A stretch of 63,997 bases of DNA, filler included, from Dirinaria sp. TL-2023a (lineage: Eukaryota), in NCBI GenBank assembly GCA_051941275.1. It is 12 parts of 12 records of this genome, joined end to end, with 100 filler letters (N's around TTAATTAATTAA, not from the genome) between each part and the next. Parts side by side here need not be neighbours in the genome. Positions count along the whole stretch, not along the records: positions 21,561 to 26,836 come from JAVEBF010001693.1; 11 more parts are not named here. One strand, written 5' to 3'. This document shows, piece after piece, positions 1 through 63,997 of the stretch (its first letter is position 1; every line of letters starts with the position of its first letter). The notes beneath the pieces are model-generated. The model saw nothing but the letters and a program-made list of their open reading frames with translations, was not told the origin of the DNA and made no database searches. Both the position numbers and the translations under genes were made by a program.

Positions 1-56
1 GGTTTGGGTTATTATTGGATGGTATTGAGAAGAGGGGGGGCTGGGGGAGGACTCAC

Positions 57-1314
57 GGCGGTTCGGGACGGCCAGACGCAGTCGAACATATCTGCCCCCA
101 GGGCGATGGAGACGACGAGGTCTTCCGGGTAGCCGACGCCCATCACGTACCGCGGTTTGTGCGCGGGCAGCCAGGTGCAGCAGGATTTTACCCTGTGTAG
201 TTTTATTTGTGTGACTGTGAGTCCGGTTTTGTGTCGCCCGTTTGTCAATGGAATTGGGAAGGGGGTGGACGGACAAAAAGAAGACATCGGCTACGTTAAA
301 TAGGATAAACTCACACTTTACAATACTTCTCCTTTTCCTCCCCGCCGCTCAACCCACCGATGGCCACGCCCGGCGTATCCCGCTTCACCATCTCCTCGCA
401 GCACCGCTTCCGCAGCTCCAGATCCAGCCCGCCCTGGATGATGCAGAAGAGGTTCTGGCTGTGCGGGTTTGCGTGGGCGGAGATGCAGCGATCGAGCCAG
501 CGGATGGACCGTTCCATGGCCTCGCGCATGCGCGCCGCGTCCGGGGACGTCGTCGCGATAACGTCGTCCAGCTGCATGATGATGTCGCTGCCGATGCTGT
601 TTTGCAGGGCGATGGAGTGCTCGGGCGTCAGCAGCATGGGGGACCCGTCGTCGTCGTCGTGCGGGGAGCGGAATCGCACGCCTTCTTCGGTGACTTGGGC
701 CAGTTTGAGCAGGCTTACCATTTGGAACCTTTTTTTTTTTTTTTGAAAATTATTGGCAAGTGAATCCGAATAGTTTTAGGAGTTTTTTATAAAGTGTGGA
801 TCTTGGGGATTATGAGGGTAGTTTATTGAGGAGGGATAGAGATAGAAGGGGAAAAGGGAGAGATTTCTGGTCTGTCGGCACACCCACCCACCGCTATCCG
901 TCAGGATGTTGCCCTTCCACCCCTGCAACGCGTGCGCGCCCCCGATCTTCTCGAGCACCTCCTGCCCCGGCTTCAGGCCCAGGTGGTACGTGTTGTTCAG
1001 GCACAGCTTGCATCCTGTTTCGGCCAACTGCGTTGGGGTCAGGCCTTTCAGCGTTCCTTGGGTGGCTACGGGCATGAAGATGGGGAGGGGCACGAGGCCG
1101 TGGGGCAACGTCAGGTTCGAGGCTCGTGCTTGTGTTGTCTGCGTCGTTTATTAAATATGGCTTTTTTTTATATTATTAAAGTTGGGATTGAAGGAGGTAG
1201 ATGAAAGGGGTATGGGGTCGATGATGAAATAGAGAAAGAGAGAGAGAGCGGACTGACAGAGCATTTGGCTATTATTTCAAAAGATAAAGCGGGTGATTGG
1301 AGAGAAGCCGGCAT
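57..1314 (-). CDS. QTRT1: Queuine tRNA-ribosyltransferase catalytic subunit (eukaryotic TGT), 3' end runs off the window
   Basis: Spliced exons at about 1314-1258, 1138-888, 728-317 and 192-57 give [119 protein letters not shown]. These are TGT signature motifs; the introns are GT-AG. Confidence 0.95.
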
Positions 1315-1782
1315 CTTTCTTTATAGGCTTTAAATTCTTTGATGGATGGGTTGATTGGTGAAGTAGTCGAATCTAAGGACGTAAGAAAGGGGGTTTCAAA
1401 ATGCTAGACATTGATATCTGACACCATGAAGAGAATTTATTGGAAGATTTCAGGAATCCCAAATGAGCTTTGAGCACCTACAACAGCTGAACGACTACTA
1501 TGTTCCTTACAATTTCATGGATGAGTAGAATTCGCCTAGGAGAAAAGGGATTAACGTACATGTAGGTGGTTGACATTAGGAAGTGCGAACTTTCATAATG
1601 GTTACCCAGTGATACAAGCCCTCTTACAACCCTAGAGTGACTATCAGCGCGCAACCGCTGGCGCTCAGACGCGACGGGCACTCAAAGGATTGAACTCCTC
1701 TTTACAATTCGATCATGGAGCCTTTAGAACGCTACTAATACTCTTAGCTGATTAGCATCGAACGGAGCTGCACAACTGCGCC

Positions 1783-4700
1783 ATGGAAAAAGTAGAGCCA
1801 GAAGGTCATGTCAGTCAACATACCACTCCTTCAGACACTCAAAAATCAACAAACAATGACAAAGGAGAGCTTTCAGACAACTTGAGACGTCTTTCGCTCA
1901 GTACTGCTGCTGCGACAGCTCTTCCAGCATCTTCGCCTCTTTCTACTCCTACAAGAGAGCAGCTTTTAAATGGATCAACAACCCTCACAGGCTCTCAGCA
2001 GCCACAAAAGACGCCCATCCGGCGCATCCCCAGCTCAAGCTCAATCAGCACCAACGATCGCTCTAGAACACCAGTCCTACAGAAACGAACGTCGCTAAGC
2101 TCTTTGCCTGGTGTTGGTGGTAGCCCTTCTTCACGATCTCCAGCTATCCGTCGAACATCTTCACATATCCCCTCATCATCTTCTCCTGGAAGCGGCGCGA
2201 AACCTGAACCCCTAGCACCGGTCGAAGAACCTCCACCGCCCATCATGACAGCTTCAGCACTTGCTCAAGAATATTTCAAGACCGAACTTCAGACGCACTA
2301 CGAGGAGTCTGACCAAGCCCGCGCTTGCAACACTGTGGTCATTCTTCAAGACGACTGCTACGGGCATCGCTACTCTCGGCCACGAACTTCAAGAGCTAGC
2401 CTCAGCAGTATTGTGGAGCGGCCGGAGCGTATACATGCCTCTGTTTTAGGACTAGCGACAGCGTATGTCAGGCTTGGAGGCCGCCATGCCGAAGGACACT
2501 CGCCGCTTCATGTTAAGAAGAGCGCACGAGCTCCGATGCCATTCCGAGTTCAGAAGACTAGGCGAAGCTTGCCACTGACCTCGCAGGCAGTGACAAATAC
2601 TCATGGACTAAAATGGATGAACGAGCTGAAGGCTATGTGCGAAGCCGCCGAAACCAAGCTGGCCTTGAACGGGAAAGAATTGATAAGGCCATCCTCACAG
2701 GAACAGGTGAATGGCAATCCAAAATCCGAGAAGCCGAAGCTTCACGAAGGCGATCTATACCTTTGTTCAGGGTCATTGGAGGCTTTGGAAGGTGCTCTTG
2801 GAGGTCTCTGTGAGGGCATCGATGCTGTTTTTGATGACAGCAGCGCAAAGCGGGCATTTGTCTGCATTCGACCTCCAGGACACCACTGCTCTGCAGATTA
2901 TCCATCGGGCTTTTGCTGGCTAAATAACGTCCATGTTGGCATTGGCTATGCTGCGCTCAACCACGGTCTCACACATGCAGCTATCATCGATTTCGATCTG
3001 CATCATGGCGATGGCTCGCAATCTATCGCGTGGGAGCATAATAGCAAGATAGCATCAATGCCAAAAAACGCTCCGATGTCAAAGAAGGTCGCAATTGGAT
3101 ACTTTAGCCTACATGATATTAATTCCTACCCCTGTGAGATGGGGGACGAGGAGAAAGTCTGCAATGCCAGCTTGTGCCTGGAGAACGCTCATGGGCAGAC
3201 GATTTGGAACGTCCATTTACAGCCATGGAAGACCGAGGCCGACTTTTGGAGGCTCTACGAAGAAAGATACCTTGTTCTAATCACGAAAGCTCGGGCTTTC
3301 CTGCGTTCTCACTCTGAACGTCTTCGCCAAAGTCCCGTACATCCTCAACCAAAAGCTGCGATCTTCCTCTCCGCAGGTTTTGATGCGAGCGAGTGGGAAA
3401 GCCCTGGTATGCAGAGACACCAAGTGAACGTGCCGACAGACTTCTACGCTCGCTTCACGCGTGATGTGGTACGCTTGGCAGACGAAGAAGGCCTGGGCGT
3501 CAACGGTAGAGTCATCAGCGTGCTTGAAGGCGGCTACAGTGATAGAGCGCTTGTGAGCGGCATCATGAGTCATCTTGTCGGATTGACGTCCTTGGAGGGC
3601 TCTGCATCAGCAACTGGTCCGATGAGCAACGGGCTCGGACGGGATATGGCCAGGAGGTTGGGGAGTCTCAATCTTGCTAGCGAGATGGATCGTAGTGCAC
3701 AACCACACCGGGAGCAAGATGTGGAGACGTTTGATTCCGAATGGTGGGCTCTTGCACGTCTAGAGCAGCTGGAGAATCTTGTGAACCCCCCTGCTCCCCC
3801 AGTAGGTCCCAAAAAGCAGCGCAGTGTGGTCGCTCCAACGTATTCGTCAACTACCCAGTCCTTCAGTGCGAAAATAGTGTCTCCACCAGCAGGTCGTCGA
3901 TCACTTTCCGGGTCTGGCACTTATTTCACTTCAGCTCAAACCACTCCAAGATTACCTGAGCAGCCACCGCCTCCAATTGATTGGGCCACCGCCGCGCATG
4001 AGCTCTCGAAGCTACTGATTCCATCTGATCGGCAGACTCGAAGCTGCAAGCCTGAGGAACTCAATGCCGAAGCGAGTCGTGCTCGTAAGGCAAGGCATTC
4101 AACGATTGGCTTACCCGCGGAGACGCCACCCGTTGTCCCGTCTGTTGCAAGCGTGACAGATGGGAAGCGAATGCAGTTGCGGGATAGAACGGGCAAAGCA
4201 CCGAAATACGCATCTGAAGATGAGGAGGAAAAGCCCGTGCCAAAAGCAAACAGACGAAGGACTATCGCTGATCCTGCCCTCCTGGCCCAGGATACCGAAA
4301 ACGCTCCAGCTAAGCCTGTGCGAGCAAGCCCAAAGAAAGCTTCCCAGCCTAGAAATCGGCGCCTCAGCACTGCCTCGAGTGTTGCATCGAACAATAACGA
4401 CAAGCCCGTGGAAGATAGCCTTGGAGCCTCTACGGATCCCCAGCCTCGGAAAGATCCTCTTCTTGTGAAAAAGATTCGTGCACCAAACGAGACTCGTGTG
4501 AATGCTCCCAAGCCGAAGCCTGCCAAAAAGCCACCACCTGTCCCTAGATTTCCCTCTGGAGCCTCGAACGCATCGACCGCAGTAGCAACAATTCCAGAAG
4601 CTGATCAAGCGGCTACTGTTGGGAATAATGAAGTTAAGAACAGTGAAGTTGACAGTCTCGCCTCCAGCATGAAGAAGATGACAATAAAACTGAATATGCC

Positions 4701-5301
4701 GCCAAAGGAAGTTCAAGAGGCGAATGAAGCCAAATTGAAACCCGCAGCTCGAGGAAGGCCAAAAAGTGCAACCACAAAAACTACGAAGACCGTGCAAGGA
4801 AATAAACCAGCAGCGGTACCTTGTACAGTAAAACCTGATTTCAAAAACGCAGATGCCACTATGACTGATGTGCTCAGTCAAGCTACAGAAGGAACACAAG
4901 AACCTAAGCCTCCAGCAACCCAGACTCTGCCGTTGACAACGCCACCGCAAATGCCTCCCAGTGAATCTATAGTCGCCTCTACTTCTAATCCAGGCAGCCA
5001 CGGCCGTTTAGATGAATTCATTCGTGATGCACCACCAACAGAGCAGATCGAGCAGCCCACGATGGCGCCAGCACCGGCATCAGAACCTGCATCCTTCGCT
5101 GCGCCCAACGCTCCCAACATCCCAGCTCAGATATCACCCAGTATGACACCAATGATCCTCCCTCAACCAAATCCGATCCCCAGCCCCACAACGACCCCCC
5201 AATTTGCCCCAAAGCAGGAAGAAGGAAAAACAGAAGCAGAAGAAGTAATCTCACCGCCAGCACCACCAAACATTCCTTACCCTCTCCCGCCCGCCGAAAT
5301 C
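1783..5301 (+). CDS. HOS3: Hos3-type histone deacetylase with long low-complexity N- and C-terminal extensions, truncated at the contig end
   Basis: Intronless ORF with HDAC motifs ERPER, RPPGHH, GFCWLNN, DFDLHHGDG, SLH, SAGFDA and LEGGY. The H.YSRP and LHEGDLYLC segments are typical of fungal Hos3. Confidence 0.9.
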
Positions 5302-5401
5302 NNNNNNNNNNNNNNNNNNNNNNNNNNNNNNNNNNNNNNNNNNNNTTAATTAATTAANNNNNNNNNNNNNNNNNNNNNNNNNNNNNNNNNNNNNNNNNNN
5401 N
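5302..5401. other. Artificial contig linker (first of 11)
   Basis: 44 N + TTAATTAATTAA (stops in all six frames) + 44 N. Identical linkers lie at 10695-10794, 16081-16180, 21461-21560, 26837-26936, 32207-32306, 37577-37676, 42942-43041, 48306-48405, 53655-53754 and 58994-59093. Contig lengths fall from 5293 to 5239 nt. Confidence 0.99.
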
Positions 5402-5845
5402 TTCCCCGTCTTCTTTCGACACTGGGAGAACGCTCCTACTCGATAAGTTACTCATAAATACATTCTGAACCAAATTGTGCGTTTACCCACCACCACCACC
5501 TACGTTTCGGAAACTCTCATCAAAATTTCTGTTGCTACGTGGTGGCTATACCGAGGTACCTCCTACTAGACATTCATAGTCAGTCAGCGAATTGTCCTTT
5601 CTCTTTGCATCTTATTTTGCCCTTACTCGGCAAAATTAATTGGATTCCTACGACCACGAAAAATTCATGTTAACATGCATTGCCATGCCACGTTGTTTCG
5701 TCGACGACAAGCTCATTTCCCTGAGCCAAGTGTCTCGTTCTCATCGCTTGCGGGTGCAATAATAAATTACATACATCCAAGTATCGCTTCCTATGAGGAG
5801 ATGTTGGCCATACACATCGCTAGCAAATATAGTTTTTTTCGGAAG

Positions 5846-7351
5846 CTACAACGTGTATCTGAAGTCGGGGTGATCATCCCCCAAGTTCTCTTGCTCCTGA
5901 GCTGGGAGGTCGAAGCGATAGTCCCTTTGCCCTCGGTCTCTCCGTTTATTCTCCGCACGAAGGCCCAGAAACAAAGCCGTACAGCAGATACCAGCCATCA
6001 TGTTGAGCGCAAACCCAACACCGAATCCCGCGGGGTATTTTGGTGCTTGTTTCGAGATGAACACATTGGATGAGACCAAAGCTGCGCAGTTGCCTCCTCC
6101 AATCTGGAAAGCCGATCCGATAACCCGCCTATACCCCGTACCCAGGTTGTTCATATTCCAGACTACAAGCACAGGCATTAAGATATATACTCCCGCAGTG
6201 ATTGCGAACATTCCGAAGTAACGAGCACCGACGGGTTTGGCCTGTGCCAATTCAATCGTCCACCCAATCATCGCAAGAGCGATGCCTAGCATACAAAATG
6301 TGTAACGGTGTGATACTCGATCGCTGAACCATGCGACGGTTATAGACAGCACGAGTGCAACCATAAAGACCGGGATTGTATGCACTTGAGCTTTCGAAGC
6401 CTTGTACCCTAGTTGCGTAAGTATGGTGGGCTGGAACGAGACTACTGACGATGCCGAGTTATCAGCCCCGAAGTATGCGAGCATGCCTGCCCAGACCTTC
6501 CAGTCGGTCAATGTATTGACGAATGCTCGGAAAGTAAGACGATCTGGCTTTCGATGTCCCCGGTCTTCAGCGAGCCGTTTCAAGAGCAATGCTTTGTCTT
6601 GAGCGTTCAGGAATTTGCAATCTTCGGGCCATGGAGCGATGGTAAAGGAAGCAACAACGCTTATCACGACAGTGATCAATCCTTCAATGATAAAGATCCA
6701 TCGCCAACCTTCATAGCCTCCAACACCATCCATCTTCGCGAGGAGGTAAGCAAGAAATCCACTGAAAGCTCCAGCCAAAATCGCAGCACTGAAGAATATA
6801 GAGTACCGAAATTGGAATTCGTGACGTTTATAGTACGAGCTGATCAGGTACGCACACCCAGGTACGAACCCAGACTCGAAAAAGCCCATGAGCGCTCTAC
6901 AAGCAGCAAGACCTCCGAGATTCCGAGTGAAGCCTTGTCCCATGGTGCAGATGCCCCAGGAGAACATTAACCCGCTTAACCACCATGATGGCTTGGTCTT
7001 CTTAAGCAGCATATTCATGGGAACTTCGAAGAGGACGTACGGTATCGTGAATGAAAATAAGGCAATGTTGTACCCATTGCTCTTCGGTGGGATATGTAAG
7101 CTTTTCTCCAAACCCTCGATCCTGGCATTCGCAACATTTGACCTATCCACGAAGGATACCAGAAACAAGAGAAAAAGGATTGGAAGCAGAGCGAGATCAA
7201 GCTTGAGCAGCAGCTTCTTCTCGTGTGCGTGGTCTGTCATGGGCAAATCTTCGGATGGGTTTGATGCGTATCCTCTCTTTTCTTCGACAGCAGATGGCAT
7301 ATTTGGATTTGAGATTCTAGGGGCTTCTTTCTCATAGATTGGTAGGTCCAT
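5846..7351 (-). CDS. MFS transporter, anion:cation symporter (Dal5/Tna1-like) family
   Basis: 501-aa intronless ORF with about 12 hydrophobic segments and the motifs KLDLALLP, FVDRSNVANARIEG, FEVPMN, CRALMGFFESGFVPG, GGYEGWRWIFIIEG and a C-terminal LGDDHPDFRYTL. Confidence 0.93.
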   Translation of the reverse strand: MDLPIYEKEAPRISNPNMPSAVEEKRGYASNPSEDLPMTDHAHEKKLLLKLDLALLPILFLLFLVSFVDRSNVANARIEGLEKSLHIPPKSNGYNIALFSFTIPYVLFEVPMNMLLKKTKPSWWLSGLMFSWGICTMGQGFTRNLGGLAACRALMGFFESGFVPGCAYLISSYYKRHEFQFRYSIFFSAAILAGAFSGFLAYLLAKMDGVGGYEGWRWIFIIEGLITVVISVVASFTIAPWPEDCKFLNAQDKALLLKRLAEDRGHRKPDRLTFRAFVNTLTDWKVWAGMLAYFGADNSASSVVSFQPTILTQLGYKASKAQVHTIPVFMVALVLSITVAWFSDRVSHRYTFCMLGIALAMIGWTIELAQAKPVGARYFGMFAITAGVYILMPVLVVWNMNNLGTGYRRVIGSAFQIGGGNCAALVSSNVFISKQAPKYPAGFGVGFALNMMAGICCTALFLGLRAENKRRDRGQRDYRFDLPAQEQENLGDDHPDFRYTL

Positions 7352-8112
7352 TTTGGATTTTTGTCTGCGCGCGAGTAACGACCTTTGTCAAAACGACGAG
7401 TCAAACTTTTATCTATGTGTCGAACACCCTTCTTGAGCTATGAGTGGGAATGCGACAACACGCTGAAGGACTTTCAGCAAAAACCACAGCATGAGAAGAT
7501 TTATCAGCCATTCCGGCAGAGGACCAGCTCGAATATCAAGCCGTGTAACGTCCTTGATCGAAGGATTCCATCCCGCCTTAAGATTGCCAGCTACTCGAAT
7601 CCTCTGATACTTGGCAATGGGTATTCTCAGTCTTGGCGGACTAGTACACGGCCTCAGGCGAAGTTGATCGTACATTATTGGTGCGATTTTATCTCACGCT
7701 TGCATTAGGCTGCGATTATCATAAACCCACTGCATTCCATCATAGCCGGCTCCGGTGTTGCTGGTCATAGTCGTCAGCAGGCGCTGCCGATCAGGCTCGC
7801 TGCGTGTCCGCTAGTTGTTGCCTTGTGCACACGCAGGAAGCACGCTGACGACGTGTGTCAATCTCTCGTCTCGACTTACGAAGCACCGAGGCACGTCTAC
7901 TTCAAGTAGCGTGTTATCCGCATGAGCGAGTTATAGAGCTGGTTGTAGCAGTCCTGGTGATGAGCTTTTGAGGCTCACAAATCTGTCACCCCGAATGCCG
8001 GTTGAGTGAGAAGTCCACGCAATTACAAGGCGAAGAGATGGCATGATTGCCTCGACTATTTCTTCATCTGTTTGGGCGGTGGAGACGACATTACGGCCTG
8101 AGGTCACGAAGC

Positions 8113-10047
8113 ATGTTCGCGGATCTGAGCTCCGTCTTCGATGAAGTACTGAATCCAGTTATTTAGGAAATACACGACTTCCATAGCCTTCTTCGAGGCG
8201 CTGTGGGATGTCCGTACCCATACAAATGAGATTAGTAACCATCCATAGCTGATGGTGGCATGTACAGGCAGGAGTAACTCATTGTTTTGTTAACCTCGGC
8301 TCAGACCATCCCAGCATACTCGATGCTATCGCCCAGAACAGCAGAGTTCCAAATGGACGCTTTCCACGAATTATTACTTGCCCGCATGAGGTATGCGAGT
8401 ATTCTCAGCAGGCTCTAACAGGATCATATTGTGCTGATGATTGTGTAGATGGTGGCCTTGTCAATGGCAGATGGCTTTGCTCGTCTCACGAACAAGCCGC
8501 AGGCGGTAATTGTTCATGTCGATGTAGGTACCCAGGCCCTGGGACCTGCTATCCATAATGCCTCGTGCGGACGGGCTCCCGTACTCATCTTTGCTGGATT
8601 GTCCCCATTCACCTTGGAGGGAGAGATGCGAGGCTCAAGAACAGAGTTCATCCATTGGCTGCAGGATATCCCCGAACAAAAGGCCTTAGTTGCGCAGTAT
8701 TGCCGGTATACAGCCGAGATCAAGACCGGGAAGAATGTGAAGCAGCTGGTCAATCGAGCTCTGCAATTTGCGACGAGCGATCCCAAAGGTCCTGTCTATT
8801 TAGTGGGTGCGAGAGAGGTGATGGAGGAAGAGCTGGAGCCTTATGATATTGTTCAAGAACAATGGACTCCTGTTGTAACCGGTTCAATGCCAGAATTGGC
8901 CATCGCGGAAATTGCACAGGCCCTAGTAGATGCTCAACGACCCATGATAGTCACTGGATTTACAGGGAGACGCCAAGAGTCAGTGCCTGAGCTTGTGCGT
9001 CTCGCTGAGCTGGTCAAAGGTCTGCAGGTATACGATGCCGGAACGACCGAGCTCTCATTTCCCTTCAACCATCGTTCCTGTATCAGCCCTACTACAGGCG
9101 CCAGCAAAGCACTCGAGTCGGCCGATTTGATTCTTGTCTTAGACTGCGATGTCCCATGGATCCCTACTCAGCACAGACCTCGCGCCGATGCTCGAATATT
9201 CCACATCGACATCGATCCTCTTAAAGCGCAAATGGCTCTTTTTTACATTCCAGCCACAGCCCGCTATCGAGCAGACAGCTACTCTGCTATCTGCCAATTA
9301 TATGCATACATATCTTCTTCGCAATCTCTCAGCGCAAGGCTATCTGAGCCCATCTACAGAGACCGATGGGACGCTCTTGCTGCGTCACATTCAGCAGCTA
9401 TGGGCGCCATTGCCGCAAAATTCGCCCCTCTTTCCGATGACCCCGATGCAGCGATTACTATATCCTACCTGAGCGCACGTATTCGTGCCCTCGTACCCCA
9501 CGACACAGTCTACGTCACCGAAGCAGTGACGAACCATGTACGTATGACAGAGCAACTGCAGCCATCACTCCCAGGGACATGGTTCACCAAAGGCGCAGGC
9601 GGTCTGGGCTGGGCCTGCGGCGCAGCGCTAGGTATCAAACTTGCCGCCTCACACACCAACCCAGAGGAGAAAGCGTTCGTGTGCTGCATCACCGGCGACG
9701 GATCCTTTGTGTTCTCGCATCCGACAAGCGTGTACTGGATCTCCGCGCACTATTCTCTGCCCATGCTGACCATTGTGTTGAACAACGGCGGATGGGCTGC
9801 ACCACGGCACAGCGCGAAGTTTGTGAACCCGGACGGACCCGCGCAGTATGCTACCAAGGAGGAACTGGGTATTGGCTTTGGCGATCTGCCACCGGATTAC
9901 GGCGCGATTGCGGAGGCGGCAGGGAGGGGTAGGATCTGGAAAGGACGGGTGGAGAGAGTGGGCGATGTGGATCGGGTGTTGGGGGAAGCGATCGCGGTGG
10001 TGAAAGGTGGTAGAGGAGCGGTTGTTGATGCTGTTTTGGGTCCTTGA
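8113..10047 (+). CDS. Thiamine diphosphate-dependent enzyme (acetolactate synthase-like / benzoylformate decarboxylase-like)
   Basis: Exons 8113-8114?, 8167-8209, 8268-8390 and 8449-10047 give (M)KYTTSIAFFEALWD|AGVTHCFVNLGSDHPS..TCPHE|MVALSMADGFAR. The ThDP-binding motif GDGS-x-NNGG is present. Confidence 0.9.
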
Positions 10048-11178
10048 CTTCCACATAAACCCACAACGCGCCCGACTACGTCCTAGTCCTATATGACACG
10101 TACGTTTGAATCACGGTCTGACGATTCAGAGGTTTGACATCCCAAGCCTTGAATTACTGAGCGCTTTCCAATGCTCCTTCCTACCAACAGAATAAGCTCA
10201 TAAAACCTCAAAGCTAAGGTATCCCCGAGAATCACACTTGACGAAAGGACTCTACGTCAAAATCTAATCAAGAGAAAAGAACCCTACCTACCTATACATG
10301 CCATAACACACCTCCTTACCTATTCCAAAAAAAAAAGGAGCTCAAATAGAGAGAATCCCTGATAAACTAAACTTGATACCCAGCAGGGCCGTACACTTTC
10401 TGTGAATCAATCCAAGAGCCATTAGCATCCCGTTGTAGTTCTTCACCGAAGACATCCCCATCCCCATCAAATATCATTCGTTCATTTCTTATGTATTGAT
10501 CGATCGATGTATTATTGGGCTATACTTAGTTTAATGCATTCTATGTAGAATGAAGAAATGCGCTCTTGGAGTTGCGTGAGCCGGGTACCTCATGAAACGA
10601 CAGGATATGGCAGGGGAGAAGGTATAGGGGAATAGATCGATAGATTGATATTCGATGCTCTGTTACTCTAGCAAAGATGGCAAGGTTGGGAGGTNNNNNN
10701 NNNNNNNNNNNNNNNNNNNNNNNNNNNNNNNNNNNNNNTTAATTAATTAANNNNNNNNNNNNNNNNNNNNNNNNNNNNNNNNNNNNNNNNNNNNGGGATG
10801 GGGTGGAGGATATTTTTTAAGTCGTTTTTTTTTTTTTGGTTGGTTTTTTAAATAACAATTCATGGCATTGATCCAGCGAGCGGAGCCATGACGAGGAAGA
10901 GGAAGAGGAAGAGGAATACCGATAAAGTTAATTTGGGGGCTCATCTCATCCTACCCAAACTCCCCTTTCTCCTTTCTCTCGTTTTCTTTCTTTCTTTCTT
11001 AGTATAATTAGCACATCCCTAGACCGAGCCCCCTTTTCAAACAAAACAAAACCAAATAAAATGAACCTATGTATATATATACACGATGACAATACTGGCA
11101 TGTGTGCATGATATCTGATATATAAGAGGGGATGAAGAGGTTTACTCTAGTAAACGACATTGATTTTCTTCTTCTTAT

Positions 11179-13699
11179 TTACAGCTGATACCATGGGTCC
11201 ATGGGACCCAGATCCCCATCCCCGGCATCCATCATCATCGTATTCAGACCCCACTCCCAGACCATGTCGTCGTCCAGGGGAGGCATAGGCATGATCAAGC
11301 CATCGTCGTCGTTCTGATCCAGTTGACTCTGCGGCACCGCCGGCAGCGGCGGTGCTAGCTGTGATGATGATGATGATGATGATGGGAACTGCCAATCTCC
11401 ATTCACGGCGATCGCAGGAGGATCCTGCACCGAACGCTGATTGTTGGCCTGATTATCATGCAGCTTGAGATTCGCGATCGCATTATTATTCTCCGGATCC
11501 GGCTGGAGAATATCGTGCTCGTTGGTGAGAGCGGGTGTACGCTCGCGATCGACGTCGCGGTCCGGCAAGGGTTTCGTGAGATCGCTGCTGTAGCTCCTGC
11601 CCCCCCGTTCGGCTTTGAGTACGGCGATCTTCTGCATCGCGTCGTAGAACAGGCTGGCGCCCATCCGGCTCCTGAGGCGCGCTTCCGGCGGCAGTTTGCG
11701 GTGGCCCGACGCGTGCCATTTCCCTAGTAGTTCTAGGTTGTAGGCCAACCGTGCCCATTGGTTTCTCGGGTTGTTCAGGGAGCAGCGCGTGAAGAGCGTG
11801 TGTGCGTCTCGGATGTGGTTCATGCATCGCACGCGGTCTTCTTCCATGGGGTTGGGGTAGGAGGAGAGGAAGAGGTAGAGCGTCGCGACTGCGTAGTAGA
11901 GGCTGAAGAAGTATGGTTTGGGGTAGTGGATTTGGGGAGGGGCGTGGGAGTTTGGGGTCTGCCGCGGGACTTCTTTATATGTGTGGATGATCGAGATCGC
12001 GGTCTGCATTGCTTCGTGCATGATCTGGCGAAGCGATGCCAGTGGCTGGGACGCATCGTTGCTTGCCCAGTAGTGGGTTTCGCCCTGGAACGGGAAGGAC
12101 CAGCCGTAAGTGAATAGTTTGGCGGCCAGGTACTGCATTTCGGTTGCTGTGCTCCAGCCGCCCTTGGACGTATACCGCAGGTTTTCCAGGTCGAATTTCC
12201 AGTCCCTGACGCCCGCGATCCGGGATAGTGCCGTGTCGTCGCTTTGCTCCTGAAGCGCGACGGAAGCTTTGGCGACGATTCTTTGAATTTCGGTCTGCGT
12301 TGCCAGGTCCGGATCTGAGGTCAGATACTCGTGGCTAAGCCGGGATATGGTTTGAAAATCTGACTGTTTTCCAATAAGTGGTGGCACCCCCATGCATTGG
12401 CTCATACTGGGCTGAAGTCAGCAGTCTGAGATACCGGGATCTGAACATCTGCCGGCTCTAGCAGAATAGCAATTGGAAATCAAGCCTCAGAAGTCACTGG
12501 GCCATAGGCTTTTGGTGTGTGTCAAGAAGTCTTGGTCCAAACGGCCATACTTACATTGTCGTGAACCGGAACAGATGGAGCCATGTCTTTTTCCGCAATT
12601 CTATCTCGCGTAGTGTGAGGTTTGGGAAGCCAAACTCCCGCTCGTCCCCGGGCCGATGTAGTCCAATAGCCACTGCCGCGTTGGTGATCATACCCAGAAA
12701 ATTCCAAGATGGGTCTTGTGATTGCAGAGGTGTAGGTAGTGGCCAGTGACACAGTATCAAAATCGCTTGTATGGTAGGTAAGGAGTGCATTGGCCGGACA
12801 AGGTAAGTTGAGAGCAATTGCTCATAATGAGCGATCAAGGGTTTATAGAGTGAGCAATGTTCATGGTGATATCGACATGAGGTCACAATTATTGTCCAGA
12901 ATAGGAGCCGAGACCGGCTTTTCAGCTCCACTAGAGACAATGTTGTATCTAGCTCTGGGCAATGGGAATAGTAGTTAAGGTAAAAGCTAGACTTGTTGTG
13001 AGCTGGGACATTGAAGGTTCATAGCATAATCTCACTGTTCGAAGAGCTGTACGGAGGCACTGCCCGATAACGTAGCATCACCTATAAAGTTGTGATGTCA
13101 GCGTTTGATGATGGATTTACTGAATTCGAAGCTCTACCAAGGGTTTCATCCTCAAGAGTCAAGGCGGAGAAGTCTGGATGGCCAATCCCAAAAAAATTGT
13201 CACTATGATTAGCGCAGGAACCTGAAGATGGCTGGTAAGTCGACAGCTGAGGCACAGCATCGGGGGTCATTGAACGAGAGTCGTAGGCCGTTTCAGATAT
13301 CTGAGATTTCTCAGACCCAGCGCTGGATCTCAGTGCATGCTGCAAATTATTGACTTCTGCAGTAAGCTCCTGCAACTTGCTGCCCACGTGTCAATTCCCA
13401 TGGTTGCGGGGCTTCCAAGTAGGACCTACTGTCTAGTCGGTACCCGTTTGAAGTTGGCATCCATCCTGCAATCAAGGCTTCTGCTCTGACATCGTGAGCA
13501 GGGGGCCGGAAACGTCTCCGCAGAGTCGCATCGCAACTACCGCTGCTGTCAGTACCTTTTGATAGCCAATGAAACAGGTTACGCCTACTTTGACTTGGCG
13601 ACAGGATGTGCATGCCTTAGCTCGACTGGTACTGTTCCTCGCGACATCACCGGGGGATGGTTGACTAGTCTTTCGAATTGACGGTGCAGATTGAGACAT
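11179..13699 (-). CDS. Zn(II)2Cys6 transcription factor, Sef1/Leu3-like, multi-exon
   Basis: The spliced zinc cluster reads CTSCRQVK|LRCDSAETFPAPCSRCQSRSLDC. The middle homology region contains SRLLFWTIIVTSCR, IQAILILCHWPLP, AIGLHRP and RKKTW. Internal exon boundaries are approximate. Confidence 0.88.
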
Positions 13700-16180
13700 T
13701 CTGGAGACATGCGTTTTAGAGAAGAGACATGGAAACAGAAGCCAGAAGCATGAACGAGACGGCAAGCGTATTTCAGCCTTGAAAATCGTGGCTGTAATTT
13801 GGCTGCAGAGACATTACAGGATGAAAACCCTATTATAGTAGTACGAGCACTGTGACAGGGAGACGTGATTTTGCGAGCCCGACCACTTCTCTAAGGCATC
13901 AGGCCATATAAGGTAAAATCACATTACAGATGCGACGGAAATATGGGTGCATCGTTAGTACTTCGCCATGCAACACGACCAGCTACAAATACTCGCAACA
14001 AATACTGAGTGAAACTCGTGCGGCTGATGCCAAGCCAAATTTACCGGCGCTAGCAAGGATAGGGGCCAGGCTTAGGGCTTCTACAGTGGTGATACTTCAC
14101 TGTACCTAAGGTACGGTAGGTTACTGTATTTAGCTCCCCTATTGTAGACGGGATTTGCGGTATACGTCATACCTCGTGGGAGTTGATGAATCAATAGAAA
14201 GGTCGCAGCCTTCAGTCGAAATATATTCATTCCAGAAACTTCAGTCCAGCGTGTGGATGACGGCAGCTGCCTCGCCTGAACCATTGTTTCTGGACGCTCA
14301 CAAAACAAGTATTCCACCCAAAATCCTATGAATCCAGGAACTAAGTCAGGAAACGTTGTTAATTTTGGTATATTGACTATGACTGCATGGTCTGCACTCC
14401 AACGACCCCTGTGCTCGGTTTGGGCTTCACCCGGGCAAAGTCGATAAAAGCATTTGTTTGTCTTAGCTTATAGACCTGTACACTGTACAGTACTACTATT
14501 GTGGAAGAATCAAGCAGTAGGCTATAGATTTAAATACTTATATTGAGAATGAGCTCATCAAGAACCGCTGCAAAAAGAGCAATATCAGTCCTCAGATTGT
14601 TGGTGCTATCACTAGCGAGATCTCATGTTAGAATTCCACTTCAAGCAAGCTCAAAAGTATCTCGATTGCGGAGCAGGACTCCATCGGTCGCAAGTAGGTC
14701 CAAGATTATTTTCGTCGAAGGCTGCTCCATATTCAGACTTCGACGGAGATCAACCCCTTGAAAGGTCTCCTGCGTACCTGCTCATGAGTCTTCTGGAGAC
14801 CTGCTAATATAGACTAAGTCAGGCAGACTGAAAATCAGCGCAAAATTTCAAGCTTAGGGTGGGCTGGAAAGATTAAGCATCTCCGCACCTGCTGAAGAAA
14901 TGCACCGGCGTATAGCTGACTCGTATTGGCCGGTGCCATGCCTTAGCTCACTCGGACCGACGGTTTCCAGAGTCGGCTATCGATGTAAAATGATCCAAGG
15001 CGAAGCCATGTGCAGTCTCATGTACCATCTCAAAGCCGCAATCCAAGGGTAATTAATCCGATCCAGAATACGGACTGTTCTTGGCTGCATGAAATGAAGA
15101 CCGGTTGTGATGAGCTGGGATTGCAAGCGGTAAGACTGGCTCAATGCGATCTCGGAAGTGAAGAAGCTCGAGCGCGAAACAGACTGCGAGAGCAAATCCG
15201 CAGAGGAGTAGAGCGAGCAAGATTGTGGCAATGGAAGGAGGATTTGAATGAGCGCTTGCAAGTGCGACGAGCCCGATTCTATCTTGGTCCATGTTGTGTC
15301 GGAGTGGACTGCTGTGCAATGCTCTCAGCTTGCGTAGAACTCGATCAAAAAAGACTCAATGAACATGTAGCAGAGAGAAACAGAATAATTCTCCGCTTGC
15401 AAAACGCTGTACTTTGATGCGGTATAAGTGCGAGTTCCACGATTTCGCCGAATCGCTCGGCAGCCCGAATTTCGCAAATCCTTCAATTTTTCCATCAAAC
15501 CGCTGTGTTTCTCGAAATAGCAAGCAAGGCCTTGAACAGCGCAGCTTTCCCTGAAACACTTGCTTCGCCATCGCAGCTCATTGTGTACGAGAGCAGAGAT
15601 TCTGGATCACAGCATAAGTCCCAGCTAGCGCGATGTCTGCATCTAATTCGATCAGCAGGACATTGCCCGGAGGAGCACCCACAATGATCACGCCTGAAGA
15701 ACCGTATTAAATGACCAGTGTGACTTTCGCAGTGTGTGTATGAGTGAACAAAGACTCTATGACAGTGGCGAGACGCAGCGAGCTAGCTTTCATTCCGAAT
15801 TATCAATGGGAGTTAAGTCTCTATTCTCGTTGACTGGTACTGCGGTTGCGCAGCTTAATTTTTCGTCAAAAAGCTCGAGCTGACAATTCACAAAGAGAAA
15901 GTAAGAGGAAAAGAACAGCCCGTCATGTATCCAATTCAAAACTTTCATAGATGAAAGAGTCGTCGAATTATGAAGATGTTGCAGTCTTTGCGAAGATGAT
16001 TTCAGAGAAATACGAAATGATAATACGTGCGTGTCAATCGATCTCTGAGCGATGCACAAGAGTGGCTGTCAAACTGAAAGNNNNNNNNNNNNNNNNNNNN
16101 NNNNNNNNNNNNNNNNNNNNNNNNTTAATTAATTAANNNNNNNNNNNNNNNNNNNNNNNNNNNNNNNNNNNNNNNNNNNN

Positions 16181-18930
16181 GTCTAACCCACCACCACCTC
16201 CTCCTCTGAGTTTCGGACCCCCCTGCCCACTATCCACATATCCATCCATCTCCCCTCGTCCTCCTTGGCCCATCATCCCATCAACAACAACATCGTCAGC
16301 ATCATCCTCATCCTCCTCTTCGCCTTCAGAATCAGTAGTCACTTTCCCCGGCCCCACGGGCTGCGAGGCTGCTGCTGCTCCGGGCTGCGAGCGTTGAGCC
16401 TGGTAATGGTGGCCTTCGTTGGCTCGGTGCGCGTACGGATTCTGGTTCAGGGGAGTGGGCGCTTGCTGGGTGCGCATGAAATCGGCGTATAGCTTTCCAT
16501 TCTCGCCATCGGGGTAGCCAGGGCCAGGACCGGCAGTGCCGTTCCGAGAGCTTGGGCCACTACCGTAGGGGGAGCCGTTGATGGTGGTAGTGGTGGTGGT
16601 GGGTTGGTGGTGGTGCGATCTTTGTCTTTCTGCCATGATGTTCCTCCGCCCTTCCGCTGTATTGTTCACGTGCCTAACGCTGGGATCTTCTTTCTCGTAT
16701 TCGCTCGGTGTGCTTGGGATCTCGTGCGGTCGGTCAACCCCGAATCGGTGGGTTATTGCCCGATCCCTCGATGGTAATGTGCCTGTCACCTGTTCATTCT
16801 CTACCATAATTACCATCCACACCCCGACCTGATCATCACTGCCCAGCAGAGGAGTGCAGCTGATATATCTCGTCCTGCCGCCATCCGCTGCGCCTCTGCC
16901 ACCGCGGCTTCCGGGGCGAGAGTAGTCACTAGCGCCGTCCTCTGAGCGGCCTTGAGGTAGCCATGTTATTTTTGCGGTGACGGATTCCCCTGATTCAAAG
17001 GCTTCCATGAGGCCGTCGCGAACGTGGGAGGGACCACCAATACGGGAGAGGAAGGGGGTTTGCAGGAGACCTGGGATGCGGAGTGCAGGAGAAACGAAGA
17101 TTATACGAAGGGAGGGAGCCGGGCGTACAAGAAGGTACTATCCAATTTCTGTCAGCCTATTCCGCGTATCGGTGGAGATTGTATGCGGAAGAAGATGACC
17201 TACGTTCTGATACACGCCCGGCAACTTGCCGGACGGCCCTGAGGACGAGAGGGTCCAGTCCCTCCCGCTATCCATCTCCTCATCTTCATTACCTAGCAGC
17301 CTTCTCCTTAATGGCTCTCGTTGGCTCCTTCCGGCCCCGTAGCCACCTCGTATACTACCTCTTTCACTGTCCCTATCATGAAAAGAACTCGTTCTACTGT
17401 GCGCACTTTGTTCCAAGACCGAACTCTCATCTACACTCAGCATTTGCCCAAATTCACCCAGCCGTTTCAGACTTTTCTTGTTTGGCGTATCAGACTCTCC
17501 ACTGTCACGTTCCCTTTGAGCGCGGTCGTTAAGAGTCCGTTCAAAGGAATCTAACCCCCGGCCGTCCTCTATCAGCCCTGAGATGTCGACTTGCGCGCCA
17601 ATGATGTAGCGCACGTTACCGCGATTATCATATAAAGGTGCGGTCATGAGTAGGTTCATGAAGGGTTCACCACCCCGACGACTGCAGAACAAGCTATGTC
17701 AGTAGGTAGAAAGTCTCGGTGGAGGGTAGACCTACTAATTCAATATCGTTTCACTAGCATCTTGTCCCCCTTTGATATTGGCGGCAAGTCTGGAAACAGC
17801 TCCCTTGTTCGTTTTCGGGCCTTGCAAGAAGCGACAATTCTTTCCTATTACATAGTCTCTACCGTATTGCGTTGTCCGATAAAACTCTATTTAAGTCAGC
17901 ACTGACTCTCCCCTCGCTATTGGACTCGTGCGGGCATACCTTCGCTAGCATATACAATAGGAGTATCCTTTTGATTAGGATCAGCCAAACAGAAGACCTC
18001 AGCCAAACCCCCAACAAGCTCTCTCATCAGCGGCATAGTCGTGCCAGTTATTTCTCTCACCATACTTTCTGTGACTACTTTCACCAAGCAAAATGTAATA
18101 TATGCAGGCAATGCGTCATTGACCAGTGTTTCAAATGACTTCCTCGACCTTTCTTCAAACACCGCATCGACTACTGCAGCAGTGTTGGGTACCTTATTTT
18201 CCTCTTCTCCTGGCAATGGTTTCAGACTTTCTGCCAACGCATTTGCATATTCTACCGCTTTAATAGCCTTCTGCGCCTCAAGATATCTTACAAGTATAGG
18301 GGAATATGCTGGTTTGTAGCGGTTGAGGAAAGCAGTGAATCGCATGAAGAACGTGGGATCGCGGAGTATGGTTTGGAGGTGGTCTTCAGAGAAGAGGCGT
18401 TCGGAGAGTGTGTCCAAAAGTTTGACAGGTTTCCTCGGGGGAGGAGGATGCAGATCAAAGTTTGGAGCGCCTTCGGCTTGCGCTTGTGGTGAAGGCATGG
18501 TGGCCTCTGGAGAATTTTGCCCTTCGTTGATCGTTCTGGGGGGAACCGGGAAGCCCTCGGCCAAAACTGTAGGCTCATCTGATGCGCGCGGTGACGTGGG
18601 TCGTTCAGTCTTGAGCTGCGGAGCGACCCCCTGGTACTCGAGCGTTCGCATTGCAGGAGTGCTCTTCTTGCGCGGCAGCCGAGGAACGACTGCTTTTTCC
18701 TGGTTTGCATTATCCGGGGGATGTTGCTCTGAAGCAGAAGCCGAGCGACCGCTTTTGGTTCTTTTAGCTTCTTGCCTTTTATGGATTCCATTCTTTATCC
18801 GTCCTATGTCAAGGCCAACATCGAAGACCCGGCGAGACATAATCGGGTCTGGCTCTGCCGTAGGACAAATATGATTGAAAATCAGTAAAGAATCTGCGAA
18901 GATATCTGTAGGATCTTCCGCGGGTGGCAT
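16181..18930 (-). CDS. LOV-domain blue-light photoreceptor with an N-terminal RGS-like helical domain and a C-terminal PAS-like domain (fungal LOV3/RGS-LOV class), 3' truncated
   Basis: Exons 18930-17940, 17886-17736, 17681-17204 and 17137-16181 give GLAEVFCLADPNQKDTPIVYASE|EFYRTTQYGRDYVIGKNCRFLQGPKT..ILNY|RRGGEPFMNLL..YIIGAQVD, then YQN|YLLVRPAPSLRIIFVSPALRIPG..CTPLLGSDDQVGVWMV. The true start may be the ATG at 18840. Confidence 0.92.
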
Positions 18931-20895
18931 AAAACTCAGGTGGAATTGTCGACGAGAAGAAGAACCGCGCCACCGCAGATGACGGGCATAGGACCTGCGA
19001 AGGCAAAAAAAAAGACAAGCTCGGCCAACGAGAGGAAGGAGGACAGGGAGCAGGGAAGGAAAAGCGAGTACTAGGCCGAATGGTCTAGAGTAACTGTGAA
19101 TAGAGAAGCACTATCCGAATTGGGTAAGAGAGCACAGTGAAGATACTGCGTAGAAAAACGTGGTCTTAGCTGTCAACCGTTGAACCGGTGCTTCAGCGCA
19201 GCTGGCGTCGTTAAGCTGCTGCACAAGACAAGTGAGATGGCGCGGGAAGATGTGAGATGGTGTTCTGGCAGTCGATGCATGTGTCCGATGAGGTCGAGAA
19301 GCATAATCGAGGGCTGGAATTGCGGTCGACGATTGGAGACAGGCATGGCGATAATAATGACGATTGGCATTGGGCGGCATGATGATGCTGAGATCTTGCT
19401 AGGCCGTAGGCTAACAGGGCGGGATCTCGAGCCTGCACACTTTGATCTGCAGCCTTAAGAAATCCATCCTCGTGGATCTGCCGAGTATCCTATCGGAGTG
19501 TATCGGGATTGGCTGAAGCTTGAGGGAAGCTTTAGACACCATCGTTAACTATCTTTTTCCTAGCTTTGTACAGTAGCTTAGAGGCAATGGTGTAGTAATA
19601 AATGACAACTGATAAGAGCCATGACGAGGAAATGGAACAGAGAACTTTTTAGAGCCTCTTCACGAGTAATGAACATCAATGGAAACTCCCAGCCTTTCCC
19701 ATGTTCTCGTGACCGGTTCTGCTATTCGTGCCATCGGGTGCTGCCTCTCATCGGGGATCTCTATGCAGAAAAAGGCAGATCAAGTTCTGACGTCAACCAG
19801 CCAACCAACCGCGGCGTCTGATTAAAGTGGCCTTTCTAGGGTTGTTAAAGGGTTCTAATCATGCCATCCACCTCAGGTATGGTTGTTCTTGCAGCTTGGT
19901 TAATCCCGGTCAACGAAATGTCACACTGTCAACGACAAGGCACTTTACTATACCTTACTCCTCAATACATTGTATCTACATATCCCTAAAAAAATGCGAA
20001 ACGCGAGCATTCCATGTGCTGTCTGAACCAGCCCAGTTTCCCCCCACAAGGTATTTATCTTACCGCATTCGGTTTCCGAATGCACACACTCAGGGTGTAA
20101 CTCAATACCTACCCTCCGATACAGACCCAGAAGGTAAATGTGAAAAGCGCTCATCTCATTCGTCCGACAGATTTAAAACAGCGACAATAGCAAAAAAGCC
20201 CGACAATAGTAAAACTATAGGTACTGTAACAGTCCCTCGCCAAGCGAGCGCCTTAGCGCCCGGCTTCAACATCATCCCCAAACCAAATTCGAACAACAAT
20301 AGCAACGCAACCTCCTTCAATAACCAACCCCCCCTTGGCTGAACCATGTAATCGGGCGGGCGAGAGGCAGCGTAGCCTGCTGAGGAGAGAAAACAACCCG
20401 ATAATTTTTTGAGCGGGGAGGGGGTCACCTATTTCATTGGAAGTGGGAGTTTGCTAGCCACACACATCCAGGGAAACGGATGTGTGAGCTCAACAATAAC
20501 AACAGCTGGTCCCCATTGACAATAGCAAGCGGACTAGCGTGGGTCCGAGATTCGGTATTCAGTGCGTCATTCTTCTGCTTTCCAATGAAGGGGATGAAAA
20601 ATGCGGGCTTGCTGTTGAGGCATTTTTTTCTTGCTTTTAAAATTCCCCTATTGCAGTATTATTATGGCTTGGTAAACGTGGCTGGTATTTTTCTGAGAGG
20701 GGATATATAATGTACATCTCTGCCCCATCTTCTTTCCCATCTTTTCATTTTCCATTTTCCCATTCTTCTGGTCTTGCTCAGTAGACGTGACCGTTGTCTT
20801 TCAATACTCAATACGCACTGCATACAATTCAACCCCGTCAACCGTACAATACCAACCCTCCTCTCTTCCCCAAACCAACCTCCCAACCAACCACA

Positions 20896-21460
20896 ATGGC
20901 CGCCTCCGCCTCGAAGCAAGAGCAGACCACCACCACCATCCCCTCATCCACCTCCGGTGCCGGCACCGACCACGCTCCAATCCCAACCCAGCCCATCACA
21001 CGACCCACCTCTCCAGCGCCAATAACAATAACAATCGACGCCTCGATCCGGATCGTAGGACACTGCAACACGGTCCACGTGCCCGGCTTGCCCTGCACAC
21101 CTCCCCATGGTACGAGATCCGCCGAGCCCGGTTCGCCGCCACTGGACCTACAATCCCCGCTCGGCCCGACCGACTGGGAGAAGATTCTCAGCGGCAAACC
21201 GTCCAGGGAGCCGAGCCCCTCCTGCCCGGAGCAGCCATACAGCCCGCTCTTTTTCCCACTAGGCCCATTTTCGAAGGATATTGCGGTCAGAGCGGACAAG
21301 GCGGAGAAGGCAGGCGAGAAATTCGAGTTTAAGCTCGAGACCGGGGTCCGTATTTGCGGGTCGAAGAATTTGGTCGTGGTTGGTGCCGCTGCTGGTGGGG
21401 GAAAGCCGCTGCGGCAGGTCGCGGGGGAGAAGAGGAAGGCTGAAGGGGTGAGTCCGGGGA
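20896..21460 (+). CDS. Hypothetical fungal protein, truncated at the contig end
   Basis: ORF from ATG 20896 with two related beta-rich segments (ITITIDASIRIVGHCNTV and FKLETGVRICGSKNLVVVG) and a basic GEKRKAE tail; GC3-rich codons. Confidence 0.6.
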
Positions 21461-21560
21461 NNNNNNNNNNNNNNNNNNNNNNNNNNNNNNNNNNNNNNNN
21501 NNNNTTAATTAATTAANNNNNNNNNNNNNNNNNNNNNNNNNNNNNNNNNNNNNNNNNNNN

Positions 21561-21743
21561 TTAAGGGGTTTTGCACTATACCCTCCTAGGCGTGTTACCC
21601 GCATACCCGACCCCCTATTTGTTGCTTGCACCTCCTGTACTTATACTTCTGCTTCTTCTGGTTTTTTCCTTCTTTTCTTCCTTATACTTAGTGTCCTAGT
21701 CAAATAGTACCCACATGCTATGTTCGCTGTGCAGGCCCTGACA
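21561..21743. mobile_element. Possible LTR end or repeat remnant at the contig edge
   Basis: The segment ends in ..GGCCCTGACA (TGTCAGGGCC on the minus strand, an LTR-like TG..CA terminus), is rich in TA dinucleotides and stops, and sits at an assembly break. No second copy is in the window. Confidence 0.2.
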
Positions 21744-21890
21744 AATCGCTCTGTATCCAGTCAGAATTCTTTAAGTCCTACAACTTGTGATCTTGGTCCA
21801 TCACCCTAAAGTCTACATCACTTTCGTAATTAAGCCAAGACAGACCCTATGCTAACCGATATCATATGAATACAGACTAGACAATTGTTA

Positions 21891-23562
21891 TTACTCTAGC
21901 CGGACCCCACCTTCATCATCGGAGACTTCTGGAGAATCGGACTGAATTCGAAACCCTACTCTGTCGGTCGTATCTGAGAGATTGAGGTCGATCGCTGCTC
22001 AGACCGTGTTGTCAGTTATTTCACCGATAGCGGTTGTACGCGTGGCACATGTCACTAACCGTCAAGGTTCGGACCATCTACTGACAGCGCACTTAATGAC
22101 GGACTGGCCTGAGAAGCAGCCGTTTTAGATGCCGACGTCATCCCAGCTGTTGAGTCGGCGTGGTAAGGGAAACGGGAGGTGCGATTCTCGATGTCAGTAG
22201 CCAGGTCTCGTCGGATCCATTCAATCAATTTCAACATGATTCGCTTCTGAAATGTTTGTCGTCCTTCAATGCTCTGGTCACTTTGGTTTATGTCCGGCGG
22301 CCGCCATCCCACATACAGCTTTTGGTGTGATGGAGGCGCAGCATAGCGTCCAGGATGACAGTTGATATATGCATAGCACAAATAGCATGCAGGCTTGCTA
22401 CATCCGATGTACTTGTCATTACCGTCCAAGAAATGGCATCCGTGTCTGTCGAAATGATCTATCAGGAGCAACTCTGCATGGACTCGAGTCTTGGTGTTAT
22501 GCTGGCTGTGTAAAAGCTCGGATAACTCGCAAGGGTCCCAGATTGATCCAAGTCTGGCCATGAACCTGGTCTGTTCCTCGACAGTGGAGTACATGCGATG
22601 GATAGTGCTCTCAATTGTAGCCTCCTTGGACGTCAAGGGCAGCTTTTGTTCCTTTGCGGAAGGCAATCTCTCAATGCGAAATCCTCCAGCGAAATCTTGT
22701 GCGAGGGATACAGCTGCCTCGACTAGCTTCTTCGCAATGTGGACGTGTTTCCCGAGCTTACAGAGCAGCTTAAATAACTGCTCAAACTCCGAACGGCGGC
22801 TTTCGCCTAGTCCGGCAAAGCGTTTCAGAATATCGAAAGAGGGACTTCTCCGCTTCTCATAGCATGACCGTACAATCATTTGATGTTGGGAAACGTCAGG
22901 CGCGGTAGAAGAATCATCGATGAAAGTCTCACGAAGCCATCCCACAAGGTCATCAAGGTGAGATTGGCCTTCCCGGGCGGCGTGGTCTGGTGAGCAAAAC
23001 TCTTAGCGCAAGCAGGCATCGGACATTGAAAAGCAGACATAGACACTGTATTTGACGTACCAGTTCTCATAGGTCCACTGCTGATGGTATCCAAGCATGC
23101 TGGAGCATACTTACGCGCCACCTGTTCGTAATACGTTTGGATCCGAGGAGCATTAAAGGCTACTATCCTAGATGTCAGATCTTCTAGCATCTTCTCACCT
23201 TCCAGTTGTCTGTCTTCCCTATCATCCAGCTCCGCAATATGTTGAACATCCGACAAAATCATTCCCAGGAATCGAGTGACTTCCACTCCGATATTTTCAT
23301 TGGCCGCGAGCCATACCAGTATGCCTTCTGGCGTCTGTTCGAGGGCTGCGGCAGTAACACGACGCGGACCTTTCTCGTATGCGCAGATGTAGGCAATTCC
23401 ATCCACAAACGATCGCCGTAATTTGTGGATACTAGGACTAATGCTGTTCGTATCGCTTTCGGGTTTAATCCTTTCCCCTCGTATTTGACCGAGAGCATTC
23501 AGGAGCAACAAAGGCTCATAAAATCGTCGTAGGACCTTGCGACTTACTGCGGCCTGTTTCAT
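21891..23562 (-). CDS. OTT_1508-like nucleic acid/nucleotide deaminase (OLD-like)
   Basis: Exons 23562-23061, 22986-22060 and 21994-21891. The Zn-deaminase motifs are RVHAELLL (HAE at 22480-22472) and YIGCSKPACYLCYAY, followed by SHQKLYVGWRPP. The N-terminal RFYEPLLLL..RRSFVDGIAYIC..VTAAALE..WLAAN pattern is typical of the fungal family. Confidence 0.88.
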
Positions 23563-24318
23563 TGTGTCGCTTGAGCCGTCAACGATGGGAAGCTTCAAAT
23601 CAAGTCATGTCACGAAGGCTGAATTAGTTCTTAGTGCTGCTGCCAGAAGTGATGCTGTACAATATTTCTGACGTTACCGCCCGGCACGTATACACAATGA
23701 CAGCTTTCCCCGGAAGATATATACTAAACAACGGTATTTTTCAGGTGAATCGAGTTGGAGCAAGCCAGGCCACGATGTTTACCTGGTAGTTTGCATTTTG
23801 ATAATGTCATTAGATGGGTCTCTGGAAGACTGGCAAGCTACATCACTTGAAAGGTTGAATGGCACAGACAAAGGTCTGTTCTGCATGGTTCAATTTAAGG
23901 CCGCCATGCACGTCTGTCTGCTTTAGGATTCGAGGTTGCAATCAGAATCACGCCATATCAATTCCCGCAACCCCTCTTTGCTTTCATTATCGGGCATCTT
24001 GCAGCTCAGTGCAGCCAATCAAGTGTTCGGTCAGGACAGTAAACACCTCGGTGCTGGACCCAAGGCTGAACAATAGGATGCTGACCTACAAGCATGTGCA
24101 ATACGAAAGCAACCCTCCCAAGTCCATCCGATTGGCTGCATTAAGGATGGTATAAGGTTTTGAAAAAATGAGTCACTTTGGGTCCGGAGCGCTTGCCTTA
24201 CCGTTACAATAAGATGTAGAAATCTATTAATGCCAATTAGTGGTCTGGCACTAGACACCAAAAGTCATATCATCCTCAACACCTTCCCTATGGTCTAGAA
24301 CTCAAACTGCAGAACACC

Positions 24319-26836
24319 ATGGGCACTGTCAGTACCACTGAAACGCTAGGAGAGAAGCTTCGGGTCCGCTCCCGAGGATACCAACTAGAGATGATGGAGG
24401 CCAGCATGCAAAGGAATATCATCGTTGCGGCAGGTATCAATGATCGAAACGAAACAGCTTGTTTTCTGACATGCAGCAGATGGATACTGGTAGTGGGAAA
24501 ACGCAGATGTGTGAAGATCAAACCAAGAAGTTTTCCTCATACTGACTCGAAACTTGGAGAGCGTTACTTCGTATATGCGCTGAAGTAGATCGTCTATCCC
24601 CAGGAAAGGCAGTGAACACTACCATGCATGCGTATTCCAGCGTCTGACTCATTCGCCAGATCATCTGGTTCTTGGCTCCTTCAGTTGCCCTTTGCGAGCA
24701 GCAATATCAGACCATAGTTTCCCAGCTGCCAGCAGTCCGAACAAAATTGTTATTGGGGAGTGACAATGTGGATCGATGGGGTGAGCAAAGCATCTGGGAT
24801 AAAGTGCTCCTGGGATTACATGTGGTGGTTTCGACTCACGCAATATTATCCGATGCCCTTGGTCATGGGTTCGTTAGAATGAGAGATCTGGCATTGATAA
24901 TCTTCGATGAAGGCAAGCTGGCCTACGCGTAGAGGCCTTTCATACTCACGATTTCGCAGCTCATCATTGCACCCGAAATCACCCGGCAAATCGAATCATG
25001 AGAGACTTCTACCACCCCGCGAAATCAGCATCAGGTTCGAGGAAAGTTCCTTGCATTCTAGGCCTTACTGCAAGCCCGATTGTAAGATCGAAGCCAGCAG
25101 AAACGGAGTAAATATCTCTACCACCTAGATTAGTGACACTCCAGCTTATTGCTCGTTAGGACGATCGAAGCAAATCTCGACTCCATCATAGTAACCCCTC
25201 GTGTGAACAGACAAGAGCTACTGAGTTTCGTACATCGTCCTCTAATTGAGACAGCTATTTTTGATCCAACAGTATCCAGTCTTACGATCATGTCCGATAC
25301 GCTAGCCGCGCTTAAATTATTAGTTCAAGAGGATGATCCGTACAAGGTCCTACCCAGTCTCAAGTTGGCAGACGAAGTGAAAGGATCAAAGAAGAAGACT
25401 CAAATGAGAAAATTCTTCAATAAAGCCGCGCATATTGAGGCTGAGCTTGGTGCATGGGCGGCTGATTACTTTATAGGCGCATCAATCGACAGTTTCAAAA
25501 TGGCAATTCGCGAAGGCGGAGAGAAGCTTTTTGGATGGAAAAGCGCGGAAAAGGATAATGTCATGACGTCTCTATCGAGAACAATGATACCAAGGTCTTT
25601 GGCCTCGCAAATTGAAGGAGGCTTTCCGAAGACGTCCGCCAAATTCGTGTGCCTTCTTAACGTCCTTAATCGTGTCTACACGCCGAGTTTTTGTGGGCTA
25701 ATATTTGTCAATCAGCGAGCCACGGTTGTCGCACTCAGTCGGCTTTTGTCAGCGCATCCCGAGACTAAAAAACTTTTCAGATGTGGGACATTCGTGGGTA
25801 TGTCGAGCAATGTGCACAAGAAGAAAGAGCTTGGCGATCTGTTGGACCCTCAAGTACAACAACATACATTAGACGGGTTTCGTGAGGGATCGCTCAATCT
25901 TATCATTGCCACGAACGCCCTCGAGGAAGGGATAGACGTTTCAGCTTGTAACACTGTCATCTGTTTCGACGAGCCACCAAACCTTAAATCGTTCATGCAA
26001 AGACGAGGAAGAGCGAGGAAAGAGGAGTCTAACTTCTTCGTGCTATTGGCTCACGATAGCAGCGTTGTTAACGTCGAGAGATGGCGTCAACTTGAAGATG
26101 AAATGACCGAGGCCTACCAACGTGATCGGATGATGGTAGACGAAGCACGCACGTGGGAAAATATTTATGAGCAGGGATACAGGAACTTTGTTGTTGAATG
26201 TACTGGGTACGTCTCATATCCTCCCTTGTTCAGAAGTCGAATGACATTGTGAGCAGCGCGCTTCTCACCATGGATTCCGCTCTCGGGCACCTGAATCATT
26301 TTTGTACGACTCTCCCAAAAAAGCCATATGCCGCCCACCAACCAGCCTTCAGCTTCACGCAAGGCGAGGCAGCCAGCCAGATTTGGGCCACGGTGTGTTT
26401 GCCGAACTCCATCGATCCCTCTCTTCGTCAGACACGCGGGATACGTAGCTGGCATTCAGAGAAGATGGCAAGTAAAGATGCTGCCTTCCAAGCGTACGTG
26501 AGATTGTATCAAGCTGGCTTGGTGAATGATCACCTCCTGCCCTTTCGGCCAGAGGACCCAGAAACCTTCGAGAAACGACCTCCATTCGTATCTGTGCCCG
26601 ACCAGTACAATCCGTGGATCGAGATTGCAGCATCTTGGGAATCGACCCGCAAATTCTATCGCAAGGTGTTATCCATTCACCGCCCTGGCTTGAGTACGTT
26701 CCAGATAGTTCTCATGCTTCCAATCCATTTTCGATCGTTGCCTGACTTCTCTTTGCATATCGACGCTGAGGTTACCTATTCCGTCTCAATGCATGAGCAA
26801 TTCATGGATGGAATTAGTAATAAGACTGATCTGTCT
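24319..26836 (+). CDS. dcl2: Dicer-like protein 2 (helicase and dimerization/DUF283 domains visible; RNase III half lost at the contig end)
   Basis: Spliced product [29 protein letters not shown]|..[118 protein letters not shown] matches the fungal DCL2 architecture. Confidence 0.93.
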
Positions 26837-27975
26837 NNNNNNNNNNNNNNNNNNNNNNNNNNNNNNNNNNNNNNNNNNNNTTAATTAATTAANNNNNNNN
26901 NNNNNNNNNNNNNNNNNNNNNNNNNNNNNNNNNNNNCGATTTGAGTTTGGTTATTATTTTTTGAAAGGCAGGGAGGGAAGGGGTGAGAAAGAAATGCCTT
27001 TTTTCTTCTTCTTTTCTTCATAGAATTGCTTCTATCTGAAATTATTAAACCCACCATCTCAATTTCCCCAGGAAAAAAAACATTCATGATATCGCTCGTT
27101 CCTATCATATCATACCATCCATTATCTCCCGCTTTTCTTTTCTCAAATACATCTCATCCTTCGCAGCAGCTTAGCTTGTTTCGCAAAAAACCCTGATGTA
27201 TGGGGTCTCATATTTATAATTCTAAATAAATCCAATATCATGAACATAAGAGGGAAGAATTAAATCTATGCCTTTTCTTTTTTCTTTCCTTTCCCTTTTT
27301 CCGGAGGAAAGAAGAAATAAATGATCACTTCGCATAAATTTTTATGCACTACTACAATATAACGCTATCACTAACGCCAAAGTCTCAAAAATGTCCAAAG
27401 AAAAGAAATAGAGAAAGGGACAGAAGAAAGGATAATAAGAAAAATTAAATCCGCGATTATAATAGAAATATAAAGAAACTCTAGACAAGGTAAGCAGAGA
27501 CGAGGAAAAGGAAGAGAGAATGAAGAAAAAGTACGGGGTGGCGGGAAGAGAGAGGTTCTTTGTGAAATGCGATTTTTGTTCTAGAGGGGAGCGGGGCTTG
27601 GAAAAAGATGGGGTAGATTGCTAAGCAGCGGCGACGTGAGAGTTAAGATGTGGAAGGGAAAAAAAAAGAGCGTCGAAGAATGTTGTTTTTGGGGGGGGTT
27701 TTTAGGTAAGTCTTGATAATTCTGGGGAGGTGTGGCTTTGACATTGGGTCAGGTTGGGTTTCGTTGGGTTAGGCATAGAAGGAGCACGGGAAGGAGGTTT
27801 TAAGTGAGATAAGTTTTAATGTTGTAGAATGTATATGCGAATGCTATGGAAAACTTTCTGATGCTGCCTTTTTTCTTTTAGCTTCGTAATGAAAGCGTAC
27901 ATGATTTTTTTTTCGTTAATTGGATCTGGGTATCATTCGTCAGGGAAATGCGTCGCTTGTTTTTGCAGAGGAAGC

Positions 27976-28210
27976 CATCGTCTCGTTCTTTCCTTCACTT
28001 TCTTATGAGGTCGTTATATGCTTCTACTCGATATGTGGTAGGGAATGCCACTCGTATCTCAAGGAGTTCATCATCTCGGTTTTTCGTCCGCTTTCTTATC
28101 AGGTCGTATGCTTCTGCCGAATTCCTCAGGAAAGTCGAGCCATCGTGTCCAGAGGAGGTCCCCATCTCGTTTTTCGTCCAGTCTCTTATCGGGTCGTATA
28201 CATCTGCCAA
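27976..28210. repeat. Three imperfect ~48-55 nt direct repeats with a period of ~91-96 nt
   Basis: Copies at about 27976-28030, 28072-28120 and 28163-28210 share CATCTCG-TTTTTCGTCC-CTTTCTTATCAGGTCGTATGCTTCTGCC and are separated by ~41-42 nt of unrelated sequence. Confidence 0.7.
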
Positions 28211-28240
28211 TTGACACCATCACTCCCGCCCTGCAGAGAC

Positions 28241-29671
28241 TTATCTTTGCGGCCGCCGAGGCAGTTCAAAGTCCGGTTCAATGGGAATAATGGCCAAACT
28301 GCCACGCAACCATGACCTCAACGCCTTCAACACGTTCATCCGGGCAGTGGCGTCTACATCCGGCGCATCATGGGCGACTCGTTTGTGAGACACAAGCTCC
28401 AATTTGCTAAGGCGTCTGTGTGCGCCTTTCAGCCCGTTTAAGAGCGTGTACCAATTGCCGGGAAGCAGTTCGATGTCGTCCAAGTGCAGGTCGACAAGGG
28501 AAGGGCAGGCACGCAGGAAGGCTTGCAGATGGGTTTCATGGAACCAGAAGTTGACGAGATTTAGCGACCGGAGGTGCGGGAACGTCGCCATGGACCCTGA
28601 CATCGGCAGATGTATGTGGCCCGGGTTCTGGTCACGTTCTTCTGCGTGTTTGGAGGTACATCCCAGGAACAGCGTCTTGAAACTGGTTGCCGAATTGATG
28701 ATCTCGGCCAGTACAGCGGCCGGCGCGTTTGACGACGGTTCAACTAACAGCATTTCTGGAAGCAGTGCCTGGACCTGGCTCTCCTCTTGGGTGAGTCTCA
28801 ACGCACCAAGGCTCAACGATCTTACATTGCCAACCGCGGACGAAATCGTGGGGATTGAGACCTCCGAGAGGAGATTGCTCAATGATATCGGCAATGGCAC
28901 GGCGCTCTGTGAAGGCTTCGGTCTTTTATACTCACTTGTCTTGACTTCGACGGATGTTGGACCAACAACCTCAAGCGCTTTGAACAGTACGGCCAAGGAG
29001 TGGACCGGCGACAGCCTGTCGGTAACATTGGCCCAACCGCTTTCTATTAGCGCAAGACGGCCTTGTCCAGACTTTATATTAGTGTTGTCGATGATGATGG
29101 TCTTGAGATTCGGGAAGCGCCTGATCGCATCGACTAACAAATTGACATCCCTTCCAGATTCTTGAAGCTTCTGCTGCTCCCTTCCGGCACGATCCAGTCC
29201 ATCATATGCATGCCACGGGGAGATTCCGTCACACGTTTTGCAGTGGCGCCAGCCCCGAACACCAATGGCTCTGTGGATTTTGTACATTAAGATTCTGGTC
29301 CCCAAAAGGTTCCCAAGACCGGCCAGGGTCGTTTGCGGATCTTCTCCTGAATCGGCATCTCGAAAATGTCTCAACCATTGCCACCTTAGGAAGTCTTCTT
29401 GATCTGGCACCTTTGGGGTGTCATTGCAGATGACAAGCTCCTCGACAGCGTTTGCCATAATTGGACATACTGTCAGGTTACATAGACCTAGTAGGCCACG
29501 CTTAGTCAAGGAGAACCTTTGGCATCTGAATCTTTTCGCTGCTCCCTCACACGACAGTCCTCTATCCCTAATGGAGCAAGGTAAATACATGATGTCCTGA
29601 TTGGAAAGGTACTGGAAAACGTTTTCTAGAACCTCGAAGGGGAGGGGGAAAATGGGCTCATCGTTGGCCAT
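28241..29671 (-). CDS. F-box-like protein with degenerate LRR/RNI-like repeats
   Basis: 476-aa ORF. The N-terminal LPFEVLENVFQYLSNQDI is F-box-like. LRR-like strands include FPNLKTIII, VRSLSLGAL, FPHLRSLNLVNF and PSLVDLHLDDIEL. Confidence 0.7.
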   Translation of the reverse strand: MANDEPIFPLPFEVLENVFQYLSNQDIMYLPCSIRDRGLSCEGAAKRFRCQRFSLTKRGLLGLCNLTVCPIMANAVEELVICNDTPKVPDQEDFLRWQWLRHFRDADSGEDPQTTLAGLGNLLGTRILMYKIHRAIGVRGWRHCKTCDGISPWHAYDGLDRAGREQQKLQESGRDVNLLVDAIRRFPNLKTIIIDNTNIKSGQGRLALIESGWANVTDRLSPVHSLAVLFKALEVVGPTSVEVKTSEYKRPKPSQSAVPLPISLSNLLSEVSIPTISSAVGNVRSLSLGALRLTQEESQVQALLPEMLLVEPSSNAPAAVLAEIINSATSFKTLFLGCTSKHAEERDQNPGHIHLPMSGSMATFPHLRSLNLVNFWFHETHLQAFLRACPSLVDLHLDDIELLPGNWYTLLNGLKGAHRRLSKLELVSHKRVAHDAPDVDATARMNVLKALRSWLRGSLAIIPIEPDFELPRRPQR

Positions 29672-30797
29672 TGTTGGGTATATGATTAGAGGATTGATTA
29701 ATCTAAGTATGGCGATCGTAGATGCATTAATTTGGGAGGATGCTGATGTAGAGAGTTATAAAGACTGGAGTTAGTGGTGATGATGAAGCCCACCTTTGGG
29801 GGAACGGGCATATATATTACAATTCCTAGCCTCGAGAAAGTATCAACATTAATCTGCGACATCTCGCTCACCGAGAATGAGCTCACTCTGAAGCGTTGAT
29901 AATGAAAATTTTCATCTGTTGTATGAATGCAGAATTGTGAGTCAAAGAGCTCAACAAACCAAACGCGATGTTGAAAAACAAAAAATCGAAGTGAACTAGT
30001 CGTAAGAACTAGCGCATTCTGGACAGTAACCCTACGAGCGATTTTGGTTTCCTCATTCTCGCAGCCCAACCAATTGAAAGCTGCAAGCCACTCGAAAGCT
30101 AATCTTTAAAGAGAAGAATATCTATATAAAGAGAAAAGGAGACTCTTCGTGGCACAGAGTACGTAAGTAGCGATCTCAGTCCAGAACCCACCTTAGCTTA
30201 GCTTGGCGACGTGATCATGGGAGTATAGATGAAGTATAAAGTATATGAATACCATGAGGAGAAAGAGAAAGCAGTAAATATAGTACGCAGTGTTCAGAAT
30301 CTTCTCTGGCCACAGACCATGTACAAGGGAAGTCGAGAGTTGACTATCGAAGCTTCGCCTGTTTTTGTAGAGGATGATAATACTGTAGGAAATAGGAATG
30401 TTTTGAGGCATTGGAGAAGGGATGTGCTAAGGCGTTGATGCAGTATTGTAATTAAAGAGAGCGAGTGGTGGGATTACTCATGCCAACACAGCGATAGACT
30501 TGCTTCTTCATGATTGTCCGCCGAGGCGGACAGATCAAACGTGTTGTTTACGCCACGGTTCTGTTGATCTTGGCATATCTTGGCATTCAAAAGAAGACCG
30601 AAATCTGCACCCAGCTCAGCCAAGAGTCCAAGACCTCTTCCAGGATTGCCGCTTTTAGCGAGCGAGCGAGCTAGGTGACCGGGTAAGGTAACTCAGCAGT
30701 AAGGTAGCATAATCTCGGACCTTACAATCCGGAGTAAGACTCGTGGCAAAGTGAACTCTTCTCTCTTTTGTAGCTTCGCCAACGAGCGCGTACTCCC

Positions 30798-32042
30798 ATG
30801 ATGTCGCTCTCCGAGAACGAGATCAAGGCTATGCATGCTGAGATCCAACATGTCTCATCCACGAAGAAGCTGCTAGCTAGACCTGCTTTGCAAGCCATGC
30901 TAGATCTCATTAACCCCTCGTTCAGTATCTCGCCGGTGGAGCTTCTCCGCCAGTATCTTGCTCGCATCAAAGCAGCCGAAGGTTCATTAAAGGTATTGTT
31001 TTTCATCTTCATTACTATTCGAATCTCTGCCTCTTTCTATCGAAATCTGTTCTAGTACCTGAAATATTCCGGATCACTGCGAGTGATACATCCATCCCTC
31101 AGATTGTCCAGGTTTTTGGTCTAAATTTCGATATACTGTCTATGGATGCTCGGTGGACGCTGGCAGAAGGCAGCATACTTAAGGAGCCTAAAATACTACG
31201 TACGTCTGCATGTTATCCTGTAATTAGTGATCAATCATTTATTGAGCTGTTTTGGAGGACGAAACCTGAACGATCTCCGCGACGCCTTTTATGAGGAGCA
31301 ATCAGAGGCTACTTGCCGTACCGCGATCGATATCATCCTTATCCAATGTCGAAAATATGTACGACTCAAACACAATCTCGCCAAAGCCGAAACCGCTGCT
31401 CTTACCACATCGTCGACTTCTCTGAAGGGTGCCCTCAACGTGCCCACCGAAACACCAAAAAAGCCTATCAAGTTATACCCTGCATCCACCATTTCTGTGG
31501 AGATTCCCAATCGATCGGTTCCGAATAGCAAATTCCTTGTTAGCGGTCGCGCCGATTGGGCAATGGGATACAGCTCAATGGATGAGGATGGAGCTCTATT
31601 TGTTGCCGTGCAGGCAAAACAGAGATCAGAGCTCAGTACCGGGGAGTCGCAACTCATTACCTATCTTGCCATTCTCCGGGAGAACCGCCGTAGAGCAGGC
31701 AAAACAAACACCATCACACAAGGCTTTTACAGTGACGGTACTCGTTTCGGATTCGTCTGCATCGGGGATAGTGGAGCCATTGTGCAATCTCCAACCTGGG
31801 ATACTCAAGCCGAGGGAGGTCTGGGGATGGTGTTTAGCTTCATTGTTGCTATGCTCGAAAAAGCTCTGAAAAGTACCCCCGCCGCCACACCTACAAAGCC
31901 CGGCGTGCTGCAGGATAAAGAAATCCACAACTTCGATGATGATGAGGTCTGGTCAAAGGTCTACACATCAATGGACGAGAGTATGGTAGTAGGCGACGAT
32001 AGCAGCGATGATGACACGAACGATGTGGTTGACTTGTCGTGA
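30798..32042 (+). CDS. Fungal PD-(D/E)xK restriction-endonuclease-fold protein with atypical catalytic residues
   Basis: Probably 3 exons; the 5' junctions are uncertain. The last exon has the family pattern SEATCRTAIDIIL..VSGRADWAMGY..FVAVQAK..SQLITYLA..QGFYSDGTRFGFVCI..SPTW and an acidic tail. Confidence 0.7.
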
Positions 32043-33151
32043 TTTATTCCGAACCAAGCTACTTTTCAAAACCAGAAAGGGCGATGTGCAACTTGCAGCT
32101 CCTATATCAATACTATACGGCAATATCTCGTACTGAAACCTGTACGACATAAAGAAGCTAAGTAAGCTAGGCAAATCATAAACCGAAGTTCCATATACAA
32201 AAGAAGNNNNNNNNNNNNNNNNNNNNNNNNNNNNNNNNNNNNNNNNNNNNTTAATTAATTAANNNNNNNNNNNNNNNNNNNNNNNNNNNNNNNNNNNNNN
32301 NNNNNNCTGGTTGTCGATTGCTGCGATTATGTTCATGGGGGGATGGGTCCTTGGTGTTGCTACATGGACTTTCATTCGATATATGTTTTCCAGCTGTGTG
32401 CCATTACTGCTGCAGCGCTTTTACTGGAGTTGGATCGCCGGAGGCGCTTGAGGCTTCCATTGATTCGGTGAGGTCGCCTGCGTGCTATCAATGCGCCGGT
32501 TCGGTATTTTCGTTCGGTGCTATAAAATTTTTTCTTTCTTTTTCTTTTTCTTTTCCTTTTCCTTTTCTCTTCCTTTTTTTCTTTTTTGTGATTCTTGTTG
32601 TTCCCTTCAAAAAAGCACAGCCTGCGAATTGGACCAAGAATCGTGATAAATGCTAGGTCAAGTTATGCTTCCTCAGATTATTGGGAAGGTGTCGACATTC
32701 TAAACCGCAACGAAGGCGCAGACAGGAAGAAAACCTTGGATGTCCATATTCGTAAAGTAAGAGAGCTACGTCGTCAACATTAACGCACTCAGCCCTCTAT
32801 TCGCCACGCGCTCAGACCAAAATCCTCGGACAGATGCCAGTCGAAGGTATATTAGACTCAGCCCTGTGGCATCCGATCTAGCTCGGTTTGGGAAAGTGTC
32901 ATCCTGTCAAAAGCACGCGACCAAGGCAGGAAGGCCATGATGCATCGCCTTATCAAAGTGGGCATTGAGGATCAAATTGGCGAACGTTTCAGAAGTATCT
33001 TGGGCTTGCCTATATTATTACTTTTCTTTTATTGCTACGCCACTCGAACCCTCAGCGTTGCCCCAGGATGCAGAGTCGGACTGCGTAGGGTCATGCTGTT
33101 CTTGGACTAGTATAAGGCAACGCTTCGATCCTTCGTTAAGTAGGTAGTCAC

Positions 33152-34898
33152 CTATGCTAGGACACGATGCAACACACCTCCCAGGACTCCCCTTACCTTT
33201 GTCGGATTATCATGAGCTACAGTGAATAAAGTAGCTGTGCTCACAGAAAATGCCAGCTTTTCCTTCCAGAGATGCTGGCTCACCACATCAGCTTCAATAT
33301 CATTGGGATCGGAAACTGCCAACTGACCTGCTTCGGGTAACGTCTCGGAAACAGTGTAGCCGCTGCCCTAGGAACAACGAACATGGCAAGTTCCTGTCTT
33401 CTCTTCTCTGCCTCAAGGAGGATAGACCATCCGCAAAGCAGACAGCCTGCACGTACGCAGATGCCCGAGTCCCACATCGTCGGACTCACTGTTTGCTTGC
33501 TGAAGATCTTTGGACCAAGCCTTGTCCGCGAGAGACATACGCCGTAATAGAAAAGACTTACAAACGCGCCTAGAAATGCCGAAGAGCGGACAGCTTCTCT
33601 ACAAGCTTTTCGAAGAGCCTCAAGGCTTGGATGGCTCGCTCTAAGAAGTAGTTGTAGAGGCAGGTACATCGCCAATGCAAACCTAAAAGCCTTCGTGAAC
33701 CTTAAGATAGCATGCCAGTGACAAGAACGGCCTGCACCCATGTGGACCATTTCGCATGGGATGGGGATGAATTTCGACGGATCACCCCATTCAAGTGGCC
33801 AGTCATATTCTCTACACATGCTTTGCAGCAGAGGCGCTTGCCCAGTGTCTTTTCCGTAAACAAATTCTCCCCACCGTACCCTTCGCAGTGCTTCAATGAG
33901 GCGCTGGTCGACTTGTGCCGCTGACTTGATCCAGTCGTTATATGCCCGTGGAAGCCTCTCTGGAAGGTAAAACCAAGCCCACATAACGGTACCAGCACTT
34001 ATGGCAAATACGGAAGCATCCGTATATCGAGAGATAAATTGCTCTGCAGAGTTCCACTTCTTTTGCCCTATCCTCGTCAATTTACGGCGGAGCCAAAGCT
34101 CGTGAATGACCGTTTCCATAGCGCGAGACACCGCAAATAGGGTAAGATCCATGGATCCGCCGGCTAACTTTTCCGATGCTTTTGGGATATGCTTTCCTTG
34201 TTCCGAAAGTCCATTTGAAACGCGTCCATCAACGGGACTCTGGAGCCGAACTTCTTTCGAAGTGTTGAGTAGGTTTAGAGACAGCCATGCGGAAGTAAGC
34301 GCCGCGACAAAGCGGGATGCCGCGACGATCACTGGTCCACGGCGTCGCCATTTATGAGGTCGTAGATGGCTCGAAAAAGTTTTCAAAATAATTTGAATTG
34401 GGAATCGGAGAAAGGTATATCCTGCAACTAAAGTACCACAAAAAAAGGGAAAATCGTAGATACTGGACGAGTTGACAAGAACACGGTAAACCTGTATATA
34501 GTGAGATTCGTTTCATAGAAGTCAGAAATCATCATTGGGTCATGAAATTGCATCCGAAAAAGATAGAGGACATCAAGATGCAATTACATGGCAAATGGGG
34601 TACTCACACCAGCAATGAAATCATGAAGACTGAGGTTCTTCCTTCGCCTGCTATAGAGAACATTGAGCAACTTAGGTCCGACAGTGGATGTGTAAGATAG
34701 CCCGTAGGCCTTCAGAACCCTAGTATTACGAGTATGTCAGCAGCTTCCTTCTCACCGGCCGTGGATCAACGCTTTAGAAGTTTGTTACTAAATGATGACT
34801 ACTGCTATGCCTATGATGCGGAAGGGGCTGACTCACGGCTGAAGCAATTTTAAGATCGTTCGATTCTCGTAGCAATCCAACGAAAGACGTTCTATCAT
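33152..34898 (-). CDS. TMEM135/PMP52-like integral membrane protein
   Basis: Motifs MDLTLFAVSRA, VMWAWFYLPERLP, PCEMVHMG..SC, RSSAFLGAFV and SILLEAEKRRQELAMFVVPRA. The final exon HLWKEKLAFSVS..VRGVLGGVLHRVLA* ends at 33152. The start codon is uncertain. Confidence 0.85.
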
Positions 34899-35725
34899 CG
34901 CTCAGATTCACGTAATGGCTGCAGAGTATGGCGGCTCGACAATGAAGAAGTTGGTTATCCAGAATTTGGTCTGCTACTCCAGAATATCTCTGATGAGGAA
35001 AATTTTCGAGGCTTGAGCAGCCCGACAGGTCAGCTGTCAGACTCGAGTCGCGCCAAAACCTCGCCTGTTATTCTGACCTTCGCTTGAATACAGTCACCAG
35101 TGTAATTGGCCTTTGTGCAGTTGAACAGGGGTGGAGTAATTACAACTCGCGACTCGCTTGAGGCCAGAAGTCCTAAAAGAATGCCTCAGGCAGTTTTGTT
35201 GCGGGTTTTGATGAGCTTTCGGATGTCGCAAGAGACAGGATATCCGCATCTTCGATCAATGGAAGGATATCAACAGACACCCTGTCATCAGAAAATCTTA
35301 AATCTTACTTTTCTTCAACACGGACGCGCTTCACGAAAACAGGGGTCAGCGCTAAAACGATGCATATCGATAGACGCGGCAGCCGCGCTTGGGAAAATTT
35401 GCATGTGACGAAATTGTTGGGATGTGCGGATCACGCTCGCGATCTTCAATTGCCTGGGCAAAGTGGGCGATTCGAGCAGCACTCTGACTCTAACACCAGC
35501 CCTGGGTATTGACCAGCATCTGTGACAGATGTCTCCCTTGTATCTTTGCAGAAGCCGTTACACCCTCCTCTCTTCTCCATGTTCCCAAAGACCCTAAGCG
35601 TTTAACATGTGAATTGGAAGCCGTGGCACGCAGTCTACCTAACCGAACTGGCATGGGACGTTATTGGTCGACTTGATCTCGATTCCAAAAGGCTTAAAAG
35701 TGTAAAGACTCTCGCGTGCACCGGG

Positions 35726-37036
35726 ATGCCCACTGAGCATGGGTCTGGCAATGAATATACCGTGCAAGCGGATACCCTCGAACCATTTGGCTGTACGCTA
35801 TCTCCTCTCTTGTACACCATCCCACCTTGCTGACTTGCGCTAGATCGCAGATTCGAAAGTGCTCAAGACTTCCCGGATCCTCCACCGCTTCCTGCTGCCC
35901 AAGGCATACCTCTATACCACAACTATGAATCGACTCAGGACGACAATTGGGCCGATGGCCTGCTACAAAGATCTGCTGAGCCAGATGGGCCCCATGGAGA
36001 GCTTCCCGAGACGTTCGTTGGTATGTCGACAGCACTGTTTCCACGACATCAGGATAATGCCATGGAGCACTTCTCTCCTTACACCAATGATACACATAAT
36101 CCATTCCACGTAGCAGCTGAGGATGGTATGTCACAAGAGCCTAGGCATGGCCACTATGATCCTTATGGTGTCTCTGGTGCTTATGAGAACTACGGCTCAT
36201 TCCCGGGATACTCCATCAGCCCATACGAGACCTCTTATCAAGCGACACAGAACAGCAACAGCTTTTTCCCAACACCACCTCTGTCAACGAATGTGCCCAA
36301 TTTCTTTGAGAACACCGGCTACGTGCCAACTCAGAGGGGCGTCCAAACTCCACGGAGGCTGCAGTTTGGCTCCGACGCTAGGTTTGTAGGCCTCAACTTC
36401 GTGGCGCCTTCAGAACAAGAGACCGAGGAATCAATAATGAAGAGGAAGATGAACCACCTGGAATGCTTAAAGCCTGAGGAGAGTCCGGCAAGTACACACC
36501 CCTCAAGCCCAGTTTTACCAAAAAAGGGACGCCAAATCAGTGCATACAACGCCGACTCCCAGACCTCACCTTTAACAAGTTCCAACGGAAAAGACCTCAT
36601 CAACACCAGTACGCCAGACCAAAAACCCCGCAAGCGCCGGAAAACAGGACCAGACTCGGACCCCGATTTCGAAGAATCGCAAAACAAACCACCCACCCGC
36701 AAACCCTCGCACCGCACCAAACCCACGACCCCGAAAGCCAACACCGCACCGTCTCGAGAAAACTCGATTTTGGCATCCAAATCACGCCCCGGCAGCGCGA
36801 AATCGAACCGCGCGCACCTGACCGAAGAGCAGAAAAAAACCAACCATATCATCTCGGAGCAAAAACGGCGGGACCTGATCGCGCAGGGATACGAGGGCAT
36901 CAGGCAGCTGGTGCCGGCGCTGAGGGATGTCAAGCACAGCAAAGGCGCGATGCTGGAGAGCGCGGCGGATTGGTTGCAGGATATTGTGCAAACGAATGAG
37001 TTCCTAAGCGCGCAATTGGCTGCTATGAGGAGATAA
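35726..37036 (+). CDS. bHLH transcription factor, Ino2/Ino4-like, with a C-terminal bHLH
   Basis: C-terminal LTEEQKKTNHIISEQKRRDLIAQGYEGIRQLVPAL..SKGAMLESAADWL and an internal LQFGSDARF motif. The 5' exon MPTEHG..PFG splices in frame through a GT-AG intron at about 35793-35843. Confidence 0.88.
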
Positions 37037-38048
37037 TTCTCAAACAGAAAAGTGTCTCCAGGGTAGTAAAAGCGAGCCTTGGCGCAATAATAAGGGCAAA
37101 GGGCGGCGGATCTGATTCGGGGGAAACAAAAAAAAAAAATGGAAATTTGTTCAAGCATGTGATACCCTGGCGCCTGATAACTGGGTTGTATGTATGTTAA
37201 GGTAGAAGTACGGTTTTACCTACCCGGCGTTAGGAGGAGGCGGGAGGCGCTCTCTATCGGTTTTAAAATGGGGCTCTCACGCACCTTTTTTTTTTTTTTT
37301 TTTTTTCCTTCCTCAATTGAGCCCCCCGCGCGCGGGGATTAGAGCAAGCAAGGAGGGCGGTTTTAAATTGTTTTAACTTTTTTTTTCTTTTCTTAAATGC
37401 AAAAGGATGCAAGATGTAGATAAGGTATTTGGAGTAGCTAGGTAGCAGTGGCGCTTGTGGAATGAATGTACATACATACAAAGAGAAGAGAGGTTCTAAG
37501 AGAACCACCCCAGGCAGCTTGAAAGTCAGAATCTATACCCGACACCGATTTAAAATGCGAACGAGCGGTTACTTACNNNNNNNNNNNNNNNNNNNNNNNN
37601 NNNNNNNNNNNNNNNNNNNNTTAATTAATTAANNNNNNNNNNNNNNNNNNNNNNNNNNNNNNNNNNNNNNNNNNNNGTGTTTGTGGGGTGGTGGGATTTC
37701 TTTTTGTCTTTTGCTTTTTGTTTTATTTTGTTTTGTTTGTTTGTGGATTGTCTGTGTGTGAGAGAACTTGCAGCGATGATTAGAGGCTTGTGCTGTTACT
37801 AGAAGCTGTTCACCCATCATCCAGTTTAGAACTATCGTTCATGATATCGTCCTTGAGTGGAAACCAAGCAAGGGGTTGTTTTTCTGAATGTTCATCCTTG
37901 TATCGATGACACAGATTTAGCAAAGATAAAAAGGAGCAGAAGATGGGAGAAACCGGTTATTTCATCTGATCTGTCTCTCTCTCTGTCTCTAACGCTCGTT
38001 CCCGAGAACAGCAATGGGATGGGACGACGATACTAGACTCGTCTGCGC

Positions 38049-38976
38049 CTAAATACTCTCCATCATCCAGAGCCCATCGCTCCCAGACACACCCATACCA
38101 TCGCCATCACCAGCAGCAGCATAAAACTCTTCCTCAACGTCCACAATGCCCTCCTGCTTCAACCCCTTCATCATATTTTCCACCATGCCGTCCATACCAA
38201 AGGCACTAGTCTCCGCTTTGGTGTTCTTGTTGTTATTAGAGGCACCAGTAGTCTTCGAAACACGTCCGCCGATCACCTTGTCTTTCTTCGGGGTCGGAGT
38301 TCCGACGGCGGCTGCTTTCTTGCCGCGAGTAGCTTTCGTCGGGGTGGTGTTGTCGGCCGTATTGTTGTTGTCCTTGCTGGACGTGGCTTCATCGGCTGCG
38401 TTGTCGACTTCGTCTTTGAGCGCCTTCGCCTCGCGCTTGACGATACGGAAACGGCCTTCGATCGAGTCGTAGGTGGCGCCTGTGCATGCGTTGATGAGTT
38501 TCTCTGTTTCTCTCTTTCTCTCTTTGGATGGGGGTTGAGTGGTGCGAAGTTGGGTGGGACATGGATTATTACCTTCTCCGTAGTACATGGCGATTTTCTT
38601 GAAGTCAAGCTGGAGAGTTTGGGTCAGTATACGTTTTGTTTGAGAGGCCGAGGATTGTTTATTTCAATAATCCGAAGACATGGTAGAAAAAAGGGACTTT
38701 GACAAGACCAGAAAAGGCACGACACAAGTATGCCAGTTTTCAAGCACCGGACGCCGGTATAAGTTGATTCAAAACAAAATGCACTCCAGCTCGTACATCA
38801 AACCAGAGGCCAAAGCAGCTTGAGAGAAGGCAGAGAGAACGACTGGCTTGGAACGAAGAAGTAGAAGACGCCTGAAGTGGGATGCTTCGGAAAGAAGTAC
38901 ATACTTTCATATCTTGGGATGCTACTACAGCAGCCAAAAGTCGCTGGAAAGATTCAGCGGACTTCCAGTTCGGCAT
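38049..38976 (-). CDS. Small Myb/SANT-like-domain protein with a basic low-complexity tail (paralog A)
   Basis: Three exons give MPNWKSAESFQRLLAAVVASQDMK|LDFKKIAMYYGE|GATYDSIEGRFRIVKREAKALK..TPTKATRGKK..TPKKDKVIGGRVSK; introns are canonical. Confidence 0.8.
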
Positions 38977-40346
38977 TTTCGAGCTCGAGCTAGAGCTAAT
39001 GGCTTCTTTGAAGTATGGGAGCAAGCTGCAATATGCTGTTTGAGGTCCGGATCTGACCTGATGGAGCTGGCACAGCAAGTCGTATGGGTGGTTTGAGGTT
39101 TTGTTTTGACAGAGATGGTAGCAAGACTTAAGAGAGCGGAAATGACGAAACTTCACTCAGTGAAGCGATCGTGACTTAGAAACTTGGTGGCGAAAAAAGT
39201 GGGTCCAGTGCCAACTTGTACCGAGACTGATGCCACGGAACTGGCAACTAAAGCCGCGATGGAAATAGATTATAGAAATGAATATGGAATACTGGAACCA
39301 GCTTCAAACAGCCTCCAGAGGGGTTTTTCTTTCAGTGATGAAGCAGTGTCTGGCTAAGATCCGTGGTAGGTAGAGCATTAAGGGAAATCCACTGCCCCTT
39401 TTATACCGCACCTCGAGGTCTATGGTACAAACCACACCCTAGTCAATGGATTGTGTCTCTCTTCTATTGCTTAATCACAATTATCATAGCAACCACGACG
39501 TCTCACCGCCGCTTTGATTTTACGCAGCTGCACAACAAAGCGTAGTATGACTCACAGATGTCTACGTAATTCATCAACGCCTTTGAAATGAAAATCTGGA
39601 CAGCTTGTGCCGTAGCACATTGGCACTGTATGGAAACGTAGGGAAACGTAGGCAAGAGCTGTCTGATATCACACCTGCAGTGTTCCGTGCCGAAGACGAA
39701 GGAACCTTCATAACCATGGGCCAATTGAGAACTCCCCAGGGCTCAGTGCGTCTTCGTAGGATGACACCTGTTGGAGCGGGAGTCCACTGGAAAAGCTAGC
39801 CCACAACTACACTCTGTGATTCGAGCTGTAGAACAGCTGGAGGTCCGAGTTGTGGTTGTGTCAAAGGTCCCGGAAAGGTGAGCGGGGAAGTTTGAGCAGA
39901 CTTCCAACTGCAAGCTTTAGAAGCCTGCAATGCAGTGTCCGTTTGGCTTGTCAGATGCGAGCTAGACTCTAAGTTTGAGAGTATGATACCTATGGAGGAT
40001 TGATTCTTGGTGTTGCTGGGGTCTCGACTGAACGCGTCGTGAGAGCGCGGAGACGCGACTTCCTGCATGACATGCATTCCGCCAGCTGCATGCACTACGG
40101 CAACTAATCGGCCAGCATTCGTCAACGAGCGGTCAACCGAAAGACAACCTACGCTGTCGAGATTTTTACGAGCTTAAGGTACTGCGGAGTAGAGGGAGTC
40201 ATGGCGGATTTCCCGTAATGAGAGAGAGGCGGAGTTCGAGGTAAAGATTGCTTGGCGTCTCTGCGACTAACTCTGCAGAGAAGGAGCTACTGACTATGAA
40301 GAGAGAACCCTTCCTCCGCTTTGATATTCGAAGGCCATGAGCTAAT

Positions 40347-41060
40347 TCAAATATGGTCATCGGCACGCTCCACCTTCACACCACGCTCCTGTCCAAACTC
40401 AACGTCCGTGGGACTCAAGTCGCTCTCGGATTTCTCGGTATGAGCCATGGTCTTATCGTTTTCGTCTTTAACATCTTTGATGTCCATGAAAGAGTCTGCC
40501 GTCTTCTTATCCTCCTTCTTGACCTTCTTGCGCGGAGAGGCTCGAGGCTTGGTAACATGACCAGAGACGGTTTTCTTGTTCGCAGCAGTCCCAACAGGGG
40601 TCTTGGGAGGAGTCATCGACTGCGAGGCGTTCATCTCGTCGTCGTTCATGGATTCGTCGCCGCTGGTCAGGTCAGCTTCATTTTGAGAGTACATTTCGGT
40701 TATGGTCTTACCTGTCGTTTGTAGTGGCTTTCTTGCCACGGCCGCCAACTTTTCCTTTGTTGCTGGTTGTAGTGGCTTTAACAGTAGACGTTTTGGAAGC
40801 TGAGGCAGGTAACTTGCCGTCCTTCACGTTGCGCTTAATCTTAGATACGCGGAGTTGAATGCACTGGACCGGGACGTTTTCTCCTTTCTGAATGTTAGCT
40901 TGATACTTTCATTGCATATCTGGGTCAAGATGAACGTACCGAAGTCCTTCGCAATATCCTCATAATGCTTGTTGATCTCCACATGTTTCAAGACGGAGAC
41001 GAGGAGTTTTGCGTCGTTGGAGGGATCGGTCCAATCCACGATTTTGAAGCCACGAGGCAT
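40347..41060 (-). CDS. Small Myb/SANT-like-domain protein with a basic low-complexity tail (paralog B)
   Basis: Three exons give MPRGFKIVDWTDPSNDAKLLVSVLKHVEINKHYEDIAKDF|GENVPVQCIQLRVSKIKRN..GGRGKK..|..TPPKTP..KKTVSGHVTKPRASPRKK. Confidence 0.75.
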
Positions 41061-42884
41061 GGTGACAGTGATGAAAGCTGATGAGAGACTTCTTAGTGAC
41101 GCTGGGCTATTTGATGAAGAACAGATTAGAAGGAGCACTGTGCCGCAGAAGAACAGAGTACGGATTGATTTTCTTGAGCGGGGTGATCGCGAAGAGAAGA
41201 TGGTACTGGTGAGGATGAAAGAAACCTCTGGAGATGGAGGAGTGACATTCAATTCAGATCAGCTACTAGACGAACTGACTCACCTTCTGATGGTGTGTTT
41301 TAGACAAGGAAGTATGATACAGAGGTGCTTACAAGGAGAGAGTTGCAAAAGGATGAGTGGACTGGAAGAGAAGTGAGTCTTGAAGGGACAGAAAGTGAAT
41401 GTGACTTTCTTAGGCTTAGCGGATTTGGCAGGTGGGTCAAATGGGCACCTGCTATTGGTTCCAAGGTCGCTGATATTGTTCGTAAGCGAGTTTACTGATT
41501 CCAGGTATCAGTCATGGGATCAGCTAAGCCTTTAATGGTGAATAGAGCAAGATTCCAAATGTATCAGCGGTGTATCTGGAGCAATCTCGGGGTACTAGCA
41601 GGTTGGGCACTTATTTTTCAAGATACGAGAAGTCTCACCTTGATGAGAGTACGGGTAGATACGATAGGCATAGATCTTAGTTATGAGAACCCACATGACT
41701 TCACGTCCGATATATCAAGTGCCTAGATAAAAACAATCGCCCCCAGTGCACTATCGTAGAGGAGTGCATAATTTATGAGCCCACGTTGTCGACCTTTGGC
41801 CTGGCCACTTCTGACCATTTCTGCATCGGAATGCGGATCTGGTATAGTGTGGCTTTTCCTCATTCACTTGTGTTTCAATCTATGGAGTTAATGCAAAAGG
41901 TCCGAGAGAGATCTACTGACAGGTACCTTCCGTATGTGACGAGTCGCAACTAGGCAAAATGCAACAGTCTTCACGCTTGGACCTCACATGAAAGACGCGT
42001 CGCACCGCTCATCCAGCGAATGCCGCCCGCAATACCCCTTCAAAACTATCACCAGGCAGCAGGATTTAGCCCTCCTGCCCATATTGAAAATCTGCAGAAA
42101 AATACAAGCGCTTGTAGAAGTTACGTATGAAGTTGAAGCAGAGTTTGCCAGCTTAACGTAAGCGACCGTAGACCCACTTTTTACCGCCAGTTTTTGTGGC
42201 TTGGCAGGGGTACTTTTAGCGCCAAGCATCCCTGCTCGAATATGACTCAAGCCCGGATACCCTTCTGTAGTGATCTGTATCTACGGTCTGAGCTGTGCGC
42301 CAGTGTTGAGGTCGTTGCAGAAACATTGAGAGTGGCTACAGCTATTGGCTGCAGATTACGTAAAGATGTGTCAATGGGTCAATGCGAGCGCAGAGCGGGC
42401 GAGAGAAAAGAAGAGTGAGGATGGCATTCAACGAGGAGCGAAGACTAGTATCATTCCTCCTGCTAAAGGGTTCCTTAACACTGAATACGATGATATCGAA
42501 TATCCCTGCTTGAATTCCGCTCGCTAGACAGCCTCACCCCAAGAAAACCTTAGTACGTGCACGATTCTGGTGGGATTTGTATCAAATTTCCCTTTCGTTA
42601 CCTTAACCAGGCAATGACGAGAAAGCTATCTTGATAATCACCCCGTACCTTTTCTCAATCCCGCTAGCGAGCACTCGGAAGTCGAATCTTATCTCACTTT
42701 CGTCATCCGATCTCTTTTGATCTCCATCTCGCTTGCTCGGCCTCTGGCTTTCTCTTGTTCTCATCACTTCAGCCTGCTTTCATCTCCACCTTCCTCCTCC
42801 AAACCGATTCCAACTCGTCCCAACCGGCGCTCATCCAAAAATCACCTCGCCAGTACCCTTCCCCGACCTCAATCAATAATCAAA

Positions 42885-42920
42885 ATGCCCATCAAATGGA
42901 CCCCCGAGAACGATCAGGTG
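42885..42920 (+). CDS. First exon of a probable third small Myb/SANT-like protein (paralog C), truncated
   Basis: CAAAATG start context, MPIKWTPENDQV followed directly by a GTAAGC donor, and a CT-rich 5' leader. The W-T-x-E-x-D start is typical of Myb/SANT helix 1. Confidence 0.55.
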
Positions 42921-43652
42921 GTAAGCCGAACCCCTCATCCCNNNNNNNNNNNNNNNNNNNNNNNNNNNNNNNNNNNNNNNNNNNNTTAATTAATTAANNN
43001 NNNNNNNNNNNNNNNNNNNNNNNNNNNNNNNNNNNNNNNNNCCGCCGCGCCTTCGCCAAGGCCAACCGTACACCCCCTCGCCCCCACCAAATGCGCCTAG
43101 GCTGATCACTTCTCCAGGTAAAGGCTTACATAAGTTAAGGACTCTATCAATGCACGATGCCCCTCTCGGTCGCCAGTCACCCCGTGACCCCACCCTGCAC
43201 TTCTGTGCGATAACAGCAAACGATCGAGACTCGCATGCGTTTCGATGAGTTGTTTGGGCTAATGTACATGTAGGGAGCTACAGTAGCAACGCACCCACGT
43301 GGGGAATCGACCTGCAGTCAAGTTCCGAGCGCGCGGAAACCAATAAATGCCGGCCTTGATGGCGCAGTGAAAGGCTGGACTGGTGGTTACAGTATCCAAC
43401 CAAACTGATTTGTGCTCAGGTGACTACTAGACTCGGAACCGTTGAATTCACTCTCCGTAGTTCAAGGCTGAGCATAGCTTGGTACGAGAGCCGCACGGTA
43501 GCCTAATAGCCTTGTCCACCGTTGATTCACCCATATAGTGCAAGTCACTTCCTTGCTCTCCCGGTGGCATTAGGCTGAACACGGATTACCCACCTTCATC
43601 AGAGACTGCTGATCCGGAGAGCCGCAGTCGATCCCTTCTCATCATCCCAGTC

Positions 43653-45921
43653 ATGAAGGAGAAGACCTTGGAGAAGATTACAACCGACATGTCGAATCTG
43701 ACTGTCGAAGAAGCAGACGACTCCTCGGATCGCAAGCTGCTGATCGCTGTCGACTTCGGTACCACGTTCTCCGGCGTCGCCTGGGCCCAGACGAGAAGAG
43801 TGAGTAGGCCGCGTACTGTAGACTGAGTATGTGTATCCTGAGAATCCACAGCCTGACGTTCAAACAATCATCATCCAATGGCCCGACGCTGCCAATGGCG
43901 GCCTTGAAGGTGTGAGCAGTGACAAAGTTCCCACGTAAGTTCTTGCTCTTTCCCTTCAAAGACTCCCCAGCATCGTTTCCAGCTTTCGCCATATGTGAAG
44001 TCTTCCCAGTCATGGCTAGCGAAAATGGTTGATGGCCTGCGTCATTGACAACACTGCTAGCGAACTGCGCTATGAGGGCGATACATGTCATTGGGGTTTC
44101 CAAGTCGACGACTTCGGTTCAAGACACCAATGGTTCAAGCTCGACCTCGACCCTTCGCAGTCCCGTGGCGTCTCCGATCTAAGCAGGCAGTATCCAGATC
44201 AGCATGCTCTTCCGCCGACCTACACCCAAAATGCGGAGAAGCTTTGCACCGACTACCTTACCGCTCTACGTACGCATACCGAGAAAGTTCTGAATTACAA
44301 GCTTCCTCAGAGTGTTTTGAAGACGACTCCCATTGAGTACATCATCACTGTCCCAGCTGTCTGGTCCGACACCGCCCAGGCCAAAACTCGTGCGTGTGCC
44401 GAGAATGCTGGAATGGGGAAGGCCCTGCAAATCATATCCGAGCCGGAAGCCGCTGCTATATATGCACTGCATGCCATGGATCCACACAGTATCAAAATCG
44501 GCGACACTTTCGTCCTTTGCGATGCTGGTGGGGGTACTGTCGATCTTATCTCTTATACCGTCTCCGAATTGAAGCCCATCCTCCAGGTTGAAGAGGCAGC
44601 GATGGGATCTGGACGTATTTGCGGGAGTACTTTCCTGAACCGCATCTTCCAGGTAAGCGCGAACGTTCTTTGTTTCGAACATTTTGCGCGTTGTAACAAG
44701 ACTTCGAAGACTAGTTCGACGCATTACTGACGACCACTCATTTAGAAATTCCTGGTAGACAAACTTGGGTTGAACGAGGAGTGGGACGATGAAGTTGTTG
44801 AAGATGCGATGAAGCGCTTTGATCTTCACACAAAGAAGGTTTTCCGTGGTGATCTGAATGAAGAATATATTATTCCAGGTAAGCCGAGAATTTCTCCTCG
44901 ATTGTAATCGTGTTAAAGAAATGAGCTGGTGAAGACTCCTTGGAGAGGTTGTCGACGACTCTCTGCGTCCATTACTGCTTACCTTACTTACGTTACCGTC
45001 TTGCTCCTGGAGCACAGTGACGGCATTGAGCTGACTGCCAATAGTGCCCGGCCTGGCCGACGACCCTCAAAATGGCGTCCGTCGCGGCAAATTTCGCATG
45101 TCCGGCCAGGAAGTCTTAAGCATCTTCCAGCCCGTCGTCGAAGAAGTCATAACCCTCGTCAAAGGCCAAATTGCAGCCACAAACAAGAAGGTCAATGCAG
45201 TGCTTCTGGTGGGAGGCTTCGGCCAGTCAGCATATCTGCGCGAAACCATCCGAGCAAACATAGATCCTGGCGTCGAAGTCATGCAGCCTCCCAACGGTTG
45301 GACAGCGGTCGTAAGGGGCGCTTTGATGAAGGGTCTGAGCAAACTCGCGCCGACCACAGAGAGGGTCAAGGTTGCGGCTCGGACTGCTAGAAAGCATTAC
45401 GGCACCGAGATCATGAGTAAGTACGACAGCGCAAAGCACGCCAAAGCGACCAACTTCTGGGATGAATACGACGGCGAGTATAAAGTCTATGACATGTCCT
45501 GGTTCATAACCAAACACTCGCCCGTGACTGAGGATAAATCCTTTGTCAAGCATTATCATAAGGTGAAAGACGACGTGATGATCTCCTGGGCCGAATGGGA
45601 TGCTAATCTCGCTTCTAGGTTTGGCTCGTGAGCGAAGGAACGCGCCAGAGCGTTGCTCAGGATATACTCATGTATGAAGATCCGCTCGATACCGGCGCCC
45701 CCATCTACAAAGACGGGACCAATGTCAAGCATCTGGCACGACTGACCGCAGATCTGAGCTGTATTCCGTCCGGCGAGCTGACGAAGAAGATGGGCAAGGA
45801 TGGCCGATGGTACTATGTCGTCTATTATGACATCGAGATGACGTACTACAGCGCAAGCACGAAGTATGCGATGGTCTATAAAGGGGTCAGGTATGATAGT
45901 ATCACGGCGGAGTACGTTTGA
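43653..45921 (+). CDS. Atypical fungal Hsp70-like (HSPA12-like) actin-fold ATPase, 6 exons
   Basis: Motifs IAVDFGTTFSGVAW, DKVPT|ELRY, QWFKL, ITVPAVWSD, ISEPEAAA, VLCDAGGGTVDLISY, LLVGGFGQSAYL, TAVVRGA and ARKHYG. Confidence 0.93.
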
Positions 45922-46901
45922 TCTCAGATCATTCAGAGGATATATGTGCGGTGGTAGTACTATGTTTGGAGCTTTCTCTGACGTACCGATTATCTATCTC
46001 ACTTCTTGGTTCATTTGTGTTACCTCAACCATCGAATTTCCTTTTGGTTGTAATTCCACCCACACAAACTCCAGTGACCTTCTCAATTGCAGAGAATCAT
46101 TTCTGTCATCGCTATCTCCATAGAAGGTAGTTTGTGTTGCGGAGGCCAATACGCGATTGCTCCAGGTTTCTTGAACTCTGGCAGTGATTTTGCCGCACGC
46201 AACAAATACGCTGCATGTATTATCCATATTGAAGTATGAAGTTGGGTGAGGATATGCATGAAAGCGTGTAAATTGCTAACTGACAGAAGGCCAGGTTCTG
46301 AGACCATGGCCCGAGGTTTCTGCGCTAACCGTTTTAGGTCTACTTGTAGTGATCCTGACATAAGAAGATGGAGGCTCAACCTCAAAGAAATCTCCATCCC
46401 GACATTCGTTAAAGTGATTTTCTCCGACATCGCATCGCAAAGAGCATTTTTATTCGATACGTGTTTTCTGAGGATCACAGTTCCGATTCGACCTCCAAGT
46501 GAGGCTAACGCTCGTTCAGATCGAATCTTGATACCTCAGCTTCGAAACCTCTGATGTTATCATTCACCTTCTGCAATAGCATCCACAAGCTCCCTCGAAC
46601 AAGCTACAGCGCCCGCCTTATTCTACTAATGTCAAGCATACCTCTTGAATCATAAAATACGCGCCAATGATATAGGTTCGCCAAATGACCACATCCCGTG
46701 TGGTCATACCCGACTTCGCGCCTCAAGCACATCCGACCGATGTATTTCACTCTGCACTCTGCAGTAGTATCATTATCCTCTGTCTTTCTGTTTCCTACTT
46801 CCGTACCTTGCATAAGGCTCAGTCTTACCTTAGCAAGTATACACGGCTGCATTTCCTTCTTGCTGTTTCACATTCCCGATTTCCCTCCAAAATACACAAC
46901 A

Positions 46902-47435
46902 ATGCATTATTTGAGCATTATAACCTTCTTCGTCTTCTCCCTACTGAAACTCCCCACCATACTCGCTCTCACCCTCCCTCTGACCTCCAATAACCCCGCG
47001 TCTCTGCTCACCCTCAACAACCACACCAATACCCACATTCCCCTCTATCTTCCCGAAGCCGTCTGCGTCCGCATTACTGACCCGCCAATGATCGGTCTGA
47101 ACCCGTCCAACTGCGAAACTGCTGCCCTTGCTACCTGTGTGCGCCTAGCCAGGAGATTTGATCATCATCATGTCATCACCGGGAGGTGGATCTGGACCGA
47201 CGAGCTGGAGGGGTGCGCTATTGGTTATTACCTGCCTCAGGGGGCCATTGCGCCGAGCGTTGAAATTTGTGAGGACGTGGTTTTGAAAGGAATCATAGAC
47301 AAGTGTGCCACCGATTCGAGGTTCAATGCTGGCTCGCGGAATGTGCGGAGATTGCCGAGCTTTGCGGATGATGGCACGGCGGTTGTTGAGACGGAGCTGA
47401 GGTATCTGATGGCGCCTGAGAGGTTGACGTTGTAG
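46902..47435 (+). CDS. Small secreted cysteine-rich protein (candidate effector)
   Basis: 177 aa from ATG 46902, hydrophobic signal peptide (MHYLSIITFFVFSLLKLPTILA), six Cys in the mature region, intronless. Confidence 0.75.
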   Translation: MHYLSIITFFVFSLLKLPTILALTLPLTSNNPASLLTLNNHTNTHIPLYLPEAVCVRITDPPMIGLNPSNCETAALATCVRLARRFDHHHVITGRWIWTDELEGCAIGYYLPQGAIAPSVEICEDVVLKGIIDKCATDSRFNAGSRNVRRLPSFADDGTAVVETELRYLMAPERLTL

Positions 47436-48405
47436 TGTAGGGTTTTGATGGAGGGATTGTTGATTTTGTGGGAGGGAGTCTTTGCTTGTGCATAAGAAGG
47501 GATAGGCCAGAAACCAAGAGGTGCGTAGTTCAGCTGTGCTGCTGATGCAGAAGGGAAACAATTGATTATGCACAACTGTATAAACCGAAATAGACGAAGA
47601 CTTATCGACAGAACTGTGTCGAACAGCTCTCTGAGGTCTAGATTGCTGACAGAAAGAGAACACACTCATTGGTCCCATGCTCTATGCTCTACAAGAAGGA
47701 AAAGGTCCTTCCGGAGCCTCGAACAAGATATTCAGCTCCTTTGTGACAGACTTATTAATTCATAATTACCAAGCCCATATTATCCTGTTCTTCTCTTCCC
47801 TCACCCCGCGAGCCTCGTCTCTGCCATCACGGCCCCTCTTCAAGTACATGCGGCGCCGATAATGAACGCCTCTGCTCACCTCCGTATATTCAAGCTGCAT
47901 TCAGCTCAGTACCGTCCGAAACCCTGCTTTTGAGCGAGACTATCTAGCTGCCCCGCATGGGCGCAGATAGAAAGAAGAATTTGACCGTCTGCAGTTGGAG
48001 TTCATCGACATTGTGCTTGGATTCGAAGCGGGGATTGTGTTCGATGGGAAAGAAAGAAAAAAGAAGAAAGAAAGAGAAAAAAAAAAGAAAGGAAGGAAGG
48101 AGAAATCGATTTTGGGGGTTTATCTATGAATAAGAGGGTGCAAAGGTCAAGTTACACAATGGAGGAGAGGGGGAAAGGGTTATGCTTTACCCGCGCGTAC
48201 CTCAAATCAGAAAAGAAACTTGATGCATGTATGTATTCATCTTCTGTATCCCACAAGTAATAATCCCCTCCCTCCGTCCCTTGGTCATCGAGATATATAC
48301 GTACCNNNNNNNNNNNNNNNNNNNNNNNNNNNNNNNNNNNNNNNNNNNNTTAATTAATTAANNNNNNNNNNNNNNNNNNNNNNNNNNNNNNNNNNNNNNN
48401 NNNNN

Positions 48406-49148
48406 CTTGGTTGGGCGCTTAGGCCCTTCTCTGCTGATGTGTGAGTAAAAAGGTAGTTAAATGTTGGAGCAAGAGCAGGGGTCTTACCGATCATCGCTTT
48501 GATGACCTTGACCGTCCCGACTCGCAGCGGGAAGTCTCCCACATACCCAAGGTACCCGCGCCCGATCTTCGTGAAAGCCGATGGGCACGCGCTGTCGTGG
48601 CCTTGGATGCTCGCAATGTCCCCGGTGTCCTCCAGCCAGGGGTAGTACAGCTTGTCTCGATCCTCGACGCCTTCGATGTGGACCGCCTTGATCGGATAGT
48701 TCAGGTTCATCTCGGCGGCGGCGGCAGCGGCAGGCGCAAAGGTTCCCTGCGAAGCTGGGTGGAGGTAGAGGTTGGTGCGTGTGTAGGCGAAGAGGTCGGA
48801 GGAAGCGTGCGTCCACATTGGGATGCCGAGTTCTCGGAACATGCAGTCGAGCCCAGCTGCTGTCGACGTGGCGGCGAATCTGAACGCCAGGATCACCGTG
48901 CCTCCTGTCTTGATGTATTCGTACAGCAGCCGGCGGAGGTCCTCGCTCTCAGGCAAGGTCAGGGCGTTGTCGGGGAGGACGGCCACTTTGGGCCGTTTTT
49001 GCTTGATGACTGTTTGCAGGTGTTGCGGCTCCGTCACGACTTCGGCCTGGTACTTCTCCACGAGCTTGTCTAGGTTCTCGCTTATCTGTGGATCGAAGCG
49101 GTGGGAGCTCTGGAGTCGGATGAGTACAACAGAAGCAGTGGTGGCCAT
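48406..49148 (-). CDS. Conserved fungal hypothetical protein, probable class I glutamine-amidotransferase-like alpha/beta fold, 3' truncated
   Basis: From ATG 49148: RPKVAVLPDNAL..LYEYIKTGGTVIL..YTRT..KAVHIEGV..PSAFTKIGRGYLGYVGD. GC3-rich codons begin near 49148, so the longer ORF upstream is probably UTR. Confidence 0.65.
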
Positions 49149-52100
49149 GGCGATGTGAGCTCTGGATTGATAAAAGGTCTCTAATGAAAAAATTGAAAGA
49201 TCTGCAGCTGAAGTTGTGGATAAGGGCAGTTTCTGTTGGCAGAAGTTGCGGAAAAAACAGAAGAAGCTGTAGAATGGGTAGACGAGGTGGAAGGCAGATG
49301 GTCTTGCAGACTTGGGGGCAGTGGTGAAGTTAAATAGTAAAACCAACTGTCCAGAGAAATTTGCTCCCCCAACAAGTGGGGTCTTGGTCGGATGGGTAAG
49401 GTAAGGTGGATACCAGATGATGACAACGATACTGAGCGCTGGTAGAGGGTGGGGCAGACGCTTCGTAAGAGATATGACAGGTTCAAGCGGTGGCAGTAAA
49501 AGAATTGTAGTTGCCAGCCTATAAATGAATGCGGGGATTGAACAAGGCTCCAATGTGAAGATAAGGCAAAACCTCAGGTTACTTACAATGAAGACGCAGT
49601 TCACTAGCGCTCAAATACTGCAGCCAGTGAGCTTTATCTGCTCCACCTGTGTCACATTGAAGGCCAGGAAGGTTTAAGCCCTGGTTCCAGCCAGGGGCTC
49701 ATTCAACACGTCAGTGGAGAATCTCTTTAGCGAAAAGCAATTCCGGGAAGCAGTCAAAACATTGTGGTGTTAAAACCCTGCTGCCAGTATCGACGACACA
49801 GAGGAATCCCGTAAGTGGGTCCCAACAATACGAGGAAGCCTGCGTATTGAATTGCTGCTGCAGAGTTTCGAGACAAGAGTGTCACGGTCTAGTGCTCGAA
49901 CAGCTGGAACCAGCAGAGCCACCACACAATGGAAAGAGAAGTGGAGCACAAGCACCGACCTCTGCCGTCCTTTTCCCATCTTCTACAGCGTCTCTTGCAT
50001 GTGCTTGAAGCTTGAGCAGCAGCAGAGGTTGGCCAAGTTTGTTGAGGATCCACTTCTCGTTAGTTTTATATTCTCACAGCCAAGATACGACGCCGAGGCC
50101 GGAGCTCTTGCATCATGGATATCATAGGTATGTCTTCCGTAGTAATAAACTCCATGTATGTGGGTAAGCATTCGTCGATAAGGTCCTCTGCCGACACGGT
50201 GATGCAAGATACCTATATATATATTATACCAGATAATCCTTTCCTCATAACCTATCATGGTTTTATTAGTTCTTTTTCTTGAGTTGATGCATTTATGGGT
50301 CTTTTGGCCTTTCGCCCATCTTTCATAGGATACTATAGCTCGAGTGCTAAAGACCGTGAACCATTAAAGTGCTATATGATATGGTCAGTTAGGTAGAGTG
50401 TGGAAGGTCTATACTGATGCTGGCTATCTTCGACGAAACTCTGGATCTAGAAAAACGATTTGTATGGGGTGACTCCAGTGCCATCATTTTGTATCATGGT
50501 TCTATCTATGTCGTTGGACAGAGAGACCCCTTCCCTGTCATAGAAGCTCTGAATAAGCAAAAGGCCTGTCTGAAGCACCAGATACCTGGAATGTTCTGGA
50601 GCGATCAGTTGTCTGGGTCGAGGACTGTGACTGTGCTTGCTCAATTCAGGGCCACGCCTTCAGCAATGTGGGCATTTGACAGTATAGCTGTTATTGTTTG
50701 TTGGTCTACCTGGATTATGTCTTGAATCTTTCTTTCGATTATTTGATAATCATATTAGAGTCAGCAAGGTGAAGAGGGACTGCAGTTGCGGATGTTCGAT
50801 GATACGAGAGACTATCATGTCTTGAAGCTGCAACTTTCTTTCTATGTTGGCAATCATAAAAAGAGCAGAAAAGTGGTGGGAAATACAGAGCATAAAGAAA
50901 GTCAACAGGAAAGAAAAAGCTGGCAGACTTTATGGATTTAGACTATGAAACGCAACACTTGTGGAAGCAACACCTACATAAAGCAAAAGCGGAAAGCTGA
51001 AAGCCGATGTTGTAAGGTCGAAATGCCAGTGACTGCAGGCAAGAAGACTCACAGCCACAAGCACGGAAAATCTACATGGGGGGCCTGACCGTATATCGGC
51101 AGTCTACAGTGTATCATGTCGAGTTCATCAGATAATGCACCCACGCTGGCAAGTGTGCTTGCTCCGAAGGGCAGGGTTGCATTAGGGTGAAGACAGCCTG
51201 CAATGCGCTTGAAAGCGAAGTCTTGCGAGGAATGAAGGTTCTCAATGTGACAGCAGCGCCTGGGGAATGAGTCCAGGTCACGTGGGGAGTGGTGCGGTGG
51301 TACGTACTCGAATATGAACTGAAAATGTTGCCCGGGGACTTCATTAAAGTTTGCGAAGACATTCTATGCGCATTCCCACTTAGAAAGACTAGCGAATGGC
51401 TGACGATCGTTCCCGGCGGTACCGATGTTCTGGAGACCCTGGAAGAAATCTATTGGAGCGCATAACCGGATGGTCTTTCTGGGTTAATTTGCGACTACAA
51501 GAACTGTACAAATGCAACGCTTCAAACTTTTGAGACTCGGGAGCCCCTCGAAGCTGATTACCTGTTCAGACACAGAGGTCCTAAATTGGATAGCGATACG
51601 CCATTGTGTGGGAAGACTGGCTGAAGCAACGTTTGTAGGCTCAAGGCGAATGCGAGGTGATACACTGGAAAAGATTAGGCCATTATCAACCATAGGATGT
51701 GAAATCGATCACTGCACGATCTGTTCAGCCAGACGAGAAAGGCTCTTACTGCAGTAATAGGGACTGCCGACAGCCTAGGGAAGACTGTGGACAAGGTGTT
51801 CGGGCACTGCTCTATGTAGACTACGTGCTACGGACATACGGAGTGTTTGAGGAGAATTGCTGCCATGTTACATTTGCAGGAAGTCCAAATCTTATACTCA
51901 TAACTGTATGACAAATTTAAGTTCTTTTCATGGATTTAGAAGCTATGCACACTCTACATGAAACCCGGATCACATGAAACCAGCATGAAGAGGAGTCTCA
52001 GCAGGCGATACTCATTACATCAACCGAACGCTACCAGGATTGGAATCCTCAAGCTATTTAAGGCAGTCGAAAGACCGTTCGATATTATATACGCCATCGA

Positions 52101-53754
52101 CGAGCTTTCATCTTTCAAACGCAGATTCCAATCCAACAGCCTAGTCGACACCGCACCCCAAAGATGTCGTACGTGGCAAAACTGCATCAATCCCTGACCA
52201 CAACAAACAAAGGCTATCAACTAAATTCGGTTACTCTCGGATTTCAAATCAGCAGGGCAAGCATCGCGATCATCAATTTCTCAAGTATAGTATGACAGAT
52301 TGCTCGTACTTTTGAGAAGGGTGGTCTGTCGTACCAGCCCTCCTCATCGATACGCGGAAATCAGAGCTGAATTTACGCAATTATTAAAAGTCGATCGAGC
52401 GAAATTTAGGCGAAATGGTGACGGGATTATTCAACTTTGTAAAACAACTTTCCAAGCAACCCGAGCCCCCTACCTCTCAAATAACCGTGCAGGCCAGCTA
52501 CCACATGTGCCTATCATGCCCATCCAGGAAAAGAGAAAAGAAAGAAAAAATCAAAGGAAAAAAACATGCTTAACTTCTCTAAGACTCAGGATAGGCCCAA
52601 GCTCCGCAGCGCACTCTCTTCCTCATACAAAAGACGCGCAAAGACCGAGGATCACTACTAGTTCTACAACAGAAGGACGAGACACAATTACCTCCTTGCG
52701 CGACTTAATAAGGTGGCTAATGTGGAAAACTTTTCTTGTTCTTAATCCCTCGAAGTACATCTCTTCATCTGCTTCTTTCTCTCTTCTCTTTTCCCTTCTA
52801 TGCCATCATTCTTCTCATCTTCTCCACATTCTTACATCTCTCCTTCTCTATGCCTTCCTCCGAATTCACATTCAACAAAACTCGAATCCGTACACACATA
52901 ATCCCCCTACCTGAATATCAACATAACAGCAGCCAATAATTTCATTAAATAGAGCCAGCGAGATTGCCATTTCTTTATATCTTTCAAGTTTCGGGATGGC
53001 TATCATATCATTGCAGAAACGTAAGGGAAAAGAAAAGGGATCCTAAGGTAGCCTCTAGATACATGGCTCCAACGCATGTACGAGTATCGATAGCCTGGGG
53101 ACACCGATCTTTGATAGAGCCTATATGCGTGCTAATGATGATGATTATGTTCGAAATATAAACGAAAACTCCAGATATACCGATGAAGCGCCGCCAAGTG
53201 TGATAACCCTCTATATCAAGCCATTCACCCCCACCCCCATCACGATATACTCATCTCATACTCATACTCACCACAAACCCAGCCGCAATCCTCTCCATCA
53301 CCAAAACCTAACCCCCTCTTTATCGCTGAGAGCCATTCTCGCTCGCTCACTAACGACGAACATCAATATAAATCTCTTCAACACGTACATATCACTAATT
53401 GAAGAAACCTATTCGAAATTAAATGCTCCTCTATAATTCACTGCATCGAACAGTAAGGATGGATTTTCATTATGAGCTCTATCAATCAGTGCGATATCGT
53501 CTTTTTTTTTCTCGAACAGAGTAAGTGATTTCATTTATAATAGTGTAGGAAAGGATTATTGACCGCAGACGTGAGACCCTCCAATTTCATTGCACCAACC
53601 TCACCAAAGAGTTAAAAAAAGAAAAAAAAAAAAATCTAAACCTCTGTATAAGAANNNNNNNNNNNNNNNNNNNNNNNNNNNNNNNNNNNNNNNNNNNNTT
53701 AATTAATTAANNNNNNNNNNNNNNNNNNNNNNNNNNNNNNNNNNNNNNNNNNNN

Positions 53755-54945
53755 TCAAGCTACTTGAGGTTGTAGAATTGGGGAAAAAGGTGAATTTGGT
53801 GGTAGAGTCTGGAGAGCGGGTGCTGGAAAAGGCGGCTGGACTGGATGACGAACGGTTGAAGAAGGTTGTGCTGTTAGTTAAGGTTGTGACGTTGGTGGGA
53901 GAGCTGAAGAGCGAGGAAGAGTTTGTTGGCGAAGGTGTAGAGTAGGGCGTTGAGAAAAATCCAGAGCTATTCGAATATACGGTGGACGATAGCCTCGAAG
54001 TTGGCGAGCCTGACATCCAAAGAGGGGTCGGGGTGGTATGGATGAACGTAAAGAAAGATATGGACGAATTTGGGGGTAGGTGCGAGTGACTTGTCGACAA
54101 GCTGTTCTTCTGTGCCTCGATCCCAGGGCAAACAGAGACTGTCCATGATTAGTTTTTTTTCTTTCGCTCAGTTCTTCAATTGGCCTATCAGTACTCACGG
54201 GGAACAGCCGATAGCACAATAGGAACACACATAGCTGGCGGTGTACCGAGAAAGTAAGCAAAGATGGAGCCGCCGAAACTGCACAACAAAGCGGTCCCAT
54301 TCTGGAAAGCTTCGTTGTTCCAGGTCAAAGCTCCGCTTGACAGCTCCCACGTGGTCGAAATGGGCCTCGGGGGTTTGGAAGGTACGAAGTTTTGAGAAGT
54401 GACGCCTGCTGGAGCGGAATAAATTCCTCCGGTAGATGTTACTAGCTGTCCACTGGCATCCAGATAGCACACTGAAGATCTATAGCAGTCGGTGGTGGAT
54501 TCTCCAGACGAAGTTATGTACTCGTAGTTTGCTTGCTGTCGTCGGGCGAGCTGATAGCGTCCGCTGTTCACCGCATGGTATGCAATGAGAAAGCCTGACG
54601 GCGTTGTAGTAGGCGGACTTGCAGAAGAAGGGTACGATCTAAGTTGGTATCAGCGCTATTCCATACATAGACTCAACATCAACACTCTTAGTACATTGAA
54701 GGTGACGAAGTAGAGGTTGTTGAGGTAGAATTGCCGCCCTGAAAGAAGAAGCTGGTTTTTCCTGTCTCTGCAAGAAGAGTGGATGGGTTAATGGTGCTTT
54801 CGAAATTGTTGGCGGCTTGAGGGCCCGCAGATGGACCGATAGGTAGACATGAGCCGGTAGGTATACTTAGAGTAACGATATATTGAGCGGTGGCTGTACT
54901 GGAGGCCAGGAGACATACGATGGATAGTAGATGAAGTTTCTCCAT
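53755..54945 (-). CDS. Secreted/cell-wall protein with a DUF7908-like domain and Ser/Thr-rich stalk, 3' truncated
   Basis: Signal peptide MEKLHLLSIVCLLASSTATA; the middle exon has RRQ..YITSSG..DC..LDASGQL..ISTTW..LTWNNEAFQNGTALLC..PPAMCVPIVL; the last exon is S/T-rich. Confidence 0.7.
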
Positions 54946-56944
54946 TGCCAATATGTGAACTCAGGACACGTCCAGATGCTCATCTTTGACGATGGGTCAG
55001 TGTTGAGCCTTTATGGTCCGGTCAAATTATGGAACGTCACGCAATGAAACGCGTGATACATTCCTATACGCGAGACGCACACGTGCACCCTGAAATGCAA
55101 CCACTTTACTCCAGCAGGCATGTTGGAGTGAGTTGAATAATCATAAGACTTCTACTTCGTTCCATGTACTTGCAGATTTCTGCCGTTTGTTCCAAATATT
55201 ATCAGAACGAAGTTAAACTACCAGGTCGTCGCCCAGATGCCTCAAGGCCGATGACTGCTCGGACCCTGAGCAGATCGTTGTCGTAAGGAGAAGTCCCACT
55301 CGGTCTTGTCTGATGAGATGGCTACGTCCTCAATCGTGGCGTGAGGCATCTGAGAGAGTTGAATTTGTGCACAGAACGTTGGTTTGATGTTGAAGATATC
55401 TGCATGACCATACGAGGAGATATAGCTCAACAATGGATACATTTTGAGCGCTGGTGTGAGGCATACTCGTGGAGGAATCGGCTGAGAATGATTTTCTGCG
55501 GCAATTGATTTCACTGATTATTATTAACATGGTGAGGAAAAAAAAAGAAAGGGCGATACTGCATCTCATTAGATAAGGTAAGTAGGCAGTTCCCCGGCTT
55601 GCGCAGAGTTGACGAGACGAGCAGCTAGTCCCGATTAGGCATAGACTCCCCCAAGCCCGATTTCAAGTAAACATGCCCGATTCTCTGCACTCGTCCACGG
55701 GATTTCTCTTAGTCAAGCAATCAGTTGTGATCCCCTGATACGGTTTGGTGAGAATCATACTCGTAGAAGTGAGGACTAGGGGACTGCCAAGGATGGCCTC
55801 GCCACTGGCTTTGTTCTCATACACTAGACCGCTCGGACGCTCGCGTTGGCTATGCGGGATAGATTTCTACTTGGCTTTTACTTGGAACTTCTTCGTGCAC
55901 TTCTATGCGCTACATCTACGAAAACGCTCAGCATCAAATATTGACATGACATAGTTGCACCTGTGGTGTAAGACACCATGGCAAGTTCTTGAACAGAGAC
56001 TCCTATTATCTGTTCCTCGATCATTTTCCATTATAGTGATGGAACCCTGGCAAGGCTTGGGATTCAAGAATGGTCTGATAATACCCTTTTCTCCGTAGTA
56101 CGAGCCCCCCATTCTTGGTTTAGGCTCTAGCTAAACTCGGCTGCTCGTATATCTATAGCGAGTCTCAAGCGGCATTCGAGCCGTCCACTGTTTAGCCCAG
56201 TCCTTTGCTGCCTAACAGGAATTCAAGTCTAGAGTCCTCCAATCGCCGTGGTCAGACGTCGGGTCAGCAATATACAAACATGGGCTTAGGTTTGTCACCC
56301 GCAATCCCGATCGCTCGGATCAAAGGTCCAAGTATTGGATTCTATTTTAGATCTATAAAATCTGTGGGTTCTAATGATACTGACAGCTCAAAAAGTAGCT
56401 TTCATATTTCCTCTCCTTTCCAATATCATTATCTCTTGCTAGGATCCAAGTCCGCACTAGGTGTTTCTGCAGATAGAAGACTCTGCTATCACCATGTGAA
56501 CACATCATCCCACGGTTGTCAGGCCATCATCGCTCCCGCGCTGGAATTTGTGGTTTCAATACTTCTTGCATGGAATTTCTGTTTGTGGCGCCACTAACTC
56601 GGTTAATGTGACTGCTTATTCGTCCAAGTAGCCTTGGATGTCACCCCTGCATTGTGGCTTGCCAGACGGACCAATGACTGCTCTCTGCACAGGTTGGAAA
56701 GCTACACTTTTCTAGGTCAGCCTATACTCATAGCTCTAGGACGCTCTTCTCAGCTTGCAAGGCCAGAGACTCTAAGATAGTTTGGCCGTTGAGAGCTTCA
56801 AGTTAAAGACCCTACTCGACCTTTTAATGTCTGCTAGCCTCAACCTATAAAGGCAAGTCGAGATTCAGTTTCCTCTACATCAACCTCACTATTCTCTTGA
56901 GATAGAGGCTTCGTATAAAAGGTTCTTTCTCTGTCTCAAACAGG

Positions 56945-57945
56945 ATGCGCACTTTACTCAATCTTTTCGCGGTGTCTCTTGTCAGACTTGCTTTTGCCAG
57001 CGATGTACCTCTTATCCGGGGTAGAGCTCTTAGAGCCGCCATCGCTGATCGGGCGGTATGCACCAGCGACAGCGTACTTCAAGCTCTGAAAGCAAACAGC
57101 CCCTCCGCCAGCCCATTTTGCTCTTCCTTTATCCACATTCCTGTATCTACCGTGTTCAAAAGTGTAGCTGGTGTAACAGCCACAACGTGAGGCCCCTGAC
57201 AGACTACCTTTTGAGATTGAAAGTTCTTTTATCTGTCTCAAGAATTACTGACATAAATTCTTGTAGCTCAACAGAAACGATCACTGTCGACAGTACCGCG
57301 ATCCCCAACTTTCCGAACACGCTTCCCACCTACGTCAGTCAATATTCGTCGTCTCAAGTCTCGAGTGCTTGCTCCTGTCTTTCGGTGCCGAAGTCCACGC
57401 AAACTGTCACCGCTAGTTACAGCACCGTTGTAAGCTTCTACGTACTCTAGCAACCTTCTGCGCTCGGAACCGAGATGATACCCATTCCCCGCCAAACCTT
57501 CTTTGTCATTGCCTTTGATCGCATTAAGTCTCCTTGCAATCCCCCTGACCTTGAATACTAGTACTCCGACACGACAGTGACTCAAACGGTCACTGCAACC
57601 GGTGTCTGCGCTACTGGCACTGTTTATCCAGGTGGACATCTGGTGACGGGCCAATTTGCCGACGCGTATAACTTTTCCATGTCAACTAGCACTGCTTACG
57701 ATTGCTGCAATATCTGCAATTCTGGTGGTGAGGGGCCATATGCGAGTTGCGTCGCCTGGGCATGGTTGGGCAATGGAAACTGTTCGAGTGTTCTAGAAGG
57801 ACCTCCATTTAGTGATTACATGAAGCCGCAGTGTAGCCACGATGGGCTGAAGCCGGGAACGATTTATGTGAATAAGGCTAAGTATCCTGGGGATGTAGGT
57901 GGGAAAGGACAGTGCGCCAGCAAAGTAACGGTCGTGAACGAATGA
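56945..57945 (+). CDS. Secreted Cys/Thr-rich protein with a C-terminal PAN/Apple-like domain, 3 exons
   Basis: Signal peptide; CTSDSVLQAL..ASPFCSSF and PTYVSQYSSSQVSSACSCL paired motifs; C-terminal CCNIC..CVAWAW..C..C..C; two GT-AG introns restore the frame. Confidence 0.75.
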
Positions 57946-60900
57946 GGTTCGGCGAAGAGAAGAGTGGCCTGATGGTGACCCTGTACAGGACAAAAGAAGA
58001 GGTCATGAATAATGCGTAAGCACAACAAATTGATGTATGTCTACTCCTATCCGGCGAAGGAGCCATCACGCGGTTTAAGCTGCTGTACTTTCAAGCTCAA
58101 CTCTGCTCGAGACTTCACAATTCTTATTGAGTTCGAGGCACTCCCCTGGCTAAATCATCGTACTAAGTTGACATTTAACATTTCCTTCTGTTATCATGAT
58201 TTTAAACTTAATTCACTCTGAAAAGTCTATCAAAGTTGATCTCCATTAGGCTCATTCAAAGAAACCAACGAGTAAAGATGGCTTCCTCTTTTGAAGAATT
58301 ACCTCTAACCAGCTGGAACGTATCCTTCATCAAACATGCGCAATGAACACTGATTGAATGATTGATGAAAGAAATCCAAGACGCAGGCAGAGAAGGGCTA
58401 TCAAAAATCCGGAGCTGGAATCTCCCAAACTTCGAACGTGTTCAAATTGCGTTCACGATTTCTTTTGTGAAAAAGACCAAAGCCGTCTGCACTTCGGATA
58501 GCAAATCGATGTAGCATGAGCTCAAACAGATTTATTTTCGCACCATTTCAAATTGGTTTTGGTCGACAAGTCACAGCAGGATTTGCTCCAAGAAGAGCAT
58601 TCTAGCACGTTGTGCGTTGTTTTCACATCCGGACTCATTGGAACTCCGCAAGCAGCCCTACTGTATCATCAAGACTGTTTCTAGGTCCCATTGCAACGAC
58701 TTCATCGACATCATGAGTCGAAGGACTGGAGCCATTTTCGCATGTCAGCGATTTTCGCAGTCCACAGACTAATGACGAAAGAACATGATGGCGCTTGAAA
58801 GAGCCGAGATGCTGCGAGAAGTGCTACTTAAAAATACATCAGGAATGCTACAACATGTGTTATACGAGGATGCTGATAGGACCGCTTCCCCAGAAGCGAG
58901 ACAGGGCGGTTGCAACATTCTGGAGCGTAAAAGCGCTCTCAGGCGATTGCCGCGCACTCGTCAACTCATGCATCTCGTATAACTAACGCAAGCNNNNNNN
59001 NNNNNNNNNNNNNNNNNNNNNNNNNNNNNNNNNNNNNTTAATTAATTAANNNNNNNNNNNNNNNNNNNNNNNNNNNNNNNNNNNNNNNNNNNNTTGCGTT
59101 ATTGTTGGGGGGCGGTGTGCGGTTGGAAAGGCATGCTCAGGTTGGGTTGGAACTGGGTAAGGTGAGTAGGTACCCTTGAGGTTTGAGATGATGTCTGTCC
59201 TGACTCCTGAGTGAGGTTGGCGCTTTGGTAATGTACCTTACGGGCGGGTGTATTTTTAGGGTTTTCGGGGTTAGCGCGTGGATTTAATACGTGGATTTTC
59301 GAAATGTAGGTTGGTGCTCGTTTATATTTTAAGCAGGATATCACTTCGGATTTACCTTGTCCAGAATCAATATAGGATTAAGGTAACAGGTTATTATAAT
59401 TTGTTGCTCGCTATGTACATTTCAAGCAGGCTTTCTTCCGGATTTCTAGCTTTCTGGTGTGGTTCTATCTAGTATTGTCCATCCTTCACAATCTCACATT
59501 TGCACAGCTTAGGCCAAACTTGGGAGGAAGCTTTTTTCGACTCAGATTTCTGTTATCAATCGACTTGGCTCGATCGATTGGCTCTTCAGGTCATATCGGC
59601 ATAATTTTGTTGATGTTTGGAAGGAGTTTTAGCTGGTTCAAGAACCACGGAGGTTTCTTGTCTGAAATTGTAGTGCCTGTCTCTCCGGAGCCCATCTCGA
59701 TCTGAGGCTACCAAACCATCTGACATTGTTTCGAAATGGCTAAGTGGTAAGTCTGACACCGCTTCTCAAATATATGGGATGCGTCAGACCACACTTTTCT
59801 GTTTCGTATCGCTCACTCCTGATGTATATCTGTACCAAGCTCTCTTCTTCCTAGAACATCCGTGACACGTTGTTCCAATTCCTCGAATACCGTACGGCTG
59901 GCCATCTTGCTCTTCCGTCTTGCGTACTCAAGAAGCTTGAATCAATGTCCAACTCTCTCTGCATCGACAAGCTCGTCCTGCCTTTCGGTTGCATGGGTCT
60001 TCTTTCAATAACCTAATGAGTTGATGTTTCTTATTCATTTTCGTTTGTCGGTAGTGGCGGGAGCTCCTTGTCGGTAGCGAAGCGGCATACATCGTTCTCT
60101 CGAGTAGCTACCCTGGGATGAGTATTAAAGGTATGAGATCGTGTTTGAGCTTTCGGCCCAGAGCTGTTGATCTCGAAGTCTGAATCTGTCGCGAGATTTG
60201 CCACCAACCGACGAGGTCCTTGCGGGATCAGTAAGGCGTGGGTTGATTCAGCTTCATGGTCGAGCGTAAAGTTGAAGGGCGCGCAGATTTTTTTCAGGAA
60301 CCTTTTCAAGATGACTCGCTTCCGCTTGTCCATGGAGGACTGGATATCCCGGAACTTTGCGAAAGCTTAGTTATTATTCAGGAATCCAGATCCAAACAGC
60401 ACTAACATAGCTGTAAGAAATGGTATATGGCCCTGCCTGTGGCTTGTACGGCTAATATGTGTATAATCTCTTTCGAGAAGATGGCTAAGGTTAATTGCGT
60501 GTCTTTGTTCTTGTTCCATGCGATCTTCATACTAGGTAAAACAAAGCAACGGTCCAAATTTGACATCGGAATAGGAATGCAGTGTGGCTAGGTTCAGTCT
60601 TTGTCATCTATTTTATGTTCCCAACGAAATCGTTTCGATATCGATGGTTTTCATTTCGTGAAAGCCTTTGCTACACCCGAACGAGCCATATTTCTTTTAT
60701 ATTCTTATTTTGCCTTAGTCTGTCTCTCATTTCCGTTCGTACATAGCCATCATCTCAAATGGTAGCTGTGCTGCAATCAAGTACTGACTCAGAATCAGCA
60801 TTTGAGCATTACAAAACCTGGGGTCTTCTTCTGAAGTCTCTGCTGAGTATTCGTCTTTGCATCGCCTCGGACATAGAATGAATGAGACGGACTGTCTGAC

Positions 60901-61389
60901 TTTGTAGGCTTCTCATGAACATGACGTACCTTCATTGGAGCCACTCAAAGTGCTCTTGAGGTGAGAAATCCAAAGACAGTACAGTTTAGAGCATTGCTAT
61001 GAGTCTATGAACAAGAACCAATGAGCCACATGTATAAATTCTCGCAAATCGTAAAATGGCACAAGTCCAATTTTCAAAAGGATTCAAGTCTGCACAGCTT
61101 AATGAATACTTCGAGAGCCGTTGATATTGATGGCAACACCACTACTAAGGTACATACTATGCGAGCACTTTCATATCCTGTCTGAGACTGTTTGATATGC
61201 TGGATCTTGGCATTGCCAAGGAATAGCTTTCAATACATAAACGAGCTAATTTAGCTGTAATAATAGGCCGCTGAAGCCAGCGATATACTCGTACCTGAGA
61301 GTGGAATTGGGCTAGCAGTCGATCTGTCCTGTAAGGTAGAATTGGCATTATTTAGAGGCTGTTGAAAGCCTACATAAGGTATATGATTC

Positions 61390-62766
61390 CTAAAAGATGT
61401 GTCTATCCAACGGGACAGCGCTCACCAAGGCGTCGCAAGCATTCCCCCGACCTTCACAGACATCCCGCCAGCGGTCAATCTGTTTCCTCTCATTTTCAGC
61501 TGCAACAACTGACACACTGTCCGACATGGTCACAGTCCTTGCTTCCCAGTCATCCGTCTCGGGCGCGATGTCCATCATATCCTCCTCGTGTGATTGACAG
61601 ACTTCGTCAGCCCATGCTTCAACGAAGGAAGGATTGAAGCTCGCAGCAGGCCCAGCCTGATCGATGAAGGAGCTACAGTCGTAATTCGTACAGTCTCCCA
61701 GGCCAGACTCTTGGTCGTATCCGATCTCAAGCAAACCTAGACCTCGGACTTTCGCACATGCTTCACTGTAAGCTTGTTCGGCATCAATCAACGCTCGTGT
61801 TATCTCCCGTCCCATTTGGACATGGTACAGATCCAAATCGCTTTCTGAGAACTGGGCCAACCCTTCTCGCTGAAGCTGACGGTATTCGATGATCTTTTCT
61901 TCCTGCACGAATGGCAAGCTGTCGAAATCAAGTTGGGCCTCCAAGAGCCGCTGCCGAGCCGCTCTGAACTCTTCGAGCAGTTCAGATTCGGCTGGTGTTT
62001 GGTCGCTTACTGCAGGCTCTTCTTCTTGCACCCTAGTTTCTTTTATCACAGTGTTGCTGGCTTCAAAAGAGTCTGTCCAGCCACTCCGAGCGTCTTGCAT
62101 GAGCTGAGCCTCAAGTAGGACCTGCTCAAATATATCCTCAGCCTGGCTTCGCGAGTGGTCTAGATCATCCTTCCAACCTTGACGTTCAATGTCAAATTTT
62201 TCTTTGCGCTCGACGTCTCTTGAGATCTCCGGTTGCCGCCGGTTAACTTCTTCTTTGATTTGATCGTGTTCCTCCTTGCTGGTCGCTTCTGCTAACATAG
62301 TCTCTGAGTACTCGAGGAATCCTGCGCCGAAATTAGCAGCTCTGCTGACTTCTTGATACACCTGCACACTAGACTCTAGCTTTCTTTTGTTCTCTATCAT
62401 CGTTGAGAGTACCCTGACTGTTTCTTCAGTTAACAGAAATGCAATGCAATCTCTATCACCATCCTTGACAGAGACAGCTCGGTTCGGGCCATCTGTAAAT
62501 TGGGCTGCATGTATTTCTGCTGGTTTCGTATCCATCAGCTCTTGATTCTTGGAAGTTAGCTTGGCATTCAATCCGATAGGTGCTCCAGCAGCGCACTCTA
62601 GTGGTGGATTCTGTGTGCAGGCGTCCATATTTGGGGAAGACACTGTAAGAATGGTGTTTGAAGGTATTCCAGTAGCAGTTGCAGAATCTGGGGTTGGTTT
62701 AAATCCAAAAGCGTCCCTCAGTGACTGGACAGTAAAATCCATGGTTCCCCTGACTTGCGCTATCAT
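61390..62766 (-). CDS. Hypothetical acidic coiled-coil protein
   Basis: 458-aa ORF with E/K/R-rich helices, ITRALIDAEQAY and a C-terminal DDWEARTVTMSDSVSVVA..RKQIDRW. A further 5' exon is possible. Confidence 0.7.
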   Translation of the reverse strand: MIAQVRGTMDFTVQSLRDAFGFKPTPDSATATGIPSNTILTVSSPNMDACTQNPPLECAAGAPIGLNAKLTSKNQELMDTKPAEIHAAQFTDGPNRAVSVKDGDRDCIAFLLTEETVRVLSTMIENKRKLESSVQVYQEVSRAANFGAGFLEYSETMLAEATSKEEHDQIKEEVNRRQPEISRDVERKEKFDIERQGWKDDLDHSRSQAEDIFEQVLLEAQLMQDARSGWTDSFEASNTVIKETRVQEEEPAVSDQTPAESELLEEFRAARQRLLEAQLDFDSLPFVQEEKIIEYRQLQREGLAQFSESDLDLYHVQMGREITRALIDAEQAYSEACAKVRGLGLLEIGYDQESGLGDCTNYDCSSFIDQAGPAASFNPSFVEAWADEVCQSHEEDMMDIAPETDDWEARTVTMSDSVSVVAAENERKQIDRWRDVCEGRGNACDALVSAVPLDRHIF

Positions 62767-63408
62767 AGTCTCAGACTAGGCAGGGAATATCATTTCAATC
62801 CTGGTGGTGAGTTCAAAGCTTCAATTTTGGAGTCGAGAATACGACCCGAAAGTACGTGGAGACTGGCGTTCGGACAGCAATAAAGCTGGATTGGCTTCGA
62901 ATCCCTTTGTCCAATTCTTTGTTTTCGATGGCAAAGGCCGCAAAAACTTGTGCCCTCGAGACAAAGAGATACAGAACTTTGTGGCGCGAACATCTTTGTC
63001 TTTGTTAGCTATAGTTCGATTGTCCTGACAAGACGTCTTTGAGCCGAGCCTTTGTGATCTGACAAGTTATTTCATTCGTGTACAATCAGCAAAATGCTCA
63101 GCTCTTCTATTTCAAACTAGCAAATGTAGATTCATACGAAATCATACTGATCTAGACACAGGAATCAACTGAGTGAATTTTAGATTGACGACGCAGCGCA
63201 GGTTGCTGCCTTTTGAATATCCCGAGATCTCAATTAGTCAGGAAATCGTATACTTCCAGAATTTTTAAGACGGTTTCGCACTCTAATACAGTCAACCAGA
63301 TTCGAAGCGCAGTGTATTTGAGTAACTCGCACTTACAATCCGATATAAAAAGTCCTGATAGAGCGCGCTCTTCCCAAAAGTACTCAAAAATTTATATATA
63401 TAGTCGCT

Positions 63409-63997
63409 ATGTACGGCAAGAAGATAATAGGACCAAATCCGGTTGCCATGTATGCAACTTCGACGTCTACAATTAATCGCGCTAGCAGCCAAATGAGAAA
63501 TACTTACGCACCTCATAAGCGCTCTCGATTGAATGATGATCCATCTTTTCTTGGGTCATCTGGCAGGTCACAGACAAACGACTCGGAATTAATGCCTCCT
63601 CCAAGCATCGACCGGTACGTGCCCACCCACCACACTACTGACAGACTCTATCAGGCTCCATCTGCGACGTCGTATCGGATTGGAGCTTTGAAAGACAAAG
63701 TAAATGTTCAGCAGTCAAGGACATTAGCGAAGGCCGATTTCGCACCAGGGATGATCATTCGGTGCGCATTACATGGTATGTACGAATTTTCTCCCTCCAA
63801 CTCAATTGCCCAAGGAGACCCATGATTCTGAGATGTTTTCGTTATGCCATCGTTGTAAGGTTTTCACTATTTGTTGCTGACTAGATATTGACAGAATCCG
63901 ACTATATGGGTGCCGCAGGCAAATCATCCATGACTCTTAAGAGGAAATTTCAATCCCAGAGCAGCTATGGTCCGGTTTTTACCAAGGTTCGAATCAT
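63409..63997 (+). CDS. DUF6590-like protein, truncated at the window end
   Basis: The intron at about 63776-63894 joins DFAPGMIIRCALH|ESDY..SSYGPVFTKVRI, which resembles the N-terminal strands of fungal DUF6590 (PemK/MazF-like) domains. Confidence 0.5.

Follow-up and report, generated by a model that had tools for sequence, protein, structure and literature searches.

Fungal antiviral defence is now described as RNA interference (RNAi), to which 2025 added OLD-ZAO, a separate editing switch restrained by RNAi. On the RNAi side, N. crassa and C. parasitica are reported to induce dcl-2/dcl2 in response to viruses and dsRNA (PMC7648066), while a commentary presents the OLD deaminases as virus-induced A-to-I editors repressed by QDE-2 (PMC12754623). 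The locus described here, from Dirinaria sp. TL-2023a, shares several features with Neurospora OLD-ZAO as reported there: an OTT_1508-family deaminase with HxE...CxxC motifs, a conserved neighbour belonging to antiviral biology, and a tie to RNAi, which for OLD-ZAO is the repression by QDE-2. It is unlike OLD-ZAO in that the neighbour is a Dicer rather than a zinc-finger transcription factor, that no premature UAG is present, and that the two genes diverge on one promoter. Moreover, the Dirinaria pair is known from genes and transcripts, whereas virus induction and A-to-I editing are reported for OLD. Our best reading of the Dicer-deaminase pair is a co-regulated cassette of the dsRNA or virus response, a variant of the deaminase-plus-neighbour theme; as the earlier note on this DNA had supposed, no paper describing the arrangement was found in the literature searched.

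The window, that is, the whole stretch of 63,997 nucleotides that was analysed, consists of ~5.3-kb contigs chained by N44-TTAATTAATTAA-N44 spacers, and one of these contigs carries both genes (Table 1). An OTT_1508-family deaminase (minus strand) lies head to head with a Dicer of the DCL2 class (plus strand), with 756 nt between their ATGs, which agrees with the divergent layout on a single contig given in the earlier note. The gene identities proposed there also held. In the search with Pfam OTT_1508_deam (PF14441) that the note had recommended, the deaminase scored 73.9 bits against a curated cut-off of 27, the 510-aa transcript-derived protein scored 72.8 bits, and the HAE and CSKPACYLC motifs were read intact from their codons (22480–22472 and 22402–22376, respectively; 22405–22376 for GCSKPACYLC, which includes the zinc and GxxK motif). 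NCBI protein Q9191_007635 (Dirinaria MAG, 477 aa) was 100% identical to the deaminase across the 309-aa query, and its contig is likewise 5276 bp long. For the Dicer, Pfam detected DEAD, Helicase_C, and Dicer_dimer domains, the top named matches were Aspergillus DCL2 proteins (43–45% identity), and those among the best 120 matches that bore a Dicer name were always called DCL2, dcl2-1, or RNA helicase/RNase III.

Table 1. Features of the Dicer-deaminase locus, with positions counted along the window.
Feature	Position	Strand	Details and evidence
Contig with both genes	21561–26836	.	5,276 bp; N spacers on either side, from N-run positions
Deaminase last coding exon	21891–21994	-	22060-to-21994 joint in the RNA contigs of 4/4 runs
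Deaminase last intron	21995–22059	-	65 nt, GT..AG; RNA joint and splice-site letters
Deaminase main exon	22060–22986	-	PF14441, E 9.8e-21
Deaminase intron	22987–23060	-	74 nt, GT..AG; predicted, then RNA joints in 4/4 runs
Deaminase first coding exon and 56 nt of 5' UTR	23061–23618	-	ATG 23562–23560; RNA contigs
Deaminase 5'-UTR intron and upstream non-coding exon	23619–23946	-	RNA bridge from 23618 to 23673, on to 23925/23946
Region between outermost RNA contigs	23947–24219	.	At most 273 bp; candidate bidirectional promoter core
DCL2-class Dicer	24220–26836	+	5' UTR start at or before 24220, ATG 24319; Pfam and RNA joints
Dicer coding exons	24319–24429, 24480–24508, 24560–24608, 24660–24912, 24960–25107, 25160–26206, 26257–26836	+	Open at contig end

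Spliced RNA contigs corrected the deaminase from the 477 aa of the public annotation to 510 aa. The last exon, absent from the 477-aa annotation, encodes a 33-residue acidic tail with a GGV motif at its end and a TAA stop at 21893–21891, while the TAG at 22057–22055, taken as the stop by the public annotation, sits inside the last intron. Position 21891, where the earlier note began its feature, is accordingly the final base of the true TAA once the RNA-supported last intron is removed. The acidic tail is conserved at metagenome loci L001, L003, L006, and L007 and in the L025 clade, and a 510-aa Logan protein falls into the same 90% cluster as the deaminase. At the other end of the gene, the spliced leader is 330 nt long and holds six upstream ATGs; it is interrupted by a 54-nt intron (23619–23672), upstream of which the non-coding exon extends to at least 23946.

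In the corrected protein, HAE corresponds to residues 337–339 and G-C-S-K-P-A-C-Y-L-C to residues 362–371. Across 24 sequences, H337, A338, E339, G362, C368, and C371 were invariant, and C363 and K365 nearly so. The motifs HxE, CxxC, and GxxK preceding CxxC, as given in Table 1 of Iyer et al. (2011), are present. The deaminase shares its catalytic family, including the GxxK before CxxC, with the bacterial OTT_1508-like polymorphic toxins treated in that paper (PMC3239186), but differs from them in having no secretion or immunity context, in what appears to be the long helical insert noted for fungal members, and in the conserved acidic C-terminal tail. An AF2 model places strands at residues 69–87, after which helices continue as far as the HAE helix; the N-terminal strands and the first part of this helical region come from the first coding exon. 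The pLDDT of the model is 70–96 over residues 45–280, below 50 in the catalytic core (329–402), and 62.5 on average.

What is visible of the Dicer runs from the helicase through Dicer_dimer into the first part of the platform region; its RNase III half is off the contig. All six visible introns are backed by RNA joints, and the RNA-supported model retains an intact motif I (GSGKT) and DEAH. The full-length linked Dicers at the syntenic loci L006, L007, and L039 carry two RNase III domains by Pfam. With the RNase III domains taken from these loci, the order of domains would be that of ascomycete DCL2 (clade As1, PMC12663654; C. parasitica dcl2, N. crassa dcl-2), in which DExD/H helicase, Helicase_C, and Dicer_dimer are followed by a pair of RNase III domains.

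Both genes are expressed. In a lichen metatranscriptome, spliced RNA contigs were recovered for the deaminase in 4/4 runs and for both genes in 3/4, the runs coming from one sample of one study and the assembled contigs showing presence and splicing only. Deaminase transcripts extend to at least 23946 and Dicer transcripts begin at or before 24220; given that RNA contigs do not mark transcript starts, the resulting 273-bp gap is an upper bound only. Of the bidirectional promoter postulated in the earlier note, one part was borne out: a compact promoter region from which the two genes are transcribed divergently. The 273-bp gap contains an inverted repeat (I1) with CCAAT/ATTGG at 24005–24020 and 24130–24145, and no promoter motif common to the window and the Helotiales loci was found.

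The synteny survey that the earlier note had proposed gave a divided result. A Dicer lies head to head upstream of the deaminase at L005, L006, L007, and L039 (4 of the 42 loci for which 1.2 kb or more of upstream sequence is available) and tail to tail downstream of it at L048 (1 of the 35 with at least 2.5 kb downstream), so that the pair is present at 5/52 informative metagenome loci overall. L005–L007 are Hyaloscypha-like Helotiales, L039 represents a third, divergent lineage, and L048 is a relative of L039. The same gene pair has consecutive accessions in Hyaloscypha finlandica (KAH8771438.1, Dicer; KAH8771439.1, deaminase) and in Hyaloscypha sp. PMI_1271 (KAH8773876.1 and KAH8773877.1). 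Because L005–L007 and the two Hyaloscypha genomes constitute one lineage, these cases amount to about three independent lineages, not eight. Within the window's orthologous deaminase clade (43 rows, SH-aLRT 100), the pair occurs at three of the four informative loci as well as in the window itself. The sole block common to L006 and L007, 6,963 bp at 87.5% identity, is exactly Dicer, spacer, and deaminase; the two genes stay together even where the DNA around them differs. On the other side, adjacency was found in 0/4 Eurotiales genomes with same-clade deaminases: the two genes are on separate contigs in A. nanangensis and A. granulosus, and lie apart in P. robsamsonii (locus tags 007765 and 001362) and P. 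concentricum (002702 and 002077). L001, the closest metagenome relative (64% identity), has no Dicer, not even a relic, and its deaminase stands alone on a 3.3-kb island within DNA of 15–18% GC. One of the signs that the earlier note would count against the module, lack of the adjacency in related species, is seen in part, in these Eurotiales genomes and in L001. Linkage to a Dicer does not characterize the deaminase family as a whole.

Such a distribution could reflect conserved microsynteny without joint function, in which two unrelated genes were locked together by sharing a short, not easily divided bidirectional promoter and remain adjacent wherever no rearrangement has parted them. The Eurotiales, which separated the genes and lost neither, and the lone deaminase of L001 speak for this explanation, as do the lack of a promoter motif common to the loci and a deaminase activity so far without a tie to Dicer. 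However, the pair is retained across classes and in the third divergent lineage, the L048 genes are still neighbours though tail to tail and without a shared promoter, and L006 and L007 retain the pair although all flanking DNA differs. Furthermore, dsRBD ORFs too accompany the same deaminase family, and a virus response is known for both gene families. We consider microsynteny without joint function unlikely.

In Dicer trees built without a DCL1 outgroup, the window's Dicer and the linked Dicers of Helotiales formed one clade (support 100/100), and a 100/99 branch parted the window's Dicer from those of Teloschistales (Caloplaca, Pyrenodesmia) and from other DCL2s. Placing it with the Teloschistales lichen-fungus DCL2s, a group chosen after the tree was seen, was rejected by the AU test (p 0.00047). 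The window's Dicer appears to belong to a distinct DCL2 sub-lineage; it differs from known ascomycete DCL2 in this grouping with Helotiales rather than with other lichen-fungus DCL2s, in its fixed deaminase neighbour, and in the GC donors of three of its six visible introns. Together, the recurrence in Helotiales and the third lineage, the separate Dicer clade, and the sole shared block of L006 and L007 indicate that the two genes do not lie side by side by chance alone, as the earlier note had suspected. Both genes are under purifying selection (dN/dS of 0.31 for the Dicer and 0.26–0.44 for the deaminase).

An accessory or mobile cassette, whose two genes travel as one piece within repeat-rich dynamic regions, by movement or by horizontal transfer, would explain without recourse to joint function both the patchiness of the pair and the position of the Dirinaria Dicer near Helotiales, apart from other lichen-fungus DCL2s. 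Consistent with such mobility, L006 and L007 have just the 6.9-kb pair in common, AT-rich RIP-like DNA adjoins the L006 deaminase and encloses that of L001, and other deaminase clades adjoin ORFs for DUF3435/DUF7924, KDZ transposase, and copia gag. The pair itself, however, had neither a recombinase or transposase nor a terminal repeat beside it in L006, L007, L039, or the window, and the 43-row deaminase tree roughly tracks taxonomy, with lichen, Helotiales, and Eurotiales groups apart, which fits vertical descent. We regard a mobile origin as rather improbable, and joint function would still be compatible with it. No Neurospora sequences were among the best 120 or best 150 matches listed for the deaminase.

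Editing of dcl2 mRNA in the OLD-ZAO manner found no support. The earlier note had raised editing of this mRNA while observing that the visible exons hold no premature UAG, and the latter was correct: the 739 visible residues contain 0 in-frame stops. Nor did the long Dicer frames (1162 aa at L006, 1163 aa at L007, 380+844 aa at L039) have internal stops, and RNA-versus-DNA differences were of mixed types, like strain differences, with an A-to-G excess absent. A classical OLD-ZAO module would instead have as its true partner a premature-UAG zinc-finger gene past the contig end, the Dicer being a bystander. Only 330 bp of contig remain past the deaminase stop codon, and OLD enzymes are stated to edit adjacent zao genes in Eurotiomycetes and Sordariomycetes in the commentary cited above (PMC12754623). 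However, a Pfam scan of 22 ORFs, picked from the listed ORFs of at least 110 aa at L006, L007, and L039, detected no C2H2, Zn-cluster, or fungal transcription-factor domain, and zf-C2H2 was found (E<=1e-4) in none of 375 flanking ORFs at 67 further non-redundant loci, a survey that misses ORFs below 120 aa. At L007, the gene downstream of the deaminase encodes a SesA-NACHT-DUF7791 NLR. Given that no zinc-finger transcription-factor ORF was seen among the scanned flanking ORFs of the complete syntenic loci, the zao gene that the earlier note had envisaged beyond the contig edge is unlikely, and we hold the module with a bystander Dicer to be very improbable.

The deaminase might also act on DNA, by cytosine deamination, perhaps as genome defence against repeats with Dicer small RNAs linking it to its targets. 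In Iyer et al. (2011), the OTT_1508 clade was placed beside AID/APOBEC-like enzymes and cytosine deamination was suggested for it (PMC3239186), and extremely AT-rich RIP-like DNA borders the deaminase in L001 and L006. Yet genomes of this kind often contain AT-rich isochores, which are not particular to the deaminase gene, and the only characterized fungal members are reported in the commentary as A-to-I RNA editors (PMC12754623). We consider a DNA target extremely unlikely.

We therefore favour, with a probability of roughly 50%, a conserved two-gene cassette co-regulated in the dsRNA or virus response, in which Dicer cutting is combined with editing of RNA by the deaminase. A shared promoter would turn on both genes together upon such a response; the Dicer would cleave double-stranded RNA, and the deaminase would edit RNA within the same response, probably A-to-I, after the reports on Neurospora OLD-1/2. 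It would act on transcripts of the host response, on viral RNA, or on RNA that is a Dicer substrate, rather than on a premature stop in the Dicer message. Co-induction, the RNA substrate, the edited base, and functional dependence between the two proteins are what we infer for this cassette.

In animals, the ADAR1-Dicer partnership ties an RNA deaminase to the dsRNA-processing machinery. The fungal family resembles ADAR in that its deaminase is linked to dsRNA processing, with a sister clade that has dsRBD-encoding ORFs directly before the deaminase gene; it differs in belonging to an unrelated clade and in that its link to Dicer is genomic. A bolder version of the two-gene cassette would make it ancient, self-contained, and an independently evolved fungal counterpart of ADAR-Dicer, the deaminase acting on the dsRNA or products of its partner Dicer, the two genes being kept, lost, and relocated as one, and the sister clade having converged via the dsRBD. 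This version strikes us as doubtful.

With the same pair present in fungi that are only distantly related, fungal defence may couple RNA interference to RNA editing. If kept on one promoter across fungal classes, a Dicer and an OLD-like deaminase would provide the first genomic evidence for a physical connection between the two arms, and the pair is testable in culturable fungi (Hyaloscypha). The results also point to an unrecognized division of DCL2, in which the deaminase-linked Dicer of lichen fungi may differ from the DCL2 that their relatives carry; this bears on the reading of RNAi gene inventories and on the choice of Dicer for knock-out. Among the deaminases of the L039 clade, the dsRBD ORFs lie directly upstream on the same strand, once at L042 and twice at L062.

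The window joins twelve contigs of about 5.3 kb each, separated by artificial N44-TTAATTAATTAA-N44 spacers, and since it is not one genomic stretch, gene neighbourhood can be read only inside each piece. The divergent deaminase and Dicer genes lie wholly within a single contig (21561-26836), and the earlier note's observation of this pair was right in all coordinates, as motifs, start codons and the 756 nt from ATG to ATG were as stated there. The deaminase was identified by its main exon, which matched Pfam OTT_1508_deam (E 9.8e-21, 73.9 bits, cut-off 27), with the HAE and GCSKPACYLC motifs both intact, and over a 309-aa query it was 100% identical to an NCBI protein (477 aa) that a Dirinaria MAG encodes on a contig of equal length. 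In an alignment of 24 deaminase relatives, H337, A338, E339, G362, C368, and C371 were invariant, and C363 and K365 nearly so. The Dicer carries DEAD, Helicase_C, and Dicer_dimer domains between its ATG and the contig end, its reading frame has no stop over 739 residues, in which motif I and DEAH are preserved, and its best named matches were Aspergillus DCL2 proteins (43-45% identity).

RNA evidence came from four runs of one sample in one study, labelled lichen metagenome, in which 24-50% of the contig's sampled words were present. Assembled contigs from these runs were 98-99% identical to the pair's contig and spliced, which establishes their RNA origin; they are blind to transcript starts, expression levels, and rare variants. 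The stop TAG of the public 477-aa annotation sits within the last deaminase intron, and the spliced coding sequence encodes 510 aa, ending in a TAA exactly where the earlier note had the feature start. A 510-aa protein from Logan transcript contigs fell in the same 90% cluster as the deaminase. The extra exon encodes an acidic run, then GGV and one to three residues; this tail was also found at the metagenome loci L001, L003, L006, and L007, where an intron lies at the same place, and in another clade (L026, L028, L047), which lacks that intron. Retention of the last intron would yield a deaminase without the tail. The spliced deaminase leader (window 23563-23946) is 330 nt long and has six upstream ATGs, whose uORFs span 1-35 codons; this suggests translational control. 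GC donors occurred in three of the six RNA-supported Dicer introns, versus none of the three deaminase introns, and read-through translations of the Dicers of Helotiales orthologues indicate GT at those three donor positions. RNA contigs from three of the four runs extend past 21744, towards the 3' side of the deaminase, with 42-78 letters unlike the window, which may reflect either a further splice in the 3' UTR or strain variation where the contig ends.

Features of the deaminase-Dicer pair in the window, and arrangement of the metagenome loci at which a Dicer adjoins a deaminase gene
Feature	Position	Strand	Remarks
Deaminase stop codon TAA	21893-21891	-	
Deaminase last intron	21995-22059	-	65 nt, RNA contigs, GT-AG
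Deaminase GCSKPACYLC motif	22405-22376	-	
Deaminase HAE motif	22480-22472	-	
Deaminase intron	22987-23060	-	74 nt, confirmed by RNA contigs, GT-AG
Deaminase 5' UTR intron	23619-23672	-	54 nt, RNA contigs, GT-AG; upstream exon to at least 23946
Dicer start codon ATG	24319	+	
Dicer GC-donor introns	24430-24479, 24609-24659, 24913-24959	+	RNA contigs; GC-AG
L005, L006, L007			Deaminase 44-47% identity to window; divergent, Dicer upstream
L039			Deaminase 26% identity to window; divergent, Dicer upstream
L048			Deaminase 58% identity to L039; tail to tail, Dicer about 2 kb downstream

Screening of metagenome contigs with a deaminase alignment yielded 109 confirmed loci. The best 80 were retained, and Dicers were searched for at these by tblastn, with the window's Dicer exons first and full-length Dicers next. 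A Dicer was found at five of these best 80 of 109 loci, upstream in 4 of 42 with at least 1.2 kb of upstream sequence and downstream in 1 of 35 with at least 2.5 kb of downstream sequence (5/52 informative loci overall). Both RNase III domains occur in each linked Dicer at L006, L007, and L039. At the first two of these loci the Dicer was 84% identical to that of Hyaloscypha finlandica, and in this species and Hyaloscypha sp. PMI_1271 consecutive GenBank accessions on one contig belong to Dicer and deaminase, an order that presumably reflects gene order; we therefore regard L005-L007 and the two Hyaloscypha genomes as one lineage. The adjacency in relatives on which the earlier note had made its proposal depend was thus borne out in part, being present at the five metagenome loci and in the two Hyaloscypha genomes and absent from all four Eurotiales genomes with usable data and from L001. 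The latter is the closest metagenome relative among the best 80 of 109 loci (64% identity), and its deaminase stands alone, within a compositionally normal 3.3-kb island surrounded by DNA of 15-18% GC; no Dicer relic was found beside it, tblastn matches being weak (E 0.3-3) and scattered. Extremely AT-rich (9-22% GC), RIP-like DNA lies at or around the deaminase in L001 (1-9400, 12700-16090) and L006 (12500-21355).

The deaminase tree comprised 106 rows, namely the window, 71 of the 80 loci (seven without a motif-bearing ORF and two too short were left out), and 34 proteins picked from the best 120 listed. A 43-row clade (SH-aLRT 100) united lichen-derived sequences, the Helotiales group, Chaenotheca, Xylona, and Aspergillus/Penicillium in an order approximating taxonomy, and we take it as a putative orthologous group. 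The L039 deaminase belonged to a separate 13-row clade (support 99), and the best 120 matches to it as a query included none from Pseudogymnoascus or Sarcosagium; the L039 Dicer grouped with Sarcosagium and with a single Pseudogymnoascus Dicer of the two that the tree included (97/97). In the Dicer trees, which were midpoint-rooted only, with no DCL1 outgroup, the window Dicer and the linked Helotiales Dicers formed a group with support of 99 (51-row quick tree) and 100/100 (30-row LG+G4), and a 100/99 branch separated the window and Helotiales Dicers from DCL2 of Caloplaca, Pyrenodesmia, Candelaria, Pycnora, Geoglossum, and Dothideomycetes. Forcing the window Dicer into the Teloschistales set, a group named after the tree had been seen, was rejected (AU p 0.00047, 30-row LG+G4). 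These topologies are compatible with an old Dicer-deaminase pair that may have been co-inherited and repeatedly split or lost.

Compared by blastn over 10 kb on each side, L006 and L007 had a single block in common (6,963 bp, 87.5% identity), bounded by the Dicer stop and a point about 250 bp beyond the deaminase. Outside it, a SesA-NACHT-DUF7791 NLR gene (11975-14860) faces the deaminase in L007, and L006 has DNA of about 12% GC. Both genes are under purifying constraint that is not strong, with dN/dS of 0.31 for the Dicer and 0.26-0.44 for the deaminase in stop-to-stop frames that include some non-coding sequence. The gene pair is real, expressed, and retained in evolution. From its linkage, the separate association of the deaminase family with dsRBDs, and existing knowledge of both families from Neurospora and Cryphonectria, we infer that the two genes may be functionally linked, and we put at about one half the probability that the pair acts as a co-regulated cassette responding to dsRNA or viruses. 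Most of the remaining probability falls to two explanations: neutral synteny, against which the recurrence of the pair tail to tail in L048 argues, and co-mobility of the two genes, which is favoured by the pair being the sole common block of L006 and L007.

For such a cassette, the candidate promoter would be the spacer. RNA contigs reach 23946 on the deaminase side and begin at 24220 on the Dicer side, so that the gap without transcript is at most 273 bp, and this gap contains an inverted repeat with CCAAT/ATTGG; only positions reached by contigs were used, and the lack of RNA cover at 24025-24200 was not counted as a transcript boundary. The Dicer-deaminase spacers of the Helotiales loci were 87% identical, and therefore too similar for footprinting. 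An 11-bp tandem repeat, GGAGGCCYACT, lies mid-spacer in these three close relatives (L007 ~9240-9275, L006 ~9540-9620, L005 ~825-880; alignment A2 columns 415-490), with copy number ranging from about 3 to 7. It was not found in the window's Dicer-deaminase spacer, and near-matches over the whole window numbered 17 observed versus 23 expected.

The available text of a commentary (PMC12754623), our sole source on the OLD-ZAO system, for which the primary paper is Honda 2025 (PMID 40132592), describes OLD-1/2 as virus-induced A-to-I editors of adjacent zao genes that are repressed by QDE-2, places them in Eurotiomycetes, Sordariomycetes, and a single basidiomycete, and in that text makes no mention of Dicer. 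In the portions available, Honda et al. (2020) report induction of dcl-2 by virus and cite induction by dsRNA in N. crassa and C. parasitica (PMC7648066), and Melet et al. (2025) recognise just two divisions among the Dicers of ascomycetes, As1 and As2 (PMC12663654). In agreement with the earlier note, which knew of no description of the arrangement, none was found in the full-text literature searched, the primary OLD-ZAO data, perhaps relevant to novelty, being outside this scope. Membership of the OLD-ZAO system was defined by a zinc-finger neighbour with a premature UAG. The zao gene that the earlier note had envisaged nearby did not appear: zinc-finger or transcription factor domains occurred in none of 22 ORFs chosen from those listed with at least 110 aa at L006, L007, and L039, and zf-C2H2 in none (E ≤ 1e-4) of 375 flanking ORFs at 67 further loci, a scan of ORFs of at least 120 aa and GC of at least 0.3 within 6 kb that misses short exons (after removal of nine loci as identical duplicates, with four others scanned separately). 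The sole zinc- or transcription factor-type matches among the 375 ORFs were zf-CCCH (L045), RING and PHD (L063), and Fungal_trans_2 (L069). Dicer reading frames had no internal stop, a result that does not support OLD-ZAO-type editing of dcl2 mRNA, and on both counts we consider identity with OLD-ZAO improbable. RNA-DNA differences were of all types (X1: A>G 8, C>T 9, G>A 6, T>G 5, others), showed no excess of A-to-G, and are read as strain differences in contigs blind to rare edits. At L025, an in-frame TAA (11459-11461) precedes the conserved C-terminal tail of the deaminase; we considered it as an editing site and rejected this, as the near-identical L026, L028, and L047 read through there without interruption, and a nonsense variant is the probable explanation.

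Among 1.84 billion representatives, a profile search returned 4339 deaminase family members (E ≤ 0.001), the best 150 of which were all at most 799 aa. No fusion to a dsRBD or RNase III domain was detected in 17 proteins (16 longer ones of the best 150 and the 510-aa form), which matched Pfam PF14441 only. A dsrm ORF was located directly upstream of the deaminase on the same strand in three cases at two loci (L042 8560-9192; L062 9073-9630 and 14969-15457), all in the clade of L039; if spliced together, the dsRBD ORF and the deaminase would form an ADAR-like architecture. The AF2 model of the deaminase (mean pLDDT 62.5) was confident at strands 69-87 and a long helical region and poor at the catalytic core, and Foldseek gave no match to the PDB at E ≤ 0.001, only generic helical bundles. 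Complex prediction for the deaminase and the helicase part of the Hyaloscypha Dicer (residues 1-515) returned 'no answer' (0.00), which is neutral either way.

Several other gene types adjoin deaminases at the metagenome loci. NLR-type genes do so at L052 (NACHT, 1-753), L065 (NB-ARC-TPR and HET, 14624-17532), and L007 (the SesA-NACHT-DUF7791 gene), which hints that deaminases cluster with other fungal immune-like genes. Deaminases of other clades have neighbours of further kinds. Dynamin-family GTPases flank the deaminase on both sides at L025 and L077 (4902-6359, 13911-15319), and an SF1 helicase (AAA_11/AAA_12) and a CCCH zinc-finger ORF lie beside it at L045 (13831-18413). Transposon-related ORFs stand beside the deaminase at L009, L028/L047, and L036; those at L028 and L047 (4045-6988) include DUF7924 and DUF3435 ORFs, which we take to be of the recombinase family of Starship captains.
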